IMG/VR virus record: IMGVR_UViG_3300012942_000063
Location: 1-47,977 of that record
Reading direction: 5' to 3' (one strand)
From: a virus
Taxonomy: Duplodnaviria > Caudoviricetes
DNA: 47,977 bases
Position numbers and translations under genes: made by a program
Notes under the pieces: model-generated
The model's input: the letters and a program-made list of their open reading frames with translations, nothing else
The model's database searches: none
Told to the model about the DNA's origin: nothing
Shown here: piece by piece, positions 1-47,977 of the stretch
Layout: each line of letters opens with the position of its first letter
How positions within the stretch are numbered: the first letter of the stretch is position 1

Positions 1-1530
1 AACACGCACGACACCTGCGTCCGCGCTGTCTCGAGCATGGTCGCCCGCAAATGGACGGACGAGGACATCCAGCAGCGAGTGCAGCGCGCGAAGCGCGAGG
101 CATGCGAGGCGGCGGGGATGCCGTACAACTGGCCGGATGCGCAGAAGGTCATTCAGGAGTGGATCGACAGCGCCCGCGACAAGAAGTTCGACAAGACTAG
201 CAAGGTCAAGATCGACGACATACCGATCGAGATGCTCAACCGCTACGTATACGTTCAGAGCATCGACCGAATGTATGACTTAAAGAAGGGGCTCCCGGTC
301 CCGATGAACGTCTTCAATAACATACATTCCCGCGACATACCGAAACCGTGGGTGACGATGCTGATGCACCCCGACTTTCGGATCGTGGACAAGCTCACCT
401 ACGCCCCCGGTCGCCCCCAGTTCTGCAACGAGAAGAGCTTCGACAGTGACGCCATCCTCGACTGCCTGAACGTGTTCACGCCGTCGGGGGTGCAACCGGA
501 GGAAGGCGACGTCGAGCCTTTCGTGCAGCTGGTGCGCGACGTGATGGACAATAACGAGGAGGCAGTCAACCACGTTACGTCCTTCTTCGCCTACGCGGTG
601 CAGCACCCGGGCGACCGCATCAACCACGCGCTGGTGATACAAGGTGAGCAAGGCATCGGGAAGGACAGCATCCTACTGGCGCTCGAGAAGGTGATGGGCA
701 CCCACAACTGTTCACAGGTCACGTTGCAGCACGTTGAGTCACAGTTCAACGACTGGTTATTTGGCAAGCAGCTGATCGTATTTCAGGAGATGCTGGCGGC
801 GGGGCGGCGCAACATCTATAACAAGCTTAAGACGTACATCACTGATCAGGTTCACAACATCAACACGAAGCACGTCGCGCTACAGCGCATCGCTAACCGG
901 GCAGTATACGTGTTTCTGACAAACTACAAACACGCGCTGTCTATCGACCCGTCCGACCGACGCACGTGGGTGTGGTATTCGAAGATGGTCAAGCGCAGCC
1001 CGGCGTACTACAACCGTTACTACGAGTGGCTGTCGGACCCAAGATCGGCATCGCACCTTCTGCACTACCTTCTACAATACGACACCAGCAAATTCAACGC
1101 CGCCGCCCCGCCGCCGATGACCGATGCCAAGCGCCAGCTGGTCGAGGCATCGGGGAGCGAGATCGAGCAATATCTCCGCCAAGCGATCGAGGCCAGCACG
1201 TGGCCGATGGGGTGTGATCTCGTCTCGATCCCGCACCTTCACGGCGCGCTGCGTCCCTTCCTTCGCTGCAGCCTGTCGATGGTTCAGGAAGCATTGGACA
1301 ACATACTGGGAGACACGACGCTCGAACAGCGACCTAGAATGGGGGCCTCGCGTCCCCGGCTGCGCTCGATCCGCAATCACCAGAAGTGGAGCACAGCATC
1401 AGTCGAGACGGTGAAGACCGAGTACCGCGTACCGTTGCCCCCGCAGCAGGGCGAGACAGAAGGCTCCTACTCCGCTTATCTGGGCAGCGATGTGGGTTCG
1501 GGAGGGGAGGACGGCGGTGATCGTTACTAA
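1..1530 (+). CDS. Primase-helicase, C-terminal SF3/DUF5906-like NTPase part (5'-truncated by window)
   Basis: Walker A GEQGIGKD, Walker B-like LIVFQE, FLTNY and DRR motifs; frame is open from base 1, so the true start lies upstream. Confidence 0.85.
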   Translation, partial: NTHDTCVRAVSSMVARKWTDEDIQQRVQRAKREACEAAGMPYNWPDAQKVIQEWIDSARDKKFDKTSKVKIDDIPIEMLNRYVYVQSIDRMYDLKKGLPVPMNVFNNIHSRDIPKPWVTMLMHPDFRIVDKLTYAPGRPQFCNEKSFDSDAILDCLNVFTPSGVQPEEGDVEPFVQLVRDVMDNNEEAVNHVTSFFAYAVQHPGDRINHALVIQGEQGIGKDSILLALEKVMGTHNCSQVTLQHVESQFNDWLFGKQLIVFQEMLAAGRRNIYNKLKTYITDQVHNINTKHVALQRIANRAVYVFLTNYKHALSIDPSDRRTWVWYSKMVKRSPAYYNRYYEWLSDPRSASHLLHYLLQYDTSKFNAAAPPPMTDAKRQLVEASGSEIEQYLRQAIEASTWPMGCDLVSIPHLHGALRPFLRCSLSMVQEALDNILGDTTLEQRPRMGASRPRLRSIRNHQKWSTASVETVKTEYRVPLPPQQGETEGSYSAYLGSDVGSGGEDGGDRY

Positions 1531-1534
1531 CCCC

Positions 1535-1563
1535 TTGACCCATCCGCGCGGCTGTGCTTTAAC
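1535..1563 (+). promoter_or_regulatory. sigma70-like promoter TTGACC-N17-TTTAAC with TGn extension
   Basis: Matches the TTGAC..CTGTG.. motif repeated at five other sites; upstream of RBS GGAG and ATG 1603. Confidence 0.6.
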
Positions 1564-1602
1564 CGTTAAGTCGGAGTTAACCGGCGCAGTGGAGATTAAC
1601 CA

Positions 1603-2361
1603 ATGAACGACACCCCCGAGAAGAAGGACGTGGTGCCCTCGCAGTACCGAGACCGGTACAAGAGCACGGGCGGCACCAACGGCGACTTCATCGCCGTAGC
1701 GCTGTCAAAGATTGGCGAGGACGGCCTCGACGCCCTCAATGCTGTGAAGACCGAAAACGGCATCGAGAAGGGCCGTTGGTCAACCTTCAACCCCGGCATG
1801 CAGCGCATGAACCTCGCCAACGTGCTGCGCGGCCGGTTTCTCACCGGCGAGACCATCTCGATCCTCGGCCGGCAGTACAACGCCAAGCACATGGCGGAGG
1901 ACTTCAACGGCAAGATCGAGGACAATGACAAGGCCCTCGACAAGCTCGCCGGGTTCCTCGAACTCGCACCCGGCAACCAGTCGGCCAAGCCCCGCGTCAT
2001 CGCGGCGCTGCGCAAGCTGTTCTTCGCCCCGGCGAAGAAGACCAAGGAAGAGCGCGACGCCGAGCGCGCGGCTGCCAAGGCGGCGACCGACAAGGCCAAG
2101 GCGATCACCAAGGCCGAAAAGGCGTTGACCAAGGCCAGTGAGGCCCGGGCCAAGACCGCCGCCGCGCTCGATACGGCCAACGCCGCGCTCGACGCCGCCG
2201 TCAAGGCGAACAACTCTGCCAAGGATGACGACAAGGCCGCTGCGACGAAGGCGATGAACGCCGCGCAGAAAAAGGCCGACGCGGCGCAGGAGAAGGACGA
2301 CGCCGCCGCGCAGAAGGTGGAGGAGGCCACCGCCGCCCTCGCCGCCGCCAAGGGCGCATAA
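1603..2361 (+). CDS. Hypothetical protein, RMN-motif paralog A with Ala/Lys-rich helical tail
   Basis: Good RBS; NPGMQRMNLANVLRG motif shared with ORFs at 40765 and 41788. Confidence 0.8.
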   Translation: MNDTPEKKDVVPSQYRDRYKSTGGTNGDFIAVALSKIGEDGLDALNAVKTENGIEKGRWSTFNPGMQRMNLANVLRGRFLTGETISILGRQYNAKHMAEDFNGKIEDNDKALDKLAGFLELAPGNQSAKPRVIAALRKLFFAPAKKTKEERDAERAAAKAATDKAKAITKAEKALTKASEARAKTAAALDTANAALDAAVKANNSAKDDDKAAATKAMNAAQKKADAAQEKDDAAAQKVEEATAALAAAKGA

Positions 2362-2366
2362 AAATA

Positions 2367-2393
2367 GGGGGTCCAGTGCCAGACTGAACCCCC
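2367..2393. terminator. Stem-loop after ORF 1603
   Basis: GGGGGTCCAGT-gccag-ACTGAACCCCC, one mismatch; A-run on the 5' side. Confidence 0.4.
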
Positions 2394-2419
2394 AGTGGTG
2401 CTGCTACAGGAAAGAAGCG

Positions 2420-3016
2420 ATGACAGGAAACACGACAACTAACGGCACGTCAAGCCCCCCCTCTCAAGAGGACCGGGATGAACTGGAACGCCGCGCCGCC
2501 GCTATCGCCAAGGCCACGTCGCGTCTGGCCGAACAGGCCGACTATCTGGGCCGCATCGAGGCGGTTGTGGGGCAGAACCTCCCGGAATTCATCACCCGGC
2601 ACCCGTTGGGCGAGGTGGTGGACGGCTTCGTCGCGCTTGACGATCAGCTTACTGCCGTACAGGAGGCGGTGTCCAAGTTGGCCGAGCGCGTTCGCTACGG
2701 CAAGGAAGTGTCCTTCCCGGCGCGGCTCGACGACGAGGAGATGAAGAGCTTCAACGCGCAGAGCGGCAACCGGGTCACGCGCACCGCCCGCATCTACGCT
2801 TCGATCATCTCGGACACGACCGGCGAAATCGTCAAGCGCGCCTACGAGTGGCTACGCAACAACGAACTCGGGTCACTGATCAAGGAAACGGTCAACTCGT
2901 CGTCGCTGTCCGCAGCCGCCAAGGAACTGATGGAGAACGGCCGGGAACTCCCCGACGACCTCTTCAAGCTTCACACCAAGGACAGCGTGTCGATCACGCG
3001 CAAGAAGGGGAAGTAA
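2420..3016 (+). CDS. Conserved phage replication-module protein (coiled coil, usually beside SSB/polymerase)
   Basis: C-terminal WLRNNELGSLIKETVNSSSLSAAAKELMENGRELP pattern typical of this phage family; position. Confidence 0.7.
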   Translation: MTGNTTTNGTSSPPSQEDRDELERRAAAIAKATSRLAEQADYLGRIEAVVGQNLPEFITRHPLGEVVDGFVALDDQLTAVQEAVSKLAERVRYGKEVSFPARLDDEEMKSFNAQSGNRVTRTARIYASIISDTTGEIVKRAYEWLRNNELGSLIKETVNSSSLSAAAKELMENGRELPDDLFKLHTKDSVSITRKKGK

Positions 3017-3337
3017 ATGTCTGCTACCGCCGTCATTCGTCCGTTCGGCCAAGATGGTAAACCGACGTCGCTCGGCGAGAGCCTGCACCTCCCCGATTAT
3101 CTGGATTGGATGCCGATCGAACTAAAGGTATTTTGGTATCTTGAGCGCGGTTTCGGTGATCCCAACGCTACCCATCTTTTGTTCGAAACGCAGGGCGAAC
3201 AACTGCTGGTCCCAGTAACCCAAACCCTGCGTAAGATTACCTACAAGGAAATGAAGGAGCAAGAAGATGGCATCCGAGAAGCAGTCGAGCGGTACGCGCG
3301 GGAACAAGGCATCAGCCGGGTCCCTCGCAACCAATGA
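3017..3337 (+). CDS. Hypothetical protein
   Basis: Starts immediately after the previous stop; overlaps the next gene. Confidence 0.55.
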   Translation: MSATAVIRPFGQDGKPTSLGESLHLPDYLDWMPIELKVFWYLERGFGDPNATHLLFETQGEQLLVPVTQTLRKITYKEMKEQEDGIREAVERYAREQGISRVPRNQ

Positions 3338-4166
3338 CGTCAAGTCCAATGTCCCGGCATTCATGCAGCAGGACGCGGCCGACGGCAAGGAGAACATCGA
3401 TCAGTCCGACCTGATCACGCCTCGCGTCGCGTTGATGCAGGCGATCAGCCCCGAGGTGGTCGAGGGCAAGGCGTCGTCGGGAGACTTCTGGCACACGATC
3501 AACGAGGTGGTCCTCGGGACGACGCTGCGCCTCGTCGTGGTCCACCATTCCAAGAGGTACACGATGTGGCGTCCTCGCCATGCCGGCGGCGGCATCATCG
3601 CCCGGGCGACCGACGGGCGGCACTGGGACACCGATTTCAAGGAATCGTTTGCCCCCTACAAGGACCGCCCCAAGTACGTGGTCGAATACGAAGCCAAGAA
3701 GGGCGATCTCGTCTCCAAGGACGCCGGGCTCGGCCGCTGGGGCACCCTCGACCCCGACAACGAGGACAGCGCGCCGGCTGCCACTCTGTCGCACGTCCTC
3801 GTCTGCGTCGCGCTCGACCACATGGAGCTTGGGCCGTTCGTGGTCTATCTCCAGCGTTCGGCGGAGGGCGTCGGTCGTCAGCTGATGACGAAGGTGAAGC
3901 TCGACAAGGCCCCTATCTACGGGCAGGTGTACGTCATGGGATCGCGCGTCCAGCCTTCGGACGGCGGCGATTTCAACAACTACACCTTCACCAAGGACGG
4001 GTACGTCATGGAGGAGGAGCTTTACGCCGAACTCAAGTCGATGAACGCCATGTTCACCGAGATGGGCGTCAAGACCAACGAGGAAGCCCCGGAAGACGTC
4101 AGCGACGCTAACGGCGGCGAGGGCGGCGGCAACAACGCCAAGGACGGCGCGGACGACAAATACTGA
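3267..4166 (+). CDS. Putative single-stranded DNA-binding protein
   Basis: GKENIDQSDLITPRVALMQAISPEV N-terminal motif, acidic/Gly tail ending in aromatic residue, upstream of polymerase. Confidence 0.65.
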   Translation: MASEKQSSGTRGNKASAGSLATNDVKSNVPAFMQQDAADGKENIDQSDLITPRVALMQAISPEVVEGKASSGDFWHTINEVVLGTTLRLVVVHHSKRYTMWRPRHAGGGIIARATDGRHWDTDFKESFAPYKDRPKYVVEYEAKKGDLVSKDAGLGRWGTLDPDNEDSAPAATLSHVLVCVALDHMELGPFVVYLQRSAEGVGRQLMTKVKLDKAPIYGQVYVMGSRVQPSDGGDFNNYTFTKDGYVMEEELYAELKSMNAMFTEMGVKTNEEAPEDVSDANGGEGGGNNAKDGADDKY

Positions 4167-4193
4167 TCCGCTGACAACTAGGGATACCCGGTC

Positions 4194-4535
4194 ATGAGCA
4201 ATCGCGTAACGGACATCGATCGTGGCATCGCCCGTGTGCTTCGAGGCATGCGGGAGAAGGCCAAGATGACGCAACCGCAAGTGGCCGGGTATCTCGGTAT
4301 AACCTACCAGTCCTATCAGAAGCTAGAGAACGGCAGGGTGGCATTCCGCGCCTCCGTACTGGAGAAGCTTCGTTCCCTGTTCGGCGTGAATTATGCCGAC
4401 CTGTTTGGGGAAAGGGAGGACACGTGGCAGTACCCGCCGGCCGTCACCAAGACGCTGGCGGCGATCCGGGACATGGACGAGGACGGACAGCGCCGCGTAT
4501 TCGAGCAAATACTGGCTATCAAGCACAAGGGGTGA
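4194..4535 (+). CDS. XRE-family helix-turn-helix regulator
   Basis: MTQPQVAGYLGITYQSYQKLENG classic Cro/C1-type HTH. Confidence 0.85.
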   Translation: MSNRVTDIDRGIARVLRGMREKAKMTQPQVAGYLGITYQSYQKLENGRVAFRASVLEKLRSLFGVNYADLFGEREDTWQYPPAVTKTLAAIRDMDEDGQRRVFEQILAIKHKG

Positions 4536-4538
4536 CTT

Positions 4539-4739
4539 GTGACCGAAGAAGAGGACGACCATATTCAGCTTATGCTGAACGGGTACACTGAATACGCCAA
4601 CGAGGCCGATCTCACTGATTGGGAGCGCTCGTTTATGGCCGATCAGGTCAAGCGGTATGAAACCTACGGGTCGCGCACCCGGTTCTCGGACAAGCAAATC
4701 GAGATCATCGAGCGCGTTTACGGGAAGCTTCCGATATGA
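4539..4739 (+). CDS. Hypothetical protein
   Basis: Fills gap; ATGA-coupled to polymerase. Confidence 0.65.
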   Translation: MTEEEDDHIQLMLNGYTEYANEADLTDWERSFMADQVKRYETYGSRTRFSDKQIEIIERVYGKLPI

Positions 4740-6670
4740 GAGAAACGCTGGTCAACACCCGCGACGCCGCCGAGCGCGTCCTCCGCATCTTCCGCGACAC
4801 TGCGCATTGCACGGTGGACACCGAAACCAGCGGCCTGTCGTGGCAGCGCAACCACATCGTGGGTTGGGTCCTGACCTTTCTCGACGAAGGCAGCTATTAC
4901 GTGCCGGTCCGCCACGCCGGGGGCGGCAACCTGCCCGGGTGCAATGTTCCGCTCACCGAAGATGGGTGGCGCGGCGATCTACACTGGTTCGAGATCGAAC
5001 TAGCCAAGGCAGCCGCCGAGCGCCCGCGCCGCATCGTCGGTCACAATCTTTTGTTCGATCTTCGCTTCGCCAAGAAACACGGGGTCGTGTTCTACGGCGA
5101 CAAGGAAGACACGATGGTCAACGCACCGTTGATCGACGAAAACCGGTTCAGCTACTCGCTCGAGAGCGTGGCCAAGAGCGAGGAGGTGCAGGCCAAGAAA
5201 GGCGGCGATCTCTACCAGTACATGGCTTCGATTTTTGGCGGCGAGCCCGATCGAAAACAGATGTCCAACTACTGGCGCACCGACGCCTCGGTCCCGATCG
5301 TGTGGGGTTACGCGGCGGGCGACGGCGTGACGACCGAGGAGGTGTGGCGCGTCCAACAACCGCAGATCACCCGGGAAGATGATATGGGGAGATCGCTCGC
5401 CAAGGTCCACAACGTCGAGTGCCGCCTGATCAACACGCTGTTTCGGATGACCAGTGGCGGGGTAGTGATCGACGAGGACCGCCTGCACCGAGCAGACCGC
5501 CTGTTTGAGAAACGCGCCGCCGCCGCCGGGGCGGGCTTCCCCAAGGACTTCAACAGCAAATCGCCCCGGGCGCTCAAGGAATACTTCGAGGGGCTCGGCC
5601 TGATCAACGATAGCTGGCCCCGCAACGACCCCACCGCCGCCGAGATCAAGAAGGCCAAGGCGGAGGGCCGGATGCCAATCGGCGCGCTTAAATTCGACGA
5701 GGCAACGCTCAAGCAATACGAGGCCGGCCGAGCGGTAATCGACTTCCGTCAAGTCACCAATGCCCGCTCACTGTACACGCAGCCGATGCTACACCGCCAC
5801 TTGTTCAACAGCCACGTCCATTGTGACTTCGCCCAAATGGCGAGCGACGACTACGGCACCGTGTCGGGCCGGCTGTCCTGCTATGATCCGAACTTGCAGG
5901 CAGTGAGCAAGCGCAACAAGAAGATCGGGGCGATCTACCGCGCCTGCTTTCTTCCCGATCCGGGCTGCACGTGGGAGGACCGCGATTACAAGCAGCAGGA
6001 GTACGTGGTCTTCACTGATTACACCGGGGACCCGAACCTGATGGCGGGATACGCCGCCAATCCCCCGGTGGACATCCACTCCACCGTGGCGGAGATGCTT
6101 AGCGTCGAGCGCGATCCGACCGCCAAGCGCATGAACCTCGGGATGCTCTACGGCATGGGGGTGGTCAAGCTGGCCGTATCGCTCGGCGTGTCGGTCGAGC
6201 AAGCGCGGCGGTGGATGACGCTCTACCACCAGAAGTTTCCCTACGCCAAGCGCTTCCTCAAGGGCGCGGAGGCCAAGGCCCGGGCGCGCGGTTTCGTCTT
6301 CACCTATTTGGGCCGGCGTCGCCGCTTCCCCGACGTGCGCTTCGCCCACAAGGCAGGCAACGCGGTGATCCAAGGATCGAGCGCGGACATTACCAAGCTT
6401 AAGATGTGCGAGATCGACGAATATTTCGCTAGCGAGGGTGATCATTGCCGCCTGATGCTGCAAATCCATGACTCGCTGTCGTGGAGTGCACCGCGAGACG
6501 AGAAGGGCCGCAGGATGACCGCCGAAGCCGATCGTATCATGACTGACTTTTATTCGGACAACGCGGTGATCAAGCTCCGCGCTAAGCTCGGCATCGACGC
6601 TGCCAGCGGTGACAACTGGGCAGAGGCGACGTGGGGCCGCGAACTGGTGGAACAGCAGTGGGCGGCATGA
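4736..6670 (+). CDS. dpoZ: Family A DNA polymerase with 3'-5' exonuclease (candidate DpoZ)
   Basis: ExoI DTETSGL, ExoII GHNLLFD, ExoIII YAAGD; GTVSGRLS, motif A DYKQQE, motif B AKRMNLGMLYG, motif C IHDS. Family A is secure; the DpoZ label is inferred from purZ/datZ linkage. Confidence 0.85.
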   Translation: MRETLVNTRDAAERVLRIFRDTAHCTVDTETSGLSWQRNHIVGWVLTFLDEGSYYVPVRHAGGGNLPGCNVPLTEDGWRGDLHWFEIELAKAAAERPRRIVGHNLLFDLRFAKKHGVVFYGDKEDTMVNAPLIDENRFSYSLESVAKSEEVQAKKGGDLYQYMASIFGGEPDRKQMSNYWRTDASVPIVWGYAAGDGVTTEEVWRVQQPQITREDDMGRSLAKVHNVECRLINTLFRMTSGGVVIDEDRLHRADRLFEKRAAAAGAGFPKDFNSKSPRALKEYFEGLGLINDSWPRNDPTAAEIKKAKAEGRMPIGALKFDEATLKQYEAGRAVIDFRQVTNARSLYTQPMLHRHLFNSHVHCDFAQMASDDYGTVSGRLSCYDPNLQAVSKRNKKIGAIYRACFLPDPGCTWEDRDYKQQEYVVFTDYTGDPNLMAGYAANPPVDIHSTVAEMLSVERDPTAKRMNLGMLYGMGVVKLAVSLGVSVEQARRWMTLYHQKFPYAKRFLKGAEAKARARGFVFTYLGRRRRFPDVRFAHKAGNAVIQGSSADITKLKMCEIDEYFASEGDHCRLMLQIHDSLSWSAPRDEKGRRMTAEADRIMTDFYSDNAVIKLRAKLGIDAASGDNWAEATWGRELVEQQWAA

Positions 6671-6852
6671 TCCTCGAGTCCAAATACTCGATCGGAGATC
6701 GGGTCCACATAGACGGCTGCAACAAGTCGTCCTACGTGATCACCGCCGTGCTGTGGCGCGGCAAGCACATACAGTACGAGATAAGCTGGATTTCGGGGCA
6801 AAGCCACACCGCGTGGGTCGAGGAGTGGCGCATGGGGAAGGCAGATGGCTGA
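6667..6852 (+). CDS. Small hypothetical protein
   Basis: ATGA overlap with polymerase stop; SKYSIGDRV start common in small phage proteins. Confidence 0.6.
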   Translation: MILESKYSIGDRVHIDGCNKSSYVITAVLWRGKHIQYEISWISGQSHTAWVEEWRMGKADG

Positions 6853-7294
6853 CTTCTGCTTCCAGTGTTCGGTCCTTCACATGATGTTCCCGCCGCCCGG
6901 CGATCTGGCCGGGCTGTGTGAAGAGGGGAAGGTCGTGGAGGTGATCTGCGAGTGTTGCGGGCCTACGGTGGTTGATCACCGGGGCTACTGCGTGGCCACG
7001 ACCTGCCTGTGCGGATGCCTCTACGAGCACGGGGAGGCACTACGGAGAGCAGAGAGGTACGTGGCGCGGGTGTCAGGGCCTCTTGGCGCGCTGTGGCGCT
7101 CGTGGTACGGCTTCGTCGGCACCGCGTGGGAACCGGGGACTTGGCATTTCTGGAAGCGGCGCCGGCACGACTGGCGGGCGGGGACGGGTGATGGCTTCTT
7201 CGACTTACAAGAATGGGAGGAAAAAGGGCCACTGGATCGCCCCGGCGAGGACGGTCCCGTACACTCCGGAGGAACTGATGCAGATGAAGCGTGA
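6845..7294 (+). CDS. Cys-rich hypothetical protein
   Basis: MADFCFQC...CECCG...C motifs; overlaps previous stop. Confidence 0.55.
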   Translation: MADFCFQCSVLHMMFPPPGDLAGLCEEGKVVEVICECCGPTVVDHRGYCVATTCLCGCLYEHGEALRRAERYVARVSGPLGALWRSWYGFVGTAWEPGTWHFWKRRRHDWRAGTGDGFFDLQEWEEKGPLDRPGEDGPVHSGGTDADEA

Positions 7295-7391
7295 CGGTGA
7301 TGCGCTGTCCGTCATTTTCGGTCGCGCCAAGCGCGTGAACGGCATGTCCCGGGCGGAGGTGCGTCGCGTCCTGTTCGGAAGGGAATACTGA
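7191..7391 (+). CDS. Small basic hypothetical protein
   Basis: Stop overlaps the start of the next gene (TGATG); overlaps the 3' end of ORF 6845. Confidence 0.4.
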   Translation: MASSTYKNGRKKGHWIAPARTVPYTPEELMQMKRDGDALSVIFGRAKRVNGMSRAEVRRVLFGREY

Positions 7392-7930
7392 TGGCAAGCC
7401 GCAAGAGCGAGCTTAAGCGCAAGGAGGAGAAGCTCGAGAAAGAGCTTATGGCCGGTCTCAAGCAGCAAGGCTTCCTCGCGACCAAGACCAGCGACCGCTT
7501 CAAGGCGGGCCGGGCCGACCTGCGTATCGGGCACAAGGACTGGGCGCAGATGGACGTCGAGTTGAAATACAACGACTGGCCGATGTCCGAACTCGAGAAG
7601 GCGGACGGGTCCGAAATCGATACGGGCATGACCAAGCTGCAGTGGCTCAAGATCGGAGAGCTAAATTCTCACGGTATGCCGGCGGTGTGCCTGATCTACT
7701 TTGAGGCGCTGGACGAGTTCCGCCTCACCACGCTTCTCCGTTACCCCTTGTCACTCGCGGGAGGCTGTGTTGTAAGGAAGCTACCCCCGCCACGGGTTAT
7801 CGAGGGGGGCGAACTTTTTGTCAAGGCGATGGAGTTACTGCATGAGCAACGATACAGGTTCCCGGGCAGCGGGCGGTGGGGCGCGCACAACTGGCGCGCC
7901 GACACCAAGCACCGCCTCGGGCCGCGATGA
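7391..7930 (+). CDS. PD-(D/E)XK nuclease, Holliday-junction resolvase/VRR-NUC-like
   Basis: E-x-x-L-E start, GRADL...VELK catalytic motif, TKLQ..KIGEL helix. Confidence 0.75.
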   Translation: MASRKSELKRKEEKLEKELMAGLKQQGFLATKTSDRFKAGRADLRIGHKDWAQMDVELKYNDWPMSELEKADGSEIDTGMTKLQWLKIGELNSHGMPAVCLIYFEALDEFRLTTLLRYPLSLAGGCVVRKLPPPRVIEGGELFVKAMELLHEQRYRFPGSGRWGAHNWRADTKHRLGPR

Positions 7931-8525
7931 CATCACCGACACGCTGGCGCAGCGTGGTGCCGCCTATGGCGACTTTCGCGAGCAGGGCCGCATCACGCAG
8001 AACCTCAAGCGGGCGATGCAGGATAGCCCCAACTGGGCGCGACTCCCCTCCTACATGAAGGAGGGACTGGACATGATCCAGCACAAGATTTCCCGCATGC
8101 TCAACGGCGATGCGCTGTATGACGACAACATGCACGACATCATCGGTTACACGAAGCTGATGCAGGACCGCGCCGCTCAAGACCGGGAAATGGGAGTCGT
8201 ATTCGAGACAGGGGGCGACAAGCTCTACCCGGCGTACGAACACGAGCGAAAGCGCAAGCCGCTGGACGCCACGTTAGAACGGCTGATGAACGCCCCCGGG
8301 ACGCCCGGCGAGACTGATTGGCGCAAGCACATCGGCGCGGTGGCTCATGCCTACCTCAAGCCGGGCCACACATTCAGCGGGGACCCCGATCAAATCGAAC
8401 CAGCAGCGATCAAACTCGGTGTTGAGATGGGCAACGTGATCCTCAAGAACCGCCTGTATCACCACACCGAACTCGATCGCGGGTACACGTATCTCGGCGC
8501 GTTCACACTCACGGAGGACAACTGA
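7842..8525 (+). CDS. DUF6378-like all-alpha protein with C-terminal extension
   Basis: TLAQRGAAYGDF...LDMIQHKISRMLNGD..YDDNMHDIIGY pattern; RBS GGAG before ATG 7842; TGATG-coupled to purZ. Confidence 0.7.
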   Translation: MSNDTGSRAAGGGARTTGAPTPSTASGRDDITDTLAQRGAAYGDFREQGRITQNLKRAMQDSPNWARLPSYMKEGLDMIQHKISRMLNGDALYDDNMHDIIGYTKLMQDRAAQDREMGVVFETGGDKLYPAYEHERKRKPLDATLERLMNAPGTPGETDWRKHIGAVAHAYLKPGHTFSGDPDQIEPAAIKLGVEMGNVILKNRLYHHTELDRGYTYLGAFTLTEDN

Positions 8526-9604
8526 TGACCAGCCCTGACATTTCCTCGTTTGTGAAGGCAGGCCGCGCCTCCGTGATCTTCGACGGCCAGTTTGGGTCCA
8601 CCGGCAAGGGGCTGGCCGGGGCGTGGGTCGGCGAGCACAACCAGATCGACTGGGCAACGACGAATGCCAGCGCCAACGCGGGGCACACCTCGATCATCGA
8701 CGGCAAGCCGGTGGTGCTGTTCCACATCCCCTCGACGTTTCTGACGGCGCGCCAGAACGGGCAGTGCCGCATCTACATCAACGCTGGGGCGATAGTCGAT
8801 CTCGACGTGCTGTGCCGCGAGATCGAGGAGCAGGGCATCCGGCACCACGAGATTTTCGTCAACCCCAACGCCGCCGTGATCCTCCCGGAAGATCAGGAGG
8901 CCGAGCGCGACCGCACCTCGTCGCAGACCAAGATCGCTTCGACGCAGAAAGGCGTCGGGGCATCTCTCGCGCGGAAAGTCCGCCGCGACGGCCCAAATTT
9001 GGGCCAGTTCATCGAACGGAGCTACCGTAAGGTGCCGTTTCAGTTGACCACCGTGTCCCTGAACCGCGAGATGCAGGAGAACGGGGCGTCGGTGGTAGTA
9101 GAGGTGCCGCAGGGGTTCAGCCTGTCGCTGAACTCGAGCGGGTTCTACCCCTACACCACCAGCCGCGACTGCACCCTGCAGCAGGGCATGTCGGACGCTG
9201 GCATTGCGCCTAGGTTGTTCCATAAATCGATGGCGGTGCTGCGCACCTACCCGATCCGGGTCGGCAATATAACCGACGGCGAGCGCCAGATCGGGTTCTC
9301 GGGGCACGTTTACCCGGATCAGCACGAGACGTCGTGGCAAGCGATCGGCCAGCCCGAGGAGCGCACCACCGTCACTAAGCGGGTGCGCCGGGTGTTCACC
9401 TTCTCGGCCAAGCAATACGAACACATGCTCCGTCACAGCATGCCCGATTTCGCGCTGCTGAACTTCGCCAACTACTGCAACCGTCGCCGGGTCGAGGCAA
9501 TCGCCGACACGATGCAGGACATCGAGCGGAGGCTTGGAATTGCGGTGTTAAAGTACTACGGCTATTCGGCGGCATCGGAGGGCATAAGTGAATACATCAG
9601 ATAA
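8525..9604 (+). CDS. purZ: N6-succino-2-amino-2'-deoxyadenylate synthase PurZ
   Basis: PurA fold with the PurZ-diagnostic GQFGSTGKG (Ser replacing PurA Asp), NAGHT, QGFSL..FYPYTTSR, RTYPIRV, ERTTVTKRVRR and C-terminal NFANY. Confidence 0.95.
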   Translation: MTSPDISSFVKAGRASVIFDGQFGSTGKGLAGAWVGEHNQIDWATTNASANAGHTSIIDGKPVVLFHIPSTFLTARQNGQCRIYINAGAIVDLDVLCREIEEQGIRHHEIFVNPNAAVILPEDQEAERDRTSSQTKIASTQKGVGASLARKVRRDGPNLGQFIERSYRKVPFQLTTVSLNREMQENGASVVVEVPQGFSLSLNSSGFYPYTTSRDCTLQQGMSDAGIAPRLFHKSMAVLRTYPIRVGNITDGERQIGFSGHVYPDQHETSWQAIGQPEERTTVTKRVRRVFTFSAKQYEHMLRHSMPDFALLNFANYCNRRRVEAIADTMQDIERRLGIAVLKYYGYSAASEGISEYIR

Positions 9605-9637
9605 CTTCGTGTGCCGTGCCGTAGTGGAGCGCCACGC

Positions 9638-10429
9638 ATGAACATCGTTATCCCTCCGGCCATCGTCGGCATGACCCCGGAACTCACCGAGTTCTTCGAG
9701 GGCATGGTCCATAAGCTGAACGTGAACAGCCACAAGGACGCGATCCGGTCCGATGACATCGACGGCTTGCTTGCCAAGATGCAGGCGGAGATACAGGAGT
9801 TCCGGGACCAGCGGATCGCCGATGCCAGTGATGCCAACATGCTGTCGGAACTCCACGACATCGGGAACTTTGCCTTCCTGCTCTACGCCTATCTCCGGTC
9901 GCGCGGCCTCAAGACGATGCGGGAGCGCTTCCTCGACGAGTATTTCGACGTGAGCACCGTCGAGGGCCGGGTGTACTGTCGCAAGACGCGACCCGGCTCG
10001 CCCCTACAGCCGGGCGAGGAGGTATACGGGAGCGCGCGCGATGGCGTCCGCTACATAAGGTCGCAGAGCGTCGCCGCCGGGGTCTCCGTGTCGGTCTCGA
10101 TCCGCGATCTGGTGTGGTGGAAGCACCACGGCCGGTGGCCCGAGCGCCCGTTGCGGTACAAGCGCCAGCAGGGGCCGTCGCTCACCACGACGAAGGACTG
10201 CATCGACAATCTCGAGCTTGTCCCCGAGGAGCCGGGCGGCAAGCTGCCATTCGTGTTCTGCTATCAGCCAAAGGGTCGCGAGAACGCCAAGAATTACGGA
10301 CGGTTCGGGTATCAGCGCCGCCACGCCTTCAAGCTCGTCCGCGTCGGCTACTGGGACAGCGCGGAGGAGGCCGCGCGCGAGGGCGTCAAGGCGTGGAAAG
10401 CCAAGGTAAGGGAGACGGGCAATGTCTAA
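9638..10429 (+). CDS. mazZ: MazG-like (d)GTP diphosphohydrolase (MazZ-type) fused to degenerate HNH-AP2 domain
   Basis: N-terminal ExxE...ExxD (EIQE...ELHD) in about 90 helical residues; located between purZ and datZ; C-terminal half follows the HNH-AP2 pattern. Confidence 0.7.
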   Translation: MNIVIPPAIVGMTPELTEFFEGMVHKLNVNSHKDAIRSDDIDGLLAKMQAEIQEFRDQRIADASDANMLSELHDIGNFAFLLYAYLRSRGLKTMRERFLDEYFDVSTVEGRVYCRKTRPGSPLQPGEEVYGSARDGVRYIRSQSVAAGVSVSVSIRDLVWWKHHGRWPERPLRYKRQQGPSLTTTKDCIDNLELVPEEPGGKLPFVFCYQPKGRENAKNYGRFGYQRRHAFKLVRVGYWDSAEEAAREGVKAWKAKVRETGNV

Positions 10430-10589
10430 CCTATTCGGCCCCGGGTTGCGCGCGTCGCGGATGACCGTCAACGTAGCACACGTCGTGCTGCAGATGTCCA
10501 CCAAGCCAATAATTTTCGGATGTGCCGAAGTGGTCGCCAAGTCGCCGTCAAGTCGTTCAACGACAACGGCGTTCCGCAATACGCGCTGA
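10422..10589 (+). CDS. Possible 55-aa ORF
   Basis: GGAG RBS before ATG 10422; fills the gap between mazZ and datZ; no motif. Confidence 0.3.
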   Translation: MSNLFGPGLRASRMTVNVAHVVLQMSTKPIIFGCAEVVAKSPSSRSTTTAFRNTR

Positions 10590-10626
10590 CCGAATACGGG
10601 CAGCAGGTCAAGACGAAACTGGAGAG

Positions 10627-11337
10627 ATGGCTGTGCTTGAGCGCGAATTAGTTGACGCCCTGTTCGTCAAGCGGTGGTCGATCGTCCGCACCCTGATGCC
10701 GCAGAGCGTCGCGGAGCATAGTTTTTTAGTCGCCCACTACGCGAACGACATCTGCACCTATTTGGGCGTGGACAAGGACTTGCACCTTGCGGTTCTACAA
10801 TACGCGCTATGGCACGACATGGACGAGCAATTCACCGGAGACTTGCCCGGCCCAAATAAGCGTGGGTTGCTCGAGGCGATCGGTCCCGATGCCAAGAGCA
10901 AATGGGACGCCCGGTTGAAGACGTGGACCGACCGCGTGTTTGACAACGCGCTGGAGCGGTCCGGCGGCAAGCTCGGGCCGAAGGACGCCGTAACCCTGCT
11001 GCTGGTCGTTAAGACGGCCGACTGGCTCGAGGCGGCTGTTCGCATGGCCACCGAGGACCAGATGGGCAACCGGTGTGCGACCCGGCACATCGTGCCAAAC
11101 CGGGACGGCGCGCGCGACTGCGCCGCCAAGCTCTGCCACCATCTGTTCGAAGTCCCGATCTACGTGGACGAGATACCACACAACCCGGGGCTCGGCCAGC
11201 AGACTTTCAACGAACTCGATGAAATGATCATCCGCTGCGTAAACGACGCGCAGCACGGCCAGTCGCGCGGCCCGTGGATCACCGGGGAAGACGACGATCG
11301 CGTGTTCGACCCGGCATTGGGAGACCGGGAGGCGTGA
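10627..11337 (+). CDS. datZ: HD-domain dATP triphosphohydrolase DatZ
   Basis: VKRWSIVRT..QSVAEHSF, ALWHDMDEQFTGDLPGP, VVKTADWLEA HD-hydrolase motifs; RBS GGAGAG; linked to purZ. Confidence 0.9.
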   Translation: MAVLERELVDALFVKRWSIVRTLMPQSVAEHSFLVAHYANDICTYLGVDKDLHLAVLQYALWHDMDEQFTGDLPGPNKRGLLEAIGPDAKSKWDARLKTWTDRVFDNALERSGGKLGPKDAVTLLLVVKTADWLEAAVRMATEDQMGNRCATRHIVPNRDGARDCAAKLCHHLFEVPIYVDEIPHNPGLGQQTFNELDEMIIRCVNDAQHGQSRGPWITGEDDDRVFDPALGDREA

Positions 11338-11831
11338 AGTGTGGCGCTCTGTTTTCCCCGGTGTGCATCGGGCGAGACGGGGAATGGCCTCCGGAGGCAA
11401 TGTGCACAAACCGCCCAACGCTGTGTCGAAAGTGCAATTCGGCCAAGGTAAAGCAGTACTACCGGGACAACCCGGAGAAGCGCTCGGCAGTTCGTCGCCG
11501 TTGCAATAAACGGTCTTACTGGAATAACGTGGAGAAACGGAGAGCGGCAAAGCGGGAATACGCAAAGCGCAACAAGCAAGCCGTTAACCGACGTGCCAAC
11601 AACCGAAAGACTAAGCTAAAGACGATTTGCCAGATCACGGACGCGGAGTGGCGAGAGGTCCTTGACACCTACGGCCACCGTTGCTTAGCTTGCGGGTCTA
11701 CCGAGGACGTAACCCGCGACCACGTAGTGCCGATTTCAAAAGGCGGCGAAGACACCGCTGCCAACTCGCAGCCGTTGTGTCGTTCGTGCAACGCTTCTAA
11801 GGGAGCAAAGACCATTGACTACCGTACCTAA
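11334..11831 (+). CDS. HNH endonuclease
   Basis: CLACG...TRDHVVPISKGG....NSQPLCRSCNASKG; GTGA overlap with datZ stop. Confidence 0.9.
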   Translation: MKCGALFSPVCIGRDGEWPPEAMCTNRPTLCRKCNSAKVKQYYRDNPEKRSAVRRRCNKRSYWNNVEKRRAAKREYAKRNKQAVNRRANNRKTKLKTICQITDAEWREVLDTYGHRCLACGSTEDVTRDHVVPISKGGEDTAANSQPLCRSCNASKGAKTIDYRT

Positions 11832-13341
11832 TTGGGACGCGCCGGGCCTCGTCCTATCGATTGACGACCTATACGAGGTGCAACAGGAGGCCCTGCGCGG
11901 GGCTGCAGACAAACCCGGTTACGCCCTATTTCTCGAGCAGGGGCTCGGCAAGACGCGAACAGTGCTGTATGAGTTCCACAACAAGCAAGTCCGAGGGCTG
12001 GCTGATATCCTCGTCGTCGTATGCCCCCGTCCGCTGCGCGGCGCGTGGCGCGACGAAGCGGCGGAGATCGGGCTAAACTACCCGGTGATCCTGATGAAGA
12101 ACGAGAAGAAGACCCGGGCGGCGCTCAACGAGATCGGGCGGCAGCCGATGATCCTCGTGCTCCACTATGAGCAGGTTCTGACGCACGGCCGGCGCATTCT
12201 CGAGGCGATGCTCGAAAGGAAGAAGCGCATCTACATTGCCCTAGACGAGAGCGTCCGCATCAAGAAACACAGCAGTATCATCGGCGAGCGGCTCTATTTC
12301 CTCGCCAATGCCAAGGAACGCATCCAGCAGGGTAAGAAGAAGCTCCTGATCGACGTGGCCAACCGGCTTCCGGCGGCGTACAAGCGCGTTCTGTCAGGCA
12401 CCCCCGCGCCGCAAGGGGCACACGATCTCTGGAACCAGTTCCGTTTCATCGGTGAGATGGATCGGACCCCTTACTACGCGTGGCGCAGCCTGTATTGCCG
12501 GATGGGCGGATACATGGGCAAGCAGATACTCGGGTATCAGAACCTCGACCTGATGCGCGAACGAACGGGCCGCTTCGCCTTCCGCGCCAAGAAGGCCGAC
12601 TGGACCGATCTCCCCGAGAAGATACCGATGCCGCCGCGTGAGGTAGAACTTACCCCCGAGCAGCGGCGCGCCTATCTAGAGATCATGCATGAGTTCGTGA
12701 TCGAGTTCGGAGAAGGAGACTATCTGACGGTCGAAATGGCAATCACCGTCAAGAACAAGCTCCAACAAATCTGCTCTGGCTGGGTGTACGACAACGAGAA
12801 GAACGTACGCGAACTGGTATCTCCGGGCGACAACCCGAAGCTACAGGAGGCGATGTCCATTTTGGGCGACATCGAGACGAAGAGCTTAGCCTTCTACTTT
12901 TTCAAGCCGACGCGTGAGTATCTCGACGCGCTTGCGGCCCAAACAGGGCGCGGGTACGTTTTCCTCGAAAGCGGGCTGTCGGATAGCGAGTTCGACAGGC
13001 GCAAGCGGGCCTTCAACGAGGACGATGACATCGCATGGGCATTCTGCCAGACCGACGCGGTAAAGGAGGGCCATACGCTGCTCGGAACCGAAGCGGTGCC
13101 GTGCCACAACACGCTGTTCATCGAGAACACCTATTCGCTCTACGCCCGGTCGCAGGCGGAGGACCGGAACCACCGCCACGGCCAGAAGTATCCGGTGAAC
13201 TACTGGGACATTGTGACGAGCCGCGAGGACAAGGCGATCATCAAGGCCCTGCAGAAGAAAGGCGACATGCAGGAGGCGATCCTGTCCGAGTTCACTGCCT
13301 ACCGCGAGGGCGGCGCCAGTGCACTCCACTTCGAAGAGTGA
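11815..13341 (+). CDS. SNF2-like superfamily 2 helicase
   Basis: EQGLGKT, DES, LSGTP, QAEDRNHRHGQ motifs. Confidence 0.9.
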   Translation: MTTVPNWDAPGLVLSIDDLYEVQQEALRGAADKPGYALFLEQGLGKTRTVLYEFHNKQVRGLADILVVVCPRPLRGAWRDEAAEIGLNYPVILMKNEKKTRAALNEIGRQPMILVLHYEQVLTHGRRILEAMLERKKRIYIALDESVRIKKHSSIIGERLYFLANAKERIQQGKKKLLIDVANRLPAAYKRVLSGTPAPQGAHDLWNQFRFIGEMDRTPYYAWRSLYCRMGGYMGKQILGYQNLDLMRERTGRFAFRAKKADWTDLPEKIPMPPREVELTPEQRRAYLEIMHEFVIEFGEGDYLTVEMAITVKNKLQQICSGWVYDNEKNVRELVSPGDNPKLQEAMSILGDIETKSLAFYFFKPTREYLDALAAQTGRGYVFLESGLSDSEFDRRKRAFNEDDDIAWAFCQTDAVKEGHTLLGTEAVPCHNTLFIENTYSLYARSQAEDRNHRHGQKYPVNYWDIVTSREDKAIIKALQKKGDMQEAILSEFTAYREGGASALHFEE

Positions 13342-13351
13342 ACGGAATACA

Positions 13352-13380
13352 TTGACACATACCTCCCGCTGTGGTAAAAG
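13352..13380 (+). promoter_or_regulatory. Early promoter TTGACA-N17-TAAAAG
   Basis: Consensus -35, 17-nt spacer, TGn-extended -10; near-identical copy at 13825. Confidence 0.75.
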
Positions 13381-13442
13381 GGATTCAGAAGCAATGGCCC
13401 GGCAATTCCGCCGAGCGCCACCGCCCAAAGGAGGGCAACACT

Positions 13443-13613
13443 ATGGCGAAAGCCGCTCCTCTCTTCTGCGACACCACCCGCCGCAACTGGGGGTACTGGG
13501 ACGGCGTTTCCGACGCCAAAACCGGCAAGCGACCCGAATGGGAGGGGAAGTCCCACTACGACCCACACTACGAGGCCGGGTACTGGGCTGGCCGCAACGA
13601 GGAGGCCCGTTAA
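13443..13613 (+). CDS. Small early protein
   Basis: RBS AGGAGG; aromatic-rich GYWDG...YEAGYWAG pattern. Confidence 0.7.
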   Translation: MAKAAPLFCDTTRRNWGYWDGVSDAKTGKRPEWEGKSHYDPHYEAGYWAGRNEEAR

Positions 13614-13828
13614 TGTCAAACTCGGTTCGCATGTATGTCGAAGACGCGGTAGGGCAGAAGTACTGCTTTACCGTGGCCGAAAACACCGACAAGAACAAAT
13701 CGGATTTCCGCAAGCACGCCGCTTGGTGGAAAAGGTACGTAAGGTCCCACGACGGCCAGAAGGCGTACCGAAACACGACAGCAGGTTCACCCTGTTTCCC
13801 CGTAAAAACGGTGATCGAGGAGTATTGA
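13613..13828 (+). CDS. Small early protein
   Basis: RBS GGAGG; TAATG coupling. Confidence 0.65.
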   Translation: MSNSVRMYVEDAVGQKYCFTVAENTDKNKSDFRKHAAWWKRYVRSHDGQKAYRNTTAGSPCFPVKTVIEEY

Positions 13829-13853
13829 CACATACCTCCCGCTGTGTTAAAAG
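13825..13853 (+). promoter_or_regulatory. Early promoter TTGACA-N17-TAAAAG
   Basis: Copy of the 13352 promoter. Confidence 0.75.
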
Positions 13854-13887
13854 GGGTCTCAATTAAGGCACAGGACGGAGACACGAA

Positions 13888-14133
13888 ATGGCCCACGGCC
13901 CCACGCTGAAACAGGTTAACGCTGCCATCGCCAAGGCGCGCATTCCCCTCACTCTCGACCGGGTTTCGGACGGGTACCACCTCTTCATCTACGATCGCCC
14001 GGAGGCGAACATCTACGAGACCGAGAGCGAGATGGTCCCCTACACCAGCAACTATTCGCTGCAGGCGTGGGTCCGCTATGCCGAATACGCGTGGAACGTT
14101 ATCAGCAAGCGCATCGAAGGGAGGGTTGCGTAA
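13888..14133 (+). CDS. Hypothetical protein
   Basis: RBS GGAG; downstream of promoter. Confidence 0.7.
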   Translation: MAHGPTLKQVNAAIAKARIPLTLDRVSDGYHLFIYDRPEANIYETESEMVPYTSNYSLQAWVRYAEYAWNVISKRIEGRVA

Positions 14134-14481
14134 ATGTCGCACGAGCTTCTCATGGCCTATGAGTTCTCGCAACTCACGCAGCAGCGCCGCACCGTAGCCC
14201 GGGCCGATCTCGAGGCGATCCTCGCCGCCGGTCATGTCGCCGTGGTTGAACGGCAGCCCCGGTATTGCGGCATCACCGACGCGATGCTTCCCGGCACGAA
14301 CGACCGTCTCGTCGCAGTTGTCGCCACGACCGATGGAGCGCGCATCCTCGCCGAGGCGCTGACCGAGGGCCACTATGAAGCCTGCGGCGACGGCCATTTC
14401 GAAGTGTGGGACCGCATGCCCGATCCACTCGGCCGCTTCGCTGCGCCGCTCCCCCAATCCATGGACGAGGTGCCGTTCTGA
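14134..14481 (+). CDS. Hypothetical protein
   Basis: RBS GGAGG; abuts previous gene. Confidence 0.7.
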   Translation: MSHELLMAYEFSQLTQQRRTVARADLEAILAAGHVAVVERQPRYCGITDAMLPGTNDRLVAVVATTDGARILAEALTEGHYEACGDGHFEVWDRMPDPLGRFAAPLPQSMDEVPF

Positions 14482-14738
14482 TGATCATCGAGACCCACGA
14501 CATCACCAAACAGCAGATCGTCCTTCATCTGATCGATCGCGTTGATCTGGAGGGCAGGAAGTATTGCTCCATCATGCTGGAGTTTCCAGACGGCGGCAAG
14601 CTCGTGTGGAGGCCCTACCGCTCGAAGGCATCATGCCGCGCCGCCGCGCGCAAGCTGGCCGCCAAGCCGTTCCAGTGCTACGGAACCATCGCCGAACAGC
14701 TTGGCGGCGCAACCATCATCGACGAACTGGGAGACTGA
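14481..14738 (+). CDS. Hypothetical protein
   Basis: TGATG coupling, RBS GAGG. Confidence 0.65.
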   Translation: MIIETHDITKQQIVLHLIDRVDLEGRKYCSIMLEFPDGGKLVWRPYRSKASCRAAARKLAAKPFQCYGTIAEQLGGATIIDELGD

Positions 14739-14740
14739 AC

Positions 14741-15007
14741 ATGAACAAGAATCGACGCAAGACCATCGAACAGGGCATAGCCCTTTTGCAGCAGGCGACG
14801 CCACTACTCGACGAGGCGCGCCAGCTGATCGAGGAAGCCGGGCAGGAGGAGCGCGACTACTTCGACAACATGCCCGAGAACATGCAGAGCGGCGAGCGTG
14901 GAGAGCAAGCCAGCGCCGCCGCCGACGCGCTGGAAGAAATCGCCTCGAACCTCGAAGAGGCGAACGTCGAAGAGTGGGTCGCTCGCCTCGAAGAGGCACT
15001 GGGATAA
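14741..15007 (+). CDS. Conserved acidic helical phage protein
   Basis: MNKNRRK...EERDYFDNMPENMQSGERGE pattern; RBS GGAG. Confidence 0.75.
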   Translation: MNKNRRKTIEQGIALLQQATPLLDEARQLIEEAGQEERDYFDNMPENMQSGERGEQASAAADALEEIASNLEEANVEEWVARLEEALG

Positions 15008-15019
15008 AGGAGACTAACC

Positions 15020-15316
15020 ATGGAACTCCATCCAGACCACCCCGACGCTAACGCCCGCCCGGGCGACCAGCGGACCGACGGCACCGGCCGCTTGTGGACC
15101 TTCGGAACGAACCAATACGCCAGCTTCTGGCGCGCGGGTCCGAAGGACGGCACGGTCACTTGCAGCAAGGACTACCCGGGCCTTCCCGAGCCGTACCGCG
15201 TAGGCGGCGTCGCCTGCAAGGACTTCGACAAGGCAGCGGCGCGGTCCCGTGCCAGCGCCCGGACGGAGTACGAGCAGGCCAAGCGGATCGTCGATCGTTA
15301 CGAGGCGTCGGAATGA
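15020..15316 (+). CDS. Hypothetical protein
   Basis: RBS AAGGAG. Confidence 0.7.
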   Translation: MELHPDHPDANARPGDQRTDGTGRLWTFGTNQYASFWRAGPKDGTVTCSKDYPGLPEPYRVGGVACKDFDKAAARSRASARTEYEQAKRIVDRYEASE

Positions 15317-15390
15317 CCCGCTACCTGATCGCGTGGCTTATTTGCCGTTTCTTCCCGCTCTTCGCCGACGTACCGATATGGCGGGTCCGG

Positions 15391-15421
15391 GTGATACCTC
15401 CCCGCCACGGGGAGGTATCAC
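15391..15421. terminator. Perfect 14-bp inverted repeat between convergent transcription units
   Basis: GTGATACCTCCCCG-cca-CGGGGAGGTATCAC; no U-tract, so it may instead be a protein-binding palindrome. Confidence 0.5.
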
Positions 15422-15469
15422 GGAGCGGCAGGAGGCGGCATCTCGGTACTCTAGGGCCTCCGCGCCCCG

Positions 15470-15811
15470 TCAGTGTCCCGTGGACGTCCCCGGAGGCGTA
15501 CCTACGTCAGGACACCCCGCTGTCGAGGCGTTAAGCGCGTCCTCGTAGTTGAGCCGCGCCCCGGCCTGACTGACGACCTGCTCGGCCTGTGCCCCGGTGG
15601 CCAGCTTGTTCCACTGGTCCCTCGACAAGCGGCTCTTGATCGAGGCGGGCTTGGCAGGCCGGTCCTTCACGCAGCCGACGGCCACTGCCACCGGGACTTC
15701 CTTGTACACCACCTGCGGCTCGGCCGGGCGCGGGTCCGGGCCGTGGGCGCAGCCGGCGAGCAGCGAGATCAGAAGCCCTGATCGAACAAGACGCCCATGG
15801 CGTATCGACAT
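15470..15811 (-). CDS. Outer-membrane spanin (Rz1-like lipoprotein)
   Basis: Lipobox LLAGC, Pro-rich segment, overlaps 3' end of i-spanin; RBS GGAGG. Confidence 0.8.
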   Translation of the reverse strand: MSIRHGRLVRSGLLISLLAGCAHGPDPRPAEPQVVYKEVPVAVAVGCVKDRPAKPASIKSRLSRDQWNKLATGAQAEQVVSQAGARLNYEDALNASTAGCPDVGTPPGTSTGH

Positions 15812-16245
15812 TCTGCTACCTCCGCATCGGACGACTGTTCGTCGGTCCGGGTTGATGCCTGCTTGGCGGTCGAAATCCACTTGTCCCGTTCCGCCATTGC
15901 TGTTTGGGCCTGCTGCCTCGCCGCATTCGCCTGTTGGGCGTACTGCTGCGACTTAGCATGCAAGTCGTTGATCGTCCCTGACTGATCACTAATCGTGCGG
16001 TCCGCTGCGGCCCAATTATCGTGGGCAGTCTGGCGGTCCTTGGCCAGCGCGGCAATATCCGCCGAGATGTGATCCATCCTCGGGTTTTTGAAGCCGGCGG
16101 TGGCTAGCGAACTCACGGCGCTGTCTGCGATGCCGTGATACTTTGCCCGGAGGCTGTTGACCCGGAGGCCCCACGTCGCCAGTATCACGAACGCGGCGAC
16201 AATGCCGATCGCCAGATAAGCCCTGATCCCGCTCAGCACATCCAT
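15769..16245 (-). CDS. Inner-membrane spanin (Rz-like)
   Basis: N-terminal TM followed by coiled coil; follows endolysin. Confidence 0.8.
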   Translation of the reverse strand: MDVLSGIRAYLAIGIVAAFVILATWGLRVNSLRAKYHGIADSAVSSLATAGFKNPRMDHISADIAALAKDRQTAHDNWAAADRTISDQSGTINDLHAKSQQYAQQANAARQQAQTAMAERDKWISTAKQASTRTDEQSSDAEVAECRYAMGVLFDQGF

Positions 16246-16246
16246 G

Positions 16247-16849
16247 TTACAGCCCCGTCATGCAGATTTTGTATTCGTATGTCCGCCGGTTGGTTAGGCC
16301 CCGAACCTTGCAGGACACGTACCCCGGGCGACCCTTGACCGCCCGACACCCGCTGAACCCGTCCTGATTATCGTTTGCCGCCTTGACCGTCACGCGGTCC
16401 CACGCCGTTATTGCCTTGCAGCCGGCGGCGATCTGTCCCGCGTTGAAGTAGCGCGCGGCGCTTGATCCACAGTAATTGCCGCCACCGATGTTGTAGGTAA
16501 GCAGGCCGGCGGCGACGAGGGGATACCCCTCAAGTTTCGGGGTACAGCGCCGCACGTCCGCCACGTGGAGCATCGCCTGTTTCTCGAGGCTCTTCTGGCA
16601 TTCGGCGTCGGTGTAGAATTTTCCGACCTGAACGTCCGTCGTGTCGCCGTAGCACTTCGTGGGGATACCGGCGATATCAAGATACCCGGTGTTCTTTTTG
16701 CCCTCCCACTGCGCCAGCCCGGACAGCAGGGCGGCAGCGAATGCCGCGCCGCCCATGGCGTAGGCGATCGTCCCTTTCTTGGGGCCGGTGACTACGATAT
16801 CCTCGCCCTCGGGGGGCGTCGGTTCAGGGGCCTTTTGGGGGTTCGCCAT
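16247..16849 (-). CDS. SAR endolysin (GH24 lysozyme)
   Basis: Ala/Gly-rich N-terminal anchor; E-x8-D-x5-T triad (EGKKNTGYLDIAGIPT), CYGDT, YNIG, GLTNRR. Confidence 0.9.
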   Translation of the reverse strand: MANPQKAPEPTPPEGEDIVVTGPKKGTIAYAMGGAAFAAALLSGLAQWEGKKNTGYLDIAGIPTKCYGDTTDVQVGKFYTDAECQKSLEKQAMLHVADVRRCTPKLEGYPLVAAGLLTYNIGGGNYCGSSAARYFNAGQIAAGCKAITAWDRVTVKAANDNQDGFSGCRAVKGRPGYVSCKVRGLTNRRTYEYKICMTGL

Positions 16850-17108
16850 GCTTCTGCACCCAATGCTCGAATAGCTTGCGCTGTGCTGCAATCCGGATCA
16901 CCACCGAGGCGATCGACAGAGCGGCCCAGATAACGGCGGGAATGACGTCCTGAATGGCGGCGGGGAGCTGCGCTTTGAACTCGTTAATCAAATTCGGGTC
17001 GTAGAGAAACACCGAACCGATGGTGGACATCAGCAGCATAAACTGCACCGACCACATGCGTAGTGCGGTCTTCACGTCAGCCACGGTCCTGATCTTGGGA
17101 AGTTTCAC
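16824..17108 (-). CDS. Holin
   Basis: Two TM segments, RMWSVQ motif, directly upstream of endolysin. Confidence 0.7.
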   Translation of the reverse strand: MKLPKIRTVADVKTALRMWSVQFMLLMSTIGSVFLYDPNLINEFKAQLPAAIQDVIPAVIWAALSIASVVIRIAAQRKLFEHWVQKHGEPPKGP

Positions 17109-17274
17109 CAGCCGCCCCCTTCGATGACGGCGGCACATTAGACCCGGACGCGTCATCCGGCAAGCGATCTAGATCGCCAAGAAGACCGGCCATGTCTGGC
17201 GGAACATCGGTTTCAGCGAGGAAGGCAGCAAGCAGTGCGAGGCCGACCACGCGCCGGGCCTCGTCCGGTCGCAC
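17077..17274 (-). CDS. Small protein resembling NepR anti-sigma factor
   Basis: VGLALLAAF-x5-VPPDMAGLLGDLD fits the NepR two-helix pattern; RBS GGAG 8 nt before GTG. Confidence 0.5.
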   Translation of the reverse strand: MRPDEARRVVGLALLAAFLAETDVPPDMAGLLGDLDRLPDDASGSNVPPSSKGAAGETSQDQDRG

Positions 17275-17279
17275 GGCAC

Positions 17280-17651
17280 CTACTCCGTCGCGGGCGGCGG
17301 GGAGAGGTGGTGATACTGCTCGAGGGTGGTAATTCGCTGCTTGAGCATCGCGATATCGCTGCTCTGCGTGGCCTGAATGGTGGCCATAGTGTCCACGCGG
17401 TGCGAGGTGTCCTGCGAAGTCTGCTGCACCGAGGTTACGGTGGCATCGATCCGGGCGAGGGTGGTTTGCACGTTATTGAGGCTCGACAGAACCCACGCCC
17501 CCATCGCCAGCGTCGCGGCCACCACGATCGTGGCGATGTGCTTGGACATGCCCTGCGGTTCGGTCGGGCGCTCGAGCGACTTCATCGCTGCGACCAACTC
17601 CGCGAAACTGGGCTGCTGTCCCGCCACCGGCCCTTGTTCCCTATTTTCCAC
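17280..17651 (-). CDS. Single-TM coiled-coil membrane protein (lysis-associated); start uncertain, could be 17762
   Basis: IATIVVAATLAMGAWVLSSL TM followed by heptad region. Confidence 0.6.
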   Translation of the reverse strand: MENREQGPVAGQQPSFAELVAAMKSLERPTEPQGMSKHIATIVVAATLAMGAWVLSSLNNVQTTLARIDATVTSVQQTSQDTSHRVDTMATIQATQSSDIAMLKQRITTLEQYHHLSPPPATE

Positions 17652-17769
17652 CCGATACCCCCCAACGCGTGGCCTGGCCATGCCGTTCCTGACAGAAACA
17701 GAACTACCACGCTGGGGCGCGGGACGGAAGGGTGTCAGCGGGGAAGTCCTCGCGGTCTCCATGGGGGCG

Positions 17770-17799
17770 AAACTACACCTTAACGCCTGTTAGGGTCAA
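17770..17799 (-). promoter_or_regulatory. Possible lysis-cassette promoter TTGACC-N18-TAGTTT
   Basis: Intergenic, oriented into the lysis genes; spacer contains a short inverted repeat. Confidence 0.35.
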
Positions 17800-17824
17800 G
17801 AGAACCGGGACGGAAGCGTAACGA

Positions 17825-20809
17825 TCACCAGTCCTGTTTCCAGTACTGAACCGATCCCTTGATGGTGTTGGTAGAAGTCGAGTTGCTGCACGTTCCGCAA
17901 ACGCCAATATGCGTCGGGGCAGTGGTGAAGGCAGAAGTCAAGGCTACCGTCAGCCACGACGCCCAGCTCTTGCCGTCGGCCGATGCTTCCACCGCCATGT
18001 CAGTTCCGGACCGGCTCAATCGAACCCATGCGTCAACGGTGTAAGGCCGCTTATTGTCAGAGGTGTAACCCCCCGCCATCGTGTGCAGCCGGGCCTGCAC
18101 GATGGACGACGTGTCGCCGTAGATCACGGCCGACACCGCCTTGCCGGTGGACTGCTCAACCGCCGTTATGCCAAAGGCCACGTAATTGGCGAAGGTAAGG
18201 GACGCCTTTAAGCGAGCCACCACCTGCCAATCCGCACTGGGCACGGCCTTGAACCCGCCACGGAATACGCCGCTGCTTACCGGGGTGCCAAAGTCGTACA
18301 TAAGCCCGACATCGGCATCGTCCGTCAGGGTGGCATCGGTGGCATCCCCGCTGATCGGAGTGGCAAAGTCAGCCGCACTCGGCGGCTTGAAATCCCACGC
18401 CGACCCGCCGCCTCCCGTGATGGCAATGTTCGCCGTGCCGTCCCCGCCGTCGGTTACAGTCACACCCGAGCCGGTGAAATTCAGCTTCGTGGCGGCGGCA
18501 ACTACGGCGGTGCCGTCCTGATCGACCTCGAGCGACCCTCCCCCGCCCTCGTCGCTGGTGATGACGTCGAAGCCGGGGCTCGGATCGCTGTCCCCCTTCG
18601 CGTTATAGGCGACGATGTAATAGGTCCACTCTTCTGACACGCCGAGCCCGGCATGGGTCCAAACAGTGGCGTTCTGAACGGTGCCGACGACGGCACAATC
18701 TTCGAAGGTGATGTCGTGCCCCTGCCCGGCGTAAATCTTGAAGCCGGTGGCGGCATCGCCGGTCGTGGCCGGGGTCCACGTCAGCTTGTTCGACAGGACA
18801 CCCCCAGTGCCGCTACCGGCCGTCGGCGCATCGGGCGGGGTCCCGAAGGCGGCACCGTCCGGGGTGTAGTCGTACTCGGCAACGTCGGACAGGTCCTGCA
18901 ACCCGGACCCGAATATGTTGAAGGACGGAAACTTGAACTTGAGGGCGATTCCCACGTAATCCTCGGGGAGATCGTACTCGAACACGTTGTCGTCGAGCCG
19001 GGCAAACTGAACGCCGCTGGCATGAGCACCCGCCGTGCTGCCATAGAGGCCGCGATACAGGGTTGTCAGGTTATACTTGTTGGTGCCCGTCAAGGTGGCC
19101 GTCTCGAAAGACAGGTACTCGCCATCGACGTAGCACAAGGTGGACGCGTTCGCGGCCTCCGTCTCGGACACCGACTGCAATTCGCCACGGCTCTCCGTGA
19201 GATCGACCGACGCCGTGTCGGCGGTGTCCGGGTTGTCTCCCGCGTAAGCGGCGAGCGCCGCCGTAAGCGTACCCTGCCTTGCCCCGCTGGTGATCGTGCC
19301 GATGTTCTGGTAGGTGGTGCCCCCGTCCGCCGAGACGTACACCTGACAGCCGCCCCAGTCGGCACCGCCGGATACTGCGGCCCAAACTTGGGGTGAGCCG
19401 GACAGCGACGCCGGGGGCTCGATGATCACGGGGGTGTTCACGTTACCCGGATCGACGCCCGTATTCTGCGCGTATCCGCTGTTCGTCGCGGGTGTGTAAC
19501 TGGCCGGGTTGTCAACCCCCGTCGCTACTTCGTCCGCCTCGATCTCGAAAGTCCCGTCGTCATCGCTTTCGGTGATCTTGGTGATCTGAACCGAGATGGT
19601 GCCGAGTTGCGGGTCCTCTACCTCCAGAATGTCCATCGGTTCAAGCAGGCAGTGCGCCGGGCCGAGCGTAAAGGTGTAGTGGTTGCGGATATACGCGCCG
19701 CGCTTGCCGTATAGCGTGACGGCTTTCTGCGCCATGTCGGCGACGCAAACTTCATCCGCCTGAAAGTCGCTGTCGGTCTGCAGGCCGTACTGCTCGATAA
19801 GGCCCTGATCCTTCCAAGTAACCGCTACCTCGTTGTAGTCGTTGGCACGGTTCTTGTAGATCAGGCGCAACTGGTTCTTGCACTCGGCGGGGTCGTCGCG
19901 GCTAATCTGCAACGGGTCGTTCGCGCCGATATAATCGTCGTCGTTGAGCGAATACGCCGGGGTGGTGTTTGGGACGAACTTGACGCCGTTGCCGTCCGTC
20001 TCGGTGTAGCAGTAGGGGACGAAGCGGAGGCAATAGCCGGTCCACACCACCGCCGTGTTAGTAAGTTTGGTCCATCGGTCGAGCGTGTCCGCCGCCTGCT
20101 CCTGATCAGACAGCGCGGGAGACAAGCCGAAGCCCATCGCGCGACAATATGTCTGATACGAGGCGTCGCCAGTCGTGGTGGCGTCGGCGGTGGACAGCAG
20201 CTGCGCCGTGTCGATCGCCGAAGTCGGGATAAGCACCCCGTACGCCGGGTAGGTCAAGAAATCCCGAATTACAAGCGCACAATCGGCGTCGTCACCCCCG
20301 GTCCAGCCCGATCCGACGCGCTGTGACTTCACTTCGAAGCTGTGATTGGGCAGCGATGCGCTACTGCCCAGATCGTAGTTGGCGACTGCGAGGTAAGCGA
20401 CGTTCGGGTAGTTGTAAGCTTGGCTCGGGTAGTTGGAGGTGAGGTAGCCCCACGGTTCCTGTTCCGGGGTTCCCTTGAACAGCGTCATCCCGAGGCTGGA
20501 AAGCGAGGACGAGGTGTCCTGATCCTTCCACACCTTGCCGATGCCCTCGATGCCGTCGGGACCGCCCTCGCACAGCGCGAACATGCAGGAGGCACTGTAG
20601 GTGTAGCTGGTGGCGCTCCCCCCGCCGCCCTTGCCGGCCTTCTGTTTCTGCTTGTGCGACTTGAAGTCGCCGTACCATATGATGTTCGGGCCAATCCGGT
20701 TCGCACCCCACGCGATGATCAGCGCCGCCGTCGAGGAGGAGGTTTGCAGCTGGATGCCGGTGTAATCCGGCTTCGTAGCGTGGCCCTTCTTTCCGAAAAG
20801 GAAGCTCAC
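17825..20809 (-). CDS. Tail tip/host-specificity protein (J-like) with FN3 and C-terminal beta-sandwich domains
   Basis: LEPMDILEV hub motif, WGGCQVYVSADG, LYRGLYGS, FN3-like YYIVAYNAKGDS; position after NlpC. Confidence 0.85.
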   Translation of the reverse strand: MSFLFGKKGHATKPDYTGIQLQTSSSTAALIIAWGANRIGPNIIWYGDFKSHKQKQKAGKGGGGSATSYTYSASCMFALCEGGPDGIEGIGKVWKDQDTSSSLSSLGMTLFKGTPEQEPWGYLTSNYPSQAYNYPNVAYLAVANYDLGSSASLPNHSFEVKSQRVGSGWTGGDDADCALVIRDFLTYPAYGVLIPTSAIDTAQLLSTADATTTGDASYQTYCRAMGFGLSPALSDQEQAADTLDRWTKLTNTAVVWTGYCLRFVPYCYTETDGNGVKFVPNTTPAYSLNDDDYIGANDPLQISRDDPAECKNQLRLIYKNRANDYNEVAVTWKDQGLIEQYGLQTDSDFQADEVCVADMAQKAVTLYGKRGAYIRNHYTFTLGPAHCLLEPMDILEVEDPQLGTISVQITKITESDDDGTFEIEADEVATGVDNPASYTPATNSGYAQNTGVDPGNVNTPVIIEPPASLSGSPQVWAAVSGGADWGGCQVYVSADGGTTYQNIGTITSGARQGTLTAALAAYAGDNPDTADTASVDLTESRGELQSVSETEAANASTLCYVDGEYLSFETATLTGTNKYNLTTLYRGLYGSTAGAHASGVQFARLDDNVFEYDLPEDYVGIALKFKFPSFNIFGSGLQDLSDVAEYDYTPDGAAFGTPPDAPTAGSGTGGVLSNKLTWTPATTGDAATGFKIYAGQGHDITFEDCAVVGTVQNATVWTHAGLGVSEEWTYYIVAYNAKGDSDPSPGFDVITSDEGGGGSLEVDQDGTAVVAAATKLNFTGSGVTVTDGGDGTANIAITGGGGSAWDFKPPSAADFATPISGDATDATLTDDADVGLMYDFGTPVSSGVFRGGFKAVPSADWQVVARLKASLTFANYVAFGITAVEQSTGKAVSAVIYGDTSSIVQARLHTMAGGYTSDNKRPYTVDAWVRLSRSGTDMAVEASADGKSWASWLTVALTSAFTTAPTHIGVCGTCSNSTSTNTIKGSVQYWKQDW

Positions 20810-21282
20810 TCGTACCCCCCGAACGTGTAAACTCGCATTGGCCGCTCGGCCATCGGCGTCCCGAGAAGTGATACCTCTTCGACGATACCAGAAGGAAGAT
20901 AGGCATGGACGAACCTAGGCCAATCAGTTACGATACCGCCATGCGAGTAGCAGCGCCCGACGCGCCAGACGAGCACGTCCCCGGGGGCGATGGCGTACAG
21001 AGGGTCCTCGCGTACCCGGTCGGCCAGCGAGCGCTCCCCGTACACCTCGTCGGCCCGGGAGAGGTACGCCTCCACGAAGCCTAGGTATCGCTCCTCCGAG
21101 CGATGCAGGTGCCAGTCGCAGGTGTAGTACCCGGCATCGACGTGCGGAATGGCCCCTGCCTCCTCGAATGCCGCCAGAATAAGCTGTCCACAATCCACCC
21201 CGGCACCCTTCACCCGGGCGGCGTGGTGATACGGGGTGGATACCCAACCCCGCACGGCCGAGACTACGGTAGCGCGGTCCAT
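20806..21282 (-). CDS. NlpC/P60 tail-associated peptidase
   Basis: WVSTPYHH..GVDCGQL, GDVLVW..YSHGGI. Confidence 0.88.
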   Translation of the reverse strand: MDRATVVSAVRGWVSTPYHHAARVKGAGVDCGQLILAAFEEAGAIPHVDAGYYTCDWHLHRSEERYLGFVEAYLSRADEVYGERSLADRVREDPLYAIAPGDVLVWRVGRCYSHGGIVTDWPRFVHAYLPSGIVEEVSLLGTPMAERPMRVYTFGGYE

Positions 21283-22166
21283 CAGTACGCCGTTTCGGAG
21301 ACGGGAACGAAGGGGAACCCTTGGAAGTGCTGCGTGTTGTTGAACTCGCCGCAACGTTCGTAGGAGCGAATGCACCCCGGGTAGGCGCGGAAGTTGGTCC
21401 CCTCGCCCGGGGCGAACTCGAGCGGATAGGACAGCACCAGTTCACTATCAGTGGCAAGGTCGATCGTCCGTACCAGCGTCGCGCCGGCCTGATCGTCAAC
21501 CTCGAAAGTTCCGTAGGAGAACTGCGACGACGAGCTTGACCACGGGATGACGACGGCGGTTGCCCCGGCCCCCACGGTCCCGGCGCTGACGTAATCCGCC
21601 TTGTTAAGGCCGCACCCCGGGTCGAACAGCGTGTGCAGGCATGACGGGTCGAACAGCTTGCGCGGCATCGGGGTGCTAAGCAGAACAAGGTCCGATTTGA
21701 CCTTGAGATCAGCGAATGAGCGGCCGAGCTTGTCGAGGCTGCTCACCTTTCCGACGAACATCGGGACACCCGCCACCCAGTTACCCCACGACGCCGCGAA
21801 GTAGCGGTCGCGGCGGACCGAACCACCATCGAAGCGTCCATAACGCAACGCAGCGGCGAACTTCATGGTGACGTACATTTCGTCCGGCCCAAAATCGAGG
21901 TGCATTGACTGCTCGTCGATCTCGACCCCCACGCCGGTCTCGAGCTTGAGGCCCGACACCTTCACTCGCTTGGACGAATAGACGACGCCCATCCCGCCGG
22001 CCACCGGGGTCTTGATATCCACGTCTTTCTGCGCGGAGGAATACAGCAACACCCGCCCGTCTTTGTTGGACATGGTGTAGCAATCGACGTAGATGAACCG
22101 CTTGGTGGCCAGCAGGTCGTGCAAGTCCTGCTCGGTGTACCCGGGTTGCGGGGTGATCGGCCTCAT
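21282..22166 (-). CDS. Baseplate hub/minor tail protein (DUF2163/BR0599-like)
   Basis: CLHTLFDPGC and YPGC....C..FNN...FQGFPFVP C-terminus. Confidence 0.85.
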   Translation of the reverse strand: MRPITPQPGYTEQDLHDLLATKRFIYVDCYTMSNKDGRVLLYSSAQKDVDIKTPVAGGMGVVYSSKRVKVSGLKLETGVGVEIDEQSMHLDFGPDEMYVTMKFAAALRYGRFDGGSVRRDRYFAASWGNWVAGVPMFVGKVSSLDKLGRSFADLKVKSDLVLLSTPMPRKLFDPSCLHTLFDPGCGLNKADYVSAGTVGAGATAVVIPWSSSSSQFSYGTFEVDDQAGATLVRTIDLATDSELVLSYPLEFAPGEGTNFRAYPGCIRSYERCGEFNNTQHFQGFPFVPVSETAY

Positions 22167-23200
22167 GTGATCTCGCTCTTCAAGTCGATCTGTCCCAGTT
22201 CCCACAGCTTCTCGTAGAACTGGTCGAACTCGTAGCTGTCCTCGAGGAAGCGGCATACGAAGAAATAGTTGAACGACGAGGTGACGACCGCGCCGGTCGG
22301 CGGCGCGACGGTGAACACTAGGGTTCGGGGGAGGGTGATCGAGAAGTCCGTGGCGAATATCGCCTTGTACTTGTAGTTGACCGTGATGGCCGTGCCCTTG
22401 TCCGCCGAGTTGAAAGCCAGCGTGAAGGTGGTCGGATCGTAGCTGTACTGCCCCTGTGCGGGTGTTCCCGACACCTTGGTGAAGCCGCTTACCGAAACGC
22501 CCGAAACGTCGGTCTGGTGTTGCAGGGTAACAGTGTACGGCGACGCGCTCGGGATGGTTGCCGTCTCGGGGCCATTCACCCACACCGCCACGTTATCGAC
22601 GTCAACCTGCCCGACCGGCTCCTGATACGTCCCGAACGGGCGGAAGAAGGCGTACTCGACCGTATCTCCGTCCCCCACGCCGAGTTGCACCGACTCGGCG
22701 TAGTTGTCATCCGGGGCACTGAACAGGAAGTTGTCGTACGCGCCCGCCCGGGAGCAGAAGAAGCCAACCAGCGTCTTAAAGTCGGTATTTGCCGCCGTGC
22801 TCTTGTTCGGGAGGTAATCGTACTGCAGCTGGAACTGCCAGCGTGGGTGTTCCCAGTACGACGTGCGCGTCTCTTTGCCGCTGGTGTGTTCGGAAATACC
22901 GGTGGAGAACATCGGCTTGGCGGAAGTCTGAAAAGTCAGCCCCCGGAGCGTGGGGTAAACGTCGCTTGACATGTCGGTATCCGGTGCCCTTTGAAGGTAC
23001 TGTATGAAGAACGCCGACGCCAGCAGGTTTGGTGCCAATTGCTGGTAATACGCCGCTTGCAGGAACGACGCCGAGAACGCCACATTGGGCGCGGTAAGCT
23101 GGTAGTACACCGGCTGCAACTGCATCCCCGTAAGGCGCAGATTGCCACCGTCACCCGTAACCGGCTGCAGGAACGACGGGGTAAACTGGAACTCGGCCAT
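22163..23200 (-). CDS. Distal tail protein (DUF2460-like)
   Basis: STGISEHTSGKETR..W..PRWQF, FFCSRAG..F.F, GVGDG, FFVCRF motifs. Confidence 0.82.
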   Translation of the reverse strand: MAEFQFTPSFLQPVTGDGGNLRLTGMQLQPVYYQLTAPNVAFSASFLQAAYYQQLAPNLLASAFFIQYLQRAPDTDMSSDVYPTLRGLTFQTSAKPMFSTGISEHTSGKETRTSYWEHPRWQFQLQYDYLPNKSTAANTDFKTLVGFFCSRAGAYDNFLFSAPDDNYAESVQLGVGDGDTVEYAFFRPFGTYQEPVGQVDVDNVAVWVNGPETATIPSASPYTVTLQHQTDVSGVSVSGFTKVSGTPAQGQYSYDPTTFTLAFNSADKGTAITVNYKYKAIFATDFSITLPRTLVFTVAPPTGAVVTSSFNYFFVCRFLEDSYEFDQFYEKLWELGQIDLKSEIT

Positions 23201-24243
23201 CAGTCGCTAGCCGCCAGAGCACCGCCGATCTGGAGATCAGTGTTAAGCTCGGTATAGGTCCAGTTCTCCCCGGTATTCGGGTTCTTCTCCCAAATATCGG
23301 ACTGGATCGACAGGACCTGCGAGGCGACGCCGTGCTGCGCGCCGTCATACTCGGTGCCGCCGGTCTTGATCTTGTTCTTGGCGTACAGCTGCACCGAGTT
23401 GTCCTGTGCATACCCGCCGCTGACCTTGATGGCGAAGACGTCCCGCGCCGGCACCGAGGCGGCAAGGTCGTACAGGTCATACACGCCGACGGTATCGGTA
23501 GAATTGTAGATGGTGCTGCTAAGCAGCGGGTTAATAGCTGCCTGCCAGTTGGTGTCCGCGCCAGTCGGCGTCATACCGATTACATCTCCGTTCGCACCCG
23601 GGTTGACCGTGCCGACCCGGATGTTGCCGAGAGGGTCAACGAGGCCGGTATCGTCGGTAGCCAACACGTAATAGTCGTCGAGTTGCCACCCGTTGCCGCC
23701 CCACCGCACGGTATCGATGGGACCCGGACCGCGAGAGGGCTGCGCAGTAATAATCACGTCCCCGTTGACCTTGATCGTAAAAGTCGGGGTCCCACCAACC
23801 GTGCCAAACACGATCTCCATGTAGAACCACACACCGACCTTCCAGATCGCAAGCGGCGTATTGAAGGTTTGCGTCCCGATCGTGGCAGAAATCCCGCCAA
23901 GAGCGGTGAAACTGACAGCTAGATCGGTGGTCCCGTCTGCGGTTGACAACAAGTAAAGAACAGCAGCCGGGCCCGTGGCGGTAAGCTTGATGCGCTGACC
24001 GAACACGTACCCGTCACCTACGGTGGCGGGGAGGGCCTTGTATATATCCACGTCATTGCCGCCCACGCCGCCCGCCGGGATGAGGCACAACCCTATACCG
24101 AAAGCGCCAGTGCCGACCGACAACGAGTTAGTGTTGAACCCGAAACGGGAGTAATACGCCTGCGCCTGTAGAGCAGCGAGGATTTGTGCGCCAGTCATTC
24201 CGGCTTGCAGGTAGTCATACCCGTCGCAATCAATCAAAGACAC
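23200..24243 (-). CDS. Minor tail protein with lectin-like domain
   Basis: Between tape measure and Dit; WFYMEI, LDDYYV, NPNTGENWT motifs; start uncertain. Confidence 0.7.
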   Translation of the reverse strand: MSLIDCDGYDYLQAGMTGAQILAALQAQAYYSRFGFNTNSLSVGTGAFGIGLCLIPAGGVGGNDVDIYKALPATVGDGYVFGQRIKLTATGPAAVLYLLSTADGTTDLAVSFTALGGISATIGTQTFNTPLAIWKVGVWFYMEIVFGTVGGTPTFTIKVNGDVIITAQPSRGPGPIDTVRWGGNGWQLDDYYVLATDDTGLVDPLGNIRVGTVNPGANGDVIGMTPTGADTNWQAAINPLLSSTIYNSTDTVGVYDLYDLAASVPARDVFAIKVSGGYAQDNSVQLYAKNKIKTGGTEYDGAQHGVASQVLSIQSDIWEKNPNTGENWTYTELNTDLQIGGALAASD

Positions 24244-24244
24244 G

Positions 24245-27106
24245 TCACTTCCCCTTCGTAAACATGCTGCCGAACCGGCGGTCGCGCGCTTGGTTGACGA
24301 ACCATTTCCGCATGGTCGCCCCCTCGCGGCGCAGCAGGGTATCAAGATCGACATCCTGTCGGTTATGCGTCGGCGAGTAGTTAAAGGTGTCGCCTCCCGT
24401 CTGGTTCGTCACGGACGACCGCACCGTTTCCCCGGCGGTCGCCGCACCTAGGGCGAGCGTGGACGGGCGGGGGCCGGCGAGCATGTTGCGCAGCGGATTA
24501 GCGAACTTGGCAGGGAGGACCATTTCCTTCTTGTGCAGCTGGTACATATCCCCGTCATTGGCCACTTCGCCCGCGCCGCCCGCCGCCGAGAACACGGTGC
24601 TGGCGAGGCGATACACGCCATACAGCGCCGCCGCTGCAGCCGCCGGGGCGAGGAAAGGCCCGACGACAGGGATCGAGGCAATCGCGGCATAGGCACCCGC
24701 CGCTGCCACCGCCGCCTTGTGGATGATCTGCTTGACCGCCGATGCCGCCGAGATGGCGTTGCTGGTAGTCGCGCCCGCCGCCTCCACCGAGGTTCGGGTG
24801 GCCACCCCGGCGGTCGTGGCCGAAGTCTTGGCCAGTTCCATCACGGCCCAGTTCGCGGCCCACTGAACACCTTTCTGTATCCAGTAGTTGATCACGTTAT
24901 CGGCGATGCCGAGCATGCCGCGCTTCCACGACATGGTGCCCTGCTCCATGCCTTGCAGCATGGAGTTGAAGCCATCGACCACCGGGGACAGCTTGTCGCG
25001 GATATTCGACGCAACGGAGGCAAAGGCGTCCTGCTGCGCCTTGCTCATCTTGGCCGCGCCCTGAGCGTCGATGACCGCCATGCGGTCGGTGTGCTCTTGC
25101 TCCAGCGCCTCGATATCATTGTTGATGCGCCGCCGTTCATCGGTTGAAAGAGTGCCGAGCTTTAGCTCGTCTTGCAGCGCTTTCAACTTGATCTGATACA
25201 TCGCGTCTTCGTGCTGACGCTCGAGATCGATCTCGCGGGCGAACAGGTCGATTAACGCGCGTTCTTTCTGCGCGTCGGAGATGCGGCCCAAATTAGCATC
25301 AGCGTCTAGGCGATCTCGCTCCGCCGACAGCTTGGCGTTGGCGATCTGTTGAGCGGTGTTGACCTGCTCTTCGGCCATCTTGGCCTCGTGGTCGATCGTC
25401 TCGCGGGTGATGGCGTCCTTTTGCTTCGCCCAGTCGCGCTCCATCTGCTCCTTTCGGCGCAACTCCGTCTGGTACTGCTTGCTGTCCTTCCCGTACACAG
25501 CGGCGATGGCCGTCAGCATCATCTCTTCGATTGCCAGCTTCTTCTGGTAATCGTCCTGCGCCGCGTCCTGCTCCGCCCGCTTCTCTTCCAGAAACGCCGC
25601 CAACTGTTTTTCGGCGGTGTGATCGTCCTTTGGCTTGTGCTGGCGGGTATGCTTGGGGGTGCGATCGCTCTTGATGGCGTCCGCTTCCTGCGTCATGATG
25701 TCTTCGCGATGCTTGATCGCGTTGGCCTTTACCTTGGCCCAAAATGCGGCGTTGTCGGCCAGCGCCTTCTTGTACGCCTGCGAATACCCGTCCGATATCG
25801 CCTTCCCGGACGCCGCTGCTGCCCCCTGCCACCGGTTCGCCACTTCGGCGATGCCGCCCGGCGGCGCAAGACGGTCGATGATGTTCTTCCCTGCCACCGA
25901 GTTCACCTTGTCGATGAACCAGTTCACCCCGTTGGTGGCGGAGGTGAGCAGGCTGTTGATGGCCCCGATCGCGGCGTTGACGCCCTGCACGAACAAGTCG
26001 CCCATGACGGCCGGCAACTTGGACCACAGGACCTTGAACATGGTAAACGTGCCATCGATCCCGGCGGTTATGCCGGCCGACGTTACGTTCCACGCGTCGA
26101 GAATGCCGTTAAAGGCGCTGGACGCCACTTGCTTGATCTTGTTCCACATTGAGGCGTTTGCGCCCGCCGTGGCCGTTTCAACGATGGCATCCCACAGGCC
26201 GCGCATCGTGTCGCCGACCGTCACCGTGACGGGTCCTAGCTCCTTGATGCCGCTCGAGGTCTTGTCTACTCCCTCACCGAGCTTGAGCATCTCGGCGTGG
26301 GTGAGCCCGAGGCTGTCCCGAAACTTGGTGAGGGCTCCGGAGTCCTGCACTTCGCCTTGGAACTGACGGATGGACCCGTAGGCCACCGCCGCGATGGGGG
26401 CGAGCGCCAAAAAGGCCACGCCAGTAGCCCCGATGCCTACTGCCTCCGCCGCTGCGGCTGCCTCGCCCGCCGTGGCTGCTCGTTCTTCGGCGATGGCCAG
26501 CGCGTCTTGGGCAACAGCGGCTTCCGCCGAAGCGGCCGACACCGCTTCCATTGCCACCGCCAGCCGGGCTTGCGCCGCTGCCTCCTCGGTGGCGGTGGTG
26601 GCATTGCGCAACTGCGCCTCCGCCAACATCATTTCGGTGTCGGCGGCGACGATATTGGCTTCGGCCTTCTGTGCAGCCGCGCGCACCGCGTTGGCAGACG
26701 CCATCGCCGCCGCTGCCTCTTCGGCTAGCTCGGCGTCGCGGGTCGTCTTGAGTACGCCGGTAAGGTTCAGCAGTTCCTTGGCGAACCCGCGCAACCCCCC
26801 GCTGCCCGCCTGCGTGGCCTGCATCAGGATCGTCAGCGATCCCGCCATTCTCGAGTAGTTACCGCGCGCGGCCTCGCGCGCGAGCACGAGGGACTCGCGC
26901 ATCGCGGTGGCACTGACGTGCGCGCCCGCCCCGACTGCCTCGAAGCTGCTGACCGCCACCCTGCTGTCGGAGGCCAGCCGCCCGAATGTGCTGCGCAGGC
27001 CGTCGGCGGCGGTTCCTACGCTCTTGACGTCATTAGCGGCCCGGCGCGAGGCGTCGTCGAGGCCGCTGGTACTACCCCCGAATTGGACGCTAACGTCGTC
27101 GTTCAC
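24245..27106 (-). CDS. Tape measure protein
   Basis: 953 aa, Ala-rich helical, C-terminal IPVVGPFLAPAAAAAA and LHKKEMVLPA; follows tail chaperones. Confidence 0.9.
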   Translation of the reverse strand: MNDDVSVQFGGSTSGLDDASRRAANDVKSVGTAADGLRSTFGRLASDSRVAVSSFEAVGAGAHVSATAMRESLVLAREAARGNYSRMAGSLTILMQATQAGSGGLRGFAKELLNLTGVLKTTRDAELAEEAAAAMASANAVRAAAQKAEANIVAADTEMMLAEAQLRNATTATEEAAAQARLAVAMEAVSAASAEAAVAQDALAIAEERAATAGEAAAAAEAVGIGATGVAFLALAPIAAVAYGSIRQFQGEVQDSGALTKFRDSLGLTHAEMLKLGEGVDKTSSGIKELGPVTVTVGDTMRGLWDAIVETATAGANASMWNKIKQVASSAFNGILDAWNVTSAGITAGIDGTFTMFKVLWSKLPAVMGDLFVQGVNAAIGAINSLLTSATNGVNWFIDKVNSVAGKNIIDRLAPPGGIAEVANRWQGAAAASGKAISDGYSQAYKKALADNAAFWAKVKANAIKHREDIMTQEADAIKSDRTPKHTRQHKPKDDHTAEKQLAAFLEEKRAEQDAAQDDYQKKLAIEEMMLTAIAAVYGKDSKQYQTELRRKEQMERDWAKQKDAITRETIDHEAKMAEEQVNTAQQIANAKLSAERDRLDADANLGRISDAQKERALIDLFAREIDLERQHEDAMYQIKLKALQDELKLGTLSTDERRRINNDIEALEQEHTDRMAVIDAQGAAKMSKAQQDAFASVASNIRDKLSPVVDGFNSMLQGMEQGTMSWKRGMLGIADNVINYWIQKGVQWAANWAVMELAKTSATTAGVATRTSVEAAGATTSNAISAASAVKQIIHKAAVAAAGAYAAIASIPVVGPFLAPAAAAAALYGVYRLASTVFSAAGGAGEVANDGDMYQLHKKEMVLPAKFANPLRNMLAGPRPSTLALGAATAGETVRSSVTNQTGGDTFNYSPTHNRQDVDLDTLLRREGATMRKWFVNQARDRRFGSMFTKGK

Positions 27107-27399
27107 CGGATAACACCCCCCGACCCCGAGAACATGGACAACAGGTCATTCAGATCACCCGTTTCCGTTGGCGCAGTCTGCCTCCCAGAACGGTTCTTAA
27201 TCAAGCCTAGATACCCCGCAACAGCCATGTAAACCGGGGGGCCGTTCTGCGCCCACCAGTCTTGCATTGCGTAATAACGGGGGAGGGTCCAGCCCTCCTC
27301 TACTCGGTCCCAGTCTCCACCGGAACAGCCTGCGGCGACAAGCTCTGCGACGATGGGGTCGAAATTTCCGTCGAAGGGCTTGCCGCCTCCCCTTCCCCC
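27103..27399 (-). CDS. Tail assembly chaperone, -1 frameshift extension (GT-like)
   Basis: -1 frame is open from slippery GGGGGAA (27393-27399) to TGA overlapping the TMP start; encodes GWTLPRYYAMQDWWAQNGPPVYMAVAGYLG. Confidence 0.75.
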   Translation of the reverse strand, partial: GGRGGGKPFDGNFDPIVAELVAAGCSGGDWDRVEEGWTLPRYYAMQDWWAQNGPPVYMAVAGYLGLIKNRSGRQTAPTETGDLNDLLSMFSGSGGVIR

Positions 27400-27692
27400 G
27401 GCGAACCTGCCTTCACCCTCTGCAGAATGCCGGCCTCGACGAACAGGTCCTCCATCGAGGCCCGAACGCCGTCGATCTCGGAAGCCAACATCTTGTCCTC
27501 CACTTCCTCGGGAGACATCGGGGTCTCGGACCGAGAGAGGATCACCGACAGGATTTGACTGGTGGCATCCATCAGCGCTACCAGATCGTCCGACTTCTGG
27601 ACGGCATCAATGAAGGGCCAAATAGCCTTGATGGTCTTGATGTTGAGCGGCGGGAAGGAATACACCTTTCCACCGATGGTGAAACTGGCCAT
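27300..27692 (-). CDS. Tail assembly chaperone (G-like)
   Basis: Between tail tube and TMP; ends with slippery site. Confidence 0.8.
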   Translation of the reverse strand: MASFTIGGKVYSFPPLNIKTIKAIWPFIDAVQKSDDLVALMDATSQILSVILSRSETPMSPEEVEDKMLASEIDGVRASMEDLFVEAGILQRVKAGSPGEGEAASPSTEISTPSSQSLSPQAVPVETGTE

Positions 27693-27722
27693 GGTAATAC
27701 CCTAGGGGGAGTGGGGGGATAA

Positions 27723-27758
27723 CGTGCGGCCGAGATACCCCCCGTCCCCGGCCGCACG
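27723..27758 (-). terminator. Stem-loop after major tail gene
   Basis: CGTGCGGCCG...CGGCCGCACG 10-bp stem; weak U-tract. Confidence 0.45.
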
Positions 27759-27770
27759 ACGCACTAGGCG

Positions 27771-28529
27771 CTAGGCTCCACCACCCGTCGCGCTGGTGGT
27801 GGAAATGATGCCGATCTCGTTCGCGTCGTTGGCTTGCGCTTGGAACGACACTTCCGGCATGGTGTAATCGTCCTGCTTGAGCGGGAGCGACAGCTTGTCG
27901 GAGGTGCAGCTGAACAGGACCAGCGTGAACTGCTTGCCGTTGTAGGTCTGCGAGAACACCATCTGGAATTTCGGGGTGTTGCCCATCAGCTGATTGTTGA
28001 TGGTGACAGAGCCCGAACCGGCGGTGGCGGCGGTGTAGATGTAAGTCACTATCAGGTTCGCGCTCGCATCCGCCTCGGCGAAGGTGTACGTGCCCGTCGC
28101 GGGATCGACCGAATATTCGCCGGCCTCCGGGTCCGCCGTGACCTGCTTGAACTGGGTGCCGTCGATCTTGGCAACCCCCAAGTCCATGTAGAAGGTCGCG
28201 CCGTTGGCAACGGCAGCGGTGAACGGGGTAGCGGCCGGGACCGTCACGGCCTCGTTCGTTACCTGCTTCAACTCGCTGCCTGTGGTGAGGGTCTCACCGA
28301 AGTACAGCTGGTTGTAGGCGTTCACGTCGATGTTCGCCGTGCCGACCTTGCCCTCAATCTTGGTCTTGCCGCGCGCGACGTCGAGCGGATACTGGTACTG
28401 GCCGTACAGCTGCTTGATGTCGCCCGAGAAATCGATCGATGCGTCCTGCAGAGCGCCGATGCGCAGCGGCGCACCACCGCCAACCGGGGTCCCGTAGATT
28501 TGCCCGGTGCCGAACATGTACTGTGTCAT
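27771..28529 (-). CDS. Major tail (tube) protein
   Basis: Position, size, beta-rich composition, GALQDASIDFSG..KQLYGQ motif. Confidence 0.85.
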   Translation of the reverse strand: MTQYMFGTGQIYGTPVGGGAPLRIGALQDASIDFSGDIKQLYGQYQYPLDVARGKTKIEGKVGTANIDVNAYNQLYFGETLTTGSELKQVTNEAVTVPAATPFTAAVANGATFYMDLGVAKIDGTQFKQVTADPEAGEYSVDPATGTYTFAEADASANLIVTYIYTAATAGSGSVTINNQLMGNTPKFQMVFSQTYNGKQFTLVLFSCTSDKLSLPLKQDDYTMPEVSFQAQANDANEIGIISTTSATGGGA

Positions 28530-28789
28530 AGCCCCTTTACCTCCTTGACGATATGCTCAACAAGGGCGGGCAGCCCTGATTGAAGGTGGTTCCACGCGGC
28601 GGTTGCCTGCGATACCGGCGAGTTCCGGAGGTGCTCCTTGACAAAGGCGCTGACCCCCCTCTCGACCGAGGCAATCAGGTCTTCAACCTTCACCTCGATC
28701 TTCTCGGCTTCGTCCTTGACCGCATCGACGACCTTTTCCACCTCGGTGGCGACGTCAAAGTCGATTGCGCTGTCGATCTCTCGTTTCAT
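28526..28789 (-). CDS. Hypothetical virion-region protein
   Basis: ATGA-coupled to tail tube gene. Confidence 0.65.
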   Translation of the reverse strand: MKREIDSAIDFDVATEVEKVVDAVKDEAEKIEVKVEDLIASVERGVSAFVKEHLRNSPVSQATAAWNHLQSGLPALVEHIVKEVKGL

Positions 28790-28798
28790 GTCGTCCCC

Positions 28799-29281
28799 CT
28801 AGGGCACCAGCAGCTTGATCGGCACCACAATAAGCGCCTGATTGTCAATGTCGCCGGGGTCCTTGAACACCGCTCCGGAAATGAAGCAGTGATAGACCAG
28901 TCCCTGCAAGGTATTTCTCTCGTCAAGGAACCCCGGGTCCGTGGGTTTCGGGGCGATAACTCGCTCCAGCGCGCTTATAATCAGGTTATTGGTGATCGTC
29001 GGCACCGCCTTGGGGTCGCTGCCCGCCTGATGATAGACCATCCACGAAGCGTCCCACGTCCGCTTGTAAGGCAGGTTGGTCTTCTGCGCGAATGTCTCGC
29101 CGTGTTCGGCCTGCCCGACCCACGGCTGCTGCGCAGTGGGGACTTGATCGAACAGGACGATGCGACGTGTCTTGGTGACGAACTGCTTGACCGCCGGGGC
29201 ATCGTCGGTCCCGATGTTCCACGAAGCTTCGGCGAGGAGCCCAAACAGCGCTTGAAAGACCTGTTCGCGGAGATCGGTCAT
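28799..29281 (-). CDS. Tail terminator/completion protein
   Basis: Synteny; TLQGLVYHCFISG..DPGD motif. Confidence 0.7.
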   Translation of the reverse strand: MTDLREQVFQALFGLLAEASWNIGTDDAPAVKQFVTKTRRIVLFDQVPTAQQPWVGQAEHGETFAQKTNLPYKRTWDASWMVYHQAGSDPKAVPTITNNLIISALERVIAPKPTDPGFLDERNTLQGLVYHCFISGAVFKDPGDIDNQALIVVPIKLLVP

Positions 29282-29781
29282 CCCTTCACCTGTTTCTGAA
29301 CCGCCTGCACCACCGCCGTCTTCATCTCGGTCGAAATTTGGGCAGACATGTCGGTCAGCGACGATCGAAGGAAGCTACGCTCTGGCATCTTCGACCCGGG
29401 GTGGTTCACCCTCATGGCGAACGTCATCTTGCCACTTTTCCCCATGAACGCCAGCACGTTCGCTTTCTTCGGGACGATGACGTGCGGGGGTGTCACGCCA
29501 CCATACTCGTGGATGCCTGCGTACTTGACGTCGCCGGACGAGAACACCATGCCGAACACGGCGGAAACGGCGCGTTCGACCTTGCTGTGGATCGAACGCG
29601 ACAACGCGCCCGTGATACGGTTAAGGACCTGCCCGTTTAACTTGTTAGTCTTGACGTACGCCTCCAGCTTGAGCGACAAGCTAAGCACCTTGGCATAGAG
29701 CGCCTCGTTCACCGCCTGCGGCATGCTGTCGAGCCGGGCGATTATCTGGCGATCGCCGACTAGGGTGATGTTGACGATCAT
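29278..29781 (-). CDS. Neck/tail completion protein (HK97 gp10-like)
   Basis: TGALSRSI, YAGIHEYGG, MPERSFLRSS motifs. Confidence 0.8.
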   Translation of the reverse strand: MIVNITLVGDRQIIARLDSMPQAVNEALYAKVLSLSLKLEAYVKTNKLNGQVLNRITGALSRSIHSKVERAVSAVFGMVFSSGDVKYAGIHEYGGVTPPHVIVPKKANVLAFMGKSGKMTFAMRVNHPGSKMPERSFLRSSLTDMSAQISTEMKTAVVQAVQKQVKG

Positions 29782-30596
29782 CCGACCGGAACCACTTGTC
29801 GATAGGGGGACAGCAGATCGTGAACGTAATCGCTCATCGACTTCTGCGAGAAGCTGACGGTTTCCTGCCCGCCGAGAGACTTCGACACGACGCCGATGCG
29901 GTCCATGTAGCGGAAGCGCTCGCCCGCCAGTTCCCACACGGCCTGTTCGATATCAGGCGGCACGAAGCTGTACAGGATGTCCACCACGGTGCCCGCATCC
30001 GCCGCGTTGAAGGTGTACTGCCCGTCGCTGTTGATGGTGTACTGCCCCGCCTGCGGGTCCGCCGCGACCTGCTCGAACACCTCTCCGTTGACGCCGCTGA
30101 CCGAGACATTCTCAATCCACGTCTGCCGGGTGGTGTATTGATACAGGTCGCCCGGGATCGTCACCCGGCAATCCTTGGTTACATAACCGGCGGTGTACCG
30201 GATGGCGATCGACCCCCGCGCGCGCGGGAAGCACCGGCCGTACAGGTTGAGACGACGCGACCCAATAATCGAGTATTCCGGCTCGACGACGTAACCGTTG
30301 GTGTACGGGGTGCTGAACCCGTCGCCCGAGGCCGCGTTCACGATCGTCCCCGCGAAGGACAGGCCCGTCACCTCGTAGACCGGCCCCCGGCGCAGCACCA
30401 TGAAGCTGTTGCCATAACCGTCATAGGTTTCGGCGTACTGGCTAAGCGCTAGCGTTTCACGGTTCATGAAATTGAGAACGAAGGCGCTGGCGGACCTGAT
30501 CAACCGACGTAGAAGCTCGTCCGAAGCCGACTCCGTGTTCGGAAGGTTCAGCCACGACTTGAGATGCTCAAGAGTAGTCAGGTCGCCAGCGTTCAT
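29778..30596 (-). CDS. Head-tail adaptor/connector with inserted beta module
   Basis: LTTLEHLKSWL start, YTAGY, VPPDIEQAV, LLSPYR end. Confidence 0.8.
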   Translation of the reverse strand: MNAGDLTTLEHLKSWLNLPNTESASDELLRRLIRSASAFVLNFMNRETLALSQYAETYDGYGNSFMVLRRGPVYEVTGLSFAGTIVNAASGDGFSTPYTNGYVVEPEYSIIGSRRLNLYGRCFPRARGSIAIRYTAGYVTKDCRVTIPGDLYQYTTRQTWIENVSVSGVNGEVFEQVAADPQAGQYTINSDGQYTFNAADAGTVVDILYSFVPPDIEQAVWELAGERFRYMDRIGVVSKSLGGQETVSFSQKSMSDYVHDLLSPYRQVVPVG

Positions 30597-30600
30597 CGCG

Positions 30601-31164
30601 TTACTCCGACTTGCTCTTCTCGGCGAGCAAGTCCTTGGCGGCGGTGAGCGCCGCCTCGGTGGACACGTTGGCGGCGATCGAACCGCCGTTCTCGTTGATC
30701 CACGCCACCAGCTGATCACGGTTCATCGCCCCGAGATCGGCCTCCGTGATGGGGGTGGCACCTCCCGCGCTCGACGAGGTATCACGCGACGCAGCGTCGG
30801 CGGTGTCGGTCCCCGTGGTGCCCGGGCCGGCGGTGGCCGCTCGGAGGGCGTCCTGCGCCGCCGTCAACTCGGACGACAGACGGGCATTATCGGCCTCGAG
30901 GAAACTGGCCCTTGAGGCCAACGCGGCGTTTTCGGAGACGAGATCGTTGAAACGGTCCTGCATGTCGGGATCGGACGCCATTTCCGTGACGCCTACCACC
31001 GCACTGGCCCCCGGCGCGTAGGGATCGAATGGGCGCAGGCCCAAACGATGGAGCTTGGGCACGTGGAGCGCATCGTTCACTTCGACGTGACCGTCCTCAT
31101 CCGGCCGGTATTCGACGCCGCCGATCACGGCGTGTGAGAAATGTTGGGGGGCTGTCATCCTCAT
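30601..31164 (-). CDS. Hypothetical head-associated protein
   Basis: Directly after capsid gene; coiled coil and short C-terminal helical motif. Confidence 0.7.
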   Translation of the reverse strand: MRMTAPQHFSHAVIGGVEYRPDEDGHVEVNDALHVPKLHRLGLRPFDPYAPGASAVVGVTEMASDPDMQDRFNDLVSENAALASRASFLEADNARLSSELTAAQDALRAATAGPGTTGTDTADAASRDTSSSAGGATPITEADLGAMNRDQLVAWINENGGSIAANVSTEAALTAAKDLLAEKSKSE

Positions 31165-31195
31165 CGCATGTGTTCCTTCTGCTTGAGTTCGAACG

Positions 31196-31230
31196 AAAAG
31201 GGGGACCCCCGTGTTACCGGAAGCCCCCCT
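31196..31230 (-). terminator. Rho-independent terminator after major capsid gene
   Basis: Minus strand GGGGGGCTTCCG-gtaaca-CGGGGGTCCCCC-TTTT. Confidence 0.75.
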
Positions 31231-31249
31231 CTCGCCCGCGACCCGGGAC

Positions 31250-32764
31250 TTACGCCGCCGCGCCGATGTTGTCGATCACGCCGAGCGAGGGCGGGAAGTA
31301 GTGCTGGAGCACTTCGTCCGCGTAGATGCCGTACTCGTACTTTCGCGAGCGCAGCGGCCATTCGATCTGGTAATAGTCCTGACGGGTCCGGACCTGTACC
31401 ACGTTGGTGACGTTCGACAGCGGGTAGGGCAGCGTCTTGGTGTTGAACAAGATGGTGCCAGCCGGCATGTTCGGGTGGATGCGGATCGGGATCACCTGCC
31501 CGCCGGCCATGCTGAACCGGTTGAGGTATTCCTTCACCATCACACCGCCCGCGACGATGCCGTCCTTGATGTCCGCCGTGAATCGGAGGTTCGAAGACGA
31601 GCCGCCCGCGAGGATCAGCTGGCTGATCGCCAGTGCTTCCTGCGAGTTGACCCAAATCTCCGACGGCGAAAGACGAAGCACGTCCCAGAAGTGCTTGAGC
31701 GCCGCGTCGATCTCGACCACACCGCCCTTGTTGTCGCCCGTCAACGGCTTGCCGTCGTTGTGCGCCACGTAGGCGTTGCTGTCCGTCTTGTACGCCTGCG
31801 TGAGCAAGCCATCGAAGACGAGGTTGTTGACCGAGTTGTCGGTCGCCGGCATATCCGCCGCCGTCTGCGTACCGCCGCCCTCGCTGGTGAGGATCGTCAC
31901 CGTGTTGACGGTGGTGATGGCACCGAGCTTCGGGGTGCCAGCGGCCCCCGCCGACCAGTACCACGCGTAGCCGACAGCGCCGTTGACGACATCGACCGTG
32001 GCCGTGACGCCCTGCGTATTGGTGCCGGCAGCCAGAACGATCGTGGCGTCATTCGACTTCTTCGCCGAGCCGCCGCCGAAGGTGTCTTCCGATCCGTCCG
32101 CGTTCTGGCGCGTTTCCGTCCCCGGAACGCCGCCCGCGACCGTCGAGTTGAGCAGACCCTCGAGCGTCAGAGCAACGCAGACCACGCGGATCGTACCGTC
32201 GCTGATCGAGCCGCCCTCGGTGAGCGCCGCCAGATCGGGCGTCGGCGTGGTGCCGAGCGCCAGCGAGCCGTTGCCGCCGAGCAGGAGGATTTCCTCGCCG
32301 AGCATCAGCGCTTCAAGACCCGTCCGGGCCGCGATCGCGCGGATATCGTCGAAGCCCTGGCCGGCGTATTGCGCTTCGAAGTCTACGTTGGACTCGAGAC
32401 CGATGCCCTTGTAGGCGGCGGTGTAGTCCTTCGTGGTGACGGCGATCACGCCGCCCCGGTTGCCGCCCGACACGCCGATGCGAACGCCCGACGAGTTGAT
32501 GGCGGTGATGGCGCGCCAGTTGGCCTGAATGCCGCCCTTGCCCGAGACGCGCGGAATTTCGTTGCGCAGCGGGGTCAGAACCGGGTACAGGAACTTGGCA
32601 CCGAGTTCGAGATCGTAGAAGGTCAGGCCACTGGTGGGCGAGCCCGACTGCGAGAAGGTGCTCTTCGCAAGCCCATCGGGAAGCCGGGGATCGGCGATCG
32701 GGGCTTGGAAAGCCTTCTGCAACTCCGCCTGCATCTGCTGCAGGGTGTCGGCGTTCACAGACAT
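31250..32764 (-). CDS. Major capsid protein
   Basis: After protease/scaffold; YDLELGAKFLYPVLTPLRNEIPR, IHPNMPAGTI; strong codon bias; followed by terminator. Confidence 0.88.
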   Translation of the reverse strand: MSVNADTLQQMQAELQKAFQAPIADPRLPDGLAKSTFSQSGSPTSGLTFYDLELGAKFLYPVLTPLRNEIPRVSGKGGIQANWRAITAINSSGVRIGVSGGNRGGVIAVTTKDYTAAYKGIGLESNVDFEAQYAGQGFDDIRAIAARTGLEALMLGEEILLLGGNGSLALGTTPTPDLAALTEGGSISDGTIRVVCVALTLEGLLNSTVAGGVPGTETRQNADGSEDTFGGGSAKKSNDATIVLAAGTNTQGVTATVDVVNGAVGYAWYWSAGAAGTPKLGAITTVNTVTILTSEGGGTQTAADMPATDNSVNNLVFDGLLTQAYKTDSNAYVAHNDGKPLTGDNKGGVVEIDAALKHFWDVLRLSPSEIWVNSQEALAISQLILAGGSSSNLRFTADIKDGIVAGGVMVKEYLNRFSMAGGQVIPIRIHPNMPAGTILFNTKTLPYPLSNVTNVVQVRTRQDYYQIEWPLRSRKYEYGIYADEVLQHYFPPSLGVIDNIGAAA

Positions 32765-32906
32765 TTCCGTTTCCTCTTTCAATACGGAGTGTGGGACCAG
32801 ACACCCCCCTCATTTCAGTCCCGCAACAGGCTACCGTCCCCGGATGCCTTCTCCACCTCGCCGCCGGTTGCCCGTCCCCGGACCTTCGGCGAGGCTTTGA
32901 TCTTGT

Positions 32907-35027
32907 TCAACCAGCCGTGGCCCCCGCCGGGGGGATCATCGACCGACCACCGAACGAATGTGACATGCGAATGGCCGCATCCGCAAGCTGGTCCGGCGTG
33001 AATTTCTTGAGCAGGTCCTCGCGCGTCGGCACCTTGCCCGGCCCGTTCGTGTCGTCGTCGGCCTTCTCGACGATGCGCGTCGTCGGGGCCTTGGGCTGCG
33101 GGAGCGCCTTGATGCGCTCGATCTCGGACATCAGCCCCTTGACCAGCGGCGTGATCTCGGCCATCTCGGCCTTGAGCACGGCGTTCTCCTTCTCGAGACC
33201 GCTCACCTTCTGTAGAACGTCGTCGTCGCCGGCCGGCTCCGAAACCGGCGAGCGCTTTGCCAGCGCGTCGTTGACTCGGCCCAAAATGTCGGCCTTCTCG
33301 AGACCGAGCGTGGATGCGGCGAGTTCGATAACCGTGGTCGTGGTTTCGTCGAGCGGAACAATATCCATCGACATCGTGGCTTCCTTCTCGTCGGCGTTGT
33401 AAGCCGGCGCTCGAGCCGCCGCCGCCGCGATCATCTCCTGCACCTCCTCGGTGGCCATGGCCACGAGCGTTTGCCCGAGGTTCTGCAGGCTGTCCTGCAA
33501 CGCCTTCGGCATGGACGAGGGGTCGCTCTCGGCCGCTTCCTCGTAGCACACGGACTCGTGCAGGTAATCGAGGCTGCGCACGATGCACGACAGGCGCTCG
33601 ACGTTGTACATGCCCTTGGCCAGCGCGTCGCTTCCGAGGAAGTCTTGGAACTTGGTTAGCGACCCCTTGACTTCATCGCGCAACAGAGCCGTCTTCTCGA
33701 CGGCCGGGTCTTCCTCGGATGCCTCGACGCCGATCTTCGACGCCTCGTCCACCGTCTTGCGAAGCTGCTCGGCGAGCGACGGCTCCTTGTCCGCCTTGGC
33801 CAGTTCGGCATTGTGGGCGAGGGCATCGGCCTTCTTGGCGAAGAACTGCCCGTCCTTCGCGCGCCAGCCTTGTTCAACCTCGTCCCCTTCGACGAGATCG
33901 CCTTTCTTGGCGGCTTCCGCGTCCTTGTCGTCGGCGTCTTGGTCGCCATCGGCGTCGCCCCCGTCCTTCTTGTCCTTGTCCTTGTCCTTGTCCTTGTCCT
34001 TGTCCTTGTCCTTGTCGGCGAAGGGGCTGTCCGCCTTGGCAGCGGCGCAATCGGGACAGTCCGCCTTGTCGCAGTTCTCGACGTCGTGGCCGTCGGCGGC
34101 GTCCGCCTTCTCGGCAACGATCTGGTCGCGCGCCGCGTCGGCGAAGTCCAGCCAGTCGGCATCGGTCTTCCCCGCCGCCTTGGCGAGGGCCTGCGCGACG
34201 GGCAGGATTTCGTCGTTGGTCGGAACGTGCATGATCATGTCTCCGTTGTCGGCCTTCTCGGCCGCAGAAGGGGGACCGTCCTTGTCGATCTCTTCCTTCC
34301 ACGCGGCAATGATCTTGTCCTTGACCTTCTTGAGATCGGCCGACGAATACTTGTCGGCGTTCTTGGACTGGTTGATGTAGCTCCACGCGGAACGAATGTG
34401 CGCCTCGGTGTCGAGCGGGTATCGCTTCTTACCGTCTTCCTGATAACCGGGATCGGCATACTTGACGTCGCCGTACGGCTTGTCGCTGTCATCCGCCTTG
34501 GCCATGGCCTCCTCCACCAGTTCGGGATGGAACTCACGATGTTCGGTGAGGCCGTCAGCCTTGACTACCTCGAAAGTCGCCGTGGGAATGCAGGGCTTGT
34601 CGACGAGACTAATCTCGATCGGCGCGGCGACGTAGCGCTTCTGGTCGCCTTTGGTCAGGCGTTTGACGTAGCGGCCCCCCATCGAGAAGCCGGTGTAGCC
34701 GCCAGCCTTGACCATCTCCCATTCGGCGTCATCGATCACCTTCGCACAGGCATTGATGGTCTTGGCTTCGTCATCAAACCCGAGCGGGGACGCAACGATC
34801 CCGGCAACCTTGCTGGTGTGCATCACCCGCACGTTTCCGTACGACTTGCCGCCGCTGGTCGCGTAGGCGTTGTCCGACCACTTCTCGAAGTATTCCTTCG
34901 ACCCGTCGTAGTCGAACACCTCGCCCGAATTGTCGAGAACCTCCGCCGCCACCTGCCCATAGACAAGCCGCTGCTCTTCATCGATCTTGTTGATCGGGAT
35001 GAAAATCTTAAGGTTGTCGATTGACAT
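32907..35027 (-). CDS. Prohead protease-scaffold fusion
   Basis: EEQRLVYG, VRVMH, YTGFSMGG, EISLVDKPC protease motifs; DUF6582-like YGDVKYADPG..KRYPLDT; acidic coiled-coil C-terminus. Confidence 0.85.
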   Translation of the reverse strand: MSIDNLKIFIPINKIDEEQRLVYGQVAAEVLDNSGEVFDYDGSKEYFEKWSDNAYATSGGKSYGNVRVMHTSKVAGIVASPLGFDDEAKTINACAKVIDDAEWEMVKAGGYTGFSMGGRYVKRLTKGDQKRYVAAPIEISLVDKPCIPTATFEVVKADGLTEHREFHPELVEEAMAKADDSDKPYGDVKYADPGYQEDGKKRYPLDTEAHIRSAWSYINQSKNADKYSSADLKKVKDKIIAAWKEEIDKDGPPSAAEKADNGDMIMHVPTNDEILPVAQALAKAAGKTDADWLDFADAARDQIVAEKADAADGHDVENCDKADCPDCAAAKADSPFADKDKDKDKDKDKDKDKKDGGDADGDQDADDKDAEAAKKGDLVEGDEVEQGWRAKDGQFFAKKADALAHNAELAKADKEPSLAEQLRKTVDEASKIGVEASEEDPAVEKTALLRDEVKGSLTKFQDFLGSDALAKGMYNVERLSCIVRSLDYLHESVCYEEAAESDPSSMPKALQDSLQNLGQTLVAMATEEVQEMIAAAAARAPAYNADEKEATMSMDIVPLDETTTTVIELAASTLGLEKADILGRVNDALAKRSPVSEPAGDDDVLQKVSGLEKENAVLKAEMAEITPLVKGLMSEIERIKALPQPKAPTTRIVEKADDDTNGPGKVPTREDLLKKFTPDQLADAAIRMSHSFGGRSMIPPAGATAG
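33969..34016 (-). repeat. Hexamer tandem repeat (GACAAG)8 encoding (DK)8
   Basis: Eight perfect CTTGTC units on the + strand. Confidence 0.95.
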
Positions 35028-35077
35028 GTTCGACGATACGCCCCGCCCTAGAATAGCGAGAAAAAGACCACCCGAGT

Positions 35078-38026
35078 TTACACGTCGGAAGATGGTGGTA
35101 GTTCAATGGTTCGCACGTGCATCGACATGCCCGCGTTTCCGGACATCTTGGACGCCACGGCGCGGTGGTGCCCGTCCTGAATATAGTAGTTCAGGCCGTC
35201 GTAGTAAGCCATCGGCGAAAAGCCCTTTGCCGTCGGGTCCTCGATGTACAGCTTCACCTTGTCGTGATCGCAGTAATCCTGCGTCGCGATGCACTCGTTG
35301 AACGGTACGAACTGGAGAAGCGACGCCTCACGCTCCGCCGTGGCCTCGGGGGTGTTGCCGCCCATGGCCCAAACAGGGCCGCGACCGTCGGTGTCGACTT
35401 CGAAGAACTGCGACATGTCGTTCTGGTTATCGAGCTTCGACAGTTCGGTGTCGTCTTGTTCCTGCACCAGTTCGATCAGCTTGTGGTCCTTCTTGGCCTT
35501 GATGCCCGGGATGCCCTCGACCATGCCGGTCATGAAGGTTTCGCCGGGGTCGCTCGAGAAGCGCCCGCGCGTGTTGCGCGGCTGGTCCGCCTTCTCGGCG
35601 TCGTCGCTCACCTCCGGAACGAGGGTGCAGCGGCAATGAGGATGTGCTCCCGGGGCCATGTCGCCCGATGAAAACGGCTCGTCGAGATCAATCGGCCCAT
35701 CGTCGGCGTTGGCCTGACAAATCGGGCACCCGTCCTCAAGGACCAGCCACGATTTCTTGACGTTGACCCCGACCGCTTCTGCTTCCTTGAAGCTCGCCAG
35801 CGCCCCCATGCTGTTCGCGCTGGTGACTTCCGTGGCAGCGATGACTTCGGCACGATCTTCCGAGAAGGCATAGCTGTTTGCGATCTCCTCCGCGATCGCC
35901 GGCATACCGATGTTCTCTTCCAGCCCGGCGGCGATCGTCTCGCGCAGCATGTCGCGGGTGGTTTCGGCAAGCAACGGCTCCTCGCCCTCGAAGCTCACCA
36001 GTTCGGCGGCGCGCTCCCGGGCATATGCCACCGCCCGCTCGTTGACCCGATCCACGATCTGCGTATTGGCCGCAAGGTCCATGCTGCCAAGCACCACGTT
36101 GCTCGCGTCGAGTTCTACGGCTAGAAGCGCCGACTCGAGATCGTCCTCCGCCAGTTGTAGGGCCTCAAGGTCAAGCTGGCGTAGTATCTCGTCGATGTCC
36201 ACCTTGACTTCGTACGCGCCGGCCGCCTCTTCGGAGATCGGCTTCTTGGCGTCCCCGGGCTCGTCTGCCTTGCCGAGCCTCCGAAGTGCAGCCACGATCT
36301 GTTCGGCGACGCCCGCGCCCAGTTTGTACAGGACAGCCTTCAAGGATGTGGCCAGTGCCTTTTCTTGCTTGGCTACGCTCGGCCGAAGCGGATCGGTGTA
36401 GAGCGGCTTAGAGCCGGTAGCCTTTCCAGCCTTTTCCACGACGTCGGTACGAAGAAAAGGGGCGTCGCTCTTCTTCGCTACCTCCTTGTCGTCGGGAGGT
36501 GTATCCGAGGGGTCCGAGCCGTCATCGGTGCCCCCGGCATCGTCGGACGGATCACCCCCCTTCTCGTCTGCGCCGGGCGCGCCCGGCTGTTTGTCAAGCA
36601 TCTGCTGCTGGAGCGCGTCCTTGATCTTCTGCTCTTCTGGAGTCGGGAAGATCGGGGACCAGCCCTGCGTTGGGATGAATACCATCGGGCGGTCGGCATT
36701 CGGTTCGCTCACCGGGTCGTCGCCCATTTCGCGCCGCGCCTCGTTGTAAGTGAGCCGCCCCGCCTTCTGCTCACGATCGATTATCTGCGACTTCACATTC
36801 GGATCGAGTTCCTGCTCGTCCTCCCACACGAACTCCAGATCGGCGCTATCGAAATCGTCGATCAGGATCGTGTTCATGAGCCCCTTGACCCACTTCTGCA
36901 GCGGGGCAAGGCCCTCCGAGGAGGCGGTTTCTTGGGCAGTCTCGGCCGTTGCCCGGTTCATCATCTTGACGAAGGGCTGCGGGGACACGCCGAAGGCGTA
37001 ACACATCACGCGGATAAGCCACTCCTCCGCGTCACCGAATAGCTCGGCGGGCTTGGTCGGAACGTACCCCTTGGCAACGGCACCCGGCACGAAGCGGGCG
37101 CGGCGACGCTCCCCGGTGTTGTTGATGAGCAGGCTGTCGAACCACGTCTGAAACTGGGCGACCTGATCCGGGGTCCACGTGTCGGGCGTCCCGATCAGCG
37201 CCTCGGGGATATTCCCTTCCGAAAAGCTCTGCAGCTGCCACGTTTCGCGGCGTATCCCGATATTGATGGTCATGACGATCTGTTCGACCGGCGAATACCC
37301 GTAAACCTTGTGTGTCCGCTTGTTGCGGGGCCGGTAGATTAGTTCGTCGGCGGTGTAATCGACCGCCGGGTATCCCTTGAGCACCTGCTGGTAGGCCGGC
37401 GAAGGTGGAGCGGGCGTGTTTCCCCAGTCGTCGATCACGCGCTTGACGGTGCCCCCGTCGATCGGCTGGAGCGCGAACAGCCGACCGCCGTAGGTGCGTC
37501 GGCGGTAGATCGTCGGGGCGTCGATGACGAGCAAGTCCTCGAGCAGCATTCGAAGCCAATCGTCCCAGAAGTTTTCCCGATCGGGACGAATGAAGAATTC
37601 CTCGATAGCCTCGATACGGCCCTGCATTTCGGTTGGCACCACAGATCCGCGCTTCCGCATCCCCTTGTTGCGCGGAACTATGTTCCACGTAAGGTTCGCC
37701 ATCTGGTCCTTGCGCGTCTCGATCAGGATGCGCAGCAGGTCGTACCCGTCCGCGAAGTTGCGGAGCATCTGAAAGGTGATCGGCTCATAGGAGCGCGGCT
37801 GGATTTGCAGGTTGTATCCCGACGGAAAGTCGAGAATGCGCCCCTTGACTTCCTGCGGCGCGATCGGCCACATCGGGTTGAGCGGCCCGAACCAGTCCGC
37901 CCCGGTGCCGAGCGTGACGCCCCCAGCGCCGTTCGGCGGGCGGTAGGTAAGCTGGTATGGCGTCCCGCCGTTCGGCTGCGCGGTGAGCGGAATGCTGGTG
38001 CCCATCGACTGGGTGTCGCGCGCCAT
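35078..38026 (-). CDS. Portal protein fused to Mu gpF-like domain and ParB-like domain
   Basis: Portal motifs (YGYSPVE, FGVSPQ, TYNEARREMG); MuF RAEVIAATE...CPIC...PGAHPHCRC; C-terminal IQDGHHRAVA. Confidence 0.88.
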   Translation of the reverse strand: MARDTQSMGTSIPLTAQPNGGTPYQLTYRPPNGAGGVTLGTGADWFGPLNPMWPIAPQEVKGRILDFPSGYNLQIQPRSYEPITFQMLRNFADGYDLLRILIETRKDQMANLTWNIVPRNKGMRKRGSVVPTEMQGRIEAIEEFFIRPDRENFWDDWLRMLLEDLLVIDAPTIYRRRTYGGRLFALQPIDGGTVKRVIDDWGNTPAPPSPAYQQVLKGYPAVDYTADELIYRPRNKRTHKVYGYSPVEQIVMTINIGIRRETWQLQSFSEGNIPEALIGTPDTWTPDQVAQFQTWFDSLLINNTGERRRARFVPGAVAKGYVPTKPAELFGDAEEWLIRVMCYAFGVSPQPFVKMMNRATAETAQETASSEGLAPLQKWVKGLMNTILIDDFDSADLEFVWEDEQELDPNVKSQIIDREQKAGRLTYNEARREMGDDPVSEPNADRPMVFIPTQGWSPIFPTPEEQKIKDALQQQMLDKQPGAPGADEKGGDPSDDAGGTDDGSDPSDTPPDDKEVAKKSDAPFLRTDVVEKAGKATGSKPLYTDPLRPSVAKQEKALATSLKAVLYKLGAGVAEQIVAALRRLGKADEPGDAKKPISEEAAGAYEVKVDIDEILRQLDLEALQLAEDDLESALLAVELDASNVVLGSMDLAANTQIVDRVNERAVAYARERAAELVSFEGEEPLLAETTRDMLRETIAAGLEENIGMPAIAEEIANSYAFSEDRAEVIAATEVTSANSMGALASFKEAEAVGVNVKKSWLVLEDGCPICQANADDGPIDLDEPFSSGDMAPGAHPHCRCTLVPEVSDDAEKADQPRNTRGRFSSDPGETFMTGMVEGIPGIKAKKDHKLIELVQEQDDTELSKLDNQNDMSQFFEVDTDGRGPVWAMGGNTPEATAEREASLLQFVPFNECIATQDYCDHDKVKLYIEDPTAKGFSPMAYYDGLNYYIQDGHHRAVASKMSGNAGMSMHVRTIELPPSSDV

Positions 38027-39870
38027 TATGCCACCTCTCTAAAACCGGCAGCCTTGAGGCCGGGCACGTCGTCTGGCCGAACGCTGATCAAACCGCCACG
38101 CACTGGATATTTGTCCCCGTTCCGCCCGTACGCCGAAGTGATGCCCTTGCCGGCCGGTGCCCTCAACTGGATCAAGGTCGGTGCCTCGACTTGCTGCTTC
38201 ACGGCGGCAACGCGCATTGCTTCGCGCTGGTAGAACTCTAGCAGGCCGGTGTCACTTGCTTCTAGGAATAGGTGTGTCAAGCCCCAAACTAGTGAGTCTA
38301 CCCGGTCCGGCGAATACCCCATCGAATTACGGTCAAAATCGAGGGTAAACAGGCACATCTGGTCCTCGAGGCCCTTCATCGTACCGAGGTGGCGAACGCG
38401 GTTCTGCTCGTACAGGCCGGACACTGGTTCTGCCCGCGTCACCTTACCCCGGGTCGCGTGGACGAGGGTGATTGCCACGTGATCGCTGCTGCGCAGCGGG
38501 GGCCGGTCGCCGTCGGGCATCGACAGGAACTTGGCGGTGGTCTTGATGGTGTGCTCCACCATGTTGCCGCCCTGATTGGCCTCGCCAACGATCCGGTCCG
38601 CACCGAAGGCGTCGTGCAGCAGGATCGCGGTAGTCGCCCATTCGAGCGGAGAGCCTTTCAGCGACCCGTCGGCGAGGACATAACCCATCCCCGAGACGCC
38701 CTTGGCGGTGACGGTGACGCCGATCTCGTCCGAGCCCTCGTCGTTACTGGTGTTCGGGTCCACCGCGACGATGATCCGCGACAGGTCTTCGCCGACTGCA
38801 GAAACGATCGACTGCGCCACGCTGCGAAGCGTCGCCGTGTCAGTCATCGGCCGCTTCCCGCTGATGGTGTTGACCGGGCCATAGACGGGCGGCATCGGCA
38901 TCGACACCGGGATGCGGTTAGCATCAAGATTGCTGCGCACCCACAGTGCACCGGGCATGTCCTCGAGGATTTCAGCGTTGAGTTCCTGTCGGCCGAGCCG
39001 CGTTCCCTCGTATTTCGTGACGACGGTGGCGAAGAACTTCTCGGCAAGATTGGCCTTGTTGTCATAGGTCGAACCGCGTGTTACCACGGTCTTACCTTGC
39101 CACTCCTTGCCGCGCTTGGTTTCAGCCATGTCCCGATCGTCATCGACCAGTTGCTTGACGATCGGAACGGGCTTCGGAGTAGTAGTGATGACGCCGCGCG
39201 GGTCGTCACCGAGACGGAACCCGAACTGTAGCATGTCCCACGTCTCTTGCAGTTTCTTCCACGCCGCAAGCTCGTCGGCCCAAAATGTGTCACACTGCGG
39301 GCCGCGCAAGCGTTCAGGCTCTTCGGCGGAGAACAGCTGCGCTATCGCGCCGTTCGGCCACGTAAGCTGTAGCTTCGACGGCTCGAAATAAGGCCGGTTC
39401 CACGGCGGTGCCTTGGCGAGAATGCCCGACTCCCCCTCGACCATGACCTTTCGGACGTCAGCGGCGGTCGGTGCTACCAAGGCGATGCGCTTGGCCTTGC
39501 CGGCCTGCACCCGCTCGTTGATCCATTCGGCCCCAGTGCGCGTCTTTCCGAAACCCCGCCCGGCAAGCAGTAGCCAGAAGGTCCAATCGCCCTCTGGCGC
39601 AATCTGGTTGTGGCGAGCCCAAAAGCCCCACTTGTGGCGCAAGAAATGGAGGCTCTGTTCGTCGATCCGGGCGAGGGTCTCCATCAGCGCCGCTTCTTGG
39701 TGTTGTTTCGGCGCAGCGGCGACTTCCGCCATCAGGTCGTTGATATTCCAGTTCGAGGTTGCAGGGACCTTTACCGGCGGTACTTCAAGCGCGGCGTACT
39801 GCTCCGCCGTCATGTCGTTGGTGTCGTAGTGGAGATGGTACTCCGGGTCGAACTCTATCTCGTCAGCCAT
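38026..39870 (-). CDS. terL: Terminase large subunit
   Basis: AGRGFGKT, LRGPQ..WADE, TTTPK, VAVDP, SPDRVDSLVW. Confidence 0.95.
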   Translation of the reverse strand: MADEIEFDPEYHLHYDTNDMTAEQYAALEVPPVKVPATSNWNINDLMAEVAAAPKQHQEAALMETLARIDEQSLHFLRHKWGFWARHNQIAPEGDWTFWLLLAGRGFGKTRTGAEWINERVQAGKAKRIALVAPTAADVRKVMVEGESGILAKAPPWNRPYFEPSKLQLTWPNGAIAQLFSAEEPERLRGPQCDTFWADELAAWKKLQETWDMLQFGFRLGDDPRGVITTTPKPVPIVKQLVDDDRDMAETKRGKEWQGKTVVTRGSTYDNKANLAEKFFATVVTKYEGTRLGRQELNAEILEDMPGALWVRSNLDANRIPVSMPMPPVYGPVNTISGKRPMTDTATLRSVAQSIVSAVGEDLSRIIVAVDPNTSNDEGSDEIGVTVTAKGVSGMGYVLADGSLKGSPLEWATTAILLHDAFGADRIVGEANQGGNMVEHTIKTTAKFLSMPDGDRPPLRSSDHVAITLVHATRGKVTRAEPVSGLYEQNRVRHLGTMKGLEDQMCLFTLDFDRNSMGYSPDRVDSLVWGLTHLFLEASDTGLLEFYQREAMRVAAVKQQVEAPTLIQLRAPAGKGITSAYGRNGDKYPVRGGLISVRPDDVPGLKAAGFREVA

Positions 39871-40604
39871 CAGTGCGTCGTTTCTGGCGTCTGATCTGGT
39901 GCCGGCAACGCGGCCGGCGGGTTCGACTTGTCCTGCACGGTCCGGCGGAACACGGTCATGATGTCGTGAATAGCCTGTGCCGCCCCGGCGCGCGCCTCTT
40001 CGGCCCGGGCCGCAAGGTCATCTTCCGGCTGCACCCCGAGTTGCTTGGCTAGCATTTCGGCGGCACGGAGGCCGTCGTAGAACTTGATCTCGATGCCGTT
40101 CTGCCCCATCTTGATCGAGCTAATGGCGGCTGCCTGTTCCTTCGTCCAGAAGCGCGAGTTGAGCAGCTGGACGCCGAACTGGTCGAAGGTCATCACCTCG
40201 CGGGGATCGAAGAACGCGGCGGCGGCGATACGCCGCTGCACGGCTTCCGCCGTCACCTCGAGCTTGGCCATCAGCTTCGTGGCGAGCAGGTCGATGGCGT
40301 CGATCACGGGCGGCTTGGCAAGCATCTTGTCGGCACGGCGTTTCAGGATCGCCGGGCTGTCGGCGTGATGGCCGAGCCGCCGCATAGCGGCGACGGGATT
40401 ACGATCGATGATGAACGAGCGAACGAACAGCTGCTCCTCGAGGTTGAGATCGAACCCGGTGTCCTCGTATGCCCAGATCGTGGCGGCACGGGCAAGAACG
40501 TACTGTTCGTACATCTGCGCCGGGTCTTCGGACGGCTCGGGATTGGCAGCGGCCGAAGCGGCTGCCTTCTGCTCGTCTGACATCGGCTTCGGTTTACGCG
40601 CCAC
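39870..40604 (-). CDS. terS: Terminase small subunit
   Basis: QLFVRSFIIDRNPVAAMRRLG HTH-like start, AFFDP, IKFYD..AAEMLAKQLG; upstream of terL. Confidence 0.85.
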   Translation of the reverse strand: MARKPKPMSDEQKAAASAAANPEPSEDPAQMYEQYVLARAATIWAYEDTGFDLNLEEQLFVRSFIIDRNPVAAMRRLGHHADSPAILKRRADKMLAKPPVIDAIDLLATKLMAKLEVTAEAVQRRIAAAAFFDPREVMTFDQFGVQLLNSRFWTKEQAAAISSIKMGQNGIEIKFYDGLRAAEMLAKQLGVQPEDDLAARAEEARAGAAQAIHDIMTVFRRTVQDKSNPPAALPAPDQTPETTH

Positions 40605-40629
40605 GTTGACCCCCGGTCGGTGAGCGACG

Positions 40630-40658
40630 AAAATACCACGGCGCGGCGACTGTGGGAA
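40630..40658 (-). promoter_or_regulatory. Possible late promoter TTCCCA-N17-TATTTT (TGn-extended)
   Basis: Directly upstream of terS RBS; poor -35. Confidence 0.4.
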
Positions 40659-40701
40659 GGGGGGTATCCGGGGCGCGTTTCTAATAACTCACCCGGATAA
40701 C

Positions 40702-40730
40702 TTGCGTAAGACGCGCCCAGGGCGTAGGAT
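40702..40730 (+). promoter_or_regulatory. Promoter TTGCGT-N17-TAGGAT
   Basis: Divergent from terS, upstream of ORF 40765. Confidence 0.5.
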
Positions 40731-40764
40731 CGCCGGTCCGGGGGACAACCGGGAGTAGTACGTC

Positions 40765-41013
40765 ATGGACCAAGTAGCAGAGAAGCTCGACGCCGCTATC
40801 GTCAACCGTCGCGGCGGAGACAGCAAGATCGATCCCCACAAGCTCCACGAAGTCGCCAAGGAAAACGGGTTCGAGGACCGCCTCTTCAAGTGGGAAGAAA
40901 GCGGCCACAACCACGGCCTGATCCGAATGAACACATCGAACATCCTGCGGGGCAAACTGTCGCGGGAAGGCCGGGTCAAGATAGGCCGTAAGGTCGTCCG
41001 CAAGCAGGACTAA
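40765..41013 (+). CDS. Hypothetical protein, RMN-motif paralog C
   Basis: NHGLIRMNTSNILRG; RBS GGAG. Confidence 0.8.
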   Translation: MDQVAEKLDAAIVNRRGGDSKIDPHKLHEVAKENGFEDRLFKWEESGHNHGLIRMNTSNILRGKLSREGRVKIGRKVVRKQD

Positions 41014-41019
41014 TATAAA

Positions 41020-41056
41020 CGAGCCCCGGGAGCGCTTCCATCGTCCCCGGGGCTCG
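41020..41056 (+). terminator. GC-rich stem-loop
   Basis: CGAGCCCCGGG...CCCGGGGCTCG; same stem as 42539-42576. Confidence 0.5.
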
Positions 41057-41159
41057 CCTCGATTGGAAGAGCCGATTTGGCCCGGTGACAAGACCACGTG
41101 TCGTCGCCGCTGTCAAGCGACCACGGAGAAACCGCGCCGCCGGAACCGCACGAAGTACA

Positions 41160-41188
41160 TTGACACAAACTCCCAGCTGTAGTTTAAG
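41160..41188 (+). promoter_or_regulatory. Early promoter TTGACA-N17-TTTAAG
   Basis: Shares ATTGACACA..CTCCC.GCTGT and GGGG with the 13.3/13.8 kb promoters. Confidence 0.65.
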
Positions 41189-41193
41189 GGGGT

Positions 41194-41490
41194 ATGACAA
41201 AGAAACCCCTCTCGCAATTGACCCCGGCCGCAAAGGTCGAAGTCTCCGCACTCCGCCGCGCGAAAGCGCCCCGCGCCCATTACGAGATGCTGGCGCGCAG
41301 CTACTACGACACCGCCAAAGCAGCCGAGTTCGACTTCGCCCGCGATCTGGCGAACTGGCAGGCCGGCAACATCGAGCGCCCCGATCTCGCCGATCCCCGC
41401 GACCCGGCCGTAGCCGCGTCTCGCGCCGCTTTCGTGCGCGGTCTCCGCGACACCGCCGCCGACATTATCGCTGTTGCCCCGGAGGCCTGA
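41194..41490 (+). CDS. Hypothetical early protein
   Basis: ATG just after promoter; phage-like codon usage. Confidence 0.7.
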   Translation: MTKKPLSQLTPAAKVEVSALRRAKAPRAHYEMLARSYYDTAKAAEFDFARDLANWQAGNIERPDLADPRDPAVAASRAAFVRGLRDTAADIIAVAPEA

Positions 41491-41491
41491 C

Positions 41492-41725
41492 ATGATGACG
41501 AACACCGAAATCGGCGTACACGTGCTCGAGTTCATCGACGCGATCGAGACCCGAAATCTCGAGGCACAAGGTGACAAGGCATGCCTGTTTACATGGGCAA
41601 TCGACCATGGCGAAATCGCAAACCCGGAAGTCGCCGCGCGGATCGACGCGGCCAACAGCACCGAGGACGACGCGGCGGCGATTGCGCATCTGCGCGCGGC
41701 CCTCGAGCTTCTCGGCACAAAATAA
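41492..41725 (+). CDS. Acidic hypothetical protein
   Basis: RBS GGAGG. Confidence 0.7.
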   Translation: MMTNTEIGVHVLEFIDAIETRNLEAQGDKACLFTWAIDHGEIANPEVAARIDAANSTEDDAAAIAHLRAALELLGTK

Positions 41726-41726
41726 C

Positions 41727-41755
41727 TTGACACCACTTCGAAACTGTGCTTAAAC
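41727..41755 (+). promoter_or_regulatory. Early promoter TTGACA-N17-TTAAAC
   Basis: TTGACAC...CTGTGC motif. Confidence 0.65.
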
Positions 41756-41787
41756 ACCAACTCGATTGGAAGAAGGAGCAAATTGAA

Positions 41788-42477
41788 ATGGCAAACATCG
41801 TTACCCGGTTCGACGTCTTCACCCGCAATGACGACGATGGCGAGCGCGAAGTCGTTCGCCTGTTCGAAAAGCGCAAGCTCGTCGGCGAATTCGACGTCGA
41901 GGACTGCACCCGCTATCCCGATGGCATCGACGAGGAGGACTTCACCGCGTGGCTGGCCACCGGCAAGGATGGCAAGCCGCTCAAGGCCGGTCGCACCGTC
42001 ACGCAGGCGATGGATTATCTTGGTTCGGAACCCGAGGACGAAGACGCCGAAGAGGAAGAGCGTGAGCCCGGTTCGGTCGTCCCCGAAAAATACCGCGAGC
42101 GCTACGGCGCGGCGCAGAACTGTGGCGATGACATCGCGCAGGCCCTCACCGCCTTCGTGACGGCGGAACGCGCCAGCAAGAAGAACCCGGACGGCGGGCT
42201 TGACCGCGCCAAACTGCGCGGCGTCGCCGAGGCGAACGGCATCGGCGACAAGCTGGCCGAATGGGAAGATCGCGGCCTCAACGGCGGACTTCTGCGCATG
42301 AACACCTCCAACGTTCTGCGCGGCATGAACCGCCGGGGCGAAGGCGTCGTGATCGGCGACCACACGTGGCCCGAGGACGTCACCAACCCCAAGCACCCGA
42401 ACTTCGTGAAGCCGGCCAAGGCGGAGAAGACCGGAAATTCGGATAAGCCGAAGCGCGGCGCGCGCAAGCCCAAATAA
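41788..42477 (+). CDS. Hypothetical protein, RMN-motif paralog B
   Basis: RBS AAGGAG; VVPEKYRERY..CGDDIA and NGGLLRMNTSNVLRG; Lys-rich tail. Confidence 0.85.
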   Translation: MANIVTRFDVFTRNDDDGEREVVRLFEKRKLVGEFDVEDCTRYPDGIDEEDFTAWLATGKDGKPLKAGRTVTQAMDYLGSEPEDEDAEEEEREPGSVVPEKYRERYGAAQNCGDDIAQALTAFVTAERASKKNPDGGLDRAKLRGVAEANGIGDKLAEWEDRGLNGGLLRMNTSNVLRGMNRRGEGVVIGDHTWPEDVTNPKHPNFVKPAKAEKTGNSDKPKRGARKPK

Positions 42478-42502
42478 CAGCGCACAGACAGGATGGCGAG
42501 AC

Positions 42503-42576
42503 CCGGCTACGACGCAATCCCCCCTGTCGTGGCCGGTAGAGCCCCGGGACGCAACTCCCCCCGCGTCCCGGGGCTC
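42503..42576 (+). other. Two tandem hairpins with C-rich loops (possible sRNA or 3' UTR structure)
   Basis: CCGGCTACGAC-gcaatcccccct-GTCGTGGCCGG and GAGCCCCGGGACGC-aactcccccc-GCGTCCCGGGGCTC. Confidence 0.55.
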
Positions 42577-42811
42577 GACTTGTGCGAAGGACGCGTTGAC
42601 ACAATGGGGAGTTGTAAACGTTAACCACAGCGTATGTCAAGGACCGTATGTCAAGACCACCAACGTGCAGAGACATACGACTTTCCAGAGGCCGCGAGAG
42701 AGGCGGGGTCGATATACTCCGACTATGTGCGTGGACCGTGGACCAGCGACTCTCGGGAGTCCGCCGCACCAGCAGGCGGAGGCGTCTCCGACGGCCCAAA
42801 CAGCGCCCGGG

Positions 42812-42855
42812 TTCTTTTCTTTTTTTTTAAAAAACAAATTTATAAATTAAAAAAA
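42812..42855. other. A/T tract in long non-coding region (candidate origin or packaging site)
   Basis: About 44 bp nearly pure A/T in a GC-rich genome, containing palindromes TTTTTTAAAAAA and AATTTATAAATT. Confidence 0.5.
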
Positions 42856-43020
42856 CGGTCCAGTGTCCGGTATTTGGGTCTCCGTGGCGTCTCGCCGCGC
42901 CTCGATATGTCTCGGCTATGTACTGGACCAATTCCCCCAGTACATACGACCCTTTAGGTGATACCATCCGACTTCTCCAGTGGGACTAGACGCCACCGCC
43001 GCTCCGTGCTACAGTAGCGC

Positions 43021-43338
43021 ATGATCGAGAAAATGACGAAGTTCGACCCAAAGTTCCTCCGCGTTAATGAGCCGGTGACGCCAGCCATTACAGCGGTGAA
43101 GGGGCTGCCAGAGGCGTACAAGGCGTTCTGTGATAAACACGGAGACCCCTCGACGATGAATCCCGGCGAGTGTATTCGTGTTGCCTCTGACGATCTCGTA
43201 GCCCACATGCCGCGCTTCATCTACAACTATTGTCGTCTTCGCGGCGTTCATATTCGGCTCTACCGGCGGTCCGAACTGGGTAGAGAAAGCTCTACTTGGT
43301 TAATTCGCTGCCACGGCAAGTGGGTGCAGCAGCCGTGA
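43021..43338 (+). CDS. Hypothetical protein, possible DNA-binding
   Basis: MNPGECIRV motif resembles next gene; GTGA-coupled to it. Confidence 0.6.
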   Translation: MIEKMTKFDPKFLRVNEPVTPAITAVKGLPEAYKAFCDKHGDPSTMNPGECIRVASDDLVAHMPRFIYNYCRLRGVHIRLYRRSELGRESSTWLIRCHGKWVQQP

Positions 43339-43943
43339 ACCGCCAGAACTCGGCGTCTAGGCCATACGACATTGCGATTCCGGCGCCGATGCTTGCCAAG
43401 GTTGTGGAGCGGAGGCGATCCCCCGACGGCTTCCCCCATGAAGTTAAGGAAGTAAGGAGAGGGGGGGTCCCCGTGTACCAATACCCCTTCGCCAAGATGG
43501 AACTGGGGGATTTTTTCATCGTGGCGATCGGTTCACGGTCCGAGAAGTCGATGCGAATAGCTTTCTACCAATCAGCAGCGCGACACGATCTGGAGATAGC
43601 CATAACCCCGTGGAAGATGCCGGGGGGATTCCCGGGGCTTCGGGTGTGCGTCACGATAATCGGCGTCACCACCTACAAGATCGCCGCCGAGAAGCACGGG
43701 GTATACTCTAGGTACTCTGATGGCAAATGGTCGGCGCGCAAACGCGAGTGGAGCAAAGAACGCAAGAAAAACGGACCAAGAAAAAAGACTGGGCACCGCA
43801 AGTCAAAGCCCGCAGCTTCTTCTGACGATTTCACCCTCCCCTTCGAGCGCGCCATCGCCGAGGCCGGTCCTCCCCCCGAGGAGCGCCCGATGTCTCGCGC
43901 CGAGATCATTGCCCGCGCCCTAAGACAGGACTCCTCCTCTTGA
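43335..43943 (+). CDS. Putative DNA-binding protein (YPF..M..GD.F family)
   Basis: YQYPFAKMELGDFFIV...GLRVC; basic C-terminal region. Confidence 0.65.
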   Translation: MNRQNSASRPYDIAIPAPMLAKVVERRRSPDGFPHEVKEVRRGGVPVYQYPFAKMELGDFFIVAIGSRSEKSMRIAFYQSAARHDLEIAITPWKMPGGFPGLRVCVTIIGVTTYKIAAEKHGVYSRYSDGKWSARKREWSKERKKNGPRKKTGHRKSKPAASSDDFTLPFERAIAEAGPPPEERPMSRAEIIARALRQDSSS

Positions 43944-44380
43944 TCGCCTACCAAGCCCCCGCCATCGTGCCCCGCACGATGGCCGGCCACCGCCTAGTCA
44001 GCGCTGGCCTCGCCGAGATCGTCGAGGAACGCGGTTACTGGGTCATCGGGCGTCTGATCACCGATCCGCCCGTCCTGTTCGAGCTTTCCACCGAGAGTGT
44101 CCACCTCGTCGGCATCCAGTACCGCGTCTCCCCGGACGTGCCAGTCACTTATTTGGGCCTCTACCGAAACGGCAAGGTCATTGCCGAGTTTCAGCTTGGA
44201 ACGTGGCCAGTCAAGCCAGCTCCCGACGTCTTTAGCCTCCTCTCTCCCTTCCTCCACGCACTGCGCGGTGCTATCCCTGTCTCCGTGCCACAGCCCCCCG
44301 CCCCCTCGCTGCCACCTCCTGGCCACGGAGAGGTATCACGGAGCGCCACGACGCGCCGCCGGGGGCCCCAGTGCCGCTGA
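43940..44380 (+). CDS. Hypothetical protein
   Basis: TTGA overlap with previous stop. Confidence 0.55.
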   Translation: MIAYQAPAIVPRTMAGHRLVSAGLAEIVEERGYWVIGRLITDPPVLFELSTESVHLVGIQYRVSPDVPVTYLGLYRNGKVIAEFQLGTWPVKPAPDVFSLLSPFLHALRGAIPVSVPQPPAPSLPPPGHGEVSRSATTRRRGPQCR

Positions 44381-44976
44381 CCCCCTCCGCCCCTCTCCTC
44401 GTGTCTCTCTCGGCGCTGCCCGGGGCTCCCGTGCAACTTCCCATCACCGACGCGGTGGTGCTGCCTACCACGTCGTGGCCGCCCGAGGCGTTCGTGGTTC
44501 AGGAAGCCTGTGGCATCCGGTGGGACTGGGCCGACATTCGCCGGTTTCTGTCCTTCACCCGCTACGAACACGGTTGCCGCGTCTGGAACGGCGCGAAGTC
44601 GCGGGGGTCCGGGAACCAGCAGTGGTATGGCAGTTTCTACACACAGGGGAAGACCGTTCGTGCCCACAAGTTCGCCGCTGTCACCATTTACGGCCTACGC
44701 CCTAAGCCCGGGGTGCACGTTGATCATGGTTGCGACCGCACCCTCTGTACTTCCCACCTTCGTCTGCTCCTCAAGCGAGACAATGAGGCGCGTATCCGCC
44801 GTCCTCGCAAGGACGACCTAGACCTAGCGCGCTTCTGCAACATGACCGCTGCAGGAATCATGCTCCTACCGGAGGAGCGCCGCGCCGTTTACGTCCGAAT
44901 GATGCGCGTCACCGAGGAGATCAACGCCGGTCGCACCCCCAAGGGCGTGATCGTCTGCAGGAGGCGCGGCCGGTGA
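44371..44976 (+). CDS. HNH endonuclease-like protein (His-Cys type)
   Basis: GCRVWNGA...YGSF...RAHKF...VDHGCDRTLC.SHL...N. Confidence 0.7.
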   Translation: MPLTPSAPLLVSLSALPGAPVQLPITDAVVLPTTSWPPEAFVVQEACGIRWDWADIRRFLSFTRYEHGCRVWNGAKSRGSGNQQWYGSFYTQGKTVRAHKFAAVTIYGLRPKPGVHVDHGCDRTLCTSHLRLLLKRDNEARIRRPRKDDLDLARFCNMTAAGIMLLPEERRAVYVRMMRVTEEINAGRTPKGVIVCRRRGR

Positions 44977-45416
44977 TCTGCTCCGAATGTCACGGGAAGC
45001 GCTTCGTCTGCAACGTCTTCGGACGCGGGCGGTACAGCCCGCCTCAACGCTGCGCGCGCTGTCTGGGCACCGGGGTGGAACCGATTTCGGGACTGGGGGG
45101 TATCGACATGACTGTAACGAACAGTGATGGATTTCGGGACGCGGTGGCACGGACGCTTCCGCTCGACCAGCTGTCGAAGGAAGTCGAGCGCGCCGTGGGG
45201 GACCGGCGCGAACGCGACATTGCCGCGCTTCGACGGATCAGCTACATGGGGGTCCGACTAATCCCCGATCACCGGATGCGCCCCGGCGAGTTCGCAGTGC
45301 TCATCAGCGCAGAAACCTACCACACACTGCTCAAGGAAGGAAGCACCAATGGCAAGGATTACCGGAACGATCCCCCGACCGGAGATCGAGAACCTGTCGC
45401 CCCGCAAGCTGGATGA
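44973..45416 (+). CDS. Hypothetical protein with CxxCxG zinc ribbon
   Basis: CSECHGK...CARCLGTG; GTGA coupling. Confidence 0.6.
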   Translation: MICSECHGKRFVCNVFGRGRYSPPQRCARCLGTGVEPISGLGGIDMTVTNSDGFRDAVARTLPLDQLSKEVERAVGDRRERDIAALRRISYMGVRLIPDHRMRPGEFAVLISAETYHTLLKEGSTNGKDYRNDPPTGDREPVAPQAG

Positions 45417-45783
45417 CCTAGTTCAGAGCAAGCACCGCGAACTGATCGAGCGGCACGGCCACGGCCTGCTTTACACCAGCAGCAACCCGGCGACCGGGGA
45501 CGTTACCTACACTTTTGACTACGCCGAGCAGTTCGACGCGCCGCCGCCCGGCTCCTCGCTGGTGCTCAACCCGCACGTCGAGCCGGTGGACGACGAATTG
45601 CTGCGCGCGGTCAAGACCGCCCGGGTCAAGATGTGCAACATGTCGGCGGTGAAGCAGGCACCCGACGGCACCTACGTCCCGATCGACGCCGCCGACGTCA
45701 ACGCGCAGAACACCTGCGACGCCATCAACCGGCTCGAGCGCCTCCTCGCCAAGCACGACCCGGAAGGCCGCGTTCTCGGCTGA
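45349..45783 (+). CDS. Hypothetical protein
   Basis: RBS AGGAAG; phage-like codon usage. Confidence 0.7.
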   Translation: MARITGTIPRPEIENLSPRKLDDLVQSKHRELIERHGHGLLYTSSNPATGDVTYTFDYAEQFDAPPPGSSLVLNPHVEPVDDELLRAVKTARVKMCNMSAVKQAPDGTYVPIDAADVNAQNTCDAINRLERLLAKHDPEGRVLG

Positions 45784-45853
45784 CGATCAGCGCCTGTCGT
45801 TTACCGGCTGTTAACCAAGACCGTGTTACCGGGGGGCGGAGAGGAGACAGACG

Positions 45854-46036
45854 ATGCCCTTATCCGACGTTCTGAACCGCCCCCAACCCTTCGCCGAGCG
45901 GCTGACCAACCAGCAGATCGCGGACTTCATGCTGATAGAAGACCGCGCCCGCCGCCGCGCGCTCGCTGACTGTGATTTGGGCCGCGCAGCCGAACACGAT
46001 CGCGAGATCGAGCGCCTAGCTTCTGCACTGGATTGA
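45854..46036 (+). CDS. Small hypothetical protein
   Basis: RBS GAGGAG. Confidence 0.6.
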   Translation: MPLSDVLNRPQPFAERLTNQQIADFMLIEDRARRRALADCDLGRAAEHDREIERLASALD

Positions 46037-46061
46037 CACAACCCAAAAGCTGTGCTTTGGT
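46033..46061 (+). promoter_or_regulatory. Early promoter TTGACA-N17-TTTGGT
   Basis: TTGACACA...GCTGTGC motif as at the other sites. Confidence 0.55.
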
Positions 46062-46081
46062 GCAAGGACAGGAGATTTACG

Positions 46082-46237
46082 ATGTTCGTTTCGGAGGATC
46101 AGATCGCGGCGCAGATGCGGGCATGGCCCGGCCTCGGCCGCTTGCAGGCGATCAACCGCATCAAGCAGGGTCGCTATTACGCGTCCCGGCAGTCCCGCCG
46201 GTTCGTGAGCACCAATTGGGTGAAGTACGATGATTGA
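46082..46237 (+). CDS. Small hypothetical protein
   Basis: RBS AGGAG downstream of promoter. Confidence 0.65.
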   Translation: MFVSEDQIAAQMRAWPGLGRLQAINRIKQGRYYASRQSRRFVSTNWVKYDD

Positions 46238-46373
46238 GAAGGCTCTTTTTATCGTGTTGGTCGCGGTCGCGCTGATCGCCGGCCTCGGAAGCATCGCGCA
46301 CCGCATGAACCATTGGGCCACCACGGCGCAGTGCGCGATGAACCACGATACGATTTGCATTTACCACGACTGA
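46230..46373 (+). CDS. 47-aa membrane protein resembling mature Flp pilin
   Basis: Own translation: MIEKALFIVLVAVALIAGLGSIAHRMNHWATTAQCAMNHDTICIYHD; overlaps both neighbours. Confidence 0.55.
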   Translation: MIEKALFIVLVAVALIAGLGSIAHRMNHWATTAQCAMNHDTICIYHD

Positions 46374-46531
46374 TGCCGGGAGGCATCAACCAACCGGGGG
46401 AGCTTGCCAGATGCCCAAAGTGCGGATCGTGGATGGCGAAATGTTTGCTGCCGCACTGTCCGGTGTGCAGGGTCGATTGCGCGAAGCGGCGCAAGCGGCG
46501 AGAGCACATGCGGAAACGCAGCGGGCAATGA
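46373..46531 (+). CDS. Small zinc-finger protein
   Basis: CPKC...CPVC; TGATG and ATGA coupling on both sides. Confidence 0.5.
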   Translation: MPGGINQPGELARCPKCGSWMAKCLLPHCPVCRVDCAKRRKRREHMRKRSGQ

Positions 46532-46662
46532 GCGAGCAGATGCGCAGGCTGCGCGAGGGTGACTCTCCATTTCGGGACACGATCCCTCCGCGACCGTTCT
46601 ACGACGCCAGACGGGACGTCATCGATGGCGATTACCGGGTGATTTCCGTGGTGAGGAAGTGA
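46528..46662 (+). CDS. Small hypothetical protein
   Basis: Coupled start and stop with neighbours. Confidence 0.4.
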   Translation: MSEQMRRLREGDSPFRDTIPPRPFYDARRDVIDGDYRVISVVRK

Positions 46663-47108
46663 TGGACGCCAAGGCCCACGAATTCGCCGAGCGGATGCGC
46701 GCCAAGGCCATCCCGGAGGGGTGCACCACCGATCCTTCCTACCGAATTTTCCGTGACCCGCCCGAGATGATCCAACGGGCATTCGGGGGGAGGCTGTGGT
46801 TCCACGAGACCGACTGCAAGGCGGTGCACCGCATCGGCCTGCTGCTCGGGCTAGGATGGCAACTCGGGGAATACGTGCGCAAGCAACTGGGTGGGAAGGT
46901 GGCGGATGTCAACGGGGTGCGGGTGATAGCGCGTACCGTCGGCTACGGCCAGACCGAGCAGTTGTATGACCTGTATTTCGTGAGGTATACTAGGGGTGAG
47001 GACAACCTCGACCCCTACGTGTTTTACGTCGTGACGCATCGTCCCGGCCTCACCGCTTCTCAACTCAAGGTGGCATACGCCGACGTATTGGGGGAACACG
47101 CTGTATGA
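46662..47108 (+). CDS. Hypothetical protein
   Basis: RBS GAGG; TGATG coupling. Confidence 0.65.
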   Translation: MDAKAHEFAERMRAKAIPEGCTTDPSYRIFRDPPEMIQRAFGGRLWFHETDCKAVHRIGLLLGLGWQLGEYVRKQLGGKVADVNGVRVIARTVGYGQTEQLYDLYFVRYTRGEDNLDPYVFYVVTHRPGLTASQLKVAYADVLGEHAV

Positions 47109-47500
47109 ACGTTATCGCGCAAGTGGACGTGCTGTCTGGACATAAGGGGTTCTACCGCTTCTCGGTCAAGACGGTATCGCCGAACACTGTGGTAATCGAG
47201 ACTGGGACGCGGGGGCGGGAAGACGGCCTGATCGACCACTACCACCAGTTCCGCGTCGGAGACGACCGGGGCGCGGCGGCGATAAAGGCACTAGTGGAGG
47301 ACTGTGCCCGCTACAAACGGTTCTTCGAGGCTGCCTGCAAAATCGGCGTCACCGAATTGCACAGCGGCCGGCTCGAGGGCTTCATGGAGCGTAGCGACGC
47401 CGACGAGGGAGAATTCGAGGACGCCTATGATGTCGTCGCCGAAATGATCGAGGAGCGGGTGTGCGAGGAGGACATCGCCGCAGGGTTCAGATACGAATAA
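47105..47500 (+). CDS. Hypothetical protein with acidic C-terminus
   Basis: ATGA coupling. Confidence 0.65.
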   Translation: MNVIAQVDVLSGHKGFYRFSVKTVSPNTVVIETGTRGREDGLIDHYHQFRVGDDRGAAAIKALVEDCARYKRFFEAACKIGVTELHSGRLEGFMERSDADEGEFEDAYDVVAEMIEERVCEEDIAAGFRYE

Positions 47501-47595
47501 TGGGATCGGCCCGGGCGGAGCCGGGTCGTGGGGTGCCGGTATTCTCCTCGCAAAAGACGGCCGGCACCCCGAATTTTCTACAGGAAGGAAGCAAC

Positions 47596-47977
47596 GTGAA
47601 CCACGAAGAATTGGAACTCGCCCGGACGATCGCCACCAATAGTGGTGACATACGCGATACGATCAACCGCCTGTGCGACGAGGTGGAGCGCCTGAACGAC
47701 AGACAATTCGACGAAGACTGCAACGCCGAGATGGTCGAGCAGCAGGAAGAGCGGATGGGAGAGGCACTAGGGCTACTCGTGGCGGCGGCGACTCAATTCC
47801 GATTTTACGAGGGGCAGCACCTCGCCAAGGCGCAGGACACGCTGCGCAGCGATCGCGACCGGGCGGATAGCCGGGACAAGGCGGAAGTCAACCAGCAGAT
47901 CGCCATCGCGATCGAGCGCTTCGTAGCGGGGAATGACTACCACAGCCTTGCGATGCGCACCGCCGCCGGCCCCGAAG
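47596..47977 (+). CDS. Hypothetical protein, 3'-truncated by window
   Basis: GTG after AGGAAGG; open to window end (MNHEELELARTIATNSG...QFRFYEGQHLAK). Confidence 0.65.
   Translation, partial: MNHEELELARTIATNSGDIRDTINRLCDEVERLNDRQFDEDCNAEMVEQQEERMGEALGLLVAAATQFRFYEGQHLAKAQDTLRSDRDRADSRDKAEVNQQIAIAIERFVAGNDYHSLAMRTAAGPE

Follow-up and report, generated by a model that had tools for sequence, protein, structure and literature searches.

What is a homing-endonuclease module doing on an enzyme of the nucleotide pool? The question is raised by a single gene in a 47,977-nucleotide stretch of viral DNA (Duplodnaviria; Caudoviricetes), which was analysed over its whole length and is called the window below. 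The initial annotation had read this gene as a MazZ-like nucleotide hydrolase fused to an apparently inactive HNH-AP2 DNA-binding module. The window holds a tailed-phage gene set (primase, PolA, SNF2 helicase, terminase, portal, tail and lysis genes), and the gene in question runs on the + strand from an ATG at 9638 to a stop at 10429. The features needed for the argument are as follows.

4736..6670, + strand: family A DNA polymerase, same operon, not a typical DpoZ (by alignment)
8525..9604, + strand: purZ (phrog_1211, E 2e-62; aligned with known PurZ)
9638..10429, + strand: fusion gene, MazZ-2 plus predicted dead HNH lobe plus AP2 (263 aa; 85 near-full-length homologues)
9638..9913, + strand: MazZ-2 all-alpha NTP pyrophosphohydrolase domain, aa 1-92 (by family HMM and AF_0060 fold)
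9914..10243, + strand: I-HmuI-like HNH lobe, aa 93-202 (by model, fold match and alignment)
aa 169-202, within the HNH lobe: relic beta-beta-alpha site, R173/Y174 replacing D/H, no helix after strand 192-194
10244..10405, + strand: AP2 domain, aa 203-256, with near-invariant YQRRH, R235, W253 and K254
10422..10651, + strand: small gene overlapping the fusion stop codon, in two frames here and one frame in L012
about 10627..11337, + strand: datZ, HD-family dATP triphosphohydrolase (phrog_7076, E 8e-21; YfbR-like/HD_3), its start at 10627 inferred from L012

The neighbours place the gene in a Z cluster, a set of genes by which a phage puts 2-aminoadenine (Z) in the place of adenine. The upstream product can be aligned with the PurZ proteins of phiVC8, S-2L and PMBT28, has Ser at the position of PurA Asp13 and carries the C-terminal NFxNY found in phiVC8 and PMBT28 PurZ; an identity as PurZ0 was dismissed on this alignment and on the presence of datZ. 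DNA context is known for five of the 85 family members (the window, L001, L012, L013 and L026; L011, which is the window's own contig, and L027/L028, which repeat L001, are left out of the locus counts). In all five, the fusion gene occupies a fixed slot with purZ upstream, which is the outcome of the survey of purZ neighbourhoods that the initial annotation had proposed. Downstream, datZ is present in 4/4 loci reaching that far, the fusion gene overlaps the next start codon in the four loci extending to it, and small ORFs sit between purZ, fusion and datZ in some loci.

Several features of the operon were noted in passing. The small gene at 10422-10651 is about 13 codons shorter in the window than the single 85-aa frame at L012:2287-2544; a second assembly matches the window at this point, and a piece of the gene recurs in P0100. 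Between datZ and the helicase, the window carries a second HNH endonuclease, of the HNH_5 type and intact-looking (11274-11831), which was not found in L001, L012 or L026. The polymerase at 4736-6670 shares just 27-29% identity with PMBT28 DpoZ and with the polymerase of Bm1; with positions mapped via PMBT28 DpoZ, the L455-type Leu is present, but F459 is represented by Tyr and G548 by Asn. Judged by these residues, it may lack Z selectivity, or it may represent a further DpoZ type.

Is the fusion real? A single-sequence search returned 76 proteins, 74 of them near full length, and a profile search 89, namely 85 near-full-length and four partial proteins; all family counts below are based on the 85. 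The homologues show 41-68% identity. Because 85 homologue clusters keep both halves in a single frame, and because another assembly, which may derive from the same sample, is free of indels across 9400-11000, the fusion is not an artefact; the case of two genes joined by a sequencing or assembly error, named in the initial annotation as what would refute its reading, is excluded. In searches further afield, none of 50,697 records of isolated phages matched the query (a family member that keeps the His gave just weak HNH matches there), and GTDB genomes contained no family member. Among 881 candidates, no longer fusion of 462-2000 aa was found, which is weak evidence. Apparent exceptions were also set aside: P0075 (170 aa), P0102 and P0105, candidates for close stand-alone dead modules, look like fragments on contigs of 0.7-1.3 kb, and P0099/P0100 appear to be one frameshift-ridden copy of the same cluster.

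The next question is which enzyme forms the front half. A profile of aa 1-92 matches phiVC8 p26, ZP6 gp22 and OH gp33 (E 6e-8, 8e-9 and 1e-13; Z=1000), and the family HMM recovers 3/3 MazZ-2 references and 0/3 MazZ-1-type proteins (S-2L, PMBT28, Bm1). Because the phiVC8 type is matched and the MazZ-1 type missed, the front half is assigned to MazZ-2 as defined in PMC8342488; the same misses rule out a MazZ-1/DUF550 identity. The MazZ-type hydrolase proposed at the outset is therefore confirmed and, more specifically, placed in MazZ-2. Its MazG motif ExxE..ExxD is present as E51xxE54 and E71xxD74; these four acidic ligands are invariant in 85/85 members, align with those of phiVC8, ZP6 and OH, and correspond to S-2L E35, E38, E50 and D53. 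The other key residues are H32 and the conserved K26 (84/85), N30 (85/85) and K33 (83/85). Pfam MazG is matched by 4/74 members, none with an E value below 0.026. Among proteins of solved structure, AF_0060 comes closest, both by sequence profile (E 9e-4) and, among many helical ties, by fold (Z 8.9, rmsd 3.0, 82 aligned residues). K26/N30/K33 (window 9713-9736, K-x3-N-x2-K) precede the acidic helices, whereas S-2L K76/N80/R83 follow theirs with the same spacing; this order suggests a circular permutation relating MazZ-1 to MazZ-2.

S-2L MazZ is a tetramer that converts dGTP to dGMP. By analogy with that enzyme, from which the activity is inferred, the front half of the fusion likely splits dGTP to dGMP for PurZ; the accessible Z-cluster literature contains no direct assay of any MazZ-2.

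The same slot can also be filled by the enzyme without the module. Close stand-alone MazZ-2 genes of 86-121 aa occupy it in 15 other loci (9/10 from one search and 6/9 from another; L018 repeats L009), with purZ immediately upstream in 14 of the 15. L003 has two such genes in tandem, and in both L003 and L007 a ribonucleotide-reductase-like gene, recognised by motif, follows mazZ-2 (the features concerned lie at L003:7953-8704 and 8769-10439 and at L007:8216-9880); datZ was not detected in the fetched DNA of these two loci. At L002, L004, L005, L006, L008, L009, L014 and L016, the order is purZ, mazZ-2, then helicase, with no datZ match in the fetched stretch; there, datZ may be encoded at another place, may have diverged too far, or may be missing.

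What, then, is the C-terminal module? The query on its own gave no significant Pfam match, no PDB sequence match and one weak HNH match in PHROG (E 8e-4), and a PDB sequence search with a five-sequence C-terminal profile gave no match. Its origin becomes visible by alignment and structure. All five annotated phage HNH-AP2 endonucleases tested, which were chosen as tblastn matches of a family member, match the family profile (E 2e-8 to 2e-6; Z=1000), and the C-terminal 170 aa are collinear with them from end to end. An AlphaFold2 model of the fusion protein has a mean pLDDT of 91.9, and Foldseek of the full model places I-HmuI, AF_0060 and a TEM1 AP2 domain at PDB ranks 1-3, all above E 0.1 and none reaching E 0.001. 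In BFVD, 63 matches fall at E<=0.001, and of those in the top 50 that carry a name, nearly all are HNH or homing endonucleases. A model of the C-terminal part, built from five sequences, matches I-HmuI with Z 7.9 (rmsd 2.9, 85 aligned residues; next row Z 3.4); because the AP2 confidence of this model is low (pLDDT 38-61), its lobe match alone was used. The HNH-AP2 layout and origin described in the initial annotation are thus upheld by the collinear alignment and the I-HmuI-like fold, and the modelling that it had suggested returned both the HNH and the AP2 match among the top three.

The cutting site has been lost. At the metal-ligand position before the His, the query has R173, and among the 85 members Asp is found in none, Glu in four and His in one. 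The catalytic His position in the first beta strand is Y174 in the query, Tyr in 62/85 and His in 14/85; an acidic residue and His occur together (as Glu-His) in 1/85. After the hairpin, no position of the linker holds N or H in more than 10/85 members, and 72/85 linkers contain Pro. This Asn-helix linker is 10-12 aa long in 72/85 members versus 19-21 aa in the intact proteins P0101, P0103 and P0106, and the helix expected to bear the Asn is about 8-10 residues shorter in the alignment and absent from the AlphaFold2 model. By the active-site criteria set out in section 12 of PMC5714182, the nuclease site of the family is, as far as its residues tell, dead. Of the catalytic replacements claimed before, the loss of the DH pair stands, but the Asn-to-Asp change in DCIDNL is no mark of inactivity, because the intact P0101, P0103 and P0106-P0108 and two annotated phage HNH proteins also carry the Asp. 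What has truly been lost from the nuclease, judged from the alignment, is the DH pair together with the helix bearing the last Asn.

Two readings bear directly on this site. The protein could still be a nuclease with Tyr174 as general base, as in PacI, where Tyr can stand in for His (PMC5714182); Tyr at the His position in 62/85 members agrees with this. The same position also holds H, N, W, R or L, neither metal ligand is left and the length of the loop ranges from 6 to 23 aa, and we regard retained cutting as very improbable. The other reading builds on the sensing of Z versus A DNA suggested in the initial annotation: the module would tell the two kinds of DNA apart and steer the enzyme or switch it, in keeping with the finding that all five loci with DNA context are Z clusters beside purZ. 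The 2-amino group of Z faces the minor groove, and the minor-groove helix is the very element cut out, missing in the model and shortened in the alignment. In the HNH fold, it is this helix that contacts the minor groove (PMC5714182). Because the helix is lost, the Z mark lies in the minor groove and AP2 reads the major one, Z-versus-A sensing would be a surprising outcome, and hardly any weight is given to it.

How did a homing endonuclease come to be part of a MazZ-2 gene? When 1.84 billion representatives were searched with the five-sequence C-terminal profile, 48 matches were obtained, including candidate intermediates. P0101, the intact fused intermediate, is one protein on one 2.4-kb contig; in it, an entire MazZ-2 domain (E 3e-24) is joined to an HNH-AP2 that retains D, H and the Asn helix. 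P0103 has an intact HNH behind an N-terminus too short to be recognised as MazZ-2 any more, P0104 combines MazZ-2 and a dead HNH with a different AP2, and P0106-P0108, free-standing as judged from their called protein lengths, have intact HNH motifs and no MazZ-2. In a quick tree of HNH-AP2 modules calculated without the catalytic columns, P0101, P0103, P0104 and P0106-P0108 fall together with 12 dead members into a single branch (SH-aLRT 98), in which the dead family has short branches; the tree does not order the members inside it, and inactivation may have happened once or twice. In the tree of MazZ-2 domains, 10/11 stand-alone genes group together (98/96), although they are not rooted against the fusions and, with long branches, the bootstrap is not settled. 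From these proteins, the likely route would lead from a free intact HNH-AP2 gene through an intact fusion such as P0101 to the dead family, and the simplest path would be insertion after mazZ-2, in-frame fusion and later loss of the cutting site. The free, intact-fused and dead-fused series makes the domestication of a homing endonuclease testable with three small proteins.

Is the dead module still of use to the phage? Mean pairwise identity is 0.69 in AP2, 0.60 in MazZ-2, 0.55 in the HNH lobe and 0.29 in the relic site, and of 32 invariant columns 21 fall in the HNH-AP2 module and 11 in MazZ-2. In three segments compared across four loci, pS (0.53-0.94) exceeds pN (0.19-0.46) in 18/18 segment-pair comparisons; no pN/pS ratio is given because pS is near saturation. 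Together with the intermediates that keep the nuclease motif, this purifying selection supports the domestication proposed in the initial annotation. The module might nevertheless be a functionless relic that persists through its fusion to a needed enzyme and through translational coupling to the next gene. The degenerate former nuclease site (0.29 identity, loop of 6-23 aa) would be expected of a relic, and in 28/85 members the last two residues are NV or SV, as would fit an overlap with the start codon of the next gene downstream. Such a relic should not have an AP2 more conserved than the enzyme, with pN far under pS, nor contain 21 of the 32 invariant columns. We therefore consider a relic decidedly unlikely.

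The pattern of conservation further suggests what the module does. Within the dead family, Q226 (83/85), R228 (85/85) and R235 (79/85) of AP2 are fixed, whereas the same positions vary among the five closest intact relatives; R118, R141 and Q143 of the HNH lobe are also fixed across the family, and mean net charge is +3 in the lobe and +5 in AP2. AP2 domains read the major groove, and the positions of Q226, R228 and R235 would, by analogy with AP2/ERF structures, face DNA bases. Because the cutting residues are lost and the predicted DNA-reading surface is strongly conserved, re-use as a DNA-binding regulator is likely.

Invariance might equally be accounted for by a conserved partner protein. 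The AP2 surface would then bind a protein (PurZ, DatZ, the polymerase or a host factor) or RNA instead of DNA, which would agree with the overlap of the fusion gene with the next start codon in 4/4 loci reaching it and with target-site searches that found no DNA site. Against a role as scaffold, the fixed Arg, Gln, Tyr, Trp and Lys belong to the sheet of AP2 and to the I-HmuI-like lobe, presumably the DNA-reading parts of these folds, and stand-alone MazZ-2 fills the same operon slot without any module; we consider such a role quite unlikely.

We tentatively favour, at somewhat less than an even chance, an active MazZ-2 joined to a sequence-specific DNA-binding module, the former HNH-AP2, that acts as repressor or roadblock. 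In this proposal, the MazZ-2 half would hydrolyse dGTP, perhaps dATP too, as its slot, homology and intact acidic ligands suggest. A homing endonuclease would have become attached, in frame, to mazZ-2 at its 3' end and have been inactivated later, and its nuclease activity would now be gone with the metal Asp, mostly the His, and the Asn helix. The module would bind one fixed DNA sequence, in line with a fixed AP2 and fixed R118, R141 and Q143 against near-saturated synonymous sites. Two to four DNA-binding heads may be present per particle if the protein assembles like the MazG-fold dimer/tetramer of S-2L MazZ. In the final and least supported step, binding would silence or time transcription at a phage or host site. 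It speaks for the proposal that a stop codon could drop the module, as stand-alone MazZ-2 genes in the same slot show, yet 85 clusters keep it. In a variant that we consider doubtful, the protein would be a nucleotide-gated transcription factor derived from a selfish gene, the MazZ-2 oligomer sensing or consuming dGTP and the HNH-AP2 heads holding one conserved phage or host site; if true, this would tie the switch to Z-DNA synthesis to gene expression and give a Z pathway a dedicated regulator, of whose domestication the free, fused-intact and fused-dead stages can still be found in sequence collections.

The main rival is a tether: the module would anchor the enzyme to the DNA of the phage, either at numerous sites or at the origin, and bring the making of dGMP close to PurZ and the replication machinery. 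Both DNA-binding parts are retained and basic, as a tether would need, and because the window polymerase is without the F459 signature of the DpoZ clades, Z incorporation may lean on pool control. A dispersed 8-mer in the window, TTTGGGCC, could provide the many sites. Nucleotides diffuse fast inside a bacterial cell, though, and invariant sheet residues are needless for loose anchoring; the dispersed motifs differ between fusion genomes, AP2 does not, and such motifs also occur in genomes with stand-alone MazZ-2. We therefore consider a tether unlikely, and prefer binding to a specific site, with which the fixed sheet residues agree better than with a loose tether.

To which site the favoured regulator would bind was addressed by searches in six genomes, in which no target site of the module was found. 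Across purZ, the fusion gene and datZ, compared in three to four loci, there was no identical run of at least 11 bases and no significant synonymous constraint; five 13-mers are shared by three fusion genomes, which is not above the controls (8, 13 and 4), and blastn among the fusion genomes yielded no sequence linked to the fusion. No conserved site that could serve the autoregulation of the Z operon or the tethering suggested in the initial annotation emerged from these comparisons. Such conserved-block and k-mer searches would miss a site in the host, as well as a coding site recognised with tolerance for wobble.

Precedents for a regulator exist and are counted in favour of this reading. 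CapR of Vibrio PLE (PMC10448857) reuses the DNA-binding part of a homing endonuclease, there a zinc finger, as a repressor. The CasPRs of Bacillota phages (bioRxiv 10.64898/2026.02.23.707548) are repressors that need their AP2 and bind inside coding sequence, and Arg charge reversals in this AP2 abolish activity. Neither has a nuclease relic or an enzyme domain, and repression is shown there and predicted here. Smad MH1 is a dead His-Me finger retained for DNA binding (PMC5714182), and Smad4 MH1 is a weak fold match to our protein (Z 3.2); it differs in being eukaryotic, of I-PpoI type, and without AP2 or enzyme.

The components can likewise be set beside known families. MazZ-2 of the phiVC8-like type (PMC8342488) shares the purZ-datZ slot, the four acidic residues and profile homology to p26, gp22 and gp33; known MazZ-2 proteins are single domains of 85-97 aa, to which the fusion adds the C-terminal DNA-binding module. 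HNH_3-AP2 homing endonucleases (I-HmuI; His-Me finger group 2 in PMC5714182) share the collinear lobe, the beta-beta hairpin and AP2, whereas the fusion has lost the metal Asp, His and Asn helix, is joined to a metabolic enzyme and, compared with its intact HNH-AP2 relatives, has fixed AP2 residues where they vary. The MazZ fusions described in the sources available are N-terminal additions to MazZ-1 (for example DUF5664-DUF550) and DmtZ-DutZ, all with enzyme-type domains. The caution in the initial annotation that two-domain MazZ variants may already be reported is accordingly right for fusions with other enzymes, while an HNH-AP2 fusion was not found described in the sources seen. More specifically, the MazZ-2–HNH-AP2 fusion is undescribed in the full-text literature outside subscription journals, as far as that text was accessible, although the MazZ-2 sets deposited with PMC12884076 could hold members; the term HNH is absent from the accessible main text of PMC8342488, PMC12884076 and bioRxiv 10.1101/2025.10.22.683976, and the available text of PMC12944874 and PMC8599892 likewise contains no description of the fusion. 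Both the parts and the principle are known; what appears undescribed is the architecture, its position within the Z cluster and the series of intermediates.

A separate lead came from the ESM Atlas, in which an unnamed cluster of 86 members, 253 aa long, combines MazG (PF03819, 100%) with HNH_3 (97%) at a score of 0.81, to be taken as a lead only. It resembles our family in joining a MazG-fold domain to HNH_3; its members match Pfam MazG, unlike nearly all of ours, and, compared by annotation alone, it is probably a separate fusion. This suggests that HNH genes joined MazG-fold enzymes more than once. His-Me finger genes adjoining mazG genes are described as group 23 in PMC5714182.

In the accessible literature, Z clusters consist of pool enzymes, joined in certain phages by a selective polymerase; the DNA-binding module that MazZ-2 carries throughout 85 sequence clusters hints at a layer of control or localisation not described there. 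The family gives a first reason to assay MazZ-2, and also a lineage whose polymerase is without the shared DpoZ signature.

Finally, the repeat searches yielded observations on the phage genomes themselves. TTTGGGCC occurs in 17 copies versus 1.5 expected, from 6307 to 45976 of the window, and a perfect 16-bp palindrome lies within purZ at 8990-9005. The 8-mer is not common to the other fusion genomes; the related phages each carry a dispersed motif of their own (GCCCAGA in G001, CAGGGACAC in G002, CCGAAAGG in G003, TCCCTCA in G004 and GACGATGAC in G005). A further element, GAGGTATCAC, is present in five exact copies (0.09 expected; sites at 15391-15428, 20868-20877, 30776-30785, 44330-44339 and 42999-43008), three of which form the right arm of an imperfect hairpin; the search gave no tie to the fusion. 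G002 has a 27-nt look-alike of this element after its helicase (E 0.66), and the element is possibly an operator or an RNA hairpin; its copies at 15391-15428, 30776, 44330 and 42999-43008 are a weak candidate for the target of the module. The window also contains six sigma-70-like TTGACA promoters (13352, 13825, 41160, 41727, 42596 and 46033), three of which have a near-identical spacer, and ATTGACACA is enriched in G001 too.
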